A stretch of DNA of 60,978 nucleotides, taken from positions 1-60,978 of the forward strand of contig WJKM01000017.1 of NCBI GenBank assembly GCA_014729085.1. Direction: 5' to 3'. Under the pieces are notes generated by a model. It was not told the origin of the DNA and made no database searches. It saw only the letters and a list, made by a program, of their open reading frames with translations. The position numbers were made by a program, and so were the translations under genes. The stretch is from Candidatus Dojkabacteria bacterium. GTDB lineage: Bacteria; Patescibacteriota; Dojkabacteria; B142; WJKM01. This document shows, piece after piece, positions 1 through 60,978 of this stretch. Positions within the stretch are counted from its first letter, which is position 1; each line of letters opens with the position of its first letter.

Positions 1-450
1 GATTCCTGATCAAGTCAGGAATGACATAAAGAAATAAGGCATGACCTCGCCCCTACTTTGCCATTCATGCGTAACGTTGTCATTCCTGCGAAAGCAGGAA
101 TCTCGGCTCTTTTGCCCTCACTTCGTCCCTATGCTTTATACAAGATTCCTGATCATAGTCAGGAATGACATAAAGAAATAGTATGTTAGATTCCTGATCA
201 AGTCAGGAATGACATAAAGGAATAAGGCAGACCTCTCCTCCACTTTGCCATTCATGCGTAACGTTGTCATTCCTGCGAAAGCAGGAATCTCTTCTCTTTT
301 TCCCTCACTTCGTCTCTATACTTTTTTGCAAGATTTCTGAGCATAATCAGGAACGACATAAAGGAATAGTATGTTAGATTCCTGATCAAGTCAGGAATGA
401 CATAAGGAATAGTATGTTAGATCCCTGATCACGGTCAGGAATGACATAAA
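1..450 (+). repeat. Mosaic palindromic repeat array 1, truncated by the window start. It has ~188-bp composite units of hairpin A (ATTCCTGA-N5/6-TCAGGAAT) and hairpin B (ATTCCTGC-GAAA-GCAGGAAT).
   Basis: A copies start at 1, 144, 189, 332 (degenerate), 377 and 420. B hairpins lie at 82-101 and 269-288. The 1->189->377 and 144->332 spacings give a 188-bp period. No ORF of 60 aa or more. Confidence 0.9.
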
Positions 451-489
451 AACGACCTTAGGCCATTCTTCGGTCAAAAGATATATTTA

Positions 490-518
490 TTGCACAATCC
501 CGCGATTTATGCTATATT
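490..518 (+). promoter_or_regulatory. Candidate sigma70-type promoter TTGCAC-N17-TATATT, distal, about 580 nt upstream of the SLH gene
   Basis: TTGCAC at 490-495, a 17-nt spacer, TATATT at 513-518. AT-rich context, so false positives are likely. Confidence 0.3.
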
Positions 519-771
519 TAAAAGATATAAAAAGATCTACTTTATATCTAAGAATAAATTTAAATTTTTCTTAACACTTTTTTCGACACTTGTTATACTA
601 TATATCGTTATTTCAAATGAAGAACCAATAAATTGGTAAACTAGTAAAATTGTGCACAGGTACAATTTTATGTTTTATTGCTCCTTGAAAACTGAATAAC
701 CGCGAAATAAGTTAAAAGGTTTGAACAAAAAAACAAATAAAATACATTTATTATTATTTTAATTGATTGAA

Positions 772-870
772 GGCAGAAGATTTTTTTCTCCCTGACAGTA
801 AGGGAAAACTGCCGGAATCTGGAGTCAAGATCTTATTTTGACCCCAGATATCGGCAGGAATTATTCTGCC
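772..870 (+). promoter_or_regulatory. Highly structured RNA-like element (three-way junction) upstream of the SLH gene. Candidate cis-regulatory leader or small RNA; class not recognised.
   Basis: P1 pairs GGCAGAA (772-778) with TTCTGCC (864-870). P2 is TCCCT-gacagta-AGGGA (789-805). P3 is a 20-position stem at 809-857 with 2 mismatches and 1 G.U. The segment is GC-richer than the surrounding AT-rich spacer. Confidence 0.45.
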
Positions 871-890
871 AAAAGCTAACAATGTAAGGA

Positions 891-918
891 TTGCATCTAT
901 TTATAACTAAAATATATT
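891..918 (+). promoter_or_regulatory. Candidate sigma70-type promoter TTGCAT-N16-TATATT, proximal, about 180 nt upstream of the SLH gene
   Basis: TTGCAT at 891-896 and TATATT at 913-918. It competes with the 490-518 candidate. Confidence 0.3.
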
Positions 919-1098
919 TATTATTAAATAGAGCAAAGAATTCATGTTAGCTTAAAACAATGAGGTAGTACAATTTATCTCATTGTTAGAGCTTCGCAGA
1001 AGCTTAAAATCTGCAAAACAAGTTTCTGGTTCTGTAATTTACATATAATAAATTTTCAGATGCCAGAAAGTATTTAATATATTAATTTAATCAAGCAA

Positions 1099-3720
1099 AT
1101 GAGAAAATTTGCCAAAAAATTAGCAGCTGGTGCTGCAGTGGTAGGGCTTCTAGCCGGATCACTTTCACCAGTTCTAGCAGCTGGCGATCTTCCCATCTAT
1201 CCCGATACACCTCCAGCAAACGGAGCACGAATTTCCGTTACTGATGCACAAGTAGGAGGTGTGGATGACGCATTTGGAGACCTAGAAACTCTCTTTATGG
1301 ACATGAATCTCCAAGACGGGAAATACGAATATGATCTTGGTGTCCTTCCAGTATATGGAAACGACCAGGATGATGAAAATGGTGAAGATAGTTTCAGCAC
1401 ACTACAGGTAGAGTTGGATGACACAGGAACACTCCCTCTAACTGAATATGCATTCATCGCAAAAGATGGATCAAACACAAACAAGCCTGTATACAACATT
1501 ACATCTGTTGTAAACGCTCCTGCAGATCTAACAGTATGTGAATATACTATTGGAGACGACACAATCGAACCAGGTGAAGGTTTCGGAACTAAAGTAGAAA
1601 ACTTTGTTGACGATGCCAAAGATGATGGAGACTGTACAACAGTAGGTTACTTTGACGGTAATGACATCTACGACCCAATGGTCGACGAAGACACACTTAC
1701 CTCAACAGTAAGTATTACAGGAGTATCAGGGAATGTTCACAAAGGTGACCCTGACTACCTACACTACTATTTGGACGAAGTATTTTTCTTCCAAGTAAGA
1801 GATGGTGACGAATATGCATACCGAGCCGATGTTGAACTTGGTGAGGCTATGCAAGACCACTCAACAGAAGGTGTCCAAGGTCTAAGAGCAGTTGCTCGAG
1901 GATCTCGAGGCAGACTAGAGTGGAGAGCACCTGAAGACCCAAGTGGTATTGTCGGATATCAAATCAATCTAGACAATGGAACAGGTGACCAACTAACTCA
2001 CCAAACAGTAGTTTTCTTCGAAACCAATCCAGGAACAGATTATGATGTAGAAGTTGCTACATTAAATGGAGAAGGTGACGAAGGTGTAGTAGAAGAAGCA
2101 AGCGCTGACTCAGAAATCGAAGATATCGACTCTGAATTATCAGACATTGCAGACTACTACTTCAGAGACTACATAAGATACCTATACAATCTTTCAATCA
2201 TCGACGGTTATCCAGATGGAACATACCGAGGTGAAGAGCCAGTTACAAGAGCTCAACTTGCAAAGTTTGTATATAATGGATTCAAACTTCCATTTGACAT
2301 GAGTGCACCAGAATTTCCTGATATTGATACAGGACACTCACTTTACACATACGTTATGCTTCTTGCCTCTAACGGAGTTGTAAAGGGTTACTCAGATGGA
2401 ACTTTCAGACCAGATGAACCAGTTCTTCGACAACAAGCCGCTCTATATTTCTTAAGAGCTGCAACATACTATGACGAAGACGTACTTGATCTTGTTTCAA
2501 GTTGTGGTTTCCCAGACCTAGGCGGACTTGGATCAGAAGCACAAACTGCTGTCTGTACAATTGCAAGCCATGGTGATGGAGACTTCGCACCAATTATGTC
2601 TGGTTACTCCGATGGAAATTTCTATCCAGAAAGAGACCTAACTAGAGGCCAAATGGCAAAAGGTGCCCTTGGTGCTGCATCAACTATTGAAAGAAAAGAT
2701 CTAACAGCTGACGATGATCCTTCTTTCATCAACATTCTACCCGCAGAAGGTCTAGATGAATGTGTAGATGACGATGGAGCAGAACCAAACGTTGTTGGTG
2801 CTGATTACGTAGCACACGGAGCAGATGAAGCTGATACAGACTCATGTCCAGTTGGAACTCCAGATGGTACAGATGACTATCAATTCGACTTTATCCGACC
2901 ATTCTGGGTAACTGCAGAAGTAGAAGACCTGGAAGAGGATGAAGTAAGTACAGCTGGTGTTCAGCTTGCATGGGATGACATGTCAAACGATGATCCATCT
3001 ATCGATGGATACATGGTATACAGACGTGAAGTTATGGAAGACGAAACAGAAGAAGATGTAGCAAACGCTTCATGGGATGTATTAGAAGGTAACTATGGTT
3101 ACGAGCAGTCTGAAACACAGTTAAGTATCGCTGACGGAACTGCAGCAACTGCCGGTTCAATTGAAGTTACAGTTGACGGTAACGAAGTTGAGACAACTCA
3201 ACTTGCAGTTGGAGCAACTGATGATGATGCTGCAAATGCTATTGCAAATGCAATTAACGACATCGATGGATTCACTGCCACAGCAACTGGTGGTGCACCT
3301 TCTACTGTAGATGTTGTAAGTGATGTACGTGGAGTTGACTTCACAGTACAAATCTCTGCAAATCCAACAGGACTTGTAATTGCACCTCCTACAGTAATTG
3401 TAGATGTTGCTACTTCAGCAACAGGGGTACAACTACTTGAAGGTTTCGTTCCAGTAGAAATGGTCGATTATCTTGATGCTAATGGCTATGGAACAGATGT
3501 TCTCGTTACAGATAACGACGTAGATGCAGAAGACAAATACGAGTATAAAGTTGTAACAGTCAAGTTTATTCCGTTCCCATTCTCAGAAACTGATGATTAC
3601 GCAAGCATGAATGCTATGCTTGATGATGTAGTCGGTGATGAGGAAGATACAGCGGAAAATCTTGTCATGTCCAGCGGAATGACTCAAAAGGTTTCTGTAC
3701 CTTCAGAAGAGGAATTATAA
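1099..3720 (+). CDS. Large acidic secreted SLH-domain surface (S-layer-like) protein with FN3-like domains
   Basis: Signal peptide MRKFAKKLAAGAAVVGLLAGSLSPVLAAG. Three SLH repeats: IIDGYPDGTYRGEEPVTRAQLAKF, VVKGYSDGTFRPDEPVLRQQAA and MSGYSDGNFYPERDLTRGQMAK. FN3-like segment LEWRAPEDPSGIVGYQI. The C-terminal module is shared with the 4449-5888 product. Confidence 0.92.
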   Translation: MRKFAKKLAAGAAVVGLLAGSLSPVLAAGDLPIYPDTPPANGARISVTDAQVGGVDDAFGDLETLFMDMNLQDGKYEYDLGVLPVYGNDQDDENGEDSFSTLQVELDDTGTLPLTEYAFIAKDGSNTNKPVYNITSVVNAPADLTVCEYTIGDDTIEPGEGFGTKVENFVDDAKDDGDCTTVGYFDGNDIYDPMVDEDTLTSTVSITGVSGNVHKGDPDYLHYYLDEVFFFQVRDGDEYAYRADVELGEAMQDHSTEGVQGLRAVARGSRGRLEWRAPEDPSGIVGYQINLDNGTGDQLTHQTVVFFETNPGTDYDVEVATLNGEGDEGVVEEASADSEIEDIDSELSDIADYYFRDYIRYLYNLSIIDGYPDGTYRGEEPVTRAQLAKFVYNGFKLPFDMSAPEFPDIDTGHSLYTYVMLLASNGVVKGYSDGTFRPDEPVLRQQAALYFLRAATYYDEDVLDLVSSCGFPDLGGLGSEAQTAVCTIASHGDGDFAPIMSGYSDGNFYPERDLTRGQMAKGALGAASTIERKDLTADDDPSFINILPAEGLDECVDDDGAEPNVVGADYVAHGADEADTDSCPVGTPDGTDDYQFDFIRPFWVTAEVEDLEEDEVSTAGVQLAWDDMSNDDPSIDGYMVYRREVMEDETEEDVANASWDVLEGNYGYEQSETQLSIADGTAATAGSIEVTVDGNEVETTQLAVGATDDDAANAIANAINDIDGFTATATGGAPSTVDVVSDVRGVDFTVQISANPTGLVIAPPTVIVDVATSATGVQLLEGFVPVEMVDYLDANGYGTDVLVTDNDVDAEDKYEYKVVTVKFIPFPFSETDDYASMNAMLDDVVGDEEDTAENLVMSSGMTQKVSVPSEEEL

Positions 3721-3752
3721 GCTAAGGCTTGATAATACTCTTTGAAACGAAA

Positions 3753-3781
3753 AAGACCCCCATTCCCGGGGGTCTTTTTTT
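3753..3781 (+). terminator. Rho-independent terminator after the SLH gene
   Basis: AAGACCCCC (3753-3761), loop ATTCCC, GGGGGTCTT (3768-3776), followed by a T-run. Confidence 0.85.
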
Positions 3782-3854
3782 ATAGATATATAGAAGGACT
3801 TGTCTCGGTTTATGTCATTTCTCTTCTTTTTTATCATTCTAAAACCAAAAAAGT

Positions 3855-4345
3855 TGTCATTCCTGCGTAACGTTGTCTTTCCTACGAAAGCAGGAATCTC
3901 GGCTCTTTTATTCCCACTTCGTCCCTATACTTTTATATAAGATTCCTGATCAAGTCAGGAATGACATAAAGGAATAGTATGTTAGATTCCTGATCACAGT
4001 CAGGAATGACATAAAGGAATATGGCATGACCTCTCCCTCATTTTGTCATTCCTGCGTAAGGTTGTCATTCCTGCGGAAGCAGGAATCTCTTCTCTTTTTC
4101 CCTCACTTCGTCCCTATACTTTTATATAAGATTCCTGATCACAGTCAGGAATGACATAAGGAATAGTATGTTAGATTCCTGATCAAGTCAGGAATGACAT
4201 AAAGGAATAAGGCATGACCTCTCCTTCACTTTTCCATTCCTGCGTAACGTTGTCATTCCTGCGAAAGCAGGAATCTCTTTTATTTTACTCCCACTTCGTC
4301 CCTATACTTTTATACAAGATCCCTGATCACAGTCAGGATCACATA
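3855..4345 (+). repeat. Mosaic palindromic repeat array 2, same units and orientation as array 1
   Basis: A copies start at 3941, 3985, 4130, 4174 and 4318 (degenerate). B hairpins lie near 3877-3897 (degenerate), at 4067-4086 (GGAA loop) and at 4255-4274 (GAAA loop). The period is 188-189 bp. Confidence 0.92.
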
Positions 4346-4407
4346 AGAGAGAGGTATTAAAAGATAGAAGAACCGCCTTTCCCTGTACCCTACTTCTTTA
4401 TCCCCTT

Positions 4408-4416
4408 TGCTATAAT
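4408..4416 (+). promoter_or_regulatory. Candidate extended -10 promoter element TGcTATAAT for the second SLH gene
   Basis: TGC at 4408-4410 and TATAAT at 4411-4416. There is no good -35. This placement favours the ATG at 4449 over the ORF-track start at 4419. Confidence 0.4.
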
Positions 4417-4448
4417 AAATGTGTATCTATTTATTACTACTAATTATT

Positions 4449-5888
4449 ATGAAGAAAATACTTACTCTTACTGCTTTATTAATATTATTTTTAACATTTT
4501 GCTCTTCACAGGTGTTTGCTGAATACAGAAACAGTGTTTCATTTGAGGATATTGTAAATCACGAGAACCAGCACCATATTACTTATCTTTATAAACTAGG
4601 ACTTATAGACGGCTATTCTGATGGAACTTTTAGGCCGGACAATACAGTTACAAGAGGAGAATTTGCAAAATTTATAAAAAATGTCTTTCAAGTACCTGAT
4701 AATCTTGATGGAGAAACATTTCCTGATGTCCCAGAAGATCATTGTTTTTTCCAGCATATTCATTCCTTAAAAAATGCTGGAATCATACACGGTTTTTCAG
4801 ACGGAGAATATAAACCTGAGCGCCCAATAACCAAAGGAGAGGCTACAAAAATAATATTCAATTCCGCAAAACACAAAGATCCGAATGTAATTTTCGAGTC
4901 CGAAAGCTGTTTATTTTCTGATATTGAAACCAATGAATTTAAAGGTTTTATATGCGGACTTGTAAACTATACCGAAGACGGATTTGAAAAAATCATTGAT
5001 AATTCTAATTCCAAATTTAATCCTGAAGAAAATATTACAAGAGGACTGGTTGCAAGATGGACATTAAATGCCGGTTCGTATATTCCAAAAACGACCGAAT
5101 TTGAATACGATAAATTCATTGAATTCACAGGTTGGACAAATAATTTTATCCGCCCTGTTCCAGTTAACAAATTTAGAGCAATTGCACTTTCAAACGGCAT
5201 TGAACTTAGTTGGGATGATTTTGTGAATAAAAATATTGATGATAGTATCGATGGATACGTATTAATGAAAAAAGACGGATCTGATTTCGAGCCGATTGAC
5301 CATGTTAATGGACTCGGGGCAACTGCACAGGAAGAGGAACTGGAAGTTTATGGAACAATTGAAGCAGGAGATGAGTATAAAGTTTTTGTAAACAATGATA
5401 ATGAATACTCTTATACCGTTCAAGCTGGGGATACATTGGAATCTGTGGCCGATTCTATCTCGAATCTAATTGACCAAGATGATGCAATCTCTACGCTCAT
5501 CAAGAATTCCGATCCAGACGAGATTATTATAACTTCTTCTATTGCAGGAGTTGAATTTGATATCGATGCTTATGCAATAAACGGTGGTGCTTCTAACAAC
5601 CAGGGTTTTAATCAAGAAGAACTTGTAGAAAATGATATGGGCACATCTATTGAATTTGGAGTAGTACTAACAGGAGATATACCAGGTGAAAAGGGACTAT
5701 ATTCAGATTTAACAGTAAGGGATGATCGAATGTATTATTATAAAATCGCTGCTTTTAAATTCATCCCAAAGGAGCTTTCCAGCGGTGATTACAATACTCA
5801 ACTCGAGTTGGAAAATGATCTGCAAAATCAAGACAACATGATAATAGGACCTTGGGAGGAAATAAGCATAGAAACTCCCGAGAATTAA
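4449..5888 (+). CDS. Secreted SLH-domain surface protein, paralog of the 1099-3720 C-terminal module
   Basis: From the internal Met there is a signal peptide MKKILTLTALLILFLTFCSSQVFA. SLH repeats LIDGYSDGTFRPDNTVTRGEFAKF and IIHGFSDGEYKPERPITKGEATK. The C-terminal FIRP...W(D)D...DDSIDGY...YYYKIAAFKFIP parallels FIRP...AWDD...DPSIDGY...YEYKVVTVKFIP in gene 1. The maximal ORF starts at 4419. Confidence 0.9.
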   Translation: MKKILTLTALLILFLTFCSSQVFAEYRNSVSFEDIVNHENQHHITYLYKLGLIDGYSDGTFRPDNTVTRGEFAKFIKNVFQVPDNLDGETFPDVPEDHCFFQHIHSLKNAGIIHGFSDGEYKPERPITKGEATKIIFNSAKHKDPNVIFESESCLFSDIETNEFKGFICGLVNYTEDGFEKIIDNSNSKFNPEENITRGLVARWTLNAGSYIPKTTEFEYDKFIEFTGWTNNFIRPVPVNKFRAIALSNGIELSWDDFVNKNIDDSIDGYVLMKKDGSDFEPIDHVNGLGATAQEEELEVYGTIEAGDEYKVFVNNDNEYSYTVQAGDTLESVADSISNLIDQDDAISTLIKNSDPDEIIITSSIAGVEFDIDAYAINGGASNNQGFNQEELVENDMGTSIEFGVVLTGDIPGEKGLYSDLTVRDDRMYYYKIAAFKFIPKELSSGDYNTQLELENDLQNQDNMIIGPWEEISIETPEN

Positions 5889-5927
5889 AATTCTAAATTC
5901 AGGGGGCTTTAAGTGGATTTATAAGTT

Positions 5928-6385
5928 TTCCTATGCTTTTATACAAGATTCCTGATCACAGTCAGGAATGACTTAAGGGAATAGTATGCTAGATTCCTGA
6001 TCACGGTCAGGAATGACTTAAGGGAATAAGGCATGACCTCTCCCCCACATTGTCATTCCTGCGTAACGTTGTCATTCCTGCGGAAGCAGGAATCTCTTTT
6101 CTTTTACTCCCACTTCGTCCCTATACTTTATACACAAGATTCCTGATCAAGTCAGGAATGACATAAAGGAATATGGCATGACCTCTCCTCCACTTTGTCA
6201 TTCCTGCGAAAGCAGGAATCTCTTTTCTTTTGCCCTTGCTTCGTCCCTATACTTTTATACAAGATTCCTGATCACAGTCAGGAATGACATAAGGGAATAG
6301 TATGCTAGATTCCTGATCACAGTCAGGAATGACATAAGGGAATAGTATGTTAGATTCCTCATCATAGCCAGGAATAACATAAAGA
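5928..6385 (+). repeat. Mosaic palindromic repeat array 3, same units and orientation
   Basis: A copies start at 5947, 5992, 6138, 6263, 6308 and 6353 (degenerate). B hairpins lie at 6074-6093 (GGAA loop) and 6200-6219 (GAAA loop; short B variant lacking the first core copy). Confidence 0.92.
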
Positions 6386-6487
6386 TAGCTGTCTCAATAA
6401 TTATGAATTACAAAAACTATTCTTTTCTAAACAAAATCAGAATTTTTCAATGTTATAATGGATTTTGAAATTTAAAACAAATAATAT

Positions 6488-7363
6488 ATGAATAAGCCCA
6501 TAAGAAAAGGCCTAAAACTAATTCAACAATTAGGAATTGATAATTTGGTCGTGAATATCTCTAAAACTAAGGTCTTTAAAAATTTTATTCTTAAAAATTT
6601 TTGGGACACAACAACACCTCAAACATATTTCAAGCAATATAAGGCATTTGATGAACTTCTCAGTGAATACAAAATTCAAATAAATAACAAAACAATACTG
6701 GAAATTGGTTCGGGAAATTCCATAGGTATGGGTTATTATTTTTATAAAGATGGATATAAACTTTGGGTTGCTTCAGATAATTATCGAAATCCCCAAAAAA
6801 ACAAGAAACTGTCTAAAAAAGAAATGGAAATCGCACAGGATGCAGTATCACGATTTGGAAATGAACTTTTGAAGGATATATCAATCGAGAATGATACTAT
6901 TCAATATAATGGTAAATTAGACTTTATAAACTTAGATATTGGGAAACAAGAACAGAAATTAATGAACAAATTTGATCTAATCTTTTCTAATGCCGTCTTG
7001 GAACACATTGAACGTAAGTCAATGCTGGATTCGTTTAAAAATATGGCTTTATACTTAAAAAATGGAGGTTATATGATTCATAGGGTTGATCTTCGGGATC
7101 ATATCAATGTTGCTAATCCTTTCAATTTCTACAAATATTCAACACCAGAATGGGAAAAAACTACAAAGGGATCTATTTTTTACACAAATAGACTAAGAGT
7201 TTCAGATTACCTAAAAATAATCAAAAAAAACAAATTAATACTAATAGATATGGTAACAAAGGAAACAGGACTTCCAAAAAAAATACATCCATCTTTAACA
7301 GATAAATACGATAAAAATGACTTATCAAAATACTCCCTTACCTTGATAATCAAAAAAGCATGA
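6488..7363 (+). CDS. Class I SAM-dependent methyltransferase
   Basis: Motif I-like ILEIGSGNSIGMG and post-I/II acidic residues. The stop TGA overlaps the next start (ATGA). Confidence 0.75.
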   Translation: MNKPIRKGLKLIQQLGIDNLVVNISKTKVFKNFILKNFWDTTTPQTYFKQYKAFDELLSEYKIQINNKTILEIGSGNSIGMGYYFYKDGYKLWVASDNYRNPQKNKKLSKKEMEIAQDAVSRFGNELLKDISIENDTIQYNGKLDFINLDIGKQEQKLMNKFDLIFSNAVLEHIERKSMLDSFKNMALYLKNGGYMIHRVDLRDHINVANPFNFYKYSTPEWEKTTKGSIFYTNRLRVSDYLKIIKKNKLILIDMVTKETGLPKKIHPSLTDKYDKNDLSKYSLTLIIKKA

Positions 7364-9138
7364 AAACCAAAGAAAAGAAAAAACAATTTTTAAAGAACAC
7401 GCTATTTTTTATTTTGCTTATTTTTTCATATGCAATAATAGGCATAATTTTTACCTATCCCCTTATTAAAGTATTTAATACGCATGTTCCAAACAATTAT
7501 TTTCAGGAAGCAGAACACACTAACGACTGGGGAGACCATGTGCAAGTTATAGGTGGGTTTCTGGAACATAAGAAAACAATTATAAATTTTTTTACAAATA
7601 AACCAATATATGAGAAAGAATTCTGCTTTAGCGAAATTGAATACTGCCAAGTTGGAAAAGGTACAGATATATCGACTGGATGGATTCTTAAGAAAATTAT
7701 TTTTTCAGCATATTGGGGTCAAACTGCTCTAAACTTTGTTTTTGATCCAATAGTAACTAACAATCTTTGGATTATTCTAAGTTTTGTATTAAGCGGTGTA
7801 ACTGCTTTTTTATTTGCAAGATTGTTTACTAAATCCAATACAATTGCCTTTATTGCTTCACTTTTCCCTGTCATTGGACCTGGAAGAATACATCATCTGC
7901 TTGTGGGACATAGAAATGGTTGGCTTCTTTATCTTTTTATTATTATTCTATTTTTGGTGGAAACAGAAGTAAGGAAAAAATTAAAAGGCGGTTTGAGATA
8001 CACCATCTGGCTATTCATTTCCGGTATTATGGTATATTTCAGCTTTGTTGAACCTTTTTATCTTATGTATGGTTTAATTTTTCTATTTTCTAGAATAGCC
8101 TGGAACGATCTCTTCGAAAAGAAAATATTCATAAATTTAAAATCGAAAATTCTTCCTACGATAACAAGATATCTATGGTTAGTATTCACCCTTGCCTCAG
8201 CATGGATGGCAACAAAATGGCATAGAGCCAGTAAACTTCAGGAATCGATTTTGGCTGAAGGTGGTAGAACCCTAGAAGAAATAACTAGATATTCTCCAGA
8301 ACTTAAACTCTTTTGGACGAGAAATATATACGATCATGAACTTAATATTTATATAGGAATTGGAATTGTCATTATAATCACTGCAGTATTTCTAGTCTGG
8401 TTTATGAAAAGTAGACAGAAACAAAGAATGAGTTATTACTTACTTTTTGGAATCTTATTATTAATACTTTCCCTTGGGATAAATACCCCTGTCTATGAAT
8501 TTCTATACAAAAATGTTCCTATGTTTAATCTATCTCGAACTCCTTCGAGAGCAATCATTCATTTTTTACCTATCCTGACAGCAATAACTGCAATTCTCTT
8601 TAACTATCTCAAGAGATTAACAATTAATAATAAAATCAAATCAAATCTGTTGCAATTTATTATATTCTTAGTGATTACTACTTCCATAATTATTTCTCTT
8701 TATAATTTCAAATCAATAAGCCTGGCAAGACTTCCAGATCTGGAAGTAGATTCAATTGAACCACAAGATAAAATACTATACCTGCCTATTACTCATGGAG
8801 GACACTTTTTTACAACCATCTATGAATACAATCTAGCCTATCTTGATGCTGTTGCAATAAATGGCGATCATCCATATGAACCTCTTGCTTTTCATAATTT
8901 TTATGCAGAATATGGTGTGCCCTTAAATGCCGGATGGGTCAACACACAAGAATTAAATAAGATAATTGAAGATTATCATATTACGAAAATAATAGTTTTC
9001 AAGGATTACTATAATAACCCCAAAATTGAGTTTGTACCTGAGGAAACAGAAATTAATGATGTAAAAACTATGCTTAATTCATCTAAAGCGAATATTATTG
9101 AAGAAGATGAAGATTTCATCATTTACTCAATTAAATAA
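7360..9138 (+). CDS. Polytopic membrane protein, possible GT-C-fold glycosyltransferase (function uncertain)
   Basis: 592 aa with about 12 or more hydrophobic helices and a C-terminal soluble domain. Translationally coupled to the methyltransferase by a 4-nt overlap. Confidence 0.7.
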   Translation: MKTKEKKKQFLKNTLFFILLIFSYAIIGIIFTYPLIKVFNTHVPNNYFQEAEHTNDWGDHVQVIGGFLEHKKTIINFFTNKPIYEKEFCFSEIEYCQVGKGTDISTGWILKKIIFSAYWGQTALNFVFDPIVTNNLWIILSFVLSGVTAFLFARLFTKSNTIAFIASLFPVIGPGRIHHLLVGHRNGWLLYLFIIILFLVETEVRKKLKGGLRYTIWLFISGIMVYFSFVEPFYLMYGLIFLFSRIAWNDLFEKKIFINLKSKILPTITRYLWLVFTLASAWMATKWHRASKLQESILAEGGRTLEEITRYSPELKLFWTRNIYDHELNIYIGIGIVIIITAVFLVWFMKSRQKQRMSYYLLFGILLLILSLGINTPVYEFLYKNVPMFNLSRTPSRAIIHFLPILTAITAILFNYLKRLTINNKIKSNLLQFIIFLVITTSIIISLYNFKSISLARLPDLEVDSIEPQDKILYLPITHGGHFFTTIYEYNLAYLDAVAINGDHPYEPLAFHNFYAEYGVPLNAGWVNTQELNKIIEDYHITKIIVFKDYYNNPKIEFVPEETEINDVKTMLNSSKANIIEEDEDFIIYSIK

Positions 9139-9151
9139 ACATTTAGAATTT

Positions 9152-9264
9152 AGCACATAATCCTCGCTACGCTCGGAATTATTTGCCTTCATCCAGTAAA
9201 ACAGGATTTCGGCAGCTTGTATGTAAAAATGTAAATTTTTAGAAAATTTCCAATTTCCGTAACA
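9152..9264. repeat. 113-bp repeat, copy 1 (about 97% identical to 27940-28052)
   Basis: Hand alignment shows 3 mismatches over about 113 bp. It lies between the convergent genes 7360-9138(+) and 9272-10195(-). Confidence 0.9.
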
Positions 9265-9271
9265 AATATTA

Positions 9272-10195
9272 CTATTCTGAGGTTTCTGATTCACTTTCCT
9301 CTATGAATTCTTCCATCTCTACATCTTCCGAATTTTCTAAGCTTCTATTAGAAATAGAGACTAAAATATCCGTTACATCTTCATTAACAAGTTTATTTAC
9401 TTTCTTGAAATTTTCGTAGATTTCTTTATTGCTGTATTTGGTCAAACCGTCTCGAGTATCAAAATATATTTCTCTTGCTTCATTGATAATATCTTCAAGC
9501 TGTTGTGATTCTTCTTCAGTTGCTTGAGGCCTAATTGCTAAGGAGTCTTCTTCGGCGTATCCAATATCCTTCATATTTTTTCTCAATAATTTTTGGAATA
9601 ATTCTCTGGCATATTGATCAAATTTATCGCTTTTAGTAATATTTTCTACTCCAAATTCAAAAAGATCGTTGACAAAAACATCGGTTGCAATAATTCCTTC
9701 CTGAATTACTTCCTTTGACTCTGCATTCTGCTCCTTTGCCTCTTTATATTGTGCTTTCAAAGTCCTAACAAAGGATTCTGCGTATAGCTGAGTTAAATCC
9801 AAATAAGTATCTGTCAAAATATCTTCGTCAACCCCCTCCTCATGCATTTGACCAAGATATCCCTTCATATTATCTAGATTTTCCTTATATTCTGTTATTA
9901 TTCTTTCAGTAGCATTCTTGTCGTATTTCACAACACGAAGTTCTTCCATCCTTTCCTGGGCAAGTTTGATCTCAAAATCTAGCTTTGATTGAGTACTATT
10001 TTTTAAATTGGCCTGTAAACTCTCGATACCCCTATCTGCAAAATAAAGCTTATTATTTGGTGTTGCATTATTACCAAGATAAAGAGCAAGTATTATTAAT
10101 AAAATAATTGTTCCTAAAATGTAATAAGGTATGTATTTCTTGTTTTTTTGTATTTTTGACATGATTTTTGGTTTTTTTCTATTTTTTTTAGCCAT
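9272..10195 (-). CDS. Hypothetical N-terminally membrane-anchored acidic helical protein
   Basis: One TM segment (YYILGTIILLIILALYL) followed by a helical E/K-rich region. No motif recognised. Confidence 0.7.
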   Translation of the reverse strand: MAKKNRKKPKIMSKIQKNKKYIPYYILGTIILLIILALYLGNNATPNNKLYFADRGIESLQANLKNSTQSKLDFEIKLAQERMEELRVVKYDKNATERIITEYKENLDNMKGYLGQMHEEGVDEDILTDTYLDLTQLYAESFVRTLKAQYKEAKEQNAESKEVIQEGIIATDVFVNDLFEFGVENITKSDKFDQYARELFQKLLRKNMKDIGYAEEDSLAIRPQATEEESQQLEDIINEAREIYFDTRDGLTKYSNKEIYENFKKVNKLVNEDVTDILVSISNRSLENSEDVEMEEFIEESESETSE

Positions 10196-10270
10196 TTTTT
10201 TTGGTATTAAATTACAGTCGTAATTATATCATTTTCTTACCTTTCTACAACTTTTTTTTATTTTCCACAA

Positions 10271-12088
10271 TTAAACGTTATCTTCAAAATATTTTCTGGA
10301 CAAATCAATCATCTTAGCCATTTCCGCTCTAGTTGCATCATTTGAGGGCTTAAAGTTTCCATCTGAATATCCTTTAATAATCCTTTCACCTTCATATTCA
10401 CTATTGGTTAAGAAAGCAATATACTGATAAAAAACACTGGTATCATCAACATCTGGAAAAGCTTCATGATACTGTGCCCAGTTAATTACCATTCCTCTTT
10501 TCTGCATAGTTAATGATATAAATTTTGTTATTTGGTCTCTCTTTACAGCAGCTTCGGCTCTATAAGTACCATCCGAATATCCTGAAACTATACCCATATT
10601 ACAAAGTATTAATATATTTTCGCGGTGAACATGATCAACAGGCAGATCAGCAAAACAATATTTTTCGATAGTGGTATTTAGATCAAATGCTCGAACAATG
10701 AAGCTTGCCATCTCTCCTCTAGAAACTGGATAATCCGGTCTGTATGTTCCGTCACTGTAACCTTTAACAATTCCGTCATTATATAAATTAATAATATATT
10801 CCCGTAAAGGATTGTACTCAATATCAGGGAAAACATCTTCATACCCCTCCCCTGCTCCCGCAAAAACGTCCTTTTGGTCTGTAACTGGTCCTTCACTATC
10901 AAGATAACTAACAACAACTGTATCTCCCTCCTGTACATAAAGATATCCATTATTATCAGCATTATGAGCCTGGTCATCTGTTGTTCTAAAAGCACCTTCA
11001 AATATTGCACTTCCATCTTCTGTCTCGATTAGGGAAAATGTTTCAATCTCACCTGTTGTCATATTTAAAGCCTCTCCTTCTACTTCATCCTCAATACCTC
11101 CATGAGTATTTGCATCATTATCGGTTAATTTAACATCTATTAAATCGACCTCATAAATAGCTGAATCTGTTATATCTATACTTGCTGTTGTTGTGTTTGT
11201 TTTAATATCAATATCTACAGTTTGAGGATCACTTTCCAAATCCCCATCATTTACTGTAATGCTAACATGTCTGTCTTCGATATCTGGAGCTGTACGTGTA
11301 TTATTATATGTCAATGTTCTAAGGACTTTCTGGTAATTTGCTATTGCATCAAGTTCAGAAAGAGTAAGCGTAAAAGTATTTGCATCATATTCCATTTCAA
11401 TATCAGTTCCTGTTACATCAATACTAATATATTCATCCAGTAAATCGGGATGATTATCAAGTGTTATTGTTGCACCTTCTAATTCTGTGTCATCTGAATC
11501 AGCAACTGTTAAATCGGGATCAATAATTACAGGAAAACTTCCTTGATAAAAATGCGTTTGTTCATCTCCATTTAGTTTAATTTCTGGTGCATCATTAACA
11601 GAAATGATATTAATATCTGTATCATCTGCATCGCTGTTCGAATCGTCATATACCGTAATCTCTATGGTCCGGTTGCGATCATCAGGTTCATCCTCCTTAT
11701 TATCGTAAGTTAAGGTTTCAATGACCTGCTGAAAATTTGCCGGCGTATCAGGTCCTGTTAAATATAGAATGCCTTCTTGATCATCAAAATCTTTAGTTAT
11801 ACTTGTTCCAGTTATTGTGGCATCTAATACTTCATCCTTTCCATCCATTCTATAATGAAGTTCGATTGTAGCAGAATTCAATGAGCCGTCCGTATCGGTA
11901 ATTGTAACTCCCGATGCTACTAGTACGGGTCCTCCATCTTCGGTGAAATTTGGTGTTATACCCGGAAGTGTTATTGTCGGAGCTGCCGCTGAAACCTTTG
12001 GTATTAATGGAGATACAATCAAAGCTATCATTGTGAAAATAAGAAGTTTTGAAAGATGTTTATGAATATTAGTAACCATTTTATGCAA
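10271..12088 (-). CDS. Secreted surface protein with cadherin-like repeats and three C-terminal SLH repeats
   Basis: Signal peptide. Repeated modules end in SVNDAPEI and contain LTYDN/LTYNN-type motifs. SLH repeats IVKGYSDGTYRPDYPVSRGEMASF, IVSGYSDGTYRAEAAVKRDQITKF and IIKGYSDGNFKPSNDATRAEMAKM. Confidence 0.9.
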   Translation of the reverse strand: MHKMVTNIHKHLSKLLIFTMIALIVSPLIPKVSAAAPTITLPGITPNFTEDGGPVLVASGVTITDTDGSLNSATIELHYRMDGKDEVLDATITGTSITKDFDDQEGILYLTGPDTPANFQQVIETLTYDNKEDEPDDRNRTIEITVYDDSNSDADDTDINIISVNDAPEIKLNGDEQTHFYQGSFPVIIDPDLTVADSDDTELEGATITLDNHPDLLDEYISIDVTGTDIEMEYDANTFTLTLSELDAIANYQKVLRTLTYNNTRTAPDIEDRHVSITVNDGDLESDPQTVDIDIKTNTTTASIDITDSAIYEVDLIDVKLTDNDANTHGGIEDEVEGEALNMTTGEIETFSLIETEDGSAIFEGAFRTTDDQAHNADNNGYLYVQEGDTVVVSYLDSEGPVTDQKDVFAGAGEGYEDVFPDIEYNPLREYIINLYNDGIVKGYSDGTYRPDYPVSRGEMASFIVRAFDLNTTIEKYCFADLPVDHVHRENILILCNMGIVSGYSDGTYRAEAAVKRDQITKFISLTMQKRGMVINWAQYHEAFPDVDDTSVFYQYIAFLTNSEYEGERIIKGYSDGNFKPSNDATRAEMAKMIDLSRKYFEDNV

Positions 12089-12244
12089 TATAAAAAATAA
12101 GAACCTTCATTATATTTAACGAAAAAAACATACGAAAATGTCGTAATAAATTGTAGCTTATTATGGATAGAAAATGAAGAAATATGCCTGATGTATAAAT
12201 TTCACAATTTGGTTAAAATACCAAATGAGATATAAGAAAAATTC

Positions 12245-12259
12245 GCTAGATTCCTGATC
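12245..12259 (+). repeat. Solo fragment of the array A unit (GCTAGATTCCTGATC)
   Basis: 15-nt identity to the A-unit left arm plus linker (for example 5988-6002). It lies in the spacer upstream of the third SLH gene, and the downstream text loosely resembles the array linker. Confidence 0.5.
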
Positions 12260-12368
12260 TCCACCAACAATACCATGATGTGATATGTTGGCGCTGCAAA
12301 CTCGATATGTCCCTTTCTACCCTCCTCTGTTTTCACATACACTCCCTTTGTCTACTTTCAAGGTGCTT

Positions 12369-13538
12369 TTAATTCTCAAGTACCTTGTACCATTTTTCCA
12401 TCACTACATCCCAAGCATAATGTTCTTTTACATATTTGTAACCATTTTTTCCCATCTGTTCAGATATATCTGGATTTTCTAAAAGGTAATTAACCACCTC
12501 ATCAAATTCAAGATGCGTTTCATACCAAAGTCCGCCATCACTTTTTAGACAATGATATTTCAAGACTTCGCAAAACGCATTTACTATTATCGGCCTCTTC
12601 ATGAAAAAGGCCTCCAAAACAATCAAAGATAAACTTTCATAAGGCGAAGGATTTACCAAGGCTGTGCATCCAGCAATCGCGGAATACTTCTCTTTTTCCG
12701 ATACATAACCAGTCTCAACTACGTCTTTATCTTTTGTCATTTCTTTAACTTTCCTACCAACTAGTACAAGCTTCAAGTCAGATGGGTAATTTTTTTTATA
12801 AAGTATAAAATCATTAATTAATATATCCACTCGTTTAGCAGGATCAATACGTCCCAAAAAAATCAAATAATTATCTACTCCGTATTTCTCCTTAAAGTCA
12901 GTAATGTCCCTAGCATTTACATTCATGGTATCTATTCCTACTCCTGCTACAACTGATTTTTTCTCTTTTATAAAATGTGTCTTTGTGGCCAAATTTTTCT
13001 CAATTTCACTGTTAAATACAATCATCTCTGGTTTTCTAAAGCTTTCTCTAAATACCGGATATCTAACTTGCGGTTCATCATGAGCAAGTGGAACGAAAAT
13101 AATTTTCTCAGCTGGTACGACTTTCATTGCAAAGTATGAAATAGTATATAGATACTGGAAAATTATTACTTTTTTATAATCATGATGATTTTTCTTCAAG
13201 AATTCGATCAATTCCGAGGAAACCGGTCCCTGGTCAATAATCCATTTCACATTTAAACTCAAATCATTTACATTAGACCTAAGCAAAGCTTCGGTATGGG
13301 AATGATCTTTAGCCCTTTCTCTATCATTTTGGAATCTCCGAATCAAGACATTATTTAACTCTTCAATATCTTTTTTATAGTGATTCCTCCATGTTGTATA
13401 ATCCTGCGCTTTTGTTGTTGCTACTTCTACTTTATATCTATCTGTCAATTTTTCCGCAATCTGTCTACAGTGCCATTCGGCTCCGCCATGAACATCTGCC
13501 CCGTATCTTTGTATAACAAATAAAATTTTATCTTTCAT
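12369..13538 (-). CDS. Glycosyltransferase family 4 (GT-B)
   Basis: N-terminal ILFVIQRYGADVHGGAEWH. C-terminal E-x7-E-like PSPYESLSLIVLEAFFMKRPIIV. Confidence 0.85.
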   Translation of the reverse strand: MKDKILFVIQRYGADVHGGAEWHCRQIAEKLTDRYKVEVATTKAQDYTTWRNHYKKDIEELNNVLIRRFQNDRERAKDHSHTEALLRSNVNDLSLNVKWIIDQGPVSSELIEFLKKNHHDYKKVIIFQYLYTISYFAMKVVPAEKIIFVPLAHDEPQVRYPVFRESFRKPEMIVFNSEIEKNLATKTHFIKEKKSVVAGVGIDTMNVNARDITDFKEKYGVDNYLIFLGRIDPAKRVDILINDFILYKKNYPSDLKLVLVGRKVKEMTKDKDVVETGYVSEKEKYSAIAGCTALVNPSPYESLSLIVLEAFFMKRPIIVNAFCEVLKYHCLKSDGGLWYETHLEFDEVVNYLLENPDISEQMGKNGYKYVKEHYAWDVVMEKWYKVLEN

Positions 13539-13547
13539 ATATCGTGT

Positions 13548-14759
13548 TTAATATTGTAATGGTATACCTCCTGCCCAGACGAGCATTAATCCCCCCTGAA
13601 TTAAAGCCAGTGAAATAGACAATATCATATCATTATTTCTTGATCTACCTATTAATGCAAAAATAAATGCGAATGGAAAAATAACTAATGTGTATCTAGG
13701 TATGGATTCTAAGCTACTGAATAATGGTATGAATAAAGTATAAATAGAGTATACAAAATATTCTAACTTAATTTTTTTAATAAATGACAGTAGAAGTATC
13801 ATAGAAATTATTGTATATCCTGCCAAAAAGTTATAAGTGAATGAACTACTGATAACCCCACTAAGTATTATAGACAAGGGATTTAAAATGTCCCGTCCCC
13901 ATGCTTCCTGAATAGCAAAATATTCGAAAAAATTTCCTGAATTTATATACAAAAATATGTAATACAATCCGAAACCGGCAGGAATAAGTAATGTATACAA
14001 ATGCTTAAACTCCAATTTAGAAAAATTATACTTAATCTTTTTTAATAAAATTATAAGTATTGGAACAAGTAACAAAAAACCGGTAACCTTTGTTAGAGAA
14101 CTAAAAAAACCACAAATTCCAGAAATTAACCACTTATCTTTTTTTGCATAATACAAACTCATTACTGTTAAGGCTAAAAATATTGATTCGGTAAAAACTC
14201 CGGAGAAAATAAAAGCCACTGGTAAAAGAAGTAAATATCTAGCCGTTTTCATTGCAATTTGCTTTTCATAGTCGAGCTTAATCAATTTGTATAAATAAAT
14301 CAACGAAACTAATAAAAAAATATTGGAGATAATAATTCCTGCAATAAATGGTCTATTACCAATTAGAAATCCAACAAATTTCATCAAATAGGGATATAGA
14401 GGGAAAAAAGCAAGATTGGTTTGCCCTAAAAAATTCTTTTGCATGGAATATCCTTGAAGCGCAATATTTACATACCAACCCGAATCTTTACAACCCCAAA
14501 TATCAAAAAAAATAAAACGCGAATACCTTAATGCATCTGGTGATTTAATTACAATACGTCCGATTACCCCGACCAGAGTTAATACTAATCTTGTGCTAAT
14601 AAAAGCAAAAAAAATCTGCTTGTAATCTAAAGGAATTGCATTAATCAAATCTCGTACATCTTTTATCCGACTTCGCAGAAACCCTTGGATATTAAACAGA
14701 GGATGATTGGCATTAGAATTTCGCATTGAAAACCAGTTCCTTTGCCCGCAGTATTTCAT
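13548..14759 (-). CDS. Polytopic membrane glycosyltransferase-like protein (PIG-V / GT-C-like)
   Basis: About 10 or more TM helices. The FFPLYPYLMK motif is typical of PIG-V-like mannosyltransferases. The start may be the internal Met at 14726. Confidence 0.65.
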   Translation of the reverse strand: MKYCGQRNWFSMRNSNANHPLFNIQGFLRSRIKDVRDLINAIPLDYKQIFFAFISTRLVLTLVGVIGRIVIKSPDALRYSRFIFFDIWGCKDSGWYVNIALQGYSMQKNFLGQTNLAFFPLYPYLMKFVGFLIGNRPFIAGIIISNIFLLVSLIYLYKLIKLDYEKQIAMKTARYLLLLPVAFIFSGVFTESIFLALTVMSLYYAKKDKWLISGICGFFSSLTKVTGFLLLVPILIILLKKIKYNFSKLEFKHLYTLLIPAGFGLYYIFLYINSGNFFEYFAIQEAWGRDILNPLSIILSGVISSSFTYNFLAGYTIISMILLLSFIKKIKLEYFVYSIYTLFIPLFSSLESIPRYTLVIFPFAFIFALIGRSRNNDMILSISLALIQGGLMLVWAGGIPLQY

Positions 14760-14845
14760 TTTTTCCTTTAAAAAAGCGATTATGGTGAAACTATTTAAAA
14801 GTTATTTTGGGAGTACTTTTACAGCTAAAGTTGCAAAGCTATAGA

Positions 14846-15937
14846 TTATTTTAAAAATTCATCTACAATATCTATTAATTTGTTTTTATGTTTTCTGACT
14901 TCAAATCTTCTACAATTCTTCCTTCCTAGATTCACAAGTTTTCTATTTAATTTCTTATCACTTAATACCTGATGTATTAATTCTGCAATTACTTCTGGTT
15001 TTTTGTTCTCATAGATCAATCCCGAACCGCCTAATGTAGATTTAACTGCACCTGCATCGTATGCAATAATGGGAAGACCGAAATAATTTGCTTCTAATGC
15101 AGGTACAAAGAAACCTTCGTGTTCGGATGCGGAAATAAATATATCGGAATTCAAATAAAAAGCTTTCCATTCTTCATCTTCCACAAGTCCAGGTACATGA
15201 ACAACGCTCTCAAGTTCCAATGCTTCAATCAGCTCTGTAATTTCCGATAGATAACTGTTCATCTCAACATAACTGCCCACAAGGCTGAGTCGAGACATTG
15301 AATTATAATATTTATAATAGATATAAAATGCCTTTATTAAATCCTTATGTGCCTTATTTGGAGCAAATCTACCTACAAATAAAAGATTTGTAATATGCTC
15401 GTTATCTAAAAACTGCTTAATTTTTCTATCTTCTCTTATTTCATCAAGTTTATCAGGATTAAAGAAAATTGGTAATACTTCTGTATTTTCATATCCCAAC
15501 TCTTCAAGCTCTTCTGCATTATATCCCGAAGATGCCATGCCTAAATCCACATGATCCTTGAGCTGAAGAAGTTGTTTTTTTCCCTGCATAAGAAGTTCAT
15601 AGACCCTTTGGTTATAAACCTCGAAATAATCGGCTGGAGTAATGTTGTGGTAATACAAAATTACCGGAATATTCAAAGTTTTTACAAGTTCTACCATTGG
15701 ATCCCCGATTGAATGATGATAAATTGCAACATCAAAGTCTCTATCTCGTAAGAATTTTGGTTCTCCAATTATACCTTTATATTTTTTAGGGAAATAATTT
15801 GAATAAATCTGAGGTTTATATCCATTTTCCCTAAAAACATCATTCATGAGCACAGCCTGATTAGACACAGCATCATGTTCTGCAAAGCTAGGAAGTAATT
15901 GAAGTATTTTTTTACGGTTTTTGAGCCACGAGAGCAT
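14846..15937 (-). CDS. Glycosyltransferase family 4
   Basis: ILQLLPSFAEHDAVSN N-terminus and EHEGFFVPALEANYFGLPIIAYDAGA motif. Confidence 0.85.
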   Translation of the reverse strand: MLSWLKNRKKILQLLPSFAEHDAVSNQAVLMNDVFRENGYKPQIYSNYFPKKYKGIIGEPKFLRDRDFDVAIYHHSIGDPMVELVKTLNIPVILYYHNITPADYFEVYNQRVYELLMQGKKQLLQLKDHVDLGMASSGYNAEELEELGYENTEVLPIFFNPDKLDEIREDRKIKQFLDNEHITNLLFVGRFAPNKAHKDLIKAFYIYYKYYNSMSRLSLVGSYVEMNSYLSEITELIEALELESVVHVPGLVEDEEWKAFYLNSDIFISASEHEGFFVPALEANYFGLPIIAYDAGAVKSTLGGSGLIYENKKPEVIAELIHQVLSDKKLNRKLVNLGRKNCRRFEVRKHKNKLIDIVDEFLK

Positions 15938-16847
15938 ATTTGCAAAGATTTGAATCTAATTTAATTTCCTCAATTTTTATAAATCCAAAGTATTCAAGTA
16001 GAAATTTAAGCATTTGTTTATGAATAAACTTGTTTATCTTGGGATCAAAATGCTTTTTGTAAGAATCAATATTTTCAGGATCAATAGTTTGAACAATGAA
16101 ATAAGAATCCTGCTTTAAAACTCTTTTTACTTCACGAATCAAGGTAACAATATAATTCAATGGTAGATATTCTAAAATATCAAGAGCTGTCACTGCATCA
16201 AACTCGTTAATATTATGATCAGTTAAACTATCCAAAATATCCTTGTTTGCAATTTCAAATTTATCAGTTTCTGCATATCCAATTAAATTTGAATCTGGTT
16301 CTATTCCGTAAACTTCTTTTACACTCTGCTCTTTTGCAAACTTTAAAAACTCACTTTTTCCAGATCCAATATCAATTATTCTTTTTTTATTTTCAATATA
16401 TTTTTTAAACAATGGAAATGTTTTAGCTATCTCTTCTTTAGAGGCTCGAAATCTCTCCTGGAATGACTTATATGGAAACTGCTCCAATGTTTTAATTCCC
16501 AATTTTTCTTTTAGTTTAACAACCTCCTGCAAAAGAGCTCTGTTGTATCTTTCTTGAGTATTAAAGACTGGTTCAAACATCTTAAATATTACATAATAGA
16601 GCTTAACGAAAAACATATTCGCAAATTTTGAAAATAGGCCTCCTCTTGTACTTCTTGGAATAGCTAATCTTTTCTCAAGAAAAGTTAGTGAATACAGATC
16701 GTAAACATTCGTATCAGCTTGTTTCTTTATTGACATTTTTTCAAGTCTTCGGATGTCTTTTATATATTCAGGATTCTTCATCTTTTCGGCAACCTTCTTT
16801 TCCACCTCTATCATTATTTGTTTTACGTCTATTTTATCTTGCGTCAT
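15912..16847 (-). CDS. SAM-dependent methyltransferase with a helical N-terminal region
   Basis: Motif I IIDIGSGKSEF. Overlaps the downstream GT4 gene by 26 nt. Sits next to wzt/wzm-type genes. Confidence 0.8.
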   Translation of the reverse strand: MTQDKIDVKQIMIEVEKKVAEKMKNPEYIKDIRRLEKMSIKKQADTNVYDLYSLTFLEKRLAIPRSTRGGLFSKFANMFFVKLYYVIFKMFEPVFNTQERYNRALLQEVVKLKEKLGIKTLEQFPYKSFQERFRASKEEIAKTFPLFKKYIENKKRIIDIGSGKSEFLKFAKEQSVKEVYGIEPDSNLIGYAETDKFEIANKDILDSLTDHNINEFDAVTALDILEYLPLNYIVTLIREVKRVLKQDSYFIVQTIDPENIDSYKKHFDPKINKFIHKQMLKFLLEYFGFIKIEEIKLDSNLCKYALVAQKP

Positions 16848-16933
16848 TAATATTTAAATAATTTAATTAAATTATTTCACTAAAATATTCTTATCATTCT
16901 ACTATATTAGTTTAAATTTTTATATCTTACTGT

Positions 16934-18094
16934 CTAATCCTTCTGCTCAATTTCAACATCCATATTTACCAAACCATCGTGCTTGTCATTTCTTACAACT
17001 TTCAACTTTGCTAAATTGTCCTTCCATACATAATTTTTTCCTTCTTTGTTATGAATAGCTGCTGAAAAATCATAGTGGCCGTGTAAAAACGGATAATCTT
17101 TTATAACAAAGTCAACATAACCTTTTTGTTTAAAATCTATCTTCGTATCTTCAATTAGAGAATTAGTTCCAAATATATAATTTTCCTCATCTTTCCAAAT
17201 AGAAAACCCAATAACTAAATCATCGTCCAAGGCTTCTGGTTTTAACTCATATTTAATTCTGATTTTTACAGGACTGTTATTAACAATAGTATCCTGCTCT
17301 TCACTATCCAAATTGAGAAGATCAACTTCAATTTCCCCGCCTTCTGTAGTCTCTTTTGATTCTTTCCTATCATTTACTACATAATCCTCGACTACAGTGC
17401 GGGATTTTCCTATATTTATTTTTTTACCAAACTTAATATACATGACTCTATCGCAAAACTCTCTTACTGCCCCAAGGTCATGACTTACAAAGAGAATAGT
17501 CTTTCCCTGCTTTTTCAATTCTTTGAATAGGTTGAAACATTTCTGCTGGAAATTTAAATCACCTACAGCTAAAATTTCATCAATTAAATAAACATCGGCT
17601 TCAGCTTGAATTGCAATTGCAAAGGCTAGGCGAACATACATACCAGATGAAAAATTCTTTACTTGAGTATCAACAAATTCTTCAACTTCAGCAAATGCTA
17701 TTATTTCATCGAATTTCTCCTCAATCACTTCTCTTTTCATTCCTAGAATCGAACCATTTAAAAACACATTTTCCCTTGCTGTTAAATCAGGATTAAAACC
17801 AACTCCAAGCTCCAGAAATGGAACCACTTTTCCATTAATTTCAATATTGCCAGAAGTAGGTTCCAGTATGCCAGCCAGCATCTTCAAAAGAGTACTTTTA
17901 CCACTGCCATTTCTTCCAATTATTCCAAAAAATTCTCCTTTCTTAACCTCAAAGGATAAGTCATCGACAGCTCTGAATTTCTTACGATCGATTTTTTTGA
18001 AAGGATTGACAAAATATTCTTTAAAAGTCTGTTTTGGTTTGTGTCCTTTATAAAATTCCTTTGTTAGATTTTCAACTACTACTGCGTTTTGCAT
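16934..18094 (-). CDS. Polysaccharide/teichoic-acid export ABC transporter ATP-binding protein (Wzt/TagH type) with an extra C-terminal domain
   Basis: Walker A GRNGSGKST, signature FSSGMYVRL and Walker B VYLIDE. An additional C-terminal beta-rich region of about 140 aa is present. Confidence 0.92.
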   Translation of the reverse strand: MQNAVVVENLTKEFYKGHKPKQTFKEYFVNPFKKIDRKKFRAVDDLSFEVKKGEFFGIIGRNGSGKSTLLKMLAGILEPTSGNIEINGKVVPFLELGVGFNPDLTARENVFLNGSILGMKREVIEEKFDEIIAFAEVEEFVDTQVKNFSSGMYVRLAFAIAIQAEADVYLIDEILAVGDLNFQQKCFNLFKELKKQGKTILFVSHDLGAVREFCDRVMYIKFGKKINIGKSRTVVEDYVVNDRKESKETTEGGEIEVDLLNLDSEEQDTIVNNSPVKIRIKYELKPEALDDDLVIGFSIWKDEENYIFGTNSLIEDTKIDFKQKGYVDFVIKDYPFLHGHYDFSAAIHNKEGKNYVWKDNLAKLKVVRNDKHDGLVNMDVEIEQKD

Positions 18095-18194
18095 AATGAA
18101 CTAACTTTTTTATTCATACATTTAAAATATACTATCAATTTTATATATACAACATCTTCCTATATAGAAATTCCCAACTCCTATCTCATATCTT

Positions 18195-19001
18195 CTAAAA
18201 ATACTCCGCTACTTTCTTAACCTGTGAATTAAAAAATACTCTCCCAGAAATAATTATCATAAAAGCAAGTATATATAATACGGCTACAAACCAGATGCTT
18301 TCAATATCTCTTCCCCAAATATTTATAGTGGCAATCTTACCATTAATTAAAGCATCTCTTGCAATGTCTATTAACATTCCCACAGGATTTAGGCTTATTA
18401 TCTTCCCAATTTTTCCTCCTATTTGGCCTACCTGATCCCCTACCTCATAAAATATTGGCGTAACCCAAAATAATAATTCAAAAAATAATTCAAAGATGTG
18501 CTGCAAATCTCTTAATCTGATTAATAAAATGGATAAATAAAGACAAAATCCATAAATAAATAATATCGCACCAATAATAACAACAAAAAACCAAAGATAA
18601 CCAACTAAAGACCAATCTACAGGATTAAATAAAGCAAAAACAACGAAAATTAGTAAATTTATTAAGAGATTAATCAATGCCATCGCTACAGAACTCATGA
18701 CTGCAATTTCTCTCGGGAAATTTACCTTTAGAATAATATGTGCCTTATCCAGGAGTCCGTTCATCCCAAATATTATGCCTTCTTTGATAAAGGTAAATAA
18801 TATTATTCCAAGAAGCAACTTTACTTGATAGTTTTCTATATCCTGCCCCCTAAAAGCAGACCATACGGTATATAAAATTACAAATGTTGCAAAGGGTCTT
18901 ATCAAAACCCAAATAAAACCAAGTACAGAATTGTTATATCTAATTTTAAAATTAGTTTTTATCAATTCGATGAGTAAATCCTTGTAATTATTGCTTTTCA
19001 A
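18195..19001 (-). CDS. ABC-2 type polysaccharide export permease (Wzm/TagG type)
   Basis: 268 aa with 6 predicted TM helices and an N-terminal ...FKIRYNNSVLGFIWVLIRP motif typical of ABC-2 permeases. Adjacent to the ATPase gene. Confidence 0.88.
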   Translation of the reverse strand: MKSNNYKDLLIELIKTNFKIRYNNSVLGFIWVLIRPFATFVILYTVWSAFRGQDIENYQVKLLLGIILFTFIKEGIIFGMNGLLDKAHIILKVNFPREIAVMSSVAMALINLLINLLIFVVFALFNPVDWSLVGYLWFFVVIIGAILFIYGFCLYLSILLIRLRDLQHIFELFFELLFWVTPIFYEVGDQVGQIGGKIGKIISLNPVGMLIDIARDALINGKIATINIWGRDIESIWFVAVLYILAFMIIISGRVFFNSQVKKVAEYF

Positions 19002-19254
19002 ATTTGATATTAAATAATTTAACTAGATGTATTATACTTTTTTTTTGAAATAAACTCATATTTAGTAAGATATTATTTTGATTCAGACTATTTGAATTAA
19101 ATGAATTTGAAAACTTTAAGTCATATTTAAGTATTCCTAATTCAATCATTAATATATTTCTATAATTATTCTCTCTTTCGGTACTACTACTCCCAGAATA
19201 ATAAATATCATCTCGTCTTCTATACCCTTTGGTCTAATCTTCATATACAAACCT

Positions 19255-19959
19255 CTAAAGTACTCGTTTTAAAGTAGAATTAAGCCTCCCTTTGTAAAAT
19301 ACTAATCCCCAATCTTTCATCTCATCAATAATAACACTTTCAAGATACGATTTATCTTTATGAACACTTTGATTAATTCTTTCTAAAGTTTTTATACCGT
19401 TTGGTCCAATGCGTGAAATGGTTTTATCTGTTTTTCCAACCAGCCAAAAAATTTCTGTTATTAAGCCAAACATGACTGAATTTGAATATAAGAATGTATT
19501 AAGATCCGTGGGAGAAAAAAAACTATACACCTTACTACCATTTGAAATTTCTTGTTCTGGATGAGTATGGATATTTAATACGGGTTTAATATAGGGCGGT
19601 TTTTCTTTATCAAATCTTGAAATTTTCATTTTCTTTTTTTGAAATATCTTATCATTTAAGTAAATTTGTTTTTCCAATAAGTCATCATTAAGTTGTTTAT
19701 ATTTTAATTTAAATCGTTGATTCGATTTTACATTCTTTGTATTGCCACTCTGCATATCAGTAAATATTAAATCACCATGTACATCAACAATATTTGCCGA
19801 ATATTCCCAACCTTTCTTGCTAGTCTTTCTTTTCATATTTTTTGCAGATTTCCAAATACTTCTTGAGAAACTTATCTGAGGAGGCCAAAACGAAAAAGGA
19901 GGTAAACCTGATTTTGCCTCAAATTCATATATTTTTTCTAGTAATAATTCAAATTTCAA
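19255..19959 (-). CDS. Hypothetical protein with a possible JAB/MPN (JAMM)-like metal site
   Basis: NIHTHPEQEISNGSKVYSFFSPTD resembles HxH...SxxD, but with a longer spacer than canonical. Confidence 0.55.
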   Translation of the reverse strand: MKFELLLEKIYEFEAKSGLPPFSFWPPQISFSRSIWKSAKNMKRKTSKKGWEYSANIVDVHGDLIFTDMQSGNTKNVKSNQRFKLKYKQLNDDLLEKQIYLNDKIFQKKKMKISRFDKEKPPYIKPVLNIHTHPEQEISNGSKVYSFFSPTDLNTFLYSNSVMFGLITEIFWLVGKTDKTISRIGPNGIKTLERINQSVHKDKSYLESVIIDEMKDWGLVFYKGRLNSTLKRVL

Positions 19960-19964
19960 ATCAA

Positions 19965-20948
19965 TTAAATTAAAAATAAATAATTCTTGCCTGGCATCTT
20001 CTTTTTTCCTTGCATCTGTACTTTAGTAAGTTCTAGAGCACCATCTCCAGTTTTAACAAATAATCTTTTTTTATGTTTGAATAACTCACCAATTTGAAAT
20101 TTATTATATCTCTCGGATGCAATTATTGTTTTTATTTCAGCTGGATCCAATAATGATTTGTAGACTTTTAGTACTTTTCCATGGAATTGTTCATTAGAAG
20201 TATTCTGCTCATCCAATTCGAACCAAGCTACGGGCCAAGGATATAAAGCTCTTACCATTCTTTCTATTTCATCTGATGTTTTATTCCAATCGATTTCTGC
20301 ATTCTCCTTAGAAATATCACTAATAAAACAATATGTTGCCTTTGCATGATCTTGTTTTCGAGGTGAAATGTTTCCATCTAACCAGTCTGGTAATATTTCT
20401 TCTAGTAAATTCGCACCTTCTATACTTGCTTTTTTCGTTAATGAGTCTGTCGTATCAGTTTCTTGTATTGGAAATTTCTTAGTTGCGATTATATCTCCTA
20501 CGTCCATTTCTTTTTCCATAACTTGAATCGTAACACCAGTTTCAGAAAATCCTCTCCAAATTGAAATTGGTATTGGAACAGCTCCACGCAGTTTTGGGAG
20601 TAGTGAAACATGAATATTTAAACATTTATATTTTGGATAATTTAATATTTTTTCAGGAATAAATTGACCATATGATGCAACAATAACTAATTCCGGTGTA
20701 GTTTCTGCTAGAATCGTATCAGCAGTTTGTGTTATATTTTCTGGTTGGAAAATTTGAGAAGATTCTTGTTTACTTTTTAGGTACAATTTTACTGGCGGTG
20801 GAGAAATTTTCTGATTTCGACCTACTGGTCTATCAGGTTGCGTAACTACGCCTGCTACATTTATATATTCCAAACTAAATAATTTTTCAATTATTGGGAC
20901 TGCAAATTCAGAAGTTCCAATAAACAATGTATTAATTGTTTTTAACAT
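19965..20948 (-). CDS. fmt: Methionyl-tRNA formyltransferase
   Basis: LFIGTSEFAVP, VVTQPDRPVGR and NIHVSLLPKLRGAVPI motifs, plus a C-terminal Fmt domain. Confidence 0.93.
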   Translation of the reverse strand: MLKTINTLFIGTSEFAVPIIEKLFSLEYINVAGVVTQPDRPVGRNQKISPPPVKLYLKSKQESSQIFQPENITQTADTILAETTPELVIVASYGQFIPEKILNYPKYKCLNIHVSLLPKLRGAVPIPISIWRGFSETGVTIQVMEKEMDVGDIIATKKFPIQETDTTDSLTKKASIEGANLLEEILPDWLDGNISPRKQDHAKATYCFISDISKENAEIDWNKTSDEIERMVRALYPWPVAWFELDEQNTSNEQFHGKVLKVYKSLLDPAEIKTIIASERYNKFQIGELFKHKKRLFVKTGDGALELTKVQMQGKKKMPGKNYLFLI

Positions 20949-21789
20949 TTTTCAAAGTTAATAAAAATACAAAGTATAGTAAACATAACATAATAAATAA
21001 CAAACTAACTATTTGACCATAAGACAAACTCCAGACAATCTTTGGATCTAATCTAAAGAATTCTACAATAAAGCGTATACAGCTATATCCAAAAATATAT
21101 ACCACTGCGAAAAATCCATCTTTTCTCACGCCTCTTTTCTTATAGAAATAATACAAGATAACAAATAGTGTTACATTTCCAATCTGTTCATATAGAAATG
21201 CAGGATGAAAAAATGAAAAATTCTTATACTCCTCTGGTCGATTTTCTGGTCTAATATACATACCCCAAATCAAACTTGTTGGTGGACCAAATATTTCCTG
21301 ATTCACGAAATTTCCAAAACGGCCAATAACTTGTCCTATTGGTAAAAAAACGGCTATCTGCTCAATTGTACCTAAAAAAGGAACATCTTGCTTTCTAGTA
21401 TAAAACCATAATCCAATTAGTCCTCCAATAAGACCGCCAAATATGCCCAAACCACCTTTCCAAATTTGAAACATATCAACCCAGTTGTTACGATACATTT
21501 CAAAATCAGTTATTACATGATAAAGCCTTGCACAAATGATTCCTGGAATTAATGCCCAAATTAATCCTTCCCAAATCTGTTCTTTGTTTATATATTTTGT
21601 ATGTTTTTCTAAGAGTTGGAGTACAGAAATTATCCCCACTCCAATGAAAATACCATATAAACTGAATTCAAGATTCAGTATTTGAAATGATTTTGGAATT
21701 TGAATCTTTCCTTTAATAGCAAAAAGGAAAACTACAATAAACGTAACAGAAAGTAATACGATTAATATTTTCCTTTGTATCTTTTTCAT
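20932..21789 (-). CDS. lgt: Prolipoprotein diacylglyceryl transferase
   Basis: GRFGNFVNQEIFG signature and a polytopic membrane profile. Overlaps fmt by 17 nt. Confidence 0.9.
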   Translation of the reverse strand: MKKIQRKILIVLLSVTFIVVFLFAIKGKIQIPKSFQILNLEFSLYGIFIGVGIISVLQLLEKHTKYINKEQIWEGLIWALIPGIICARLYHVITDFEMYRNNWVDMFQIWKGGLGIFGGLIGGLIGLWFYTRKQDVPFLGTIEQIAVFLPIGQVIGRFGNFVNQEIFGPPTSLIWGMYIRPENRPEEYKNFSFFHPAFLYEQIGNVTLFVILYYFYKKRGVRKDGFFAVVYIFGYSCIRFIVEFFRLDPKIVWSLSYGQIVSLLFIMLCLLYFVFLLTLKNVKNN

Positions 21790-21864
21790 TTGTAAACAGC
21801 ATTATTTAATAATTGATTATAGAGGATAAAACTGGAAAATAAAATTTTGAGCTAATTACAGAAT

Positions 21865-22806
21865 TTATAGATCAGTTGTTATTTTTCTAATAAATTTTTT
21901 CATAGCTGGTACGAAATATTTCTGTGCATCTATTCCTGTTTCCATTACCTCCTCATGAGTGGCCGGATTTGATTTAACAGATGCACCTTGAAGTATTTCT
22001 TCTTTAGAAGGATACAATGGATCTGGTGTATCAATAATGTTGGTAAACAATGCAAATCCTAAATGCTCCACAGGCCTATCAAAACCAAATTGATCGCAAG
22101 GATTTTCATTGCATTGTGTTATGACAGGTGCCTCCATTCCATAGCTCATTCCCTGAACTGTAACAACTTCTTCAATTTGAGGACTTCTCATAATATCTGC
22201 AACACCTTCATACTGGGGTGTGCTCGGAGAAGTAATATACAAGGCTGGATGTAATCGTTCATTATCCATACAATCAGAAAACATACCTACGATTTTAGAT
22301 GAGTATAACTCTTTTTTCCCAGTAAATCTTGGACCAAAACGTTCATCATTCAACCCCATCAAAGGATTACAGCCAATATAATCTGTATGGTCTATTATGA
22401 GTCCAATATCACCTTTTTGAATATTATTATTGTCGTTGTCTATTGCTCCAACCGCACATGAAGTAAGTATTGCATCAACGCCTAAACCTTTCATGACTCT
22501 AAGAGGTAAAGTAGCCCATTTTAATGATCTACTTTGAGGTTCGTCCCAACCAAAAGCTTCATAAGGATGAATCCTACCCTGGAGTAAAACCAGATCCACT
22601 TCATCTAAGCTTGCTAGAATCAAATTACCAGAATGACCTTCGACACTTGTAGAAGGGAAATTGGGAATATTTGAATATGGAATTACCTGGAGTATATCCA
22701 GATCTTCATCTTCTGCAAAGCTACCCAAACCAGAGCCTAATGATAGTGAGATCTTTGGTTTAAATTCATCACCAGCTTCTTTTTGTATATACCTAAGTGC
22801 ATCCAC
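21865..22806 (-). CDS. Purine nucleoside phosphorylase family protein (PNP/MTAP type)
   Basis: SLGSGLGSF, GHSGNLILASL and LLQGRIHPYE motifs. GTG start at 22806, with no upstream in-frame ATG before a stop. Confidence 0.85.
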   Translation of the reverse strand: MDALRYIQKEAGDEFKPKISLSLGSGLGSFAEDEDLDILQVIPYSNIPNFPSTSVEGHSGNLILASLDEVDLVLLQGRIHPYEAFGWDEPQSRSLKWATLPLRVMKGLGVDAILTSCAVGAIDNDNNNIQKGDIGLIIDHTDYIGCNPLMGLNDERFGPRFTGKKELYSSKIVGMFSDCMDNERLHPALYITSPSTPQYEGVADIMRSPQIEEVVTVQGMSYGMEAPVITQCNENPCDQFGFDRPVEHLGFALFTNIIDTPDPLYPSKEEILQGASVKSNPATHEEVMETGIDAQKYFVPAMKKFIRKITTDL

Positions 22807-22914
22807 ACATGACTGATAATACTTCTCTTTGAAATCATCAGCCTCTTTAACTAAAGTTTGTGGATAGGAATTTTGTTCCTTGGAAGGATTATATCATGGA
22901 AACACTAGATCAAT

Positions 22915-23277
22915 TTACCCTGCCGAAGATCCATTAGGGACTTCCTTCTCTGGAACCGCAAGCACAGGGGTGATTTTATTATCGTACCCAATATCAAAAA
23001 GCATTCCTTCAGACTTATGGCCAAACATCTCTTTTGTAGGCAAATTCACTACAAACAATGCTTGAAAACCCTCTATTTCTGATGGATCCTCCCTTTCTTC
23101 CTTCAGTCCTACAATTATAGTTCTTTGATGATCTCCAAAATCAACAATCAATTTAACTAGTTTGTCCGATTCTTCTATATCCACTACTTGCTTTATTTTA
23201 CCTACCCTTACATCTATCTTAGATAAATCCTTATACGATATTGGCTCTTTCACTGGTTTTAGAATGAAGTCAGTCAT
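22915..23277 (-). CDS. tRNA-binding domain protein (CsaA/EMAP-like)
   Basis: KIDVRVGKIKQV...LVKLIVDFGD...TIIVGL is the pattern of the OB-fold tRNA_bind domain. Confidence 0.8.
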   Translation of the reverse strand: MTDFILKPVKEPISYKDLSKIDVRVGKIKQVVDIEESDKLVKLIVDFGDHQRTIIVGLKEEREDPSEIEGFQALFVVNLPTKEMFGHKSEGMLFDIGYDNKITPVLAVPEKEVPNGSSAG

Positions 23278-23391
23278 AGTAAATTGTTAAGTAAAAAATA
23301 GATAATTAGACTTAAATAAAACAAATTGCTAGAATCATAATTAATATATAATGTGCTATGTGTGTTGATTATAATATATTTTTTGTAGGAT

Positions 23392-24852
23392 ATGAGAGCA
23401 TTTTTTAAAAAACATGATAATATTATTTCACTAATATTTGTAATTGTTCTTGCATTAGTTTTACGGATGTTTGTATTACAGACATTCGAATTTTGGTTTG
23501 ACGAGGCCTATACCGGACTTTTAGTCGACAAACCTTGGAATCAATTTTTTTCTGTTCTACGAGAAGATGTACACCCTCCTTTATACTATGTTTTACTTAA
23601 AAGCTGGGTTACCTTATTTGGAAATTCAGTGTTAACTCTAAGATCTTTTTCAGTAATTTTTGGAGTTCTGACAATACCCCTTGTATATATCTTCGTAAAA
23701 AAAATTAAAAATGTTTCCCATAACACAGCACTTCTAGTCAGCTTTATTTTTAGTATAAATCCTTTTTTTATTGAATATTCAGTTGAGGCTCGAACTTATT
23801 CATTGCTCGGCTTCCTTATGATCGCAGCAGCTACCTCCTTCCTATTTGCGATGAATAAGAAAAAACTTGAACTTAACCGTTATTGGATATCTTTTTCATT
23901 ACTTATCTCTCTTGTCTTTTTAACTCACTACTTAGCATCATTTGGTATTTTATGTTTCGGATTATTCTTTTTGTATGTATATAGAAAACAAGTACTCAAA
24001 GCAGTGAATTTCAAGTTTCTATTCGGCGTTTCATTAGTTCCCCTTCTAGCTTTTATATACTGGATACCTAAATTGCTTTATCAATTGAATAAAACAGGTG
24101 GAAACCTAGGTTGGATACCTGAAGCAAATTTCATGGATATTCCTAATACTCTTTATATTTTCTTGTTTGGGGCAAAAGCACATACTTATGGATTACCTCC
24201 AGCCAGACAATCATTACTTGGACAGGATTTACTAACATTTATATTATTTGTATCGACAATAACTCTTTTAACTTATCTGTCAATAAAACTTAAAAAGTTC
24301 TTTTCAAAAGGATTAATCTTGAATCTGGGCTTGGCCTTTATTCCTTTGATTTTAGTAGTAATAATATCCAAATTTGGAATTCATATGTATGTAGAGAGAT
24401 ATCTACTTCCGTATGGAATATTTTATATAATCTTTCTGTTTCTGTCTCTTAGCCTTGTCAACAGGAAAATACTTTACGGTTTTATTATTTGTTATGCAAT
24501 AATTTCAAGCCACATTTTTATCACAAGCTACACAACCAAACAAACAGAATTTAATGATTTAATAAGATATCTCAAAGATAATAATGAACATGAACTAATA
24601 GTAAGTACTTCTCCCCTTGATTTTAATGTAATTAAATATTATCTAAGTTCTAATAATAAACTGTATTTATTAGACGACTCGGAAAATCAAGACTATGCCT
24701 CTTGGAGTATAATTGAAGTAGATGATCTTATAACTTCTAAAGAGGCCGAAAGTAATAACACAATTTATGTTTCTCCCTGTCACGAGGTAATGGAAAACTT
24801 TAAAGTTTTAGAAGAGATTAATGCACAATTTTGTATAGTAAAGGCGTCTTAA
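23392..24852 (+). CDS. ArnT/PMT-like (GT39/GT83-type) membrane glycosyltransferase
   Basis: First-loop FWFDEAYTG...DVHPPLYY motif. About 11 or more TM helices and a C-terminal soluble domain. Confidence 0.82.
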   Translation: MRAFFKKHDNIISLIFVIVLALVLRMFVLQTFEFWFDEAYTGLLVDKPWNQFFSVLREDVHPPLYYVLLKSWVTLFGNSVLTLRSFSVIFGVLTIPLVYIFVKKIKNVSHNTALLVSFIFSINPFFIEYSVEARTYSLLGFLMIAAATSFLFAMNKKKLELNRYWISFSLLISLVFLTHYLASFGILCFGLFFLYVYRKQVLKAVNFKFLFGVSLVPLLAFIYWIPKLLYQLNKTGGNLGWIPEANFMDIPNTLYIFLFGAKAHTYGLPPARQSLLGQDLLTFILFVSTITLLTYLSIKLKKFFSKGLILNLGLAFIPLILVVIISKFGIHMYVERYLLPYGIFYIIFLFLSLSLVNRKILYGFIICYAIISSHIFITSYTTKQTEFNDLIRYLKDNNEHELIVSTSPLDFNVIKYYLSSNNKLYLLDDSENQDYASWSIIEVDDLITSKEAESNNTIYVSPCHEVMENFKVLEEINAQFCIVKAS

Positions 24853-24856
24853 AATT

Positions 24857-25978
24857 CTAAACCTTATATACAAATTTTTTAAGAATAAAATAATTCCAGG
24901 TTAAAATAAATACCAGACTCAGGATCTTAGCTATTTCAGATGCTAGGCTAAAGTAATCAACAAACAAAGTAATAAATATAATTCTAAAACAATAATTGAC
25001 AATAAGTAAGATAACATATCTCAATAACTCTCCTATATTCCATGTATTAGCCTTAAATGACCATAGTTTATGAAGAGTATAATTTGCAGTAACTGAAGAA
25101 ATGTAAGCAACAGTTTCAATGATATGATATAACTTGATACGTGGATTTCCAAAAAAGGAACTTTTTTCTTCAACAAACTGAACCCAGACCACAAATATCA
25201 TGATATCTAAAAGATTGGTGACCACACCAACTATTAAATAGCGGAAAAAGGAACCATAATTCTTCCAGATGGTTTCAAAAAATTTTCGAGAGAATCCTAT
25301 GTATTTTTTCCAAACCCAGAATAATTCCTTAAAAGTTACATAATAGTCCTTCAAACTGATCTTACTTCCTTTTGCAGCGACCCATTTTACTGGCAGTTCC
25401 ATTATTTTAAAGCCTCTTTGATGTAATAAATACAGCAATTCAAAGTCATAACCCCATCTATCTACGCTCAATTCAGAAAAAACCTTAGAAGCCTTATTAT
25501 TAAAAAGCTTAAATCCGCATTGTGTATCGTTAATAGATAGTCCTAAAACGAACTTAATTAAAAAATTTCCAAATTTTCCAAGAACAATTCTCCACAGGGC
25601 GCTATTTTCTTTAGCGCCTTTTACAGCTCTGGATCCAATTACACAATCGTACTCAGTTATATATTGCAAATACTTGTCCAGCTCAGAAATAGGAGTAGAT
25701 AAATCTGCATCACAAATATAGATATAGTCTCCTGCAGCACGATTGACCCCGTATTTCAGAGCACGACCTTTTCCCTTGTTTTCTTCATACCTATAGAAAT
25801 TTACTTTACTAAATTGTCTTACTATTTCCTCTGTATTATCAACAGATCCATCATCTACAACAATAACCTCAAACTCAAAGTCATTATTTATTTCAATATA
25901 TGAAAAGATGGATTTTAAACTAGACTCAATCCTATTTGATTCATTATATACTGGTATTATTATTGATACTTTCTCCAC
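24857..25978 (-). CDS. Polyprenyl-phosphate glycosyltransferase (GT2, DPM1/GtrB-like) fused to a GtrA-like membrane domain
   Basis: VSIIIPVYNE, VVDDGSVDNT and CDADLS motifs. The C-terminal 4-TM region RYLIVGVVTNLLD...LWSF is GtrA-like. Confidence 0.88.
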   Translation of the reverse strand: MEKVSIIIPVYNESNRIESSLKSIFSYIEINNDFEFEVIVVDDGSVDNTEEIVRQFSKVNFYRYEENKGKGRALKYGVNRAAGDYIYICDADLSTPISELDKYLQYITEYDCVIGSRAVKGAKENSALWRIVLGKFGNFLIKFVLGLSINDTQCGFKLFNNKASKVFSELSVDRWGYDFELLYLLHQRGFKIMELPVKWVAAKGSKISLKDYYVTFKELFWVWKKYIGFSRKFFETIWKNYGSFFRYLIVGVVTNLLDIMIFVVWVQFVEEKSSFFGNPRIKLYHIIETVAYISSVTANYTLHKLWSFKANTWNIGELLRYVILLIVNYCFRIIFITLFVDYFSLASEIAKILSLVFILTWNYFILKKFVYKV

Positions 25979-26288
25979 ATTAATTCTATTAAGATATTTA
26001 CAGGAATTATTATATACTAATTCTTCTCTTAATATCGATGTTACAATAATTGAGAATTAATATAAAATCAACGATACTTTCAAGAATAATACACAAAATC
26101 TATTATTTCCCTTACAAAGATATTCTCTCGTTTCCAATAATCTAAATCTTACCTAAAATATCCGTAAATTTATTTCCCACAACAAATGTTGACTAAATTG
26201 TTATCAATAGTATTTTCTTCTCAATCTATTTACAAAAACACACTATGAGGTATATAATCAATAAACTTATTCCTAAATACTATTTACT

Positions 26289-26645
26289 ATGGAAGACGGT
26301 TTCAGAACAGTTAAACCTGAGGATATACAAGCCTTTCTTGGCGATCCTAGGCCAGAGAACACTGCTGTATATCAATGCGAAATGTTAGAAAATGGAGAAT
26401 GCCCATTTCGCCCATATTCTCCGCACTGTGGAAAATGCGAACATTTTCTTCATGATCTAGAAGTATTTACCGGTATGTGGCCTGCAGATACACTTGTAAA
26501 TTGCTCATTATTTTCACACGGAGACTTTATCCCTGGAGGAATGGGTTGTGCATATCCCGATAATGGCGCTCAATTAGTTCAATTGACAGGTTATTGCGAA
26601 AGAGACTATCCCTTAACTCTTCGTAGAACACAACTACCTGAATAA
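26289..26645 (+). CDS. Hypothetical Cys-rich small protein (orphan)
   Basis: 118 aa with 7 Cys, including CEMLENGEC and CGKC. Hand-counted GC is about 42-45%, against about 25-30% in the flanks. Confidence 0.6.
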   Translation: MEDGFRTVKPEDIQAFLGDPRPENTAVYQCEMLENGECPFRPYSPHCGKCEHFLHDLEVFTGMWPADTLVNCSLFSHGDFIPGGMGCAYPDNGAQLVQLTGYCERDYPLTLRRTQLPE

Positions 26646-26758
26646 AAATATTTATTGTTCAATAAGCTAATGTGTTCTTCCAAAACTCAAATTAGATTAT
26701 TACTTCTAATTAAATTAAAGAGTGTTCAAAATAAAAGAGCGTATTTTTAAAGGACGGA

Positions 26759-27160
26759 CTAATGCCTATCTCTTAGCCAGCATGCATCACAACCAAGTTT
26801 TGGACATTGAACTAAAAAATCTATTTCTAAACCCATTTGCCCCAATTTTCTTTTTGTTATTTGTGCCTCCTGTAAAGCTTGTTCTGGAGTCATTGGAGTT
26901 CCAAAGGCATTTGATAATAAAATAGGACCACGAGAAGGAATTTGCGGTAATACATTTTGGGGAGTATCACGCCCACATGGGGATTGCCAACAATTTACAA
27001 CAAGATCTCCCATTTCTGGTGTTATTAAGTGATTCATTATATCTGCATAAACCTCTCCATGATGTCGACCTGTATTTTTTACCGGAGAAAGATCTCTTAA
27101 TCTTCTTCTAGTTTGATCTGCGGTTAGATTTGTTCCAGGTATAATTTTTTCTGTCTCCAT
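26759..27160 (-). CDS. Hypothetical protein (orphan, Cys-containing)
   Basis: 133 aa with NCWQSPCG and CPKLGCDAC motifs. Higher GC than its neighbours. Confidence 0.6.
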   Translation of the reverse strand: METEKIIPGTNLTADQTRRRLRDLSPVKNTGRHHGEVYADIMNHLITPEMGDLVVNCWQSPCGRDTPQNVLPQIPSRGPILLSNAFGTPMTPEQALQEAQITKRKLGQMGLEIDFLVQCPKLGCDACWLRDRH

Positions 27161-27261
27161 TTTACTAAGTGTAAAAACAAATATATGTAGATTTCTAAAT
27201 TTGATTTAAGTTAAAAGTATTACTTTCTTTTCGTTACAAAGTAACTTAAATTTTTACTCCA

Positions 27262-27471
27262 TTAAACTTCATAATTTTCTACTTGGTTAATTGGGAGATT
27301 TAATAAAATACCATCCTCAGTTCTAAATAAAGCACATCCTTTTAGTCTAGACCTATTTTTATAAGTCAGAGTCCCCCCTTGTTCATTTGTAGAATAAGTT
27401 CCCGGACATCCACCACCACTTATCATTGTACCTCCGGGAATTTGTATTTCCTGTCCAATATATAATTCCAT
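27262..27471 (-). CDS. Hypothetical small Gly-rich protein
   Basis: 69 aa. Co-oriented with 26759-27160 and shares the same compositional shift. Confidence 0.5.
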   Translation of the reverse strand: MELYIGQEIQIPGGTMISGGGCPGTYSTNEQGGTLTYKNRSRLKGCALFRTEDGILLNLPINQVENYEV

Positions 27472-27488
27472 GATAAAACTTGTAATGT

Positions 27489-27650
27489 TTAACTATGTGG
27501 ATTATATAATAACAATGTATTAATCTGCAATAATTCTAAAGCTTCTGGTAAATTGAGATGCTCTTCTCCCATGTGACTGCGTCGGTAGTTAAGTAGATTG
27601 AACAACCATTTATTCTCATGCAAGAAACTGGAGTAACAAAGGATACTCAT
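27489..27650 (-). CDS. Possible 53-aa small ORF at the head of the minus-strand islet operon
   Basis: Hand translation gives MSILCYSSFLHENKWLFNLLNYRRSHMGEEHLNLPEALELLQINTLLLYNPHS. It ends 18 nt before the 69-aa gene. It is below the ORF-track cutoff. Confidence 0.25.
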   Translation of the reverse strand: MSILCYSSFLHENKWLFNLLNYRRSHMGEEHLNLPEALELLQINTLLLYNPHS

Positions 27651-27731
27651 GCCTTGGTATTTTTTCAATAAACTATTTTGTGATCTACCATCCTAAGTAT
27701 TATCAATATAATGAAAAATTGCACAATATTG

Positions 27732-27744
27732 TGAGTTGGGGGGG
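27732..27744 (-). repeat. Duplicated fragment of the tRNA-Lys 3' end (TGAGTTGGGGGGG), possible att remnant
   Basis: 13/13 identity with 27856-27868 (the tRNA-Lys 3' acceptor and T-stem), located 124 bp away in the same orientation. Confidence 0.5.
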
Positions 27745-27803
27745 TTCCTGAATAGTTTTGTGCTTTCACTCAAACCTTTGAGACAAGCTTCTCGTCCCTT
27801 GGT

Positions 27804-27855
27804 ATAAAAAAATAGGGAAATTTAAAATCAATTTTATTGATATTAAATTTCCCTA
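27804..27855 (-). terminator. Rho-independent terminator downstream of tRNA-Lys
   Basis: A 14-bp perfect inverted repeat, ATAGGGAAATTTAA (27812-27825) with TTAAATTTCCCTAT (27843-27856). On the minus strand it is followed by T7 (A-run at 27805-27811). Confidence 0.75.
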
Positions 27856-27927
27856 TGAGTTGGGGGGGACTCGAACCCCCAACCAATGGCTTAAAAGGCC
27901 ACTGCTCTACCATTGAGCTACCAACCC
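27856..27927 (-). tRNA. tRNA-Lys (anticodon UUU)
   Basis: Hand-folded 72-nt cloverleaf: acceptor GGGTTGG/CCAACTC, anticodon stem GTGGC/GCCAT, loop CTTTTAA, T-arm GGGGG-TTCGAGT-CCCCC. No encoded CCA. Confidence 0.9.
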
Positions 27928-27939
27928 ATCTACAAAATA

Positions 27940-28052
27940 AGCACATAATCCTCGCTACGCTCGGAATTATTTGCCTTCATCCCGTAAAACAGGATTTCGG
28001 CAGCTTGTATGTAATAATGAAAATTTTTAGAAAATTTCCAATTTCCGTAACA
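27940..28052. repeat. 113-bp repeat, copy 2, immediately 5' of tRNA-Lys on the minus strand
   Basis: About 97% identical to 9152-9264. Read on the minus strand it contains TTGGAA-N17-ATTATT upstream of the tRNA. Confidence 0.9.
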
Positions 28053-28158
28053 GAAATTTTACATAAGTTGACAATTTTTAGATTTTGTAACGTTCTGTAT
28101 TTTCAGGTCTCTCGATAGGCTTTTAAACAAGTCGTTAACAATTATACATTAAATAGGC

Positions 28159-28785
28159 TTATTTTGTCTTCTGCTTCAATATTCTTTTTATTGGTTTATA
28201 ACTCATTCTATGGATCGGACAAACGCCTTTTTTCTCTAGGGCTTGTCTGTGTTTTTTAGTACCATAGCCAACATTATTTTCAAAATCATATCCTTTATAT
28301 TTTCTTGACTGCACAATCATCCAATTATCTCTTTCAACTTTGGCTATTACTGAAGCTGCTGCAATAGAATAGACCGATTGATCTCCTTTTTTTATAAAAT
28401 CCACATTATCATTCCACTTTCCTTTGAAATATCCATCAACAAGAAATTTAAGTTTTTTTCCTTGATACTGACTCTCAACTTTTTCAACCAAACTTTTCAA
28501 AGCAATGTTTACTGTCTTACCCAGACCATGTTTATCTATTTCATCGTTTGAATAAGTGTTTACTATATATGGAAAAACTCTTAGTTCTTTATAGATACTC
28601 TTTCTTTTTTGAATTGACAGCAACTTGGAATCATTAACTCCTGAAACTACTAACTGATCGTTTTCATATACATATGCACACATATATAATGGACCGGCCC
28701 AACTTCCTCTTCCAACCTCATCAATCCCAACTACAAGATCGTATCCCTGATCTATGAACTCTAATTCATTATCAATATCTAGCAT
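28159..28785 (-). CDS. rnhB: Ribonuclease HII
   Basis: VGIDEVGRGSWAGPL, DSKLLS and SVIAKVERD motifs. Confidence 0.92.
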   Translation of the reverse strand: MLDIDNELEFIDQGYDLVVGIDEVGRGSWAGPLYMCAYVYENDQLVVSGVNDSKLLSIQKRKSIYKELRVFPYIVNTYSNDEIDKHGLGKTVNIALKSLVEKVESQYQGKKLKFLVDGYFKGKWNDNVDFIKKGDQSVYSIAAASVIAKVERDNWMIVQSRKYKGYDFENNVGYGTKKHRQALEKKGVCPIHRMSYKPIKRILKQKTK

Positions 28786-28797
28786 ATAGTATTTGTT

Positions 28798-29154
28798 TTA
28801 GTATGAATTCATGAAGTCTGGTGGATTTTCGGCCCAATATACTCCAAGAAGTCCATTACCAATTGTTAATAATATTCCAATAATTGAAAGTACCAATCCA
28901 ATTATAGCCATAGTTTTGTATTTCTTTGACTTCATACCCAGTACACCTAAAATGATTCCAACAATTGACAAAGGACAGCCACACAACGGCAAAAACCAGG
29001 AACATAAATTAATTACTCCAAGTACAATCGAACCAATTCCAAAATAATCCTGGGTTTCCATCTCTTTCTTCCCAGAAGTACTTGATTGACTCTTAACTTC
29101 AACAACATCATCTGGTTCCTGTGCTTTTGTTGTTGTTTGAGCGTCTTGTGACAT
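28798..29154 (-). CDS. Small membrane protein (DUF4190-like)
   Basis: Two or three TM helices with G/I/L-rich repeats (IVGIILGVLG, IIGLVLSIIGILL) after a polar N-terminus. Confidence 0.7.
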   Translation of the reverse strand: MSQDAQTTTKAQEPDDVVEVKSQSSTSGKKEMETQDYFGIGSIVLGVINLCSWFLPLCGCPLSIVGIILGVLGMKSKKYKTMAIIGLVLSIIGILLTIGNGLLGVYWAENPPDFMNSY

Positions 29155-29300
29155 AATGAATTAATAATATTTAAAATAACATATTTGAGTATATCCAAAA
29201 TTTAATTCTATGTATAGAACTTTATTTTGAAATTATTGCCAAAAATACAAAAAGACCTAAACAACTTAGTTTAGGACTTTTAGAATAAAGTAAAAACTTC

Positions 29301-29906
29301 TTATTCCTTTTCTTCTTTTTCTTCTTCTGACTTATCCTCTTTCTTATCTTCCGTCTCATCCTCTTTTTTTTCTTGAGTATCCCCTTCCTTTTTTTCGGTT
29401 TCTTTAGTTCCTTTGTTCTCTTTCTTTGTATCTTCTTTCTTTTCACTATCTTCACCTTCAGGTTGTTCTTGTTGAGAATCTTCTTTTTCTTGCTTTTCAG
29501 TGTCTGGATCGCTCTGTTCTTCTTCATAATATATAATATCCTCTACTTCTTTTCCGCTTTCCCCCACTTTCATAGCCTTTTTACCAATTCTTCCACGCAT
29601 ATAATATATTTTTGATTTTTTAACTTTTCCTTTCTTTAAAATTTCCACTTTTTCAACATTTGGAGAATGTACAGGAAATATTTTTTCCACTCCAACTCCT
29701 TGTGAGATTTTTCGTACAGTTATTGTCTTTCTTACACCTGAACCTTTTTGAGAAATAATCAAACCTCGGTACGACTGACTTCTTCGTTTTTCCCCCTTGT
29801 CATCCCTAATTGCTGATGTAACTTTAACAGTATCTCCTACTTCGAAATTTGGGAGACTCTTTTTCATGTACTCTTTTTCTACTTTTTCATAAATATTTGT
29901 ATCCAT
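29301..29906 (-). CDS. rplS: 50S ribosomal protein L19 with a long acidic/lysine-rich C-terminal extension
   Basis: The L19 core is LPNFEVGDTVKV...RRSQSYRGLIISQKGSG...TVRKIS.GVGVEKIFPVHSP...YYMRGR. The start is taken at the Met of MDTNIYEK; the maximal ORF starts at 29963. Confidence 0.9.
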   Translation of the reverse strand: MDTNIYEKVEKEYMKKSLPNFEVGDTVKVTSAIRDDKGEKRRSQSYRGLIISQKGSGVRKTITVRKISQGVGVEKIFPVHSPNVEKVEILKKGKVKKSKIYYMRGRIGKKAMKVGESGKEVEDIIYYEEEQSDPDTEKQEKEDSQQEQPEGEDSEKKEDTKKENKGTKETEKKEGDTQEKKEDETEDKKEDKSEEEKEEKE

Positions 29907-29980
29907 AATATTTCCAATTAATAAAAACTTAATGATTTTACCATTCAGAAGATAAAGACACAAGATTTATTTAAATCTAT

Positions 29981-30298
29981 CTAAAGGTCTAAATTGCTCT
30001 TGTTTGCTATTACCTTTATCTCTCTCAATTCTTTTCTGATATCTCTTAATGCTATTTCTATAGCTCTAAGTCGAGCTGAAACTTTATACGTTTTGGGATC
30101 TGAACCAATAAAATATGATACAGGCTTTTTTAATAAATCGGCAATTTTCTGAAGTTTGTTGATTGGAGGACTTATTCTACCGGATTCATATCCACTTATT
30201 GTTTTATCAGACACTCCTAGAGCAACAGCAACTTGAAGCTGAGAAAGACCAGCCTCTCCCCTTGCCTCTTTTAATCTCCGTCCTAATGATTTAGTCAT
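29981..30298 (-). CDS. XRE-family helix-turn-helix transcriptional regulator
   Basis: LGRRLKEARGEAGLSQLQVAVALGVSDKTISGYESGR is an HTH_3 pattern. Confidence 0.85.
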   Translation of the reverse strand: MTKSLGRRLKEARGEAGLSQLQVAVALGVSDKTISGYESGRISPPINKLQKIADLLKKPVSYFIGSDPKTYKVSARLRAIEIALRDIRKELREIKVIANKSNLDL

Positions 30299-30335
30299 AT
30301 TATTTCACGAACTTAATATATAAAAAATTTATAAA

Positions 30336-31559
30336 TCAATTTGAGAATAAATTATACAATATCATAGCCACATACTTTGAAAATATTTCCTGTTTTTCTA
30401 TCGGTATAAATTCATTTGGAGCATGCAACACTTCTTCCTGACCATCAAAAACTCCACAAACCAGTACTTCCGCACCTGTAGTTTGTGCAATATGCTTCGC
30501 TACTGTCTCTCCTCTAATAGTCTTCAATTGTTGTTTTTGCAAATTCAAATCTTTTGAAGCTGAAAAACAAGCTTTAATTAATGGATTGCTTTTCTCCCCT
30601 AAATAAGGATGGCTTAGATTTCTACGTTCATACTTAATTTTAACCTTTGGATATTTTTCATTGGTTTTATTCAGGATATTTTTTACAATATCCTCAATTT
30701 GTTCATCTCTGACACCTAAAGGATATCTCCACATGGCAACCATTCTTGCCCTGTCAGGCACAGTGTTGCTGGCGGTTCCACCTGATATTTTTCCAACATT
30801 TATTACCGTGTGATCAAATTCCTTTGAACCTTTTAGACTATTCCAATCAAATTGATATAACTGTTCTGCAAGATTTGCAATCGGAATTATAGCATTTATT
30901 CCTTTTTCTGGTACGGAACCATGATAAGCTTTTCCAGTTGAATAAAACTCTAATGTATATATCCCCATTTCTCCAAAAACTAAATTTGAGAAGGATCCAC
31001 TATCCGGGATTAAAGCATAATCGCAATCTAGATCAATATCATCAAATAAATACTTAATTCCTTTTTCACTTCCTACTTCCTCATCTGCAGCAGCAATTAA
31101 CATAATTGTTCCGTCAAATTGATTTTCCGTTATTTGAGTAAATACTCTAACTCCTTCCAAAACACATGCAAAAGGACCTTTATTGTCGGCTGCTCCCCTT
31201 GCAAATATTTTCCCATCCTTAACAACAGGCTCAAATGGTTTTGTTTTCCAATCCTGGCCTTCTACTGGAACCACATCTGTGTGGCCAACTAAGGCTATTG
31301 TTTTAGATAAACTTTTACTTCCCGACATATTCTTTCCTCTAATACTTGCAACCAGATTTACCCTATTTTTTTCTTTTTCATACTTCTCAAATGAATCAAC
31401 CCCAATAATATCAAAATAATTTTCAATTATTGGAGCACATAATTCTTCATTGCCAGGCGGATTTACGGTATTTTGTTTACACAAATCTATTGTTAAATCC
31501 TTAATATTATTTTTATTAACTTCTTGATTAATTTTTGCAAGAAAAGCTTTTTTGTTCAT
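30336..31559 (-). CDS. M20 family metallopeptidase (ArgE/DapE-like)
   Basis: GHTDVVP, RGAADNKG and ADEEVGS metal-ligand motifs. Confidence 0.88.
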   Translation of the reverse strand: MNKKAFLAKINQEVNKNNIKDLTIDLCKQNTVNPPGNEELCAPIIENYFDIIGVDSFEKYEKEKNRVNLVASIRGKNMSGSKSLSKTIALVGHTDVVPVEGQDWKTKPFEPVVKDGKIFARGAADNKGPFACVLEGVRVFTQITENQFDGTIMLIAAADEEVGSEKGIKYLFDDIDLDCDYALIPDSGSFSNLVFGEMGIYTLEFYSTGKAYHGSVPEKGINAIIPIANLAEQLYQFDWNSLKGSKEFDHTVINVGKISGGTASNTVPDRARMVAMWRYPLGVRDEQIEDIVKNILNKTNEKYPKVKIKYERRNLSHPYLGEKSNPLIKACFSASKDLNLQKQQLKTIRGETVAKHIAQTTGAEVLVCGVFDGQEEVLHAPNEFIPIEKQEIFSKYVAMILYNLFSN

Positions 31560-31585
31560 ATATTTATTAACTGATTTATACTAAT

Positions 31586-32368
31586 TTACCACCTATAATG
31601 ACCTACTATTTCCCCAAACCAATTATCGTCCTCTACTGTCCCTATACCCCAATTGTGAATTAAAAAAGGAATTCCTCTATTATTACGTTTATTTGAAATA
31701 ATTGCAATATGATCTGCTGGACCTTTACCATCTAATTTGAAAATAACAATATCCCCGGGTTGCCATTCTGATATACTTTCAAAATTACATTCTTCAATTT
31801 CTATAGTTAAATTATTAGCATACTTTTTTAAATATGCTTCAATGTTTGGAACTCTGCGAAAATCAATATTTTTGTCTACTTGATTCGTATTCCATATGTG
31901 TAAAGGATAATCCGAAACTTCCAATTTCATATCACTATATAGAATTTCCTGAAAATCAAAGCCTGCTCCCTCCATAGCTCTCCAAAATAAATCTGTACAA
32001 ACACCTTCGCTCTCAAGAGGCTTACCTTCATTTTCAGAATAATATGCATCAATATATGTTACATCTGCACTGGTTCGTTCTCTGGCGCTTTCCATAATAT
32101 CTATTTGATTATCTATACCATCATTATCTTCATCATTCCCGCTCAAGTATTGAGGAACTTCTCTTGTCAAACATCCGCGTTCTACTTGTTCAAACGCCTG
32201 TATGAAGAAAGTAGTATCTTCTTGATCTGTATTTAAAAACAGAACAAAATATGAGATCCCTATTCCTGATATTAATATACAAGAGATAAAAAATATTTTT
32301 AAAAACTCCTTACTCTTTTCCTTATTCTTATATTGGTTCTTTTTGCTGAATAATACCTGGTAATTCAT
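31586..32368 (-). CDS. DUF1287-like protein with an N-terminal membrane anchor
   Basis: GVCTDLFWRAMEGAGFD...NIDFRRVPNIEAY...PGDIVIF...DHIAIIS matches the DUF1287 pattern from memory. Confidence 0.7.
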   Translation of the reverse strand: MNYQVLFSKKNQYKNKEKSKEFLKIFFISCILISGIGISYFVLFLNTDQEDTTFFIQAFEQVERGCLTREVPQYLSGNDEDNDGIDNQIDIMESARERTSADVTYIDAYYSENEGKPLESEGVCTDLFWRAMEGAGFDFQEILYSDMKLEVSDYPLHIWNTNQVDKNIDFRRVPNIEAYLKKYANNLTIEIEECNFESISEWQPGDIVIFKLDGKGPADHIAIISNKRNNRGIPFLIHNWGIGTVEDDNWFGEIVGHYRW

Positions 32369-32382
32369 AGGAGGAGGGTAGA

Positions 32383-33078
32383 TTAGCTAAATTCTGACAT
32401 TTCTTCTATGACACTATATATATCATTAAATTGAAATCCTTTTCTTGCTAAATATTGGATTAATTTCATTTTTTTCTTTTTATTCGATAATTGCTTGTGT
32501 TCTAGTAGCCTTAACTTTTTATTCACTAATTTCTTAATTAACTCATTTTCCTGGATATTGCTTTGTTCGAGTGCTTTTCTTATTATTTTTGAATTCACTC
32601 TCTTTTTAATTAAAAATTGTTTAATCTCATTTCTACTTTTCTTTTTCTTTTTTGATTCTATTACAGATTCTGCAAATTTCAAATCATCAAGCAATTCGCT
32701 CTCTGACAACTCTCTTATTATATTTTTCACAATTTCTTCTTGTTGCTGATCTGATACTTCTTTTCTTTCTTCTCTTTCCAGCTTATAAAACTTATTATCC
32801 AAATACTGTCTAATTTCCTTTATCGAATGACGACGTCTGGATATTTTTCTCAAACATTTATTGTATAAACTTCTTTCAACATCCCTTAAATGAATTTCCT
32901 TCTTTTCTTCATCAGATAAAACTTTGCCTAAATAAAGATCGAACTCAATAATAAGGTGTTTTTCAACTGAAAAGTCATACTCTCCGTTTAAATAAACATG
33001 CACCCTCTGCCTATTTTTAGAAGGAACTAGTTTAGTAATTTTCTTGCTTTTCCCCATGAATTTATTTTTTTTCTTCAC
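32383..33078 (-). CDS. recX: RecX-like regulatory protein
   Basis: N-terminal V.VYLNGEY.F.V......F.L..G..LS..E plus three-helix-repeat-like K/E-rich segments. Assignment is tentative. Confidence 0.5.
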   Translation of the reverse strand: MKKKNKFMGKSKKITKLVPSKNRQRVHVYLNGEYDFSVEKHLIIEFDLYLGKVLSDEEKKEIHLRDVERSLYNKCLRKISRRRHSIKEIRQYLDNKFYKLEREERKEVSDQQQEEIVKNIIRELSESELLDDLKFAESVIESKKKKKSRNEIKQFLIKKRVNSKIIRKALEQSNIQENELIKKLVNKKLRLLEHKQLSNKKKKMKLIQYLARKGFQFNDIYSVIEEMSEFS

Positions 33079-34063
33079 TAAACATTATTTCCGGAAGAAG
33101 ATACATTTTAAGCGTTGCTCTACTTTCTGGACTCAATTGCTTTGCCAATAAATCTAATTTACCTGAAAAAGCATTCCAACCTATCAATTCCATTCTATGA
33201 AAATCCACGATATGCGGTGAGTCTATGCCCTTCTCTGATTTAAGGTATTCAATTGCTTCCTCAAATCCACCATAAGCATCAGCTAAATTATTCTTTACGG
33301 CTACTCGTCCGTCTATCAGGCGACCATCAGCATATGGTCTAAGTTCTGATCGCGTAATTTCCCTACCCTCCAAAATTAATTGTATAAAAGCCTCATATTC
33401 ATTATCTAGTAAATCTTCAAACAATTTATATTGTTCACTTTCCTTGTTCTCTAACTCATCTGGGACTTTATTCACAGATTCCCTATTTGTGATGATAATT
33501 TCTTCAAGACCAATTTTGTTAAATAACTCTTCGTACTCAATTGTCTGGAATAATACGCCAATACTACCTGTTATACTTTCAGGTTGTATTAAAATATAAT
33601 CTGTCGGAGCTGCTATCCAATATCCTCCTGAAGCTGCCATTTCTTCAATAACTGAAACTACTACTTTATCTTGTGCCTGCGCTTCTTTTATCTTATCGGA
33701 AATTCTTGCAGAATCATATACACCACCTCCGGGTGTATTCAATACTAATACAGCTGCTTTGTAATTCTCATTTTCAATAACCTCATCCAATGCATCAATA
33801 ACATATTGGGTAAGGCTTGTTTGATATACTCCATCATCAATATCAAGAATAATACCTTCTATATAAATCACCGCAACCTTTTCATCCTGTTTTCCTGTTG
33901 CTCTTATGCTATTCATGTACCCTTTTTCTTGATATACTCCTCCCGCACTCATAATTGCTAACGAAAAAACACTTACGCAAACACATATGACAATTATTAG
34001 TATAATCGATACTGCACAACCGAGGATTCCAAAAGAAGACCAGAAACTTTTTTTATTATTCAT
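33062..34063 (-). CDS. sppA: Signal peptide peptidase SppA (S49, 36K type)
   Basis: N-terminal TM, LNTPGGGVYDS and MAASGGYWIA (catalytic Ser region). Confidence 0.85.
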   Translation of the reverse strand: MNNKKSFWSSFGILGCAVSIILIIVICVCVSVFSLAIMSAGGVYQEKGYMNSIRATGKQDEKVAVIYIEGIILDIDDGVYQTSLTQYVIDALDEVIENENYKAAVLVLNTPGGGVYDSARISDKIKEAQAQDKVVVSVIEEMAASGGYWIAAPTDYILIQPESITGSIGVLFQTIEYEELFNKIGLEEIIITNRESVNKVPDELENKESEQYKLFEDLLDNEYEAFIQLILEGREITRSELRPYADGRLIDGRVAVKNNLADAYGGFEEAIEYLKSEKGIDSPHIVDFHRMELIGWNAFSGKLDLLAKQLSPESRATLKMYLLPEIMFSEEKK

Positions 34064-34114
34064 TGAATTATTACTAAGATATTAATATATGAGATAATAC
34101 ATGTATTTAAAGAT

Positions 34115-35203
34115 TTGACTTCTATGTTTTTTAGACCATTATATTTTAACAAACCAAAATCATATATAACATCTCTTGGGAATTATTTCTTTGTGATATA
34201 CATTGCAACAATAATTCTAATTTTCAAATTGTATCATGTCCAGAATATATCTCCTAATGTCTTAGGAAAAAATACAACTAAAAATGATTACAAAAAAATT
34301 GCTTCTGATCAAGAACCTCCAACTATTAGTACGAATAAAATTAATGTAACTACAGAAGATAAATCAGAGATAATATATCTTACCTCAAACGAAAAATTAA
34401 AATACTACCAACTCTCAGAAGAGTTCAAAATTAATTTCCAAGGTAAAACCCAACAAGGCAACTACTTATACTCCTTGTCCATTCCCTCATCCCATACTGC
34501 ATCGGCCTATAAGCTCCTGTTTTTTGATGAAGTAGGGAATAAAAAAGATTTATTTTTGTTTGCTAACATTAATAAATTAATACTGCCGGATAACCTTGAT
34601 TCATGTCAAACGATCAATTATCAATCCATGAATTTATATACTCTTCCAATTGGTAAAATTCATTGTATAGATGAGAATTTTGAAAATATGCTAAAGCTTG
34701 TGGATTTCAAAGATGGAAATCTTACTTATAAAGTAAATCAAATAATAATTGATGATTTACAGAATTTACTGGAAGATGCGAGAAGAGATCAAATAATCAT
34801 TAGTATAAACTCTGCGTACAGAAGCTTAAAACGACAAGATAAACTGCGTGATGATCTTTTAAAATATTATGGCGAAGAAATAGGAGAAAAAATTGTTGCT
34901 ATACCAGGACAAAGTGAACATAATATCGGGACAGCTATTGACTTTACTTCACAAGAATACAATGCAGGTAAAAAATTAAAATTTAAAGATACTTCTGCTT
35001 ACAAATGGTTGCAAGAAAATGCATGGAAATATGGTTTTGTACAGTCTTATCCAGAAAACAAAGAAAAAATTACAGGATTTGAATTTGAAGCCTGGCATTG
35101 GAGGTACGTTGGAAAGCAACATTCGAGCAATATTAGACTTCTTGAAGATATAACTTTGACTGAATATTTATACCTCGTTAATCTTATCGAGGATTCAAAA
35201 TAG
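34115..35203 (+). CDS. D-alanyl-D-alanine carboxypeptidase, VanY/M15B family
   Basis: SAYRSLKRQ, GQSEHNIGTAIDF and EAWHWRYVG motifs, with an N-terminal TM. The maximal ORF has a TTG start at 34115; an alternative ATG is at 34124. Confidence 0.85.
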   Translation: MTSMFFRPLYFNKPKSYITSLGNYFFVIYIATIILIFKLYHVQNISPNVLGKNTTKNDYKKIASDQEPPTISTNKINVTTEDKSEIIYLTSNEKLKYYQLSEEFKINFQGKTQQGNYLYSLSIPSSHTASAYKLLFFDEVGNKKDLFLFANINKLILPDNLDSCQTINYQSMNLYTLPIGKIHCIDENFENMLKLVDFKDGNLTYKVNQIIIDDLQNLLEDARRDQIIISINSAYRSLKRQDKLRDDLLKYYGEEIGEKIVAIPGQSEHNIGTAIDFTSQEYNAGKKLKFKDTSAYKWLQENAWKYGFVQSYPENKEKITGFEFEAWHWRYVGKQHSSNIRLLEDITLTEYLYLVNLIEDSK

Positions 35204-35215
35204 AACGTATTCAGA

Positions 35216-36286
35216 TTATTCTGATTGTGCGTCAAGTGATGTTATAGACTCTATTTTTTCATCTTGCTGACTTTCATCAACTTCGTCTGGCTTTTCCTCT
35301 TCTTCAACAACCTCAACATTCTCATATTCTGATTTATTGGTCTCAGTATCCCTCATTTTGTTTGCAAGTATAACCGCTAAAGCACCAAGTAGCAATCCAC
35401 CTCCCATATAAGTGCTATTTGGAGTATCTTCATAAGAGCGACTCTCCAAGGAGAAACCTGTATTATCGTATATGATCTCTTTTTCAAGATTGCCCTGTTC
35501 ATTTTCTATAAATAGTCTTACAATACCATCATCAAGTGCTCGCAAATCAACCGAAAAAGGCAAGTTTTGTAGGCCACCCCCCTCAACATATTCATCACTT
35601 CCAATTATTCCATTGCTGTCTATGTCTTCAAACCTTGAATTTTGACCATTAATATTTACATAAACACTCTCTTCATCTCCTTCATACCATACTTGAGCTT
35701 CAGAAAAGTTTACTAGGTTACCATCTTGATCTAAATATATATATGGGCCATTATCATTTTCGTAAAAATAAAAGCCTTCACTGTAAATTGAAGAAGGGAA
35801 AAAATATCCAAAACCATCTACTCTTCCGTCACTTCCCAAATCAATATCGAAAGATTCTAACAGATTATCGGAGTCTTGATCTTTGTAAATCCAAGTACGG
35901 TCGGATAAAACAACCCTGATTTCTTCAACTGAAAAATCGTCATCATTGCTTATATACCACTGATCAATATCTTCCTCATCATATTCTGTCTCCCAATCTT
36001 CAATACTGGTTTCTCCAAAATCAATTCCTATCCTATATCCATCATCCGTATGAAATAGATACAAAGCGGATTTACTATCCCCCTCACTTCCATCCAGGTC
36101 AGGGTTGGTCATTAAATATGCCCAACCTGGATTATCATTATCTATCTCGAGAGTATCCAGACCTTCAATTTGAATATCATTTGACAAACATGGAGTTTGA
36201 TAATCTGCATTTGCATGTTCAAGTCCAATACGAATATCTCCTCCTGAGATGGTATATTCATCTAATGGTTGAGGTTCGTTTTCCAT
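35216..36286 (-). CDS. Very acidic hypothetical protein with a single C-terminal TM and an acidic tail
   Basis: No signal peptide. D-x-[DN]-G motifs (DQDGNLV, DSNGIIGSDEY, GSDGRVDG). TM segment GGGLLLGALAVILA near the C-terminus. Confidence 0.7.
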   Translation of the reverse strand: MENEPQPLDEYTISGGDIRIGLEHANADYQTPCLSNDIQIEGLDTLEIDNDNPGWAYLMTNPDLDGSEGDSKSALYLFHTDDGYRIGIDFGETSIEDWETEYDEEDIDQWYISNDDDFSVEEIRVVLSDRTWIYKDQDSDNLLESFDIDLGSDGRVDGFGYFFPSSIYSEGFYFYENDNGPYIYLDQDGNLVNFSEAQVWYEGDEESVYVNINGQNSRFEDIDSNGIIGSDEYVEGGGLQNLPFSVDLRALDDGIVRLFIENEQGNLEKEIIYDNTGFSLESRSYEDTPNSTYMGGGLLLGALAVILANKMRDTETNKSEYENVEVVEEEEKPDEVDESQQDEKIESITSLDAQSE

Positions 36287-36434
36287 ATAAAAAAATAATA
36301 AATACCAGTATAATTATACTATAAGATTGTCATTTCTTCAATTCAGCTTTGAAATATATCTAAATTGAATTTCCAATTTATAACGCATAATATATAATAT
36401 TGTGAAATTAACTTTGTCTACTTAAAATTAAGAA

Positions 36435-38867
36435 ATGAATGTAGCAATTGATATTACTACCCTTCTAGACCAATATTCATCCAGAGGTATTGGAATATAC
36501 ACAAAAAAACTTTTAAATATACTATTGCAGGATAAATCTATAAACTGGCATCTAATAGGATTTTTAGATAAAAAAACAAATATCAGTTTAATTAACAAGG
36601 ACTTGCTTGATAATTCAAATATTTATTTCCACTCTATTGGTCCTGTGAAATTATCTACTATTACTAATATTTTTACTTCAAGAAAAATATTTAATCAATT
36701 AAAACTGACCAATCCAGATATATTCTTCTCTCCTAACTTCGAACGGGGGATTTTCAAAGGTCCCTGGAAAAATGTTGTAACGATTCACGATATGATTCCA
36801 ATTGCCACAAACACTTTTTCTCAAAAAAGTAAAATTCACAATTTTTTTAAGGGATTATTCTATAAATATCAACTAAATAAAATTAAATTAGCAGATGCAA
36901 TTATTACTAACTCTGAATATAGTAAAAACCAAATAGAAAAATATCTGGGAATCAATTCATCTAAAATTTATCCCATCCCACTTGCAAAGGGAATTTCTGA
37001 TACAGAAGAAATAAAACGGGAAAAATTGAAAGCAAAATTGTTCCTGGAAACAAGCAACATAAAAGGAGAGTACTTTTTATATTATGGAGGACTAGAAAAA
37101 AATAAAAACATAGAAAATCTACTCAAAGCTTTCTCTATATTAAACAAGCAATATAAAAAAATTAAATTAGTAATAATTTCAAGCGATTTTAAATCAACTG
37201 TATCAGGCAGAATAATTCCTCAGACTTCTAAAGCAAAAAAAATCTCAAAGCTTATCCAAAAACTACATATAGATGCTCAAGTCATTTGTCTTGGTAAAGT
37301 CACATCTACAGAACTTCTCTTACTCTTGAAAAATGCTTTTGGATTTGTCCACTTATCTTTACATGAAGGATTCGGTCTTGCTGTGTTAGAAGCACTATCT
37401 CAGGGTATTCCTTCTATAATCTCAGATATTCCAGTTTATCGGGAGAATTTTGAAGGTGGAGCACTTTTTACAAATCCTACTAATCCAAAAGATATATATT
37501 CGGCTTTTTGTAAACTTCTTGATAATAAAAAACTCAGAAATAAACTATGTAAAGATGCGAAAAAAATAAGTGAAAATTTCAGCTGGGAAAAAACTGCTGG
37601 GGAAACCAAGGATATATTTAAGAAAGTAACGAATATCGTTTCTCAAAAACAACAGAAGAAAGAGGAAGTAAGCCGAACTGAGAATAAAGAACAAACTAAA
37701 ATTGCTTTTGTGATACCTCATTTCTATCCATTTAAAGGCGGTGCAGAAAACTACACATTAAATATTGCTCGCCATTTTGCACAAAAAGATAAAAATGTTG
37801 AGGTATATACTTCAACTAACAAACCCAATCAGACTAAAAGAGAAAATTATAGGGGAATTCAAATACTACGTTCAGCAACCCTAATTGATTCGTACTATCT
37901 ACGTTTCTATCCAGGATTATTTTCTATACTTATGAACTCTGATGCTGATATTCTCCATGTACAGGGTTTTGGATTTATATGGCAGGATTTTTGTTTAATA
38001 ATTAAAAAATTCTTTTCAAGAAAAAAGATTAAATATATAAATACACCGCATGGTCCATTTATGGCTAGAAAAAAATATAAAGCGCATCAAATGTTAATGA
38101 AAAATATTTACACATGGATACAGCGGTTGTTCTTAAATTGGCTCTATGATTTAGTCATTGCTGATAATCATCAACAGTCAAGTTGGATTCATAAAGAATA
38201 CGGCATAAATCTTGATAAAATTAAATATCTTCCAATAGGTATACCAAAGGATCACTTTAAATCTTCTGACCTTAAAGAAAAAAATTCAGTCATTAAAGAA
38301 TTGGGAATTACATCGAATACCACTGTCATGTCTTACCTAGGTAGATTCCATAAGTACAAAGGTATACACCACATTCTAAAAGCACTAAAAAAAGTTAAAG
38401 AAAAATATGAAGATTTCCTTTTTGTTTTCATGGGTTCTGATTCCGGAGAACTTAAATTTATGAAAAAATTTATTATTGAAAATCGTCTCGAAAATAATGT
38501 CAAAATCATTGAAAAGCCAACCGATCAAAAAAGAAATACTGTTCTAGATATTTCCGAAATATTTGTATTTCCTAGTTGGTGGGAAGCATTTGGGATCTCT
38601 ATGGTTGAAGCAATGGCTCATAAAAATGCAATTATATCTTCAAAAACTGAAGGAGGATTACACTTGATTCAGAATAAGAAAAATGGAATTTTGGTCTCAT
38701 ATGCTAATATACAACAGCTTCAACTTGCTATAATCCGTCTTCTGAAAGATGAAAAATTAAGAAACAAATGTATCAAAAATAATTATGAGAAAGCAGAACT
38801 ATTAGTATGGGAGAAGCTTTGGCCTGAGTATAATTCAATTTACCAAATAAATGGGAAAAATATTTAA
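36435..38867 (+). CDS. Bifunctional glycosyltransferase: two tandem GT4 domains
   Basis: Domain 1 has NVAIDITTL...RGIGIYT and LHEGFGLAVLEALSQGIPSI. Domain 2 has KIAFVIPHFYPFKGGAENY and WWEAFGISMVEAMAHKNAII. Confidence 0.88.
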   Translation: MNVAIDITTLLDQYSSRGIGIYTKKLLNILLQDKSINWHLIGFLDKKTNISLINKDLLDNSNIYFHSIGPVKLSTITNIFTSRKIFNQLKLTNPDIFFSPNFERGIFKGPWKNVVTIHDMIPIATNTFSQKSKIHNFFKGLFYKYQLNKIKLADAIITNSEYSKNQIEKYLGINSSKIYPIPLAKGISDTEEIKREKLKAKLFLETSNIKGEYFLYYGGLEKNKNIENLLKAFSILNKQYKKIKLVIISSDFKSTVSGRIIPQTSKAKKISKLIQKLHIDAQVICLGKVTSTELLLLLKNAFGFVHLSLHEGFGLAVLEALSQGIPSIISDIPVYRENFEGGALFTNPTNPKDIYSAFCKLLDNKKLRNKLCKDAKKISENFSWEKTAGETKDIFKKVTNIVSQKQQKKEEVSRTENKEQTKIAFVIPHFYPFKGGAENYTLNIARHFAQKDKNVEVYTSTNKPNQTKRENYRGIQILRSATLIDSYYLRFYPGLFSILMNSDADILHVQGFGFIWQDFCLIIKKFFSRKKIKYINTPHGPFMARKKYKAHQMLMKNIYTWIQRLFLNWLYDLVIADNHQQSSWIHKEYGINLDKIKYLPIGIPKDHFKSSDLKEKNSVIKELGITSNTTVMSYLGRFHKYKGIHHILKALKKVKEKYEDFLFVFMGSDSGELKFMKKFIIENRLENNVKIIEKPTDQKRNTVLDISEIFVFPSWWEAFGISMVEAMAHKNAIISSKTEGGLHLIQNKKNGILVSYANIQQLQLAIIRLLKDEKLRNKCIKNNYEKAELLVWEKLWPEYNSIYQINGKNI

Positions 38868-40398
38868 AAAACAACCTCATATTGTTGAAAAAATTTTCCG
38901 AATTATCCCGGGGATGGTTATTTGGTTATTATTAACCTCACCTATATGGTTGTCTCCAACTTTACCTGCATTTCTCGCTAATTTTATAATTGTATTTGCT
39001 GTCTATTGGCTTTACAGAACCATTATCTTTGTAATTGGCCTGGTAATCGGCTATAACAAATTTCAAAAAGCAAAGCACCAAGACTGGTTAAAAAAATGCA
39101 ACAAACTTAATTTCAACAAACTTCCTAACCAAAAAACTTTACCTCAAACGTCAAAACTCCCTAAACATTTAATTGTCATTCCCATAGGTAGTGCAAAATA
39201 TAATCTGCTTAAACAAACCTTAGATGCAATTAAAAACCAAAATTATCCTAAAGAATATATTTATATTTCCTTATCTTTCGAACAGCGTTTAGTAGAACAT
39301 GATTTCAAGTACTACAAGAAACTGATGGAAAGAATACAGAGAGAATACTCTGAGTTCGAGGATAATCTGATGATTTTTACACATCCCAAGAATATCAAAA
39401 ATGAAGCTATAGGAGCAGCTGCCAATCGTAGCTGGGGGACAAAAAAAGCAGTGGATGCGCTTGAAAAAAGAAATATGAGAATTGAGGATTTTATTATTAC
39501 AAGTCCAGATGAGGACTTAAAATTTCATCCTGAGTACCTAGCAACGGTTTCCTATCAATATCTAACTACAGAAGATAGAGAAAAAAAATTTTATCAAACT
39601 GCAGTATATCTTTTTCATAATAATTATTGGAAAGTACCACTAATTATTAGGGTTTGGTCGATGTCTCTTTCTCTTCCAGTACTATCTTCTTCCGTCACCC
39701 ACAGGACTGATAGAGAAACCTGGTCTTGTTATTCTATTAACCTTAAAGTTATGAAAGAAGTGAATTATTGGAATACCGCAATAAGCATCGATGATACTCC
39801 ATTTTATTGGAGACCTTTTGATTATTTTGATGGAGATTTCGAATGTATAACTTTTTTTGTTCCGGTATTTGCAGATGCAGTCTATCATCCAAACAAGATA
39901 AAAAACTATAAAGCCCAGTATAAACAGCTTGTTCGTTGGGGTTGGGGAATAATTACCTTTCCTATTGCAATGAGGGTTCTACTAACCAACAAGAAAATTC
40001 CCTTATTAACAAAATTGAAAAAATTAAGTGTTATGTTTGAAATCATGATTTTAACAAGATTGGCAGCAATTTTACTAACGATAGCAATACCTTTAATAAC
40101 AATAATGAATCCAGATTTTAGCTATACCGCTATTGCATATTCATTACCTGAAACCTTATCTTCGATTATGTCAATGTTAACTTTTTTTATGATTCCAACA
40201 ATTTTTTATAAATTTCTATTACTTCCCAAAGTACCTAAAAAATATAATAAATTAAGATTCATTCTCGAATTTATTATGGAAATTCCTATGCATATTCTTG
40301 TTTTTTATACTTTTGCATTTCTTCCCTTTTTGGTAGGACCAACTAAAATGATGTTGGGCTATAGTTACCAATTTGTGATTACCGAAAAAAAAGAATGA
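38851..40398 (+). CDS. Membrane-embedded GT2-like glycosyltransferase (synthase-like)
   Basis: N-terminal TMs, then LIVIPIGSAKYNLLKQTLDAIKNQNYP (GT2 N-terminal pattern), then C-terminal multi-TM. Overlaps the upstream gene by 17 nt. Confidence 0.6.
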   Translation: MGKIFKKQPHIVEKIFRIIPGMVIWLLLTSPIWLSPTLPAFLANFIIVFAVYWLYRTIIFVIGLVIGYNKFQKAKHQDWLKKCNKLNFNKLPNQKTLPQTSKLPKHLIVIPIGSAKYNLLKQTLDAIKNQNYPKEYIYISLSFEQRLVEHDFKYYKKLMERIQREYSEFEDNLMIFTHPKNIKNEAIGAAANRSWGTKKAVDALEKRNMRIEDFIITSPDEDLKFHPEYLATVSYQYLTTEDREKKFYQTAVYLFHNNYWKVPLIIRVWSMSLSLPVLSSSVTHRTDRETWSCYSINLKVMKEVNYWNTAISIDDTPFYWRPFDYFDGDFECITFFVPVFADAVYHPNKIKNYKAQYKQLVRWGWGIITFPIAMRVLLTNKKIPLLTKLKKLSVMFEIMILTRLAAILLTIAIPLITIMNPDFSYTAIAYSLPETLSSIMSMLTFFMIPTIFYKFLLLPKVPKKYNKLRFILEFIMEIPMHILVFYTFAFLPFLVGPTKMMLGYSYQFVITEKKE

Positions 40399-40574
40399 GT
40401 ATATTAATTTGGCGAATTTATCATTTTCTTTTATAATGAACTGATGTGGACTTAAGTCTGTATTGTAGAATAAAATCATACTATAGACGAAGATAATATA
40501 TAGTTTAAGTACTCGAAAGAGGATTTTTCTACGAAAAATAAAAAACTTGTATTTTAAATAACTATTTTACTACA

Positions 40575-41675
40575 GTGACAATATTCCTTTCGACTCTGGT
40601 TATCATTCTATGTTTTTACACAATGTTCAGAGTTGTTGAAAACTACTTCATGAAAAGTCTAGACAGTATCTCCGACTGGTTGAAACTCACCCCAACAGTT
40701 GCTGGGGCAACATTAATGGCTTTTGGAACAAGTGCACCTGAGTTAAGTACCGCTTTAGTTACATTATTTGTTCCCAATACAGATCCAGCGACCGGACTTG
40801 GTTCAATTGTGGGAGCTGCATTATTTCAAACTTTAGTCGTTATTGGTTTTGCAGCAATTGTCCATACCACTCACTTAGACTGGAAACCAGTACTTAGAGA
40901 TGGCCTGTTTTATGCTCTCGCAATTTTTCTATTAATAATATTTGCACAAGACGGGGTCTTTACATTTATTGAAGCCGGCTTCTTTGTGCTAGTCTATATC
41001 TCATATTTGGGAGTTCAACTATATTGGTCTAAATCAGTTGAAGAGGCAATTGAACCTGATGCCCTTGATATCATTGAAGAAGGGATAAAAGAAATGGAAA
41101 AGAGACGATATTCTGTTGTGGAAAAAATCCAACAATTTATTACCAAACCCATTGATTCAATATTAGTCTCTGTTCTCAAACTTATCCCTGATCCAGATAA
41201 AAAACCTAAATGGACTATACCAGTATTTTTCATTTCATTAATAATTATTGGTTTACTTAGTTATTTTCTTGTTCTAGCTTCAGAGACCTTAGCGGACAGT
41301 ATTGGCGTACCCCATTCAATAGTTGCATTGACAATACTTGCAGGGGGTGGTGCTCTACCAGAGATAATAGCTTCAGTAATAGTGTCAAAGAATAATAAAG
41401 GAGATATGGCAGTAAGCAATGCAATTGGGAGTAACATTTTTGATATTCTCATAAGTCTTGGACTCCCCCTTCTCTTTTATACTATGGTCAATGGTAATTT
41501 AGGCGGAATAGACGACCATAATATCCACAGCTCTATGTTACTTCTTTTCGCTACTTTGATTTCAGTAGTACTTCTTCTTATAGTTCAAAGATTTAATATA
41601 AATAGATGGTCAGGAGGTGTTCTTATTTTTCTATATATCCTTTATGTCTTTGCAGCATACACTGGGAGGATTTAA
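40575..41675 (+). CDS. Ca2+/Na+ antiporter family (CaCA, YrbG-like) membrane protein
   Basis: Alpha-repeat motifs GTSAPELSTA and GGALPEIIAS. GTG start in the maximal ORF. Confidence 0.85.
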   Translation: MTIFLSTLVIILCFYTMFRVVENYFMKSLDSISDWLKLTPTVAGATLMAFGTSAPELSTALVTLFVPNTDPATGLGSIVGAALFQTLVVIGFAAIVHTTHLDWKPVLRDGLFYALAIFLLIIFAQDGVFTFIEAGFFVLVYISYLGVQLYWSKSVEEAIEPDALDIIEEGIKEMEKRRYSVVEKIQQFITKPIDSILVSVLKLIPDPDKKPKWTIPVFFISLIIIGLLSYFLVLASETLADSIGVPHSIVALTILAGGGALPEIIASVIVSKNNKGDMAVSNAIGSNIFDILISLGLPLLFYTMVNGNLGGIDDHNIHSSMLLLFATLISVVLLLIVQRFNINRWSGGVLIFLYILYVFAAYTGRI

Positions 41676-41744
41676 CCAATAATACCCTCTATTTGAGGAA
41701 TCTGGTAAACTATTAATATTACTCAAAAAAATCAATCTCAATAT

Positions 41745-42854
41745 ATGAATAATAAGAATACGTCATATTCATCTAAACGTCTAATAAGCTTAGATATACT
41801 AAGAGACATTGTAATTGTATTAATGATATTTGCCCATACAATGTCCTTTTTCTATTCAGGAAACAACATACTAATTCGAACATTACAAAAGTATGGAGAT
41901 TTAGTTAGCTTTACCACTTTTTTCTTTGTTTCCGGAGTAACACAATACATTTGTGCTATTAAACTTACAGAAAAGAATTGGCAGAATAAAAAATCACAAT
42001 ATATTAAAAATATTTTCGTTTTAGTCTCAGGTTATTATCTAGTAGCTTTTATTGGATCAATAAAAGAATTATCACAACTTCATGCTAATGAATATATAAC
42101 TTATATATTTAAAATTATTTTTCTGATAAATGTTCCCAACTTTACCGAATTTATTCTGTCATTTGTAATTATCAAATTATTAATTTACTTTTTCCGGAAA
42201 CAATTCAAATTCCTTATTCAGTATAAATATTTTGGATATTTTCTTGGTATTTCATTACTTTTATCAGGTAATTTAATGAGTTCTTATGAATTACCGTTCC
42301 CAATACATCATTACACTTCCTTTATTTTCGGCTTTAAAGATTGGTACCGTTTTCCAATTATGCAATACTTTATTGTTTTCTTTCTTGGGTTAGTAACTGC
42401 AAAAAAAATAATAAATAGACCCAAAATAAAACGATTATATGTTTATCTCACGTTTCTCGCTATATTATTGATCTTCTATATTTTTATTGAAATCTCATAT
42501 GTCTTGAACCTCGATATGCAACTTCTTAGGTTCAACCGATGGCCACCAACAGTATTATTCTTAATTCTTGGTTTATTCTTTATTTATTCCTGTCTGTGTA
42601 TATCAGAAATGGCAAAAAATGTATTCAACAAAATATCTAAATATTGGATTATTTTAAGCAAAAACTCACTACAAATATACATTATTCATATCATTGTTCT
42701 TGAATTTCTAAGCCTAGCTATAGATTTGCAAACCACAAATGTATCATTAGCTGTACTAATTTTTATGTATATTTTCATTGCATCCGGTTATATTTCAAAT
42801 TTTATACATAGAAAATACCTGAAACAAATAATTGGCCAATTACGTCATAAATAG
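41745..42854 (+). CDS. DUF1624/HGSNAT-like membrane acyltransferase family protein
   Basis: RLISLDILRDIVIVLMIFAHT N-terminal motif and about 10 TM helices. Confidence 0.65.
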   Translation: MNNKNTSYSSKRLISLDILRDIVIVLMIFAHTMSFFYSGNNILIRTLQKYGDLVSFTTFFFVSGVTQYICAIKLTEKNWQNKKSQYIKNIFVLVSGYYLVAFIGSIKELSQLHANEYITYIFKIIFLINVPNFTEFILSFVIIKLLIYFFRKQFKFLIQYKYFGYFLGISLLLSGNLMSSYELPFPIHHYTSFIFGFKDWYRFPIMQYFIVFFLGLVTAKKIINRPKIKRLYVYLTFLAILLIFYIFIEISYVLNLDMQLLRFNRWPPTVLFLILGLFFIYSCLCISEMAKNVFNKISKYWIILSKNSLQIYIIHIIVLEFLSLAIDLQTTNVSLAVLIFMYIFIASGYISNFIHRKYLKQIIGQLRHK

Positions 42855-42959
42855 TAGTAAAAAAGGTAATTATTATGCTATACTATACTATAGGATTTTC
42901 GATGTTACATAGCGAGATTACGTCCATATACTACACTATTTTTGTCTTGAAAGATCTAT

Positions 42960-44777
42960 ATGAAAAATTTTTCAAATTTATCAAAAAAGAATTCATTAAT
43001 AATTCTGCTAATCATGGGATTATCCGTCTTTTTTATTTTCAAGAATACATTTGAAAACTCCAAACCTTCAACGGAAGATACAAAGCCCTCTATACTTGGA
43101 GCAAGTGAGACTATTCCTTGGTGGAATAGTGATTACAGGTATTCAAGATCTATAACAATAAATAATACTGATGAAACCTTGACATCCAACTCATGGTTGA
43201 ATTTTGAATTCGACCATAAAGAATTGGTCTCACAAAATATAGCAATGGAGAATGGAGAAGACATACAAGTTGTATATAAAGAGGAAAACGATAACTACTC
43301 CATAGTTGAATCATTCATTGATAACCCAAACACAAATGAATCAAAAATATATTTCCAATTAATTGAAACTATTCCAACCACTTCTACTGAATCTAGATAT
43401 TCTTTGTATTATGGAAATAATTTGGTTGAAGAAAGTACGAAAACTTATGAAATGAACCCAAATAACCTTCCCCAAAACTACAATGTAAAACTCGGTGAGG
43501 AAATAAAAAATCCTGTATTTTCAGCAATCAACAGAAAATGGATACTGACCGGCACAAAGAACCTTCAAGAATATTCTACTTTGGTATACGAAATTGAACT
43601 AAATAGTGCTGTTCCAATTAATAACCAACCTCAATACGCAATTGAGGGCACTTCGATAAAAGGTGATTTAACTAATGAGAAAGAAAATCGATATAAAGCT
43701 GAAATTGATTTAAGCAAAGCAGAACCAGGTGAATATTATATTGTAACAAATATTGTTACAAATAATGGGAAAAAATTGTCAAGCCCAAAATCCAAAATAA
43801 TAATATCCGAACCTTTATTTGTTGTTTATTCTCTAGACTGGGAAGGGTACGATTCTTCAGACCAAACCTTGAAACTTATTGAAGAGTTTACAGAAAAGTA
43901 TCAAATACCTGTTACCCATTTCTGGAATCCCAGAATTTATATTGCTCCAGAAATTGCTAACAATAGAGTTGAATTTCTAACAGATTGGATAAAAAATCGA
44001 GCAAGCATGGGTGATGAAATTGGACTGCATCTTCATATGAATATTGATATGCTTGAAGCTGCAGGCATTGAAGCTAAAACAAGTCCAAACTGGGATTCAG
44101 ACAGATATAGTGGATACAGGAAAGGAAGCGATGTACCTTCCTATATCTATTCCTATGATGAATATAGACAATTATTGGAATGGTCTAAAGAACAGTTTAA
44201 AACCGCTGGCTTAAAAACTCCAATATCTTTTCGGGCAGGTGGCTGGATGGCTGGATTAGAGATATTAAAAGCTCTCCAGGATACTGGCTTTAAAATTGAT
44301 TCTTCTGGTAGAACTAAATTTAGCTTAGGGCAAAATAAATATAAAGAGCCGGAAGTTGATGCATCTGGTAATACCCTTGAAATCAATGAGGCAGAAGAAT
44401 TGGAACAAATTGAACATTTGGTAGAAGGTAGATGGAATCTTGCTTCTACTACCAAACCCTATAAACCATCTATAACAGATATAAACTCTTCTAAAGCACC
44501 TACCCTTGATTTGTGGGAATTCCCAAACAATGGACAAGATTCTTGGAGATTAGGTGCTGAGGAGATGATTTCGCTTTTCAAAGCAAATTATTCGGGTGGA
44601 ATTTTAGAGGAAAAGCAAACTTTAACCTATTTATCTCACCCTCATGCATTTCAGATTGATATTCAAAGAGTTGAGCTCTTATATCAAAACATAGACCAAT
44701 ACAATATTAAAGAAGATGGTGGCCCAGTCATATTCGTAACATTGGAAGACGTATATAAAGAATATACTTCTAATTAG
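42960..44777 (+). CDS. Membrane-anchored extracytoplasmic protein with an N-terminal DUF2341-like domain and a C-terminal possible polysaccharide deacetylase-like domain
   Basis: WWNSDYRYSRSITINN...GEDIQVVY resembles DUF2341. FVVYSLDWEGY...GLHLHM loosely resembles CE4-like motifs. Confidence 0.6.
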   Translation: MKNFSNLSKKNSLIILLIMGLSVFFIFKNTFENSKPSTEDTKPSILGASETIPWWNSDYRYSRSITINNTDETLTSNSWLNFEFDHKELVSQNIAMENGEDIQVVYKEENDNYSIVESFIDNPNTNESKIYFQLIETIPTTSTESRYSLYYGNNLVEESTKTYEMNPNNLPQNYNVKLGEEIKNPVFSAINRKWILTGTKNLQEYSTLVYEIELNSAVPINNQPQYAIEGTSIKGDLTNEKENRYKAEIDLSKAEPGEYYIVTNIVTNNGKKLSSPKSKIIISEPLFVVYSLDWEGYDSSDQTLKLIEEFTEKYQIPVTHFWNPRIYIAPEIANNRVEFLTDWIKNRASMGDEIGLHLHMNIDMLEAAGIEAKTSPNWDSDRYSGYRKGSDVPSYIYSYDEYRQLLEWSKEQFKTAGLKTPISFRAGGWMAGLEILKALQDTGFKIDSSGRTKFSLGQNKYKEPEVDASGNTLEINEAEELEQIEHLVEGRWNLASTTKPYKPSITDINSSKAPTLDLWEFPNNGQDSWRLGAEEMISLFKANYSGGILEEKQTLTYLSHPHAFQIDIQRVELLYQNIDQYNIKEDGGPVIFVTLEDVYKEYTSN

Positions 44778-44832
44778 AATAATTATATTATATAATTATC
44801 GTATAGTATTTTAATATATTACAATTTATACT

Positions 44833-45732
44833 ATGGAAGATTTTCCTAATCTATCAAATATTGAACCAGAAGACATACATATTGAACCTAGTCTCGGAGA
44901 TTTTAGTGAAGTAACTGGCATTCAATATGAAATAAATCTAGATTCCAACCCAAATGACTACGAGGTATTAGTAGTCAGCAATCCTGAAAATACCCAATTA
45001 AGGTATGCTTACTTACCCAATGGGGGCGTATCGGATACAGAAATCGTCTTTTGGGGGGACGATGGGGAACTTAATTATGCCATGGCTGATACTAATGGGA
45101 ACGATCTTCTAAGAGGCGATGAAACATATACATTAGATGTCACAGGCCAATGGTCCCAACTATATCCAGAATATCAATTTTCAAGTTCAGCAGTCGAGGA
45201 AACTTTGGAATCACTTAGTCAAGGGGAAGAACTAGTGCAAGATATTGAAGAATTTTTAATGGAAGAAAATTACTTATTACAAGTAACAGGAATAAGTAGG
45301 GAAGCTACCTATGGAGACAATGGTATACATACAGGGTTTAGATATAGTTTCAATCTAGATGATGATCCAGAATATGAGGTATATTTAACTACAGACCCTT
45401 CAGATACCTATATAAGATATGGTTTTTTTGAATCTCAAGAACAAGGAGGTATATTAGAAAGGGAAGCCGTTTATCGAGGAGATGAGAATGGACTTAATTC
45501 AGCAATGGTTGATACTAACGGAAATGGTTTATTAAGAGGAGATGAAACATATACATTAGATGTTACAGGTCAATGGTCCCAACTATATCCAGAATATCAA
45601 TTTGGGGAGGAAGATACTGAAGCAGCAAAAGTTTCTCTTTCTTATGGTGCAAATGTAATTGATTACTTAGAGCAGTATATTCAAGACCAACAACAAGAAC
45701 AACAGAGAGGTTTTCCATATCCATATGAATAA
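44833..45732 (+). CDS. Acidic hypothetical protein made of two ~141-aa repeats
   Basis: A 423-bp internal period. The segment DTNGN.LLRGDETYTLDVTGQWSQLYPEYQF occurs twice. No signal peptide. Confidence 0.75.
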   Translation: MEDFPNLSNIEPEDIHIEPSLGDFSEVTGIQYEINLDSNPNDYEVLVVSNPENTQLRYAYLPNGGVSDTEIVFWGDDGELNYAMADTNGNDLLRGDETYTLDVTGQWSQLYPEYQFSSSAVEETLESLSQGEELVQDIEEFLMEENYLLQVTGISREATYGDNGIHTGFRYSFNLDDDPEYEVYLTTDPSDTYIRYGFFESQEQGGILEREAVYRGDENGLNSAMVDTNGNGLLRGDETYTLDVTGQWSQLYPEYQFGEEDTEAAKVSLSYGANVIDYLEQYIQDQQQEQQRGFPYPYE

Positions 45733-45810
45733 ATAATCAAATATAAACTAAAAAAGTCATCAAACGATGATTTTTTTATGCTTGAAGAATTTAATATCAT
45801 AAGTGTAAGA

Positions 45811-45843
45811 TTTATTAATAATAATCGTATTATTATTAATAAA
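45811..45843. promoter_or_regulatory. 15-bp perfect AT-only inverted repeat upstream of 45892 (possible operator)
   Basis: TTTATTAATAATAAT, spacer cgt, ATTATTATTAATAAA. The low-complexity AT context reduces its significance. Confidence 0.25.
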
Positions 45844-45891
45844 AAGAGAATTATTTGATATATTATTATTAATTAGATACTGCCTTTTATT

Positions 45892-48012
45892 ATGTTCGGA
45901 AATATTTACAACAAAATTGAATTCGAAAACCTATTTCTTTTGGAATCATTGCTATTTCTGATTTTCTTTACGGTTAATTCTTTTCTTCTTTACAAACTAA
46001 TAAAAAAATTTCGTCATAATAAAGACACAATAAATAACGATCAACCTAACGATAATTCTTCTCAACAAAATAGTCCAAATAAATTTCCTTTTCGATTTTA
46101 TAAGGGTAGTACAACAATAACTTTAATCTCTTATATAGTCTTTAATATCGTCATATTGTTACTATTAATACCGCTGGGAATTAACCTATTTTTCTCAGAT
46201 CCACAAATGACCCAAACATATCCCAATCCAAGCGACTATTGGAATGATTATGAGAAACCGATCTATATCGAATATGACCGGCCTCTCAATGTTAAAGATT
46301 TACGATTAAATATTTCTCCTGAAACAGAGGGGAATTGGGAATATATTAAAAGCTTTTCATTCTTACCATTTGTAAGGAAGATCAAGTTTTATCCTAAGGA
46401 GACCGTATATCCAGGTCACGAAATTATGGTCTATTTAAGTGACGTAAGTAATATTACTGATCAACAAGATTTCCGGGAGGATAATTTTAAATTTCATTCG
46501 GTGGATTTACCAACAGTTGAAAATACAATACCTGAAAACAATTCAAAAAATGTACAAATTGATCAGGATATAGTCTTCAAACTTTCTCACAAGGAAGGTA
46601 GTTTTGTTGAATGGAATTTTAAAATTAATCACGATGAATCATACGAAGTTGAAAGAAACAATACAGACGAAATTAAACTGAAATTTAATAACCCTTTAAA
46701 ACAAAATACAGATTATATTGTAAAGATTTTCCAGGTTCCACTTGCAAAGGATACACAAACAAATGAAATTACTAAAAAGGGAGAAAGTAAACTCATGTAC
46801 ACAATAAACTTTCAGACAGTAAAAGCGCCTTTAATAACGAATATAACACCACAAGGGAGTGGAATCCTTACTAATTCCAACATAAGTATTGAATTTGAGA
46901 ATGATATGAATAAAGAATCTGTTGAAAATGCTTTTAGTATTTCACCTCAAATTCCAGGAATTAAATCATGGCAGAATAATAAAAAATTTATCTTCAATCC
47001 AAATACGCAATTTCAAAAAAATACTACATACACAATAAAGCTGAACAAAGGAATAAAGAGTCTAGTTGGTGGAACAACTCATCAACATTCTACCTTTGTA
47101 TTTACAACTATTGGTCATGTACGAGTAGTGGGAAGATCCCCTTCTTCGAACTTAAGTAGTGTAAATATTGCAAGTCCAATAAAAATTACATTTAACCAAG
47201 CTGTTGATAAAACTTCAGCAGAAAAAAATTTTTCAGTTTCTCCCAATATCGAAGGTGCTTTTTCTTGGTCAGGAAATACTTTAATATTTACCCCGTCTTC
47301 TAATCTGCCATATTCAACAAAATATGAAATCAAAATTAATTCAGGCATAAAAAGCATACATGGTCTAAATTCAAACGAAGATTATAATTTTAGTTTTATT
47401 ACAGAACCTAAAAAGGTGGTCTTAAATGTTCCCTCTTATAGACAGGTAAATTCAAAAGCCTGCCAGTTAGTTGCTGCTCGAATGCTTCTTGGCTATAAAG
47501 GAATCAATAAATCAACAAATCAGCTGTATTCTGAAATTGCCAAAGATACAACCCCCTGTGATGCAGAAAACAATGTATGGGGCAACCCTCATATCGGTTT
47601 TGTTGGAGATATTAATGGAAATCATGATTGTGCTAGCGGACAGAGAGGTTACGGTGTCTACTGGGAACCAGTATCAGGACTACTCTCAAGAAATGGAGTT
47701 TCAAACAGAATATATCGAGGATGGAATGTATCATCCCTGGCAGCAGAGATAGAAAAGGGACATCCTGCAATGGTATGGTGGCAAAATGGATTTAGTTCCC
47801 CTGATAATGTCTCATGGACTACACCTGAGGGAACTAGTATATATGCAGTAAATGGTATGCACTCAGAAGTTGTCATCGGTTTTATCGGTACAACAGATAA
47901 TCCCACCCATTTCATTGTCAATGACCCGTGGAGAGGACGTAGGACCTTAGATGTCGGTTATTTTAAAGCATTGTGGGGCTATTTCAATAATACTGCTATT
48001 GTCATATATTAA
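45892..48012 (+). CDS. Membrane-anchored protein with SbsA/Big_5-like Ig repeats and a C-terminal C39-like cysteine peptidase domain
   Basis: Repeated ...I.F...M...S......ISP...G...W......F.P...L...T.Y.I.I..GIKS pattern. C-terminal YRQVNSKACQLVAARMLL...GMHSEVVIGF...NDPW (Cys/His/Asp). Confidence 0.8.
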   Translation: MFGNIYNKIEFENLFLLESLLFLIFFTVNSFLLYKLIKKFRHNKDTINNDQPNDNSSQQNSPNKFPFRFYKGSTTITLISYIVFNIVILLLLIPLGINLFFSDPQMTQTYPNPSDYWNDYEKPIYIEYDRPLNVKDLRLNISPETEGNWEYIKSFSFLPFVRKIKFYPKETVYPGHEIMVYLSDVSNITDQQDFREDNFKFHSVDLPTVENTIPENNSKNVQIDQDIVFKLSHKEGSFVEWNFKINHDESYEVERNNTDEIKLKFNNPLKQNTDYIVKIFQVPLAKDTQTNEITKKGESKLMYTINFQTVKAPLITNITPQGSGILTNSNISIEFENDMNKESVENAFSISPQIPGIKSWQNNKKFIFNPNTQFQKNTTYTIKLNKGIKSLVGGTTHQHSTFVFTTIGHVRVVGRSPSSNLSSVNIASPIKITFNQAVDKTSAEKNFSVSPNIEGAFSWSGNTLIFTPSSNLPYSTKYEIKINSGIKSIHGLNSNEDYNFSFITEPKKVVLNVPSYRQVNSKACQLVAARMLLGYKGINKSTNQLYSEIAKDTTPCDAENNVWGNPHIGFVGDINGNHDCASGQRGYGVYWEPVSGLLSRNGVSNRIYRGWNVSSLAAEIEKGHPAMVWWQNGFSSPDNVSWTTPEGTSIYAVNGMHSEVVIGFIGTTDNPTHFIVNDPWRGRRTLDVGYFKALWGYFNNTAIVIY

Positions 48013-48013
48013 A

Positions 48014-49342
48014 ATGTCAAATCTTAAGATATCCCATAAATTTTTATTACTAATACTTCTTTTTTCTTTAGCTTTTATTTTGCAATTTTTCAAACTTTCT
48101 AAACCACATATTATTCGCTGGGATGAATATACGAACCTAAGAGTAATTATGGATACAGATAAACAAGGAACATTCCCAATATTAAAATATTCAGAAAGCT
48201 ATACTGGATATTTTTTTGAAAAACCTCCTTTATGGTACTGGACGACAACATCAGTTGTAAAAATCTTTGGATCTACTAACCTAACACTTAGAATAATAAG
48301 CGCAATATCAGGTTTTTGTCTCATTGGTTTAATTTTTTTTATTGGATATAAGTTATTTTCATATCAGGCTGGTGTTTTTGCTATTCTTGCAATCATGGGA
48401 ACGCATCACTTATTTTATAGCTACTTCCCAGGATATTTTTCAACTCACTCACTACGTTCAGCCGATCTTGATGCGTTACAATTGTTACTTATTATGTTAT
48501 CTTTCTTTTTTTTCTATTTATCTACTACACATAATTCTTTTGTAAAAATAAATGCCAGATACTTCTGGATCATATTAGCATCATTATTTTCAGCTCTAGC
48601 CTTTCTTGCTAAAGGCCCCTTTGCCTTTTTACCCGGATTGATATATTTCTCCTTTCAATTGGTCAATCTTATCAGAAAAAAAGAAGTTTTCACGGATTTT
48701 TTAAGTAATTTATTGCTTTATTCTTCTACTCTTTTTCTAATTGCAGGGTCATGGCATTTGTGGATGTACTATAAATTCGGTAATCAATTCATTGAAGAAT
48801 ACTTCATATATCATATTCTAACACGATCATTTACCACCATAGAAGGGCATAGTGGATACACATTAATGTTTACGAATTACTTATTAAACCCAAAACTATT
48901 CGTATCAGGTGCTATGTTATTTTTCTCATTTTTTATCATGATATTCAAATACAATAAAAATATTCTGAATAACTTCAAACTATATTCGATAATCATGGGT
49001 ACTGTTATTCCTTTATTAATAATATCTTTAATCAAGACTCAAATTGCTTGGTACTTATTCTATACTTACCCTTTTGCATGTCTTATTCTTGGGAAATTTA
49101 TTTCGGATATTGAAAAGATGTCTTTGAAATGGACTATATATATACCTTTTATTATTCTAACTTACTTTACGATTTCATATTCTTTTTTCTACACTTTTAT
49201 TCTTTGTTTTATATTCTTTTTCTTTCTACATATACTGTCTAAATTGAAGATTATTTCTATACATAAATTCATTCAATTATCTATACTGACAGTAATTATC
49301 CCTCAAATATATATGAATCTCCTTCATATACTCTATATCTAG
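48014..49342 (+). CDS. ArnT/PMT-like (GT39/GT83-type) membrane glycosyltransferase
   Basis: RWDEYTNL and FFEKPPLWYW motifs; polytopic. The start is taken at ATG 48014, one base after the upstream stop; the maximal ORF starts at 47951. Confidence 0.82.
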   Translation: MSNLKISHKFLLLILLFSLAFILQFFKLSKPHIIRWDEYTNLRVIMDTDKQGTFPILKYSESYTGYFFEKPPLWYWTTTSVVKIFGSTNLTLRIISAISGFCLIGLIFFIGYKLFSYQAGVFAILAIMGTHHLFYSYFPGYFSTHSLRSADLDALQLLLIMLSFFFFYLSTTHNSFVKINARYFWIILASLFSALAFLAKGPFAFLPGLIYFSFQLVNLIRKKEVFTDFLSNLLLYSSTLFLIAGSWHLWMYYKFGNQFIEEYFIYHILTRSFTTIEGHSGYTLMFTNYLLNPKLFVSGAMLFFSFFIMIFKYNKNILNNFKLYSIIMGTVIPLLIISLIKTQIAWYLFYTYPFACLILGKFISDIEKMSLKWTIYIPFIILTYFTISYSFFYTFILCFIFFFFLHILSKLKIISIHKFIQLSILTVIIPQIYMNLLHILYI

Positions 49343-49412
49343 CAAGTGACTAAATTAGACATATTTTTCATTTTTATATATTTCTAATATAGAAAGCTAT
49401 TTTCCCTCTTTT

Positions 49413-49444
49413 AGGTGTAATTATTTTAACTATATCTACGTCTA
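49413..49444 (+). promoter_or_regulatory. Candidate ECF-type promoter AGGTGTAA-N16-TACGTCTA upstream of the sigma gene (autoregulation)
   Basis: AGGTGTAA at 49413-49420 and TACGTCTA at 49437-49444. The same two blocks with the same spacing recur at 51960-51991. Confidence 0.55.
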
Positions 49445-49529
49445 TTTATTGAACAGGTTGTATTTTATTCGAAAGGATTTTCTGATAGTATTTATTCAGG
49501 GTAGAATAATATCAGCTTCAAATTATCTA

Positions 49530-50069
49530 TTGAAAATTACCAACGAAAAAATACAATTAATAAAAAAAGATCCTAGACATTTTAATATAATATATCAAAA
49601 ATATTTTGATGAAATTTATGCTTATGCATATTATTTAGCAGGAAATAAGCATGATGCCGAAGACGTAACGTCAATGGCGTTTATGAGGGCACTTGAAAAA
49701 ATACATACTTTCAAGGGTACGGCAAAAAAAATTCGGAGCTGGATATATACAATCACAAGAAACATATTTATTGATGAAATTTGCAGAAAGAATAAAGGAG
49801 AAGTACATCTAGAACTGGATATTTTTAAAGAGGAAGCTACTAAAGTCTCTACACAACAACATAAAAAAATTTTATACGAAGAATTGATTGAAGTAATAAA
49901 TGGATTAGAGCCACCAATATATAAAGAAGTTTTACTTTTAAGATATAAACAGAATTTAGAGATTAAGGAAATCAGTGCAATAGTTAAAAAAAAGGAAGGT
50001 AACGTACGTACAATAATTCACAGGGCTATGACAAAACTAAAAGAACAGTATCTAGAATCTGATACATGA
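49530..50069 (+). CDS. ECF-type RNA polymerase sigma factor (sigma-70 family)
   Basis: Region 2 is FNIIYQKYFDEIYAYAYYL...DAEDVTSMAFMRA. Region 4 is LEIKEISAIVKKKEGNVRTIIHRAMTKLKE. The maximal ORF begins at TTG 49449, which lies inside or too close to the predicted promoter, so TTG 49530 ((M)KITNEKIQLIKKDP...) is preferred. The start is uncertain. Confidence 0.85.
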   Translation: MKITNEKIQLIKKDPRHFNIIYQKYFDEIYAYAYYLAGNKHDAEDVTSMAFMRALEKIHTFKGTAKKIRSWIYTITRNIFIDEICRKNKGEVHLELDIFKEEATKVSTQQHKKILYEELIEVINGLEPPIYKEVLLLRYKQNLEIKEISAIVKKKEGNVRTIIHRAMTKLKEQYLESDT

Positions 50070-50108
50070 GAAGGACATCTTTGCAAAATTTATTTTAGAA
50101 AATACATA

Positions 50109-50660
50109 ATGGAAAAGGATAAAAAATTTGAGAAAATAATAGAAAGTATTCCAACACCTGTTGCTGATCAAGAGTTCAGACAAAATCTTTCGGATGAATT
50201 GGCAATAAAAGCTGAGAACATTTCTTCTAAAAGAAATCGGAAGAAAGAACACAGATCAATTCTACTTCCTTGGCAACTTGGTCTAGCTTTCACATCATTT
50301 GTTTTTATTATATTAATTACCCTAACAATCCTAACTTCCCAAGAAACAAAACAAAGAATGATTAAATACATCAAGCAGGAAGCTAAATCTGCATTTTCAG
50401 AAGTAACAATTGTAACTATACCTAACACAGATAAAGATGAAGTGAATATCTTTGTCTACAACCTTCTTGAGGAAGATAAACCACCACTTGATGTTTCTTT
50501 AATACAAAAAGGGGACGATGTTGAAATCCTCTTATATCCAGGATATTACAAAATAATCTTTATCAAAGAAGGAGAGCCAGTGATTGAGAAAAACATTGTT
50601 ATTGAAGATGATGAAAAAGAAGTAACTTTAAATTTAGAAAATCTGAAAGAAGATGAGTAA
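50109..50660 (+). CDS. Putative anti-sigma factor: single TM with a PEGA-like extracytoplasmic domain
   Basis: Positioned after the ECF sigma gene. One TM (LGLAFTSFVFIILITLTILT). PGYYKIIFIKEGEPVIEK is a PEGA-like motif. Confidence 0.65.
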   Translation: MEKDKKFEKIIESIPTPVADQEFRQNLSDELAIKAENISSKRNRKKEHRSILLPWQLGLAFTSFVFIILITLTILTSQETKQRMIKYIKQEAKSAFSEVTIVTIPNTDKDEVNIFVYNLLEEDKPPLDVSLIQKGDDVEILLYPGYYKIIFIKEGEPVIEKNIVIEDDEKEVTLNLENLKEDE

Positions 50661-51900
50661 ATTGAAAAAAACTAAAATGGTTATTAGTTTGTTAACATGG
50701 CAAACTAGTCTTATATTTATATCTATCACCTTTCTAATTCTTTCAGGGGTTTTGGTTGTTGCTTCTCCAAAAACTAGAGAGGCTATACAAGATACAGCTG
50801 TGGACGTTGTTAAGGCTTCATTTTCAGATGTGTCTACAATTGTGATTAATAAAGATTTAAGTGATTCTCATATCTTTATATATAACAAGATATCTAATAA
50901 TCCAGACAGACCAATGGAAATAGAGCCTATATACAAAGACTCTAAAACATTTCTTGAATTATTCCCTGGTTCATATACCTTAGGTATTATAAAAGAAGGT
51001 TACGAACCAATTGAGAAAGATCTTCTAATTAATGTTGGAGAGAAAGAATTAGAGGTATATATTTCGTTTGAAAAAGAAAAAGATGTTCAGGAAGAAACAA
51101 AAAATTCAGATAAAGACATATCATATCTGGTTAGTCCCTATACTGGACTTTCTAATCTAAATTCCGATACAGATGAAAAACACCTAGCTGATTTAACAAT
51201 TGAAGATATTAATATTATTGATCCAAACACAAATGAAACAGTCTCGGAAATTGAATCTGGTGAACTTGTGGTAATTGAAGCACTGATTTCAAATAAGGGG
51301 GATGTTACGAGTTATTCTTTTCAGTATAAATGGGCATATAGAAAACAAAATAGTATTTGGCAGGAACTTTATACAAATACTCGCCCTGGAATTGCTTATC
51401 AGGATAATTCTCCAACTAAACTTACTTATAGCTGGAAAACGCCTTTGGAAGCTGGAAAATATGATTTAAAACTTGAATTAGACACTACGAATACCATAGA
51501 TGAAATAGAAGAAAACAATAATATAGCAACTTACAATGTCTCTCTAGTATCTACTGGACCAGATTATGATATCGGGATTGAAGATGTAATACTGAAAAGT
51601 AGAAGTGGTCAAATATTACAATCTCCACAACCAGGTCAAGAATGCATAGCTGAAATAATCTTAAGAAACTATAGCGAAGTGAAGTTTGATAAAGCTTATT
51701 CAATTACTATTCTAGCTAATGGAGAGATTCAACAATCCTTCAATCAACAACAAGCTTCAAATATTGAACCGTATGGTGTTTTTACAGCTAATTTGAACTG
51801 GATCCCTAAAGAAAATGTAAAAACTGAATTCAGGGTAAAACTACTCAATAATATTCCTGAAACGAATTATGAAAATAATCAACACATAATTAATAGCTAG
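50653..51900 (+). CDS. Membrane-anchored PEGA plus two CARDB-like domain protein
   Basis: The N-terminal half is paralogous to the 50109-50660 product (VKASFSDVSTIVIN...PGSYTLGIIKEGYEPIEK). DLTIEDINIIDP...VIEALISNKG and DIGIEDVIL...IAEIILRNYS are CARDB-like. Confidence 0.7.
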   Translation: MSKLKKTKMVISLLTWQTSLIFISITFLILSGVLVVASPKTREAIQDTAVDVVKASFSDVSTIVINKDLSDSHIFIYNKISNNPDRPMEIEPIYKDSKTFLELFPGSYTLGIIKEGYEPIEKDLLINVGEKELEVYISFEKEKDVQEETKNSDKDISYLVSPYTGLSNLNSDTDEKHLADLTIEDINIIDPNTNETVSEIESGELVVIEALISNKGDVTSYSFQYKWAYRKQNSIWQELYTNTRPGIAYQDNSPTKLTYSWKTPLEAGKYDLKLELDTTNTIDEIEENNNIATYNVSLVSTGPDYDIGIEDVILKSRSGQILQSPQPGQECIAEIILRNYSEVKFDKAYSITILANGEIQQSFNQQQASNIEPYGVFTANLNWIPKENVKTEFRVKLLNNIPETNYENNQHIINS

Positions 51901-51959
51901 ATTTAACTAAATTCCTAACATATTTGGAAATACCCCACAATTCTACTTTTCAACTCAAC

Positions 51960-51991
51960 AGGTGTAACAAAATATTAATTCATTACGTCTA
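51960..51991 (+). promoter_or_regulatory. Second copy of the candidate ECF-type promoter AGGTGTAA-N16-TACGTCTA
   Basis: AGGTGTAA at 51960-51967 and TACGTCTA at 51984-51991, about 55 nt upstream of ATG 52046. Confidence 0.55.
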
Positions 51992-52045
51992 AATTATATA
52001 GCCCATATAGAGCGCTATATAATTTATTTATTATTTTTATTTAAC

Positions 52046-52654
52046 ATGGAACAAATACATTTTGATCCAATGGAACCATCAGTTAGTGGCCCACTTGAAT
52101 CTGATACTAGTCTCCAAAATAGTCTAATTGCAGGTGAAGGCCTAAGAGGAGATATACATGAAGATGGTTTTGTAAATGCAGACGACGCAGCTCTGGCAGA
52201 AGAATATCTTGAGACTGGAAATCTTCCAGGAGATGTTACACCACAGGGTCGAACTAATTTTGCAGCTGCCTGGGATAGTTATTCGACTCTAGATACCTAT
52301 GATGCTGAGGCAGTAATTTATGCTGCAGAAAACGGTAGATTCTTGGGATATAATCCGGAACAATGTGTCGAGGATATTACGGTTAATATCGATGCTCCAG
52401 ATAGAATTAATGCAGGGGAAGCAGTAACCCTTACTGCATCTATTGATGCTTCAAATTATGCAGACACTTGGACAATGCATTGGGAAGATGCAAATGGAGA
52501 AACATTTTCATTCAGTAACCCTTATTCTGGTTCCTTTGACAGTGCAGGCAATGTGTATGCAGTATATGACAGTAATGACACTAATTGCCAATACTATGAT
52601 GGTGTAAGTGCGTGGCAAAACGTCTTTCTTCCTGTAACCTTACAAAATTATTAG
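52046..52654 (+). CDS. Acidic hypothetical protein with a dockerin/EF-hand-like motif
   Basis: GDIHEDGFVNADDAALAEEYL resembles a dockerin-type Ca-binding loop-helix. No obvious signal peptide. GC is higher than in the neighbours. Confidence 0.65.
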   Translation: MEQIHFDPMEPSVSGPLESDTSLQNSLIAGEGLRGDIHEDGFVNADDAALAEEYLETGNLPGDVTPQGRTNFAAAWDSYSTLDTYDAEAVIYAAENGRFLGYNPEQCVEDITVNIDAPDRINAGEAVTLTASIDASNYADTWTMHWEDANGETFSFSNPYSGSFDSAGNVYAVYDSNDTNCQYYDGVSAWQNVFLPVTLQNY

Positions 52655-52663
52655 TAATAATAG

Positions 52664-52700
52664 AAACACAAACCACCGATAACATCTGTGGTTTGTGTTT
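52664..52700. terminator. Bidirectional stem-loop terminator between convergent genes
   Basis: AAACACAAACCAC (52664-52676) pairs perfectly with GTGGTTTGTGTTT (52688-52700) over 13 bp. Flanked by A/T runs. Confidence 0.75.
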
Positions 52701-52707
52701 TATATAA

Positions 52708-54339
52708 TTAACATCTTAAGAGATTTTTTTTGTAAATAAAGATTTCAGTTTCTTCACACATCAGGATTTTTCTGGGACTTCCAAATTGCTGCAGAATTCT
52801 ATTTCTCTCGAGACCTTCTGTAATTATAAAAGTATATTTAGGATTTATGTAGCTCGCCTTTTCCTCACCACAATACCAATGTTTATTATTCAGCCAATGG
52901 TAGATTGAAAGATCTGGGTTAAGCTGATTTACTATGATATTTTTCTTTGAAAAATTTGTTACAACACTGGAGTTCCAATAATTAGACAAACCAAAGGTTA
53001 ACTCATAATCATTAGAGTACTTATCCAAACACTGACTTAATGATGGATAATAACTAATAAAAGCTTTTACCTTATTTAATTTCCCTGTAGCAAACAATCC
53101 AATTCCCGCTATTAAAGTTACTGAAATAATAAAATATTTATATATTTTCTGATTTATTACAATTTGATTTTTTCTTAAATTATATATACTTGCCAATATT
53201 AATAAGTTCAATGAAAGTACTACAATCCCTATAAAGTATCGTACAGCATGAATATTCAAGTAAAGTCCTAAAAAAAGAGGAGAAAGCAACATAAACGAAG
53301 AAGAGAATAATGAGAATAAAGAAAAAAATAGTATATTAAGTTCTCTATTTTTAATTTGTGTATTTCTAAACCTATCTAGAAAATATTTAATAAAATAGAT
53401 AGAACTAAAAATTATAGAAAAATAGAAAAAAAGTATTAAATACGCATTAGGATTAGATCCTATATCACTACCAAAGTTATTAATTGATCTAACTAAAATC
53501 AAAATATATTTTCCAAAATTATCTAATTTCGAGCTCAGATCCGGACTTTCAACGAAATTATTAATTTTTATTAATAAGGAAAATATTATTATTATAATAC
53601 TGGCAATAGTAATTCTATCTCCTAATTTAGATACTGTTTTTTGAGAAAGTACTCTGAGTATTCTTAAAATCATAATAGTAGTAAAAAGAGGCACTATGAA
53701 CATAACAACAAATAGTTTATCTGAAATTCCGGCGAGAATACTTATTGTCAATATATATATTAAATATTTTTTATTTTTTGTCTGAAGAAATTGCATGGTA
53801 AAGATAACTCCCCATATACAACACAAAAAGGTACCAATATGGAAAGAATGTTTAAATACATAATGCAATAATTCAAACAAATTTCCTCCCGCGATACTAC
53901 CAATACTAAATATTGATGTATATACCAAGGTTACGATGACAGTTACTTGAGGATTAGTATCTCCACAAACTGTTCTTATGAGACATATAGAGGAGAATAC
54001 AAGTACCAAAGCTTGAAATATACCGAACAAAAAGGTGCTTATTATCAAGTTGCCTGAAAAAATTAATATCAGAAAATATAAAAACATGTCAGGAAAAAAA
54101 TACTGTACATGGGAAAACCTCCAACCATCTAAACTGAATTTATCAATAAAAATATCCCTATACAAAGAAGGAAGATAAAGCATATCAGCATCAAAGAATA
54201 TTTTAATGTATCCCCGATTCTGGGCACTATTAAGAAAAACGTATATTGAAAGTAATAAAAGGATGACTGAGAATGGTATCAGTAATTGATTCAGACTGAA
54301 TTTGAATGACTTATTTTTATGTTTTATACAAATGGTCAT
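52708..54339 (-). CDS. Polytopic membrane protein, possible GT-C-like glycosyltransferase (function uncertain)
   Basis: About 12 or more TM helices followed by a soluble C-terminal domain of about 130 aa. FFDADMLYLPSLYRD lies in the first loop. Confidence 0.65.
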   Translation of the reverse strand: MTICIKHKNKSFKFSLNQLLIPFSVILLLLSIYVFLNSAQNRGYIKIFFDADMLYLPSLYRDIFIDKFSLDGWRFSHVQYFFPDMFLYFLILIFSGNLIISTFLFGIFQALVLVFSSICLIRTVCGDTNPQVTVIVTLVYTSIFSIGSIAGGNLFELLHYVFKHSFHIGTFLCCIWGVIFTMQFLQTKNKKYLIYILTISILAGISDKLFVVMFIVPLFTTIMILRILRVLSQKTVSKLGDRITIASIIIIIFSLLIKINNFVESPDLSSKLDNFGKYILILVRSINNFGSDIGSNPNAYLILFFYFSIIFSSIYFIKYFLDRFRNTQIKNRELNILFFSLFSLFSSSFMLLSPLFLGLYLNIHAVRYFIGIVVLSLNLLILASIYNLRKNQIVINQKIYKYFIISVTLIAGIGLFATGKLNKVKAFISYYPSLSQCLDKYSNDYELTFGLSNYWNSSVVTNFSKKNIIVNQLNPDLSIYHWLNNKHWYCGEEKASYINPKYTFIITEGLERNRILQQFGSPRKILMCEETEIFIYKKNLLRC

Positions 54340-54393
54340 TGAAGAAAAGGAAGTCTAAATCTCTCACCGTGTAAATATTTACTCATTGGAAGA

Positions 54394-57168
54394 TTATATA
54401 ATATCTTGTAGAATTCCTGTATCAATCGTTTTGATTTGTTCTTCAGAAATATCTAATATCCAATAATATAATCCATTTGTTATGTATATATCCCCTGTAG
54501 TCGAAGTCCATCCTGAAGTAATACCATTTCCTTCCCATGGAAATACTCCATCCACTTCAGATATCGACTGCCATATTTTATCTTCTTCAAATTCTCCGGA
54601 TTCGATCCATTGATGGGAACTGAGGTCTTGAATCCAATACTTATTTTTATTGACTATATACATATAATCTCCGTTTCGAGCCGTCCAGGCTGCAGTTACC
54701 CCTTCCCCCTCCCAAGGTTTAATACCTGAAACCGAAGGAGCCTTTTGCCAATATCTATGATCTGCTAGATTTCCCCAACTAATCAACTGGGTTAAAGTAG
54801 CGTTAAATATCCAATACTTATTCCGACTAATCAACATTACAGAATCTTGCTCACTGTTCACAAGTGATCCAGTAAAACCATACTTATAAATAGAATTGAT
54901 ATCATCGATATTCAGATTTATGTTTGATTCAATCAAATCTAGAATATTTCCATTTTCATAAAGAGTATTGTTAGATAAATCTAGAATTTGATATTTATTT
55001 TGGTATATTAGGCCTGTTTTTCCATTTATTGTCCAAGCAGCACTTAAGAACTTAGCATTAGAGTCTGAATCACTTATAGAAGAAGGGACCACAGACAAGG
55101 TACGAAATTCACAATTCTTATCTAAAGTCTTAGTGCAAGGTCCTTCTTCAAATATACTTATTTCATCCAAGAATCGCAGATCAGGTGATTCAAACTCCTG
55201 GTTATCTAGTATATATAAATATTGCCTATTATAAGCTGTTATATGTTCGATATGGTAATTATTTATTTTGTAAGTAGAATAAGTATCAAATTTACACACC
55301 GAACCTGGCATGCTGTATTTGCAAGGCCCTTTTTCATATTTATCTACCTCATCTAATCTCTTTTCATTATTATCCAATTCCCATTTGCCTTCAGAGTAAT
55401 TATAATAATAATCCCAAAATTTTCCGTCCAATGTTATTAGTTCATACAATTGACCATCTTCTGTATTAGTAATCAAATGTGTATCAAACCTACACTCAAC
55501 CTTTCCTTTGCATGGCCCTTTTGAATACCTTTCAACATCTGTGAGATATTCTGTTGACCTGATATCAAAGTTATCCTCCAAATTATTGAATAGCTCAATA
55601 TTCCAGTACCTGCCGTAGGCTGTAATAATTTCTACTTTCCTCCCTTTTTGCATAAAAATTGTAGAGGTATCAATTTTACATGGTGAATTATCTTCTTTAG
55701 GTTTAAACTCACATATTGTTTTATATTTAGGATAATTTGATATCTTTTCATTTTTCCAGGTATTTGTTATACCATTATGCACCCATACTTCTCCGTCAGT
55801 TGTAATGGTCGTTGTATAATCTTGACACTTGTTTGATTCAAATTCTGGATGTAAATTGCAGTATAGAGGATATCCATTTATAGAAAAATTATTCATTTCC
55901 GCTCTACCATTCCAAACACTTTTTTTATCTCTTTTACCATCTATCCAGGATATTTGTATGTATCTCGCTACTATTTCCTCCTCCAATTCAATAGTTATGA
56001 TACTTCCACTATCTTCATGGCTGATTTCTACTTCTTCAAGCTCCGTCCACTCTGAATTATCTATGGAATGAACTATAGAAATAATTGCTGTATCTCCAAA
56101 TTCATTCTCATAAAATACATTGGGATTCCAAGAAATATTAAATTCTAAATCTTCAATAATAAATGGTTCGATATAATCAATTACTACAAAACTATTTTCA
56201 ACGTTTTCATTAAACTCTTTTTGATTTGAATAATTCTTCCAAACTGTTGTGGGATCATTATCAATCAAATTTTTGGGGCCTTCTGTTTGATCTATAGTTC
56301 CGGCACTTTCGATTACCTTTGGAATGAACATATCTGTATTCTTCATTTCTTCAGCTGAGGTCTCACCCAGAACTTCCCCCTCATCTGGTTGAGTAGTAGG
56401 CTTAGCTTTTGGAGTATTCTTATTAATGGACAAATCCCTAGTTTCCGAAACCGGTGTTAGCTTTGGATTGCTTAATCGTGAATTAAAGAATATTAAACTT
56501 GCTACAAAAACAAACACAAATAATGCGGATAATGCGTAAGCAGGTTTAATATTTAAAAATCTTAAATATTTACTCCACTTTCTATCTTCCCCTACTTTTC
56601 TAGAATATCTTCTCGAATAATTTATTGTTTCGTCCCTATTATAATTTGATACTTCTTGATTTTGTTTTAACTGATCAATTTCTTTTCTTTTGGCACTTTG
56701 CTTCTCTTCCTTTAATATTCTAGGCTTTGTATCTTCTTCCAGGTTGGTTTTCAGTTTTGAATTAACCTCAAACTCCTTATCAATCATCTTATTAAAATCC
56801 ACAAACTCAAATTCTTTTTTTTCCTGTACTTCATCCTCTTGACTATACTCTAATGAACTACCTTCCTCATGAAGTTTACGAATATTTTCTTTAATTATTG
56901 AAACATAGTGCAAGGCAGGTTCTCCCTCTTCTTCTGTATTGCCGTATGCTTCCAGAAGATTTGCCGGTAATACCTGATCCAGGTCTGGATTATTATGATG
57001 AGAATCCTGTCTTGAAAAATTTTTTACAATATAAGAAGCATTATTGACATCAACTGTTTGTTGGCTTGCGGGGTAATTATAATTACTTTCTTCTTTAAAG
57101 ACCAATCTTTCAAAGAAGTTTGTTACCCTCTTGAATATCTTTTTAATACTGGATATAAATTGATTCAA
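54394..57168 (-). CDS. Large modular membrane-anchored protein: cytoplasmic N-terminus, TM, discoidin (F5/8 type C)-like domain, five Cys-pair repeats and Trp-rich propeller-like repeats
   Basis: TM segment YALSALFVFVFVASLIFF. NLIDNDPTTVWKN is a discoidin-like motif. Repeats of type GPCK...C(K/R/E)FDT...ITAYxRxW. C-terminal repeats of type AAWT..G..Y...NKYWI.DLS. Confidence 0.8.
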   Translation of the reverse strand: MNQFISSIKKIFKRVTNFFERLVFKEESNYNYPASQQTVDVNNASYIVKNFSRQDSHHNNPDLDQVLPANLLEAYGNTEEEGEPALHYVSIIKENIRKLHEEGSSLEYSQEDEVQEKKEFEFVDFNKMIDKEFEVNSKLKTNLEEDTKPRILKEEKQSAKRKEIDQLKQNQEVSNYNRDETINYSRRYSRKVGEDRKWSKYLRFLNIKPAYALSALFVFVFVASLIFFNSRLSNPKLTPVSETRDLSINKNTPKAKPTTQPDEGEVLGETSAEEMKNTDMFIPKVIESAGTIDQTEGPKNLIDNDPTTVWKNYSNQKEFNENVENSFVVIDYIEPFIIEDLEFNISWNPNVFYENEFGDTAIISIVHSIDNSEWTELEEVEISHEDSGSIITIELEEEIVARYIQISWIDGKRDKKSVWNGRAEMNNFSINGYPLYCNLHPEFESNKCQDYTTTITTDGEVWVHNGITNTWKNEKISNYPKYKTICEFKPKEDNSPCKIDTSTIFMQKGRKVEIITAYGRYWNIELFNNLEDNFDIRSTEYLTDVERYSKGPCKGKVECRFDTHLITNTEDGQLYELITLDGKFWDYYYNYSEGKWELDNNEKRLDEVDKYEKGPCKYSMPGSVCKFDTYSTYKINNYHIEHITAYNRQYLYILDNQEFESPDLRFLDEISIFEEGPCTKTLDKNCEFRTLSVVPSSISDSDSNAKFLSAAWTINGKTGLIYQNKYQILDLSNNTLYENGNILDLIESNINLNIDDINSIYKYGFTGSLVNSEQDSVMLISRNKYWIFNATLTQLISWGNLADHRYWQKAPSVSGIKPWEGEGVTAAWTARNGDYMYIVNKNKYWIQDLSSHQWIESGEFEEDKIWQSISEVDGVFPWEGNGITSGWTSTTGDIYITNGLYYWILDISEEQIKTIDTGILQDII

Positions 57169-57290
57169 TGGTTAATTCAATTAAAAATAAGTCCAAATTT
57201 GGGAACATTTTCTAATATATAGTATAGATAAAAATAAACAAGAAGAGAAGTTTTCAGTATTTAATATGGGGAAAACCTAAAATTTTTTAT

Positions 57291-58073
57291 TTAATCAATC
57301 TCCTGATATAGGATTTGGAAAAATTTTTCTCTGGCAAACATCTCATTCCACGGATCATGACCACATTTTTCTAGCAAATGAAATGATATATTCTCCATTA
57401 CTTCAGATAAAGGCTCCCTAACTCCATCATAAGGTACTGGATCGTAATCACCATGAATCACTACAGTTGGACACTTTATATCTCTACCAAAGTTTAATAA
57501 GGCTCCACTACGCCTTAAACGTGCAGCTTCAGTCCAAACAGATTTGTATATATCGAACTGAGTCTCAATGGTAGTTGAGATAGATGAAATCGGAGCGAAG
57601 TTATCTGTTTTTTGAAAAAGTTGACCAAATTTTCCAAATATTTTATCTTTATTATTAATTGATGGATCCTCCAATTGATTTTGAATTAATTCTATTTGCT
57701 CCTTTTCTTTTTTTGTAAGGCGACTCATACGCTTTTGCATCATCTCCTCCACAAATCTTTCCTCAAAAGGCCCACTTGAAACCAATATGAGCTTCTTAAC
57801 TTTCTGGGGAAATTTAGCTGCATATAAAAATCCAAGCCATGCCCCCCAAGACCAACCAATTACAATCAGCGGTGTTTGAGCATAATTTTCTATTCTTTTA
57901 TTTAACTCCGCAATTTGCCCTTGTACTGAATTCTCGCTTTGATAAGGTTCCATAACCCCATATTTTGAAGAAAGTTCTTCTGCTATTGGTGCCGCAGACC
58001 CTGGAGCTCCTGGGCCTCCATGTAAAACTACTATTTCATAAGGGGATTTTCCATATTTCTTAATATTTTTCAT
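57291..58073 (-). CDS. Alpha/beta-fold hydrolase
   Basis: HGGPG oxyanion region, nucleophile elbow GWSWG, and C-terminal HGDYD / GH motifs. Confidence 0.8.
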   Translation of the reverse strand: MKNIKKYGKSPYEIVVLHGGPGAPGSAAPIAEELSSKYGVMEPYQSENSVQGQIAELNKRIENYAQTPLIVIGWSWGAWLGFLYAAKFPQKVKKLILVSSGPFEERFVEEMMQKRMSRLTKKEKEQIELIQNQLEDPSINNKDKIFGKFGQLFQKTDNFAPISSISTTIETQFDIYKSVWTEAARLRRSGALLNFGRDIKCPTVVIHGDYDPVPYDGVREPLSEVMENISFHLLEKCGHDPWNEMFAREKFFQILYQEID

Positions 58074-58273
58074 AAGTCCTTAACGTAAATATTTTATTAT
58101 TTGCTTTCCAAGTTTATTCCTAGCTATTCTATATTAATATCAATAAAAGATTGTCTACCCAGCTTTCTTAGAATTTATTAGCCTTATTATTCATCAACAT
58201 TTATAGAATATAAATTCAGATGACCAAAGAATTATCTAATCGAACCTCCTAATTAACATAAAAAGAGGCTGAG

Positions 58274-58347
58274 CGGGACCAAGCGGGCTCGAACCGCCAA
58301 CCTCTCGCGTGACAGGCGAGTGCTCTAGCCAATTGAGCTATGATCCC
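58274..58347 (-). tRNA. tRNA-Asp (anticodon GUC)
   Basis: Hand-folded: acceptor GGGATCA/TGGTCCC, anticodon stem CTCGC/GCGAG, loop CTGTCAC, T-loop TTCGAGC. No encoded CCA. Confidence 0.88.
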
Positions 58348-58474
58348 GCTCAGCCTCTATGTCTGAGCGTACTATTCTGTTTTCAAATAACTATTTCGCT
58401 CAACAATTTTATCAAAAATTGTTCAAATAATCGACTTTTTCCCCAATTTTCTATTCTATATGCTTTTCAGTATA

Positions 58475-58558
58475 TGCTGACGAGAGGATTTGAACCTCCA
58501 CAGGATTTCTCCCACTACCCCCTCAAGGTAGCGCGTCTACCGATTCCGCCACGTCAGC
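58475..58558 (-). tRNA. tRNA-Leu (anticodon GAG), long variable arm
   Basis: Acceptor GCTGACG/CGTCAGC, anticodon stem CTACC/GGTAG, loop TTGAGGG, a variable arm of about 15 nt and T-loop TTCAAAT. Confidence 0.88.
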
Positions 58559-58622
58559 GAAGTATCTCTAGATAACTCTTACCTTCCATTACTCAGGCTA
58601 ATACAGAATAATTAACTAAAAA

Positions 58623-58696
58623 ATGCATCTGGAGGGACTCGAACCCCCAACCTGCGGTTCCGAAGACCGACGCTCTATCCAATTGAGCTACAGATG
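58623..58696 (-). tRNA. tRNA-Arg (anticodon UCG)
   Basis: Acceptor GCATCTG/CAGATGC, anticodon loop CTTCGGA with one mismatched closing pair in the stem, T-loop TTCGAGT. Confidence 0.8.
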
Positions 58697-58741
58697 CAGG
58701 AACTTTAATTATCAATTATACCAAATAGAAAGGAGAGATAA

Positions 58742-60064
58742 TTATTTGTTTTGAAAAAATATTATACAATCATGTATTGTCTTCTTCATTAGTTCAAATG
58801 GGGTTGAAAGTATTTTCCTAATATTTCGGAAATAATTCCGTCCTAAAACATACTCATCATCATACCCCTTAATCTGTACAATATCAAAACGAGGTTTTTT
58901 TCCCTTAATTTTGATACCTTCCTTCAATTCATACTTAACTCTTTTTTGATTTTTTACTGACTTTTTTGTAGCTAGAATTTGCCCCCCTTTTGCTGTCTCC
59001 TGAATATGTGCAGCTCTATTTACTACTCTACCCAGAACTGTATATTTCTTCGAACCTGGCCCTCCAATTACTCCTTCAAGAACATTCCCACTATCAAGAC
59101 CTATTCCCAAGCCTAAACTAAATTTTTTTAGATATGAATTTATTTTTTTATTAAAATCCACGGAAAACTTAATAGCATCAGATATTTCATCAAAAAAAGT
59201 AACAAATTCATCAGCGATAAATTCTGGTTTATACCCTTGATATTGATAGACATATTCCTCTACTAAGGTATAAAATTTTTCTAAAACTTCTAACACAAGC
59301 TTAATATCGTGTTTATTTGAAAAAGAAGTAAATCCTCGTATATCTCCAAAAACAATAGTTCTTCTTCTTTGCATCAAAATCATGTCGCCATTAAGCAAAT
59401 TATTTTTAATAACTTGTTTATCTATACTCCAATTGCTTATCTCTTCTAACTTATTACCAGTATAAGCAATCAAAGAACTTCTTGTTATTAATATAGAATG
59501 TGACAATAAATAACTAAATATGAATATTGATAAATTAATAAGTAAATAAAATATCGATGCCCTAATATTAAAAGAAAAAACATTAGATTCAGGAAAAAAA
59601 CCAAATACATCCTTATTACTTATTAATAGAAAAAAGGAGAGTAAAAAAAACCAACAAATTCTATGAATTTGGAATAAAAAATATATAATTCCTTTTAATA
59701 CTGGCTTGGTTGTTTGTATAAAATACTCTGTACTGGCTGCAATTAAAGAATATCCACCCAATACAAACAAAAAAAGAAGTAGATAATTATTGATCTCTCC
59801 ACTTAAAATTATTCCTATGCCACAAAAAAATATTATACTTGTATTGGCAATCAACTTGGAATATTTTCTATTAAACAGATCGATAACTTGCTTAAATATA
59901 ATACCTAATAGAAATGATAATAATACTAATAGAGGTTTATTATGCGAAGGATATAGAATAATAAAAAGATACAAGCCAAATATGAAAAACAGTTGTAAAT
60001 TCTTTGAAAAAAACTCCCAAAAAAATCTATAAACTATACGCTCTCGTAATAAAGTGCTCTGCAT
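58742..60064 (-). CDS. Membrane-anchored class III adenylate/guanylate cyclase
   Basis: About 6 N-terminal TM helices. The cyclase domain has IVFGDIRGFTSFS and GGPGSKKYTVLGRVVNRAAHIQE. Confidence 0.85.
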   Translation of the reverse strand: MQSTLLRERIVYRFFWEFFSKNLQLFFIFGLYLFIILYPSHNKPLLVLLSFLLGIIFKQVIDLFNRKYSKLIANTSIIFFCGIGIILSGEINNYLLLFLFVLGGYSLIAASTEYFIQTTKPVLKGIIYFLFQIHRICWFFLLSFFLLISNKDVFGFFPESNVFSFNIRASIFYLLINLSIFIFSYLLSHSILITRSSLIAYTGNKLEEISNWSIDKQVIKNNLLNGDMILMQRRRTIVFGDIRGFTSFSNKHDIKLVLEVLEKFYTLVEEYVYQYQGYKPEFIADEFVTFFDEISDAIKFSVDFNKKINSYLKKFSLGLGIGLDSGNVLEGVIGGPGSKKYTVLGRVVNRAAHIQETAKGGQILATKKSVKNQKRVKYELKEGIKIKGKKPRFDIVQIKGYDDEYVLGRNYFRNIRKILSTPFELMKKTIHDCIIFFQNK

Positions 60065-60580
60065 TTTCTGTCCTAAATTTAATTTACTTTCTTTATTATT
60101 CTAGATCTTTTCTCTAGTTAAATCAACTTATAAGTTTAGTTATATTGCTAGTATATATCTTCATTAATTTTATCTCCTTTTTTAATTAATAACCCATTAT
60201 TTCATTTACTATTAACTATACATCTTACAGTCGGATATTCTGCATTCGAGTAACCTTGAGCCCAAGTCACAATACAACTATCATATGTGCTACCATCTGA
60301 ATGGTCTTGAACTCAAAATACCTATCTTGTAGAAGTATTGGATTGTATTAATTTTGGAGCAACTTTTACTATCTTACTGCTATTCACTCCCGTATTCACA
60401 ATTCATACGAAAATTGTTCTTATTATGATGTTATTATTTTTTATTACAAGTATTGATTAAAATAGAATAAGAACAACTATATTTATACTTTTAGATGATT
60501 AGAATATTATCCCAGCATATCCTATAACTTATACTTTTCGTATTGCATCAATTAAAATCAGAAATATAACAGTTGAAGAA

Positions 60581-60651
60581 AGCGAGGTACGAGACTCGAA
60601 CTCGCGTCGTCTCCTTGGGAAGGAGATGTACTACCCCTGTACTAACCTCGC
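60581..60651 (-). tRNA. tRNA-Gly (anticodon CCC)
   Basis: Acceptor GCGAGGT/ACCTCGC, anticodon stem TCTCC/GGAGA, loop TTCCCAA, T-loop TTCGAGT. 71 nt, no CCA. Confidence 0.88.
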
Positions 60652-60702
60652 ATACAGAATGAAATCAATAAAAGCGGTAAATATATTTAATAAAAACAAT
60701 AA

Positions 60703-60978
60703 CTAAAATTTATCCTCATACTCTTTCCTTGATTTCTTCTTCCTCTTTTTCTCTATTTTCCTCTTCTCATATTTATCAAAATATGCAACTATGTATTTTC
60801 CTCCTACCTTCTTAAAATTAAACCACATCTTCTCTACCAAGTCCAGCCTATATGCTAGTACTCCTACTATTACCAACAATATCGAAAATATTATCAGATC
60901 TATCTCATCTCCTACTATTGCTGTTGGCGGTAATTCACATAAATCTTCACATTCATGATCTATGCAGTATGGTAAAAC
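60703..60978 (-). CDS. 3' end of a CDS running off the window: hypothetical with one TM and a K/R-rich tail
   Basis: Hand translation of the minus strand is open from 60978 to TAG at 60703-60705: ...CIDHECEDLCELPPTAIVGDEIDLIIFSILLVIVGVLAYRL...KRKKKSRKEYEDKF*. No start lies within the window. Confidence 0.45.
   Translation of the reverse strand, partial: VLPYCIDHECEDLCELPPTAIVGDEIDLIIFSILLVIVGVLAYRLDLVEKMWFNFKKVGGKYIVAYFDKYEKRKIEKKRKKKSRKEYEDKF

Follow-up and report, generated by a model that had tools for sequence, protein, structure and literature searches.

Mosaic arrays of NTS/dRS3-type hairpins around a pair of SLH surface-protein genes in a Dojkabacteria-like bacterium

Three mosaic arrays of short hairpins bracket two SLH surface-protein genes in a contig from a Dojkabacteria-like bacterium, which we analyzed over its full length (60,978 nucleotides; the window). 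The reading that we favor, with a probability of roughly 0.55, is that these are arrays of Ssn-type dispersed hairpins, whose probable effect, by analogy with Neisseria, is to modulate how incoming single-stranded DNA recombines, and that they are not a dedicated cassette-shuffling device. Our case is built on what the hairpins are in sequence and how they are predicted to fold, on the ssn genes that accompany them elsewhere, and on a gene pair that is older than the arrays.

Results

Three co-oriented hairpin arrays surround the SLH genes

Repeat searches, Tandem Repeats Finder, and Pfam bore out the layout proposed in the first-pass annotation, in which three arrays in the same orientation bracket exactly two SLH genes (Table 1). 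That annotation had also stated that the window opens inside an array. The contig has no sequence beyond the window, and its true start is therefore inside array 1. All 24 hairpins in the contig, degenerate copies included, fall in the three arrays, with seven (H2) oriented one way and 17 (H1) the other way. They are palindromes of 20-22 bp with orienting flanks (GTCAT...ATC), all of them intergenic and clustered, and are separated by linkers of 22-59 nt that belong to three recurrent types. The terminal copies of each array are degenerate. Exact matches to ATTCCTG-N(4-10)-CAGGAAT numbered 19, compared to 0 expected from 100 shuffles; all were within positions 1-6330, and there were none in the remaining 54 kb of the contig. 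The hairpins are thus confined to the three spacers that adjoin the SLH pair, and in the same 61 kb another six spacers of at least 250 bp contain none.

Tandem Repeats Finder described arrays 1 and 2 as repeats with a period of 188 nt (2.2 and 2.6 copies, 90-91% matches) and array 3 as repeats with periods of 126 and 45 nt, and the repeat search recovered the same families in the same orientation across all three. On average, two composite units share 84% identity (pairs range from 75% to 90%, mostly 85-90%). As this value (0.84) is the same within and between arrays, array-specific concerted evolution was not seen. Different arrays have exact stretches of 37-53 bp in common, making array-to-array recombination physically possible.

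Table 1. Features of the SLH locus and its hairpin arrays (asterisks in words: "deg." marks a degenerate copy)
Feature	Position	Strand	Description
Array 1	1..450	+	H1 H2 H1 H1 H2 H1(deg.) H1 H1(deg.); cut by contig start
Array 1 cores	2-22, 82-101, 145-166, 190-210, 269-288, 333-354, 378-398, 421-442	+	
Promoter block, long SLH gene	556..624	+	Promoter-like site: TTAACA, 17-nt spacer, TATACT with preceding TG, at 571-599
Leader, long SLH gene	600..1098	+	~500 nt; predicted strongly structured RNA, MFE -137.9 kcal/mol, z-score -8.5
Long SLH gene	1099..3720	+	873 aa; signal-peptide-like N-terminus, fn3 domain, three SLH stretches, C-terminal module
Intrinsic-terminator-like hairpin, long SLH gene	3755..3782	+	GACCCCC-ATTCCC-GGGGGTC then T7; upstream of array 2; read from sequence
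Array 2	3854..4347	+	Half-site, H2(deg.), H1, H1, H2, H1, H1, H2, H1(deg.)
Array 2 cores	3878-3897 (deg.), 3942-3962, 3986-4007, 4067-4086, 4131-4152, 4175-4195, 4255-4274, 4318-4339 (deg.)	+	
Extended -10 element, short SLH gene	4408..4416	+	TGcTATAAT, between array 2 and probable start; read from sequence
Short SLH gene	4449..5888	+	479 aa from ATG 4449; SLH stretches, C-terminal module in common with long gene
Array 3	5928..6385	+	H1 H1 H2 H1 H2 H1 H1 H1(deg.)
Array 3 cores	5948-5969, 5993-6014, 6074-6093, 6139-6159, 6200-6219, 6264-6285, 6309-6330, 6354-6375 (deg.)	+	

The hairpins are of the NTS/dRS3 type

The first-pass annotation did not recognize the repeat unit as a known element. This did not hold, as the core of the unit is an NTS/dRS3-type hairpin. 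The published NTS (CGTCATTCCCGCGMAVGCGGGAATCYRG; PMC11893778) and H2 (TGTCATTCCTGCGAAAGCAGGAATCTC) differ only in one stem pair, with a compensatory change from C:G to T:A in H2, and in some flanking bases. H1 is the H2 motif on the opposite strand with a different loop, and its reverse complement has the same flanks as H2, TGTCATTCCTG...CAGGAATCT. The orienting GTCA flank is present, as TGTCAT lies upstream of every H2 and, on the minus strand, of every H1. Literal patterns for dRS3 (ATTCCC-N8-GGGAAT), NTS (CGTCATTCCCGCGMAVGCGGGAATCYRG), and SRM (HGTCWYN(0-2)YYVSBRHN(0-5)WNVSBRGN(0-2)RNCYNB) gave 0 matches each because of this one covarying stem pair, T:A in place of C:G. When the SRM pattern was freed at that pair alone, it found four H2 copies, compared to 0.12 expected, and a dRS3 pattern rewritten for T:A, with a center of 8-10 bases, found 20 cores.

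Folding predictions for single-stranded DNA gave -7.8 kcal/mol for H2 (z -4.5) and -6.2 to -6.5 kcal/mol for H1 (z -3.4 to -3.6), with -9.0 kcal/mol for the Neisseria NTS as a control. An inverted H1-H2 pair is predicted to form one long hairpin (-18.1 kcal/mol). In the literature, we found neither the exact hairpin nor peptides translated from it, save for the Neisseria form. Judged by its sequence, the hairpin in the arrays is a variant of an element class that is already known.

The likeness to NTS/SRM elements extends beyond the nearly identical flanks and stem (GTCATTCC-GCG-AAA-GC-GGAATC) and the upstream GTCA that sets orientation. In both cases, the element is a predicted single-stranded DNA hairpin that is strictly intergenic and clustered by genes for membrane or surface proteins, and hairpins identical to H1 and H2 directly flank ssn in other genomes. 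The differences are that the stem pair is T:A rather than C:G, that the inner stem and loop of H1 depart from the published form, that the 61-kb window is without ssn, and that the host is a candidate-phyla bacterium.

The arrays also resemble the NIME of Neisseria, which consist of dRS3 inverted repeats with RS elements of 19-214 bp between them (PMC1797815). Like NIME, they combine 20-bp-type palindromes with short, recurrent spacer families over several hundred base pairs and adjoin surface-protein genes on both sides, and they match the repeat-and-spacer arrangement of a NIME array if the T:A variant of the palindrome is allowed. However, they contain three linker families at a regular 188-nt period, compared to more than 100 RS families in Neisseria, and they lack the G+C wave of NIME, in which dRS3 forms peaks and RS forms troughs (G+C here is 0.42 for cores and 0.40 for linkers).

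With the REP, BIME, and REPIN elements of E. coli and Pseudomonas, the arrays share extragenic palindromes in alternating orientation, mosaic clusters with other motifs, and a REPIN-like fold of the H1-H2 pair. They differ in that the head is GTCA and not of the GTAG type and that Pfam detected no RAYT in the window. We rejected a RAYT/REP assignment on these two grounds, and also because the partner encoded elsewhere is a GIY-YIG nuclease and not an IS200/IS605-like tyrosine transposase. Three other element types were also rejected. An integron cassette array does not fit, as there is no IntI, the palindromes are perfect and multi-copy instead of one attC per cassette, and both genes have their own promoter-like sites. 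In a CRISPR array the linkers would not themselves be repeated, as they are here both within and between arrays. Finally, no unit bounded by TIRs or TSDs was present, as a MITE would have.

The SLH genes have their own expression signals

Pfam, together with an alignment of 494 residues (25.5% identity, E ~1e-40) that includes the non-SLH C-terminal module, supported the earlier description of both genes as encoding SLH proteins with a common C-terminal module. For the short gene, the probable start codon is at 4449, while the mechanical ORF runs from 4419 (489 aa). No database record of the exact proteins turned up, and a protein-cluster search found no homologues of the long protein beyond its SLH domains. 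A third SLH gene (10271-12088, minus strand) has only SLH domains in common with the pair and is without arrays. The long gene has 42% G+C, compared to 31%, and a GC3 of 0.26, the same as the rest of the contig. Horizontal transfer of this gene was rejected, given the GC3 value and the same pattern in its orthologue in L118, a distant Dojkabacteria relative; the G+C excess lies at first codon positions and reflects the acidic, Gly/Ala-rich nature of the protein. As the first-pass annotation had stated, the window contains no recombinase, integrase, or transposase, based on Pfam searches of all ORFs of at least 90 aa and of small spacer ORFs. A RecX gene is present in the window.

The promoter block of the long gene is conserved in L119, a second relative, where the sequence preceding the orthologue has 83% identity to it over 70 nt. 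Since this block is downstream of array 1, array 1 lies outside the transcription unit. This position bears on the idea that the arrays have a BIME-like transcriptional role, in which terminators, insulators, or mRNA-stabilizing stem-loops would set an S-layer gene with very high expression apart from its neighbors. On the coding strand, five of the seven H2 copies do resemble terminators in that CTCTTTTCTT comes after a stem of 8 bp (10 sites, compared to 3.5 expected), and between the short gene and array 3 there is no other obvious terminator. However, most hairpins (the 17 H1) are without T-tails, a canonical terminator of the long gene's own precedes array 2, and array 1 is upstream of the long-gene promoter. 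Moreover, an RNA version of the motif is not bound by SsnA in vitro (PMC11893778), and a search of positions 1-7000 against Rfam (E up to 1) yielded only sub-threshold chance matches. We therefore regard a transcriptional role as very unlikely.

The gene pair is older than the arrays

The long and short SLH genes are kept in the same order and orientation in L118, where they are separated by a 196-bp spacer with an equivalent terminator and no arrays. Comparison of L118 with the window gave 36% identity for long with long and 36% for short with short, compared to only 25-31% for long with short. The long gene thus has orthologues in L118 (840 aa) and L119 (691 aa), and the short gene has one in L118 (482 aa). 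Hairpins of the H1/H2 type were found in neither relative. Because L118 has the pair but no arrays, the pair is old and stable, and the arrays joined it later and, with units mostly 85-90% alike, recently; the two paralogues that they flank share only 25.5% amino-acid identity. Since L118 and L119 do without hairpins, any function of the hairpins is dispensable.

These data weigh on the proposal of the first-pass annotation that the locus provides for built-in variation in the copy number or identity of the dominant surface protein. In its strongest form, the co-oriented arrays of ~0.45 kb would be a selected device that deletes, duplicates, or swaps SLH cassettes and so varies the dominant surface protein. 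The anatomy agrees with this proposal, with co-oriented arrays that have exact stretches of 37-53 bp in common and that bracket exactly two paralogous surface-protein genes, as does the precedent of NIME (PMC1797815). The contig breaks within array 1, the RecX gene implies RecA-dependent recombination, and the SLH pair and a neighboring 592-aa gene are arranged in a different order than in L118, with breakpoints at the present arrays 1 and 3. However, nothing shows shuffling: a distant relative has the orthologous pair in the same order and no arrays, the window showed no silent or extra cassettes, and the third SLH gene lacks arrays. As the paralogues are only 25.5% identical, a swap would not be allelic variation. 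In addition, the same hairpin clusters bracket housekeeping genes in other contigs, and SsnA cleavage lowers, rather than raises, the replacement of hairpin-flanked DNA (PMC11893778). We consider a selected device of this kind quite unlikely. The anatomical part of the proposal stands.

The same hairpins accompany ssn genes in other genomes

We found the exact 26-mer of H2 in more than 117 stretches from GTDB genomes of many phyla, including named candidate-phyla MAGs, and in metagenomes H1 was present in at least 120 stretches. Genes for small GIY-YIG Ssn homologues lie between or adjoin the same hairpins at seven loci (L016, L019, L030, L006, L215, L125, and L067). At L215 and L240-L242 (27-31% GC), the same order of H1, linker, and NTS is found on both sides of ssn. 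The layout in which hairpins flank ssn resembles an insertion sequence (PMC11893778). In the 61-kb window, a motif scan and Pfam detected no GIY-YIG ssn gene of the cd10448 type.

Other low-GC metagenome contigs carry the same hairpins around genes for ABC transporters, transketolase, glycosyltransferases, and oxidoreductases, and no SLH gene was present at any other hairpin locus among the matches listed. The hairpins are therefore scattered at non-surface genes, which comes near to the scatter over unrelated sites that the first-pass annotation had set against its own proposal, in other genomes rather than in this one. The composite 188-nt unit was absent from all 237 hairpin-anchored loci listed, where the best matches were stretches of at most ~128 nt with 71-83% identity. 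A linker-specific 21-mer had 0 matches in JGI metagenomes, and the H2 hairpin was not found in IMG/VR.

Such dispersal could mean that the repeats are selfish or neutral and have no local function, with Ssn-linked hairpins filling permissive long spacers and their place beside the SLH genes reflecting one local seeding and then spread to neighboring spacers. Their presence at unrelated intergenic sites of other genomes, their absence from L118 and L119, the degenerate terminal copies, and the insertion-sequence-like layout around ssn (PMC11893778) are all consistent with this explanation, and the equal similarity of units within and between arrays fits a single recent burst. It accounts less well for the restriction of the hairpins to the three SLH-pair spacers, with six other spacers of at least 250 bp empty, and for the non-random clustering of Neisseria NTS beside membrane-protein genes (PMC11893778, PMC1797815). 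We view neutral spread as possible, though still unlikely.

Discussion

The reading that best accommodates our data is that of Ssn-type hairpins, a dispersed repeat class that travels with small GIY-YIG Ssn nucleases acting on single-stranded DNA and that accumulated recently in three spacers around an old, stable S-layer-type gene pair. Each SLH gene keeps its own promoter, and the long gene also its own terminator, inside a segment bounded by arrays. By analogy with Neisseria, a cognate Ssn from another part of the genome would cut beside the hairpins, on either strand, whenever DNA of the locus is single stranded, as it may be during uptake, and such cutting would modulate the recombination between the S-layer genes and incoming DNA. 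Deletion or duplication through array-to-array recombination would be a possible by-product. We infer both the Ssn in the bacterium's own genome and the effect of the arrays on recombination by analogy with Neisseria.

In that system, SsnA needs the NTS to be single-stranded DNA and cuts one specific strand, upstream of the hairpin, and deletion of ssnA results in ~5-fold more transformation with NTS-bearing DNA (PMC11893778). For this hairpin class, a single activity has been shown experimentally: SsnA cleaves incoming single-stranded DNA, and replacement of hairpin-flanked DNA is thereby lowered (PMC11893778). Neisseria NTS clusters are non-random and adjoin genes for membrane proteins and host interaction (PMC11893778). 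NIME arrays are associated with divergent surface-protein genes and were proposed to promote exchange of the genes that they flank (PMC1797815). The locus described here offers a concrete test of whether such arrays restrict or promote surface-gene exchange.

Taken alone, the locus is one further instance of a known repeat class and holds no evidence of cassette variation. It also reveals that real variants escape the SRM pattern as published. NIME arrays have so far been described as peculiar to Neisseria, and the 2007 paper stated that none had been observed outside that genus (PMC1797815). Ssn and NTS were characterized only in 2025, mostly in Pseudomonadati, in a paper that does not name Patescibacteria in its main text (PMC11893778). 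If our reading holds, the pattern of hairpins, gene, and hairpins around surface proteins would reach a very distant lineage. A bolder and doubtful extension, which we think unlikely, is that a Dojkabacteria-like bacterium independently built a Neisseria-style system, in which a GIY-YIG nuclease controls the incoming DNA that replaces S-layer genes at NIME-like arrays. If that were true, the exchange of surface proteins by uptake would be regulated in a lineage that is thought to depend heavily on DNA uptake.

Three arrays of stacked, oppositely oriented Ssn-type hairpins

As the first-pass annotation had described, three repeat arrays (arrays 1-3) lie in direct orientation around two SLH genes; Tandem Repeats Finder and a second repeat search recovered the same repeat families, all direct, at these places (see table). 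The palindrome ATTCCTG-N(4-10)-CAGGAAT matched exactly 19 times, all within 2-6330, where shuffles predict none, and zero times in the other 54 kb of the window. Module mapping revealed 24 hairpins, which fall into two types, H1 (AGATTCCTGATCA(C)AGTCAGGAATGACATAA; 17 copies, 4 degenerate) and H2 (TTGTCATTCCTGCGAAAGCAGGAATCTC; 7 copies, 1 degenerate), both predicted to fold as hairpins in single-stranded DNA. Three recurrent linkers occur: two H1 copies are 22-23 nt apart, an H1 and the H2 after it 58-59 nt (in one unit, 40 nt), and an H2 and the following H1 43-45 nt. Since H1 read on the minus strand, TGTCATTCCTGACTGTGATCAGGAATCT, shares its flanks and outer stem with H2 and departs from it in the inner pair and loop, the arrays consist of a single motif in two orientations.

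Composite units are on average 84% identical (pairs 75-90%, mostly 85-90%), within arrays as between them. A 19-nt copy of its own left half (GTCATTCCTGCGTAACGTT) precedes six of the seven H2 hairpins (e.g., at 4045-4063); its absence from one unit (6160-6199) explains the 126-nt rather than 188-nt period there. These copies could derive from slippage, nested insertion or a footprint of cleavage and repair. Because the window is the entire contig, the assembly break does fall inside array 1, as first proposed; the opposite end (60978) is outside any hairpin array.

The unit had initially been reported as an unrecognised element. Its hairpin core belongs to a known class, the hairpin repeats associated with the Ssn nucleases, a family described in 2025 (PMC11893778). 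The Neisseria hairpin repeat NTS, CGTCATTCCCGCGMAVGCGGGAATCYRG, contains the dRS3 palindrome ATTCCC-N8-GGGAAT and is bound and cut by SsnA, a 94-aa single-domain GIY-YIG protein (cd10448). Cleavage is confined to single-stranded DNA and to one strand, at a position 5′ of the hairpin (upstream); deletion of ssnA increases transformation with NTS-bearing DNA ~5-fold (PMC11893778). NTS are almost never intragenic, their clusters adjoin membrane and host-interaction genes, and ssn typically lies between its own hairpins (NTS-ssn-NTS); Ssn-related motifs (SRM) and Ssn homologues occur across bacterial phyla (PMC11893778).

Compared with the Neisseria NTS, H2 has T:A in place of C:G at one stem pair, a compensatory change, and a few altered flanking bases. 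The literal dRS3, NTS and SRM patterns had no matches in the window. When the two covarying positions were freed, the SRM pattern matched four H2 copies where 0.12 were expected; dRS3 in its T:A form occurred as 20 cores in the window. What is new within the class is the compensatory stem variant, which the published pattern misses, the regular 188-nt composite period, the candidate-phyla host and the S-layer genes. Like Neisseria intergenic mosaic elements (NIME), unreported beyond Neisseria according to a 2007 paper (PMC1797815), the arrays combine palindromes and short recurrent elements beside surface-protein genes; unlike NIME, they have no G+C wave.

The same hairpins adjoin ssn genes in other genomes

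GTDB representative genomes contain the exact 26-nt H2 motif in more than 117 stretches. Hosts among the matches listed were Bacteroidota, Alphaproteobacteria, Rickettsiales and Dehalococcoidia, as well as candidate-phyla MAGs (Kuenenbacteria, Peribacteria and Paceibacterota). These loci have only ~30 nt in common with the window. H1 was found in at least 120 metagenome stretches. Sequence beyond the motif is not conserved at the hairpin loci elsewhere, and a second hairpin, inverted, is frequently present 15-40 nt further downstream.

All ORFs of 237 hairpin-anchored loci were searched with phmmer, which identified small GIY-YIG Ssn homologues at no fewer than 12 of these loci. At L016, L019, L030, L006, L215, L125 and L067, the ssn homologue lies directly between or beside the hairpins. 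At L215 (31% GC) and L240-L242 (27-29% GC), an H1, a linker and an NTS-type hairpin flank ssn on both sides, matching the order seen in the window. On three low-GC metagenomic contigs, the hairpin-flanked ssn (L240 10001-10294, L241 10001-10294, L242 4245-4538) is inside glycan/cell-envelope biosynthesis loci. The Ssn family is very large; the candidates that were scored gave 6871 matches with E no higher than 1e-25. Most close variants (86-90% identical) are on very short contigs, in keeping with multi-copy elements, which break assemblies.

The window itself (~31% GC) is a cell-envelope locus, encoding a Wzt/ABC-2 exporter, GT1, GT2 and GT4 glycosyltransferases, PMT_2 proteins, a DUF5667 protein, Lgt, ribosomal protein L19 and RNase HII. 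Pfam found no GIY-YIG protein and, in agreement with the first-pass annotation, no recombinase, transposase or integrase among the window's ORFs of at least 90 aa and small spacer ORFs. The 3′ end of the L19-domain ORF carries a 24-nt tandem repeat (2.8 copies, 29307-29374), suggesting a repetitive C-terminal tail.

Features of the window
Feature	Position	Strand	Details
188-nt period, array 1	1-411		2.2 copies, 91% matches
Long-gene promoter block	556-624		TTAACA, 17 nt, TG-n-TATACT at 571-599
Long-gene leader, ~500 nt	600-1098		predicted RNA MFE -137.9 kcal/mol, z-score -8.5; predicted ~20-bp stem around 811-866
Gene 1 (long SLH)	1099-3720		873 aa; three SLH stretches and fn3
Long-gene canonical terminator	3755-3782
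188-nt period, array 2	3854-4347		2.6 copies, 90% matches
Extended -10 element	4408-4416		ahead of short-gene ATG 4449
Gene 2 (short SLH)	4419/4449-5888		SLH
126-nt and 45-nt periods, array 3	6069-6382
Third SLH gene	10271-12088	minus	605 aa; SLH at C-terminus
Single tRNA-Lys and tRNA-Gly genes	27855-27928, 60581-60651
L19-domain ORF	29301-29963	minus	220 aa; Pfam L19 match at residues 24-130 only
tRNA cluster	58273-58698		Asp-GTC, Leu-GAG, Arg-TCG

The bracketed SLH genes retain their own signals

The proteins of genes 1 and 2 are 25.5% identical over 494 residues (E ~1e-40), an alignment that covers the non-SLH C-terminal module and bears out the description of the genes as paralogues with a common module. 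The arrays are outside the transcription units of both genes, each of which retains its own signals within the array-bounded segment. The sequence upstream of the orthologue in L119, a distant relative, matches the long-gene promoter block at 83% identity, and a CTTTGAAAACTGAATA motif is kept in a second relative, L118. The hairpins may serve as terminators or insulators, as five of the seven H2 copies are terminator-like; however, the long gene is already served by a terminator of its own, and its promoter lies downstream of array 1.

Horizontal transfer of the long gene was also considered. Its raised G+C stems from first codon positions (GC1 0.63, GC3 0.26), and since the L118 orthologue has the same pattern, there is no transfer signal. 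The third SLH gene, which adjoins the DUF5667 gene, has only SLH domains in common with genes 1 and 2 and lacks arrays or flanking hairpins.

The arrays are younger than the genes they bracket

For the 592-aa membrane protein encoded downstream of array 3, the only two homologues are in L118 (a Candidatus Dojkabacteria MAG) and L119 (a 239-kb JGI contig). Both loci are syntenic with the window. The taxonomic placement of the window draws on synteny with the one named Dojkabacteria MAG and on protein homologues at 34-39% identity. In L118, SLH genes for 840 aa (long) and 482 aa (short) have the order and orientation seen in the window, and the 196 bp between them hold a terminator and nothing else. 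Long matches long (36% over 879 aa, 474 bits) and short matches short (36% over 458 aa, 280 bits) better than long matches short in any combination (25-31%, 143-189 bits). Thus, the SLH duplication predates the lineage split, and the pair has been retained since. As the window hairpins are absent from the L118 and L119 loci and the composite units remain so alike, the arrays are recent additions to an old gene pair and not leftovers of its duplication.

Between window 1-9138 and L118 5198-11692, the SLH pair is inverted/translocated relative to the 592-aa membrane-protein gene, and the breakpoints fall at arrays 1 and 3; with three distant genomes compared, this may be chance. The Dojkabacteria-like L119 carries a different mosaic intergenic repeat family (33-90-nt units, some with motifs of the GTGTCATCCTGAGTTTATCGAAGGAC type) at 445-588, 2559-2727, 4149-4237, 7187-7444, 7940-8167, 9574-9966 and 20392-20450, so that these repeats occupy many of the spacers in its syntenic locus, among them those on either side of its SLH gene.

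The first-pass annotation proposed that array-to-array recombination varies the SLH cassettes. Such recombination is physically possible: different arrays have exact stretches of 37-53 bp in common, the RecX gene in the window implies RecA, and the NIME hypothesis offers a precedent (PMC1797815). A programmed device is unproven, and the comparative evidence makes it not the best reading. The gene pair is stable in the array-free relative L118, the two SLH genes are merely 25.5% identical, and the same hairpin clusters bracket ordinary genes on low-GC contigs elsewhere: every gene of an ABC-transporter operon (L183), the two transketolase halves (L241, L131), and genes for glycosyltransferases and oxidoreductases. 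None of the ORFs of the 237 hairpin-anchored loci is an SLH gene.

A model for the arrays

In other systems, Ssn cleaves hairpins of this kind when the DNA is single-stranded, altering the fate of incoming DNA (PMC11893778). A model for the window is that a cognate Ssn is encoded in the host genome outside these 61 kb and that the hairpins spread together with it. Either strand, when single-stranded, would be cut at many sites flanking each SLH gene, and cutting at the arrays would modulate recombination with incoming DNA. Selfish or neutral accumulation of hairpins alone is a serious alternative. The assignment to the hairpin class is much firmer than this combined model, to which we give a probability of about 0.55: an Ssn acting from outside the window, on hairpins that spread with it, may modulate recombination around two conserved S-layer-type genes by cutting single-stranded DNA.

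Follow-up and report, generated by a model that had tools for sequence, protein, structure and literature searches.

The closest described relatives of the repeats analyzed here are tagged hairpins known from Neisseria and other bacteria. Di Nocera et al. (2013, PMC3733652) defined a CGTC superfamily of extragenic elements, present in high genomic copy number, in which a CGTC tag (variants TGTC and CCTC) stands at one end of a palindrome. The stem measures 8-9 bp, with complementary A-T at the first and second positions; the loop comprises 4 nt in family 1 and 5 nt in families 2-4, and a short unpaired tail has the consensus CCA (PMC3733652). CGTC-1 includes Neisseria dRS3 and Rickettsia RPE-6, and the superfamily was recorded in five phyla, the CPR not being among them, with grouped elements rare except in Neisseria and Wolbachia (PMC3733652). 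In the NIME arrays, which are intergenic, dRS3 (ATTCCCNNNNNNNNGGGAAT) flanks RS elements of ~50-150 bp; more than 100 RS families exist, and the arrangement was described as Neisseria-specific (Bentley et al. 2007, PMC1797815).

The published partner of such hairpins is Ssn, a ~95-aa single-domain GIY-YIG ssDNA nuclease (cd10448; Chenal et al. 2025, PMC11893778). Ssn binds just one of the two strands, folded as a hairpin, and its cut falls a few nt 5' of the tag; neither dsDNA nor RNA is a substrate of SsnA, which acts on ssDNA. Cleavage requires the tag's GTC, binding requires the C past the palindrome, and the ssn gene is typically flanked by the motif (PMC11893778).

The window analyzed here, one whole 61-kb contig of a Dojkabacteria-like CPR bacterium, contains three hairpin arrays that bracket two paralogous SLH genes, as follows.

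1..450, no strand assigned: array 1, in the order A, linker2, B'-B, linker1, A, A, linker2, B'-B, linker1, A, A, A
1099..3720, plus strand: SLH1, 873 aa, secreted, carrying fn3 and three SLH domains; arrays 1 and 2 lie on either side
3750..3781, plus strand: canonical intrinsic terminator of SLH1 ahead of array 2, read from the sequence as GACCCCC-ATTCCC-GGGGGTC and then a T run
3854..4347, no strand assigned: array 2, 2.6 units of 188 bp, with the SLH1 terminator on one side and the SLH2 promoter region on the other
4449..5888, plus strand: SLH2, paralogous to SLH1, carrying SLH domains and a signal peptide; arrays 2 and 3 lie on either side
~5930..6385, no strand assigned: array 3, starting ~40 bp past the SLH2 stop codon, with one 126-bp single-A unit and three A modules at its end

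SLH2 shares 26% identity with SLH1 over ~490 aa (E 1e-40). Homologs of SLH1 have the SLH domain alone in common with it, at no more than 46% identity over 20% of the query, so that none offered an orthologous locus to compare. The contig begins within array 1.

An earlier note on this DNA had described a 188-bp composite unit built from one 11-nt core used in both orientations, with 17 A and 7 B hairpins in three arrays. Our searches returned the same counts, using ATTCCTGA-TCAAG or TCAYRG-TCAGGAAT plus GACA as the expression for A and TGTC plus ATTCCTGC-GRAA-GCAGGAAT for B. All 24 hairpins are intergenic and fall within the 6.4 kb surrounding the two SLH genes on this single 61-kb contig, and the other 54.6 kb of the window contains no further copy. 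Together with the half-sites termed B', they are the following.

1..26, minus strand: A hairpin, minus-strand reading TGTC-ATTCCTGA-CTTGA-TCAGGAAT-C
59..77, plus strand: degenerate B' half-site that directly repeats the tag, 5' arm and loop start
78..102, plus strand: B hairpin, TGTC-ATTCCTGC-GAAA-GCAGGAAT-C
144..170, minus strand: A hairpin, 6-nt loop
189..214, minus strand: A hairpin, 5-nt loop
246..264, plus strand: B' half-site, degenerate
265..289, plus strand: B hairpin
332..358, minus strand: A hairpin, degenerate
377..402, minus strand: A hairpin, 5-nt loop
420..446, minus strand: A hairpin, one stem mismatch, last copy of array 1
3855..3873, plus strand: B' half-site, TGTCATTCCTGCGTAACGT
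3874..3898, plus strand: B hairpin, the first in array 2, its 5' arm degenerate (TTTCCTAC)
3941..3966, minus strand: A hairpin, 5-nt loop
3985..4011, minus strand: A hairpin, 6-nt loop
4044..4062, plus strand: B' half-site
4063..4087, plus strand: B hairpin, GGAA loop
4130..4156, minus strand: A hairpin, 6-nt loop
4174..4199, minus strand: A hairpin, 5-nt loop
4232..4250, plus strand: B' half-site, degenerate
4251..4275, plus strand: B hairpin
4318..4344, minus strand: A hairpin, degenerate, last copy of array 2
5947..5973, minus strand: A hairpin, tag AGTC
5992..6018, minus strand: A hairpin, tag AGTC
6051..6069, plus strand: B' half-site
6070..6094, plus strand: B hairpin, GGAA loop
6138..6163, minus strand: A hairpin, 5-nt loop
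6196..6220, plus strand: B hairpin, the only one without a half-site upstream
6263..6289, minus strand: A hairpin, 6-nt loop
6308..6334, minus strand: A hairpin, 6-nt loop
6353..6379, minus strand: A hairpin, degenerate, last copy of array 3

A and B proved to be one tagged hairpin, TGTC-ATTCCTG…CAGGAAT-C, in line with the previous description of them as permutations of a single core, and their strand polarity is strict, all seven B lying on the plus and all 17 A on the minus strand. The 11-nt core itself (TGTCATTCCTG) is present and enriched: with up to one mismatch it occurs 26 times in the window versus 0.87 expected, a count reached in 0 of 100 shuffles, and 25 of these 26 occurrences lie inside 1-6379. 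The conserved module is longer than this core, comprising the 4-nt tag TGTC, an 8-bp stem (ATTCCTGN/NCAGGAAT), a loop of 4-6 nt, and a 3' C. B (TGTCATTCCTGCGAAAGCAGGAATC) is the 4-nt-loop form read on the top strand, with the stem ATTCCTGC/GCAGGAAT and a GAAA or GGAA loop, and A is the 5/6-nt-loop form of the bottom strand, with the stem ATTCCTGA/TCAGGAAT, a TCAAG loop in the 5-nt copies, and a 6-nt loop in eleven copies.

The tag TGTC abuts the stem in 7/7 B, including the one with a degenerate 5' arm, and the 10 perfect A copies have it too, as do others; AGTC takes its place in two A, and two terminal A are degenerate. GTC stands 5' of the palindrome in all seven B and in every A except the two degenerate terminal copies, and a C stands 3' of it in 7/7 B and 17/17 A (in A it is read as a G before ATTCC on the plus strand). 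The tails read CTC, CTT, or CTA, with the first C alone common with the CCA consensus of the CGTC superfamily. As DNA, B is predicted to fold at -7.8 kcal/mol (z -5.9) and A at -6.5 and -6.2 kcal/mol (z -3.6 and -3.3). In 386 related hairpins, the variable stem pair is T:A in 314, C:G in 63, G:C in six, and A:T in one, with two non-Watson-Crick cases, so that Watson-Crick covariation is retained in 384 of the 386.

Judged by sequence, the repeats belong to the widespread TGTC/CGTC-tagged hairpin family of Neisseria dRS3/NTS and are not a new kind of repeat. B (TGTCATTCCTGCGAAAGCAGGAATC) differs from the Neisseria NTS/dRS3 hairpin (CGTCATTCCCGCGMAVGCGGGAATC) by a single compensatory stem pair, C:G to T:A. 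Against the 28-nt NTS consensus, 23 of 28 positions match, and the compensatory pair makes up two of the five differences. The hairpins also appear to fit the CGTC-tagged superfamily, with B resembling CGTC-1 and A resembling CGTC-2: the tag is CGTC/TGTC, the 8-bp stem opens with AT, and the loop has 4 nt in B or 5 nt in A. The 6-nt loops of eleven A copies fall outside the published description of the superfamily. The A hairpins with a 6-nt loop and the linkers have no described counterpart.

The published SRM pattern, HGTCWYN(0-2)YYVSBRHN(0-5)WNVSBRGN(0-2)RNCYNB, has no match on either strand of the window. The mismatch falls where the compensatory T:A pair sits; with both of those positions relaxed, four of the seven B matched, compared with 0.12 in shuffles. 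Other SRM features, GTC 5' and C 3' of the palindrome and a predicted ssDNA hairpin, are present. The sequence, which the earlier note called unrelated to any REP known to its author, is a close variant of Neisseria dRS3/NTS inside the CGTC/TGTC-tagged superfamily (PMC3733652, PMC11893778); a match to an already described REP family, which the earlier note had named as evidence against its own reading, exists to both the dRS3/NTS and the CGTC families. Rfam returned no match to the arrays at the gathering score and only sub-threshold, chance-level matches in 1-6500 with a cutoff of E 1 (all E ≥ 0.065), and a blastn search of PLSDB gave no plasmid match. A CRISPR array was rejected because the "spacers", here the linkers, are themselves repeated at ~88% identity. 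Neither an attC core of the integron type nor the target-site duplications of a MITE were seen in the sequence.

The likeness to BIME/REP clusters drawn by the earlier note does describe the layout, in which hairpins of alternating orientation are separated by conserved linkers. A classical REP/BIME mobilized by a REP-associated Y1 tyrosine transposase (RAYT), which that note had expected, would suit such a layout, and in formal terms the tetranucleotide beside the stem corresponds to the GTAG tag seen in RAYT-type REPs (PMC3733652). However, the tag is TGTC, as in the CGTC superfamily, and not GTAG, and Di Nocera et al. found no CGTC repeat flanking a RAYT or IS200 gene (PMC3733652). No RAYT or other transposase domain occurs among the scanned ORFs of the window. 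For 174 ORFs within 120 bp of hairpins, Y1_Tnp was absent among the Pfam families listed (the 25 commonest per set); clustering of the neighbors likewise yielded no transposase. A RAYT-driven origin is thus very improbable.

The same scans bear on a role of the hairpins as dsDNA or cruciform targets of a Piv/IS110-type site-specific recombinase or phage integrase, driving exchange of SLH cassettes. This idea draws on dRS3 being the integration site of neisserial filamentous (Nf) prophages through a phage-encoded transposase/recombinase, on the earlier proposal that NIME arrays are recombinase substrates, and on 28 IMG/VR stretches that carry the hairpin. Yet the scanned ORFs of the window include no recombinase, integrase, or prophage gene, and none recurs beside hairpins in the neighbor clustering or the listed Pfam families, leaving little to commend this reading, to which we give hardly any credence. 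The 28 hairpin-bearing viral stretches carry no ssn-like gene.

What does recur beside the hairpins is a small GIY-YIG gene, the only recurrent non-housekeeping neighbor in the clustering and the Pfam census. Ssn-like genes of 94-112 aa, with GIY-YIG as their only Pfam domain, are directly flanked by the hairpins at loci L059, L065, L028, L238, L126, and L274. L274 has the exact A hairpin of the window, in addition to one B-type hairpin upstream and one of A type downstream, and in a CPR2 bacterium (L270) the gene is flanked by the CCC/GGG form. The alternative partner named in the earlier note, a dedicated DNA-binding protein, came close in substance, as Ssn is a nuclease specific for hairpins of ssDNA; its RAYT is not supported, given the TGTC tag and the GIY-YIG neighbor. 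The 61-kb contig itself has no Ssn-like gene (phmmer, best E 1.6). The N. meningitidis SsnA lost activity when the palindrome sequence was altered and its structure kept (Chenal et al., PMC11893778), and a cognate, co-evolved Ssn would therefore be needed here.

The hairpin is widespread. The exact pattern TGTCATTCCTG-N6-8-CAGGAATC occurs at no fewer than 120 loci (at least 120) in 185,579 species genomes versus roughly 13 expected by our own rough estimate, and these loci span many phyla, including, among the matches listed, Peregrinibacteria, Berkelbacteria, Kuenenbacteria, Gracilibacteria, Paceibacteria, and Saccharibacteria. The A form was found on at least 120 metagenome contigs. When the 188-bp unit was compared with 240 loci by blastn, the hairpins alone matched and the linkers did not, and the linkers appear to be private to the present lineage. 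As the published pattern misses the T:A variant at these loci of many phyla, SRM counts in AT-rich genomes are probably underestimated.

We also weighed a function at the RNA level, in which the hairpins would be terminators, attenuators, or 3'-end mRNA stabilizers of highly expressed SLH genes and the arrays stacked terminators. Five B are terminator-like on the plus strand, that of the SLH genes, with an 8-bp stem, a GNRA-type loop, and then CTCTTYTCTTTT; a terminator scan gave 10 sites versus 3.5 expected, array 3 opens 40 bp past the SLH2 stop with no other terminator there, and transcription is plausible for the many REPs situated downstream of genes (Di Nocera et al., PMC3733652). On the other hand, array 2 is already preceded by the canonical SLH1 terminator, the A hairpins have no T tract, and SsnA leaves the RNA form unbound (PMC11893778). 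Other genomes preserve the tag, the stem sequence, and the 3' C but show no conservation of the T-rich tail; conservation of sequence, beyond structure, across phyla points to recognition by a protein. We consider an RNA-level explanation unlikely. RNA-level and Ssn-target roles are compatible with each other.

The 188-bp unit was borne out by Tandem Repeats Finder and by alignment, which gave the order B'(half-site)-B-linker1-A-A-linker2. A period of 188 covers 1-411 (2.2 copies, 91% matches) and 3854-4347 (2.6 copies, 90%), a variant period of 126 bp covers 6069-6299, and A modules repeat every 43-45 bp at 331-450 and 6262-6382; arrays 1 and 3 both terminate in three A modules. The linkers of the strictly periodic 188-bp unit fall into two families, repeated at ~88% identity, and the spacers between hairpins measure 18-44 bp. 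The stems are almost invariant and the linkers variable. The similarity of the B-linker1-A module is 0.886 within arrays and 0.884 between them. Because these values are equal and the SLH paralogs are only 26% identical, the arrays should be far younger than the SLH duplication, or homogenized.

These data are relevant to the suggestion that the unit, inherited or acquired, is a MITE-like element of selfish or relic character that now lacks a partner in this genome, was amplified by unequal crossing-over only, and has no function. The absence of the partner gene from the contig, the degenerate end copies of every array, and linkers private to the lineage would all suit a relic, as would the 19% of genomes carrying over 200 SRMs for which no detectable Ssn homolog was reported (Chenal et al., PMC11893778). 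In contrast, nearly invariant stems amid variable linkers and the strict strand polarity speak against it, and a between-array similarity far above that of the paralogous SLH genes argues for ongoing homogenization or recent spread and against passive decay. We judge a relic to be improbable.

We favor, with moderate confidence, the reading that these are NIME-like arrays of ssDNA hairpins recognized by Ssn, bracketing two paralogous SLH surface-protein genes. The hairpins would act as folded ssDNA, as in the characterized members, and the Ssn gene would sit elsewhere in the genome, its product binding one strand and cutting a few nt 5' of the tag. The unit B'-B-linker1-A-A-linker2 has the polarity of an Ssn cassette (tagged hairpin, gene, and inverted tagged hairpin) but lacks the gene. 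Unequal recombination or slippage probably amplified the unit, which either spread to, or was homogenized among, the three intergenic sites, with a succession of hairpin array, gene, and hairpin array around the two SLH genes as the result. Like the Neisseria NIME/NTS arrays, the arrays would modulate recombination of ssDNA covering the SLH genes and, through it, possibly SLH variation.

What had been an unknown REP-like mosaic can now be placed in a family with a biochemically characterized partner, the Ssn ssDNA nuclease, and with a concrete, testable mechanism. Three points are noteworthy: the CPR host, which extends the dRS3/NTS/SRM hairpin family to a Dojkabacteria-like genome; the T:A variant, missed by the published SRM pattern; and a placement at surface-protein genes that recalls Neisseria. 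A NIME-like layout, once called Neisseria-specific, recurs in a very distant lineage. For Ssn biotechnology, the T:A variants suggest further enzyme/site pairs. More tentatively, and as a possibility that we hold to be doubtful, Ssn-type arrays around surface-protein genes might be a general cross-phylum device controlling ssDNA recombination or transformation, and hence variation of surface loci, in the present case in an ultra-small CPR bacterium. On this view, B-linker-A would be a hairpin-ssn-hairpin cassette that is "empty", and Ssn cassettes would be, or would once have been, mobile elements giving rise to MITE-like derivatives.

Compared with the Neisseria NTS (CGTCATTCCCGCGMAVGCGGGAATCYRG) and SRM hairpins, those of the present contig share the tag-stem-loop-stem-C anatomy, 23 of 28 positions, the GTC and 3' C, the 4-nt loop (GAAA/GGAA here), and a directional, intergenic arrangement clustered near surface-protein genes; the same hairpins flank ~95-aa GIY-YIG genes in other genomes. 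They differ in the T:A pair that replaces C:G in the NTS stem, hence the lack of SRM-pattern matches, in a T as first tag base, in a CTC/CTT tail versus CYRG, in the CPR host, in the absence of an ssn gene from the contig, and in having a second form, A, with a loop of 5-6 nt. The 24 intergenic copies around the SLH genes parallel the Neisseria NTS clusters beside membrane-protein genes and the NIME arrays.

With CGTC-1 and CGTC-2, the hairpins have in common the tag, the 8-bp stem starting with AT, loops of 4 (B) and 5 (A) nt, possibly the short unpaired tail, an intergenic location, and mixed dimers of both loop types, but in the present contig no copy stands outside a tandem array, and the loop has 6 nt in many A. 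The arrays are best described as NIME-like in architecture and surface-gene position, rather than as NIME members in the strict sense. Both consist of the 20-bp palindrome in arrays with short repeated spacers, bracket genes for surface-exposed proteins, and are apparently dynamic or homogenized. The palindrome here is ATTCCT-N8-AGGAAT (B) or ATTCCT-N9/10-AGGAAT (A) and not ATTCCC-N8-GGGAAT, and the more than 100 RS families contrast with only two families of linker here, in a 188-bp unit of strict periodicity with 18-44-bp spacers. Enterobacterial REP/BIME-RAYT systems, whose sequences are unrelated and which use a GTAG tag and a Y1 HUH transposase instead of TGTC and a GIY-YIG nuclease, show the same alternation of tagged hairpins with conserved linkers, and they resemble Ssn systems in that an ssDNA hairpin is recognized by a small nuclease whose own gene is flanked by the repeat.

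Two stretches of the window repeat with a 188-bp period in Tandem Repeats Finder: 1-411, with 2.2 copies and 91% matches, and 3854-4347, with 2.6 copies and 90% matches. The program also detected a 126-bp variant period (6069-6299) and, in 331-450 and 6262-6382, sub-repeats of 43-45 bp. The repeats form three arrays (array 1, 1-450; array 2, 3854-4347; array 3, about 5930-6385) that alternate with two genes on the + strand in the order array, SLH1, array, SLH2, array. The first base of the contig falls within array 1, and the contig start therefore looks like an assembly break at the repeat. The genes and the half-sites of the repeat unit are as follows:

1099-3720, + strand: SLH1, with three SLH domains and an fn3 domain
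3750-3781: canonical terminator of SLH1, 3' of the gene
4449-5888, + strand: SLH2, with a signal peptide and SLH domains
59-77, 246-264, 3855-3873, 4044-4062, 4232-4250 and 6051-6069: half-sites B', 5' of B hairpins

The 11-mer TGTCATTCCTG, at up to one mismatch, matched the window 26 times against 0.87 expected, a count reached by no shuffle, and 25 of these 26 matches lie inside 1-6379. Regular expressions recovered 17 A hairpins (ATTCCTGA, a loop of TCAAG or TCAYRG, TCAGGAAT, then GACA) and seven B hairpins (TGTC, ATTCCTGC, GRAA, GCAGGAAT), the same numbers as counted in the earlier note. In the aligned units, a 19-nt half-site (B') is followed by B, the 44-bp linker 1, two A modules, and linker 2; one unit has a single A, and three A modules close arrays 1 and 3. 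Every B lies on the + strand and every A on the − strand. Read as its reverse complement, A becomes TGTC-ATTCCTGA-CTTGA-TCAGGAAT-C; A and B are thus one tagged hairpin in two forms, which differ in the closing pair and the loop. Perfect palindromes with a [CT]GTC tag numbered 16 in the arrays, with one chance match in the other 54.6 kb of the window. These data confirm the initial observation of a 188-bp composite unit, in its period and its order, built from one core used in both orientations.

For the B-linker 1-A modules, similarity within an array (0.886) and between arrays (0.884) is practically equal; their stems are nearly invariant, and differences gather in the linker and loop. The paralogues SLH1 and SLH2 have diverged to 26% identity (about 490 residues, E 1e-40), indicating that the arrays are far younger than the SLH duplication or are being homogenised by gene conversion. 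When the 188-bp unit was compared with 240 loci by blastn, the matches were confined to the hairpins; the linkers are private to this lineage. Ahead of six of the seven B hairpins stands a 19-nt direct copy of the tag and 5' arm (TGTCATTCCTGCGTAACGT), and similar upstream half-sites were seen in unrelated genomes (L071, L072, L086 and L102); GTCATTCC preceded 11 of 379 hairpins at a distance of up to 35 nt and followed 6 of 379. Slippage or a cleavage/repair footprint are possible sources.

The window is one complete contig (60,978 bp, GC about 31%), with chromosomal gene content and many envelope functions (glycosyltransferases, Wzt/Wzm, PMT-like proteins, Lgt), along with RNase HII, L19, RecX, an ECF-type sigma factor, and five tRNAs. 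Its formyltransferase shares at most 54% identity with any of 5.8 billion proteins, and the named matches are almost all from Candidatus Dojkabacteria. GC reaches 40-42.5% over SLH1 (window 1001-4000) and about 36% over SLH2, compared with about 31% in the rest of the contig; such values could reflect foreign origin or the codon bias that accompanies high expression of a surface protein. An AT-rich stretch of about 650 bp (451-1098) separates array 1 from the start codon of SLH1; its best promoter-like site (571-599, TTAACA-17-TATACT with TG) would give a predicted SLH1 leader of about 500 nt. A third SLH-domain protein (10271-12088, − strand), 4 kb downstream, has no adjoining hairpin arrays. 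Ribosomal protein L19 (29301-29963, − strand) is extended at its C terminus by about 90 aa, with an abundance of Glu, Lys, and Asp; a 24-bp tandem repeat (29307-29374) encodes part of this extension.

Scanning one genome per species (185,579 species) with TGTCATTCCTG-N6-8-CAGGAATC returned at least 120 loci, against about 13 by chance according to our own estimate. The loci listed come from Flavobacteriaceae, Nitrospirota, Rickettsia, Coxiellaceae, Ignavibacteria, Omnitrophota, Planctomycetota, Chloroflexota, Desulfobacterota, six lineages of the candidate phyla radiation (CPR), and other groups. Their loops are mostly GAAA, GAAG, GGAA, GCAG, or GCAA, with a second, CTTGA-type class matching the A form of the window. 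Between genomes, conservation is limited to the roughly 25-nt hairpin, and the flanks are unrelated. The A form alone (GATTCCTGATCA-N1-2-GTCAGGAATGAC) was found at no fewer than 120 loci in metagenome contigs; among the matches listed, it often lies inverted, 5-60 bp from a B-type hairpin. The exact hairpin was also present in 28 stretches of predicted viral contigs (L241-L268, IMG/VR), several with multiple copies, and the fetched DNA of these 28 contained no ssn-like gene.

Chenal et al. 2025 (PMC11893778) defined the Neisseria Transformation Sequence (NTS) as CGTCATTCCCGCGMAVGCGGGAATCYRG, which includes the classical dRS3 palindrome ATTCCC-N8-GGGAAT, as well as a generalised Ssn-related motif (SRM). 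B is identical to the NTS at 23 of 28 positions; of the five mismatches, two are paired with each other in the stem, where C:G has become T:A. The published SRM pattern does not capture this T:A variant. The fetched loci (1.5 Mb) contain 386 related hairpins, in which the pair is T:A in 314, a count inflated by the search for that variant, C:G in 63, G:C in 6, A:T in 1, and non-Watson-Crick in 2. Di Nocera et al. 2013 (PMC3733652) described a CGTC-tagged REP superfamily and assigned both dRS3 and Rickettsia RPE-6 to its family CGTC-1. In this superfamily the tag is often TGTC, the stem has 8-9 bp and starts with AT, the loop has 4 or 5 nt, and the tail is short; the authors also recorded mixed dimers and saw no dedicated transposase. 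The B form agrees with CGTC-1 and the A form with CGTC-2, apart from the 6-nt loop of many A copies. We are therefore highly confident that the element belongs to the TGTC/CGTC-tagged NTS/dRS3 hairpin family: the kind of element is already known, and this member is new. The B hairpin regions 4214-4312 and 6165-6257 gave weak, sub-threshold Rfam matches to the sRNA families FtrB (Francisella) and BjrC68 (Bradyrhizobiaceae), hinting that these families may contain CGTC-type REP hairpins. As ssDNA, the hairpins have predicted folds with z-scores of −5.9 to −3.3. They might also act at the RNA level as terminators or stabilisers, as T-rich tracts after five B hairpins on the coding strand suggest, a possible role that is compatible with one involving Ssn.

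These motifs flank ssnA, which encodes a 94-aa single-domain GIY-YIG nuclease, more consistently than any other gene (PMC11893778). SsnA binds the hairpin as ssDNA only and on one strand only, and cuts a few nucleotides upstream of it; cleavage needs three bases 5' of the palindrome, binding needs a C just 3' of it, and in N. meningitidis SsnA lowers transformation by NTS-bearing DNA (PMC11893778). In the window, the three-base tag and the 3' C are present in all seven B hairpins, and the 3' C in all 17 A hairpins.

The association was reproduced for the exact window variant. Using phmmer, small GIY-YIG ORFs were found in 11 of 240 loci, and the gene abuts hairpins in L059, L065, L028, L238, and L126; all hairpin-flanked genes tested were Pfam GIY-YIG only (94-112 aa). 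On the 133-kb metagenome contig L274, the GIY-YIG gene is immediately preceded by an A hairpin identical to that of the window and by a B-type hairpin, and immediately followed by an A-type hairpin. A CPR2 bacterium (L270) has the same architecture with stem CCC/GGG. When ORFs lying up to 200 bp from hairpins were clustered without bias, the small GIY-YIG family alone recurred among non-housekeeping neighbours. In a Pfam census of the 174 ORFs lying up to 120 bp from hairpins, GIY-YIG ranked first in the small size class. GT2, ABC-2, and LysM genes were common neighbours in the census, and the hairpin clusters and ssn-like gene of L274:6776-11615 lie within a polysaccharide/glycosyltransferase gene cluster; a general link to envelope loci is possible. 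L184:4809-5149 and L207:5753-5914, in loci carrying the A hairpin, contain fragmentary or frameshifted ssn-like ORFs that may be decaying cassettes.

The B-then-A polarity of the unit, with tags outward and tails inward, is that of an ssn cassette minus its gene, which suggests, but does not prove, a MITE-like origin. That these are Ssn-type ssDNA sites in NIME-like arrays (neisserial intergenic mosaic elements) is the best-supported account, and one we consider fairly probable; the sites would then be active with an Ssn of this organism. No Ssn-like ORF was found in the 60,978-bp window, and a rival account is that the arrays are a partner-less relic. A less likely rival makes the hairpins the target of a recombinase; transposase, recombinase, Y1, and GIY-YIG domains were absent from all scanned ORFs of the window. 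The earlier note's comparison with BIME mosaics stands, whereas its view that the sequence is unrelated to any REP does not, given the closeness of B to NTS/dRS3 and the fit of both forms to CGTC families. Its expected partner, a REP-associated Y1 transposase, is disfavoured: no Y1 domain occurs in the scanned window ORFs, and the families listed in the census included neither Y1 nor IS110 transposases. What remains of interest is the CPR host, the T:A variant outside the SRM pattern, the half-site that recurs upstream of B hairpins, and the position of the arrays around genes for surface proteins, which is convergent.

Comparable hairpin-bearing tandem units occur in Flavobacteriaceae (L028:6469-7878, 301 bp × 4.7, adjoining an ssn-like gene), Omnitrophus (L046:1-431, 186 bp × 2.3), and Winogradskyella (L109:4555-5101, 185 bp × 2.9). 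The near-equal periods of 188, 186, and 185 bp in three arrays with unrelated linkers may be a coincidence. NIME arrays have been described as Neisseria-specific, with a proposed effect on the recombination of neighbouring genes (PMC1797815). Their layout is paralleled by the alternation of arrays and surface-protein genes in the window, and the NTS clusters of Neisseria likewise adjoin membrane-protein genes.
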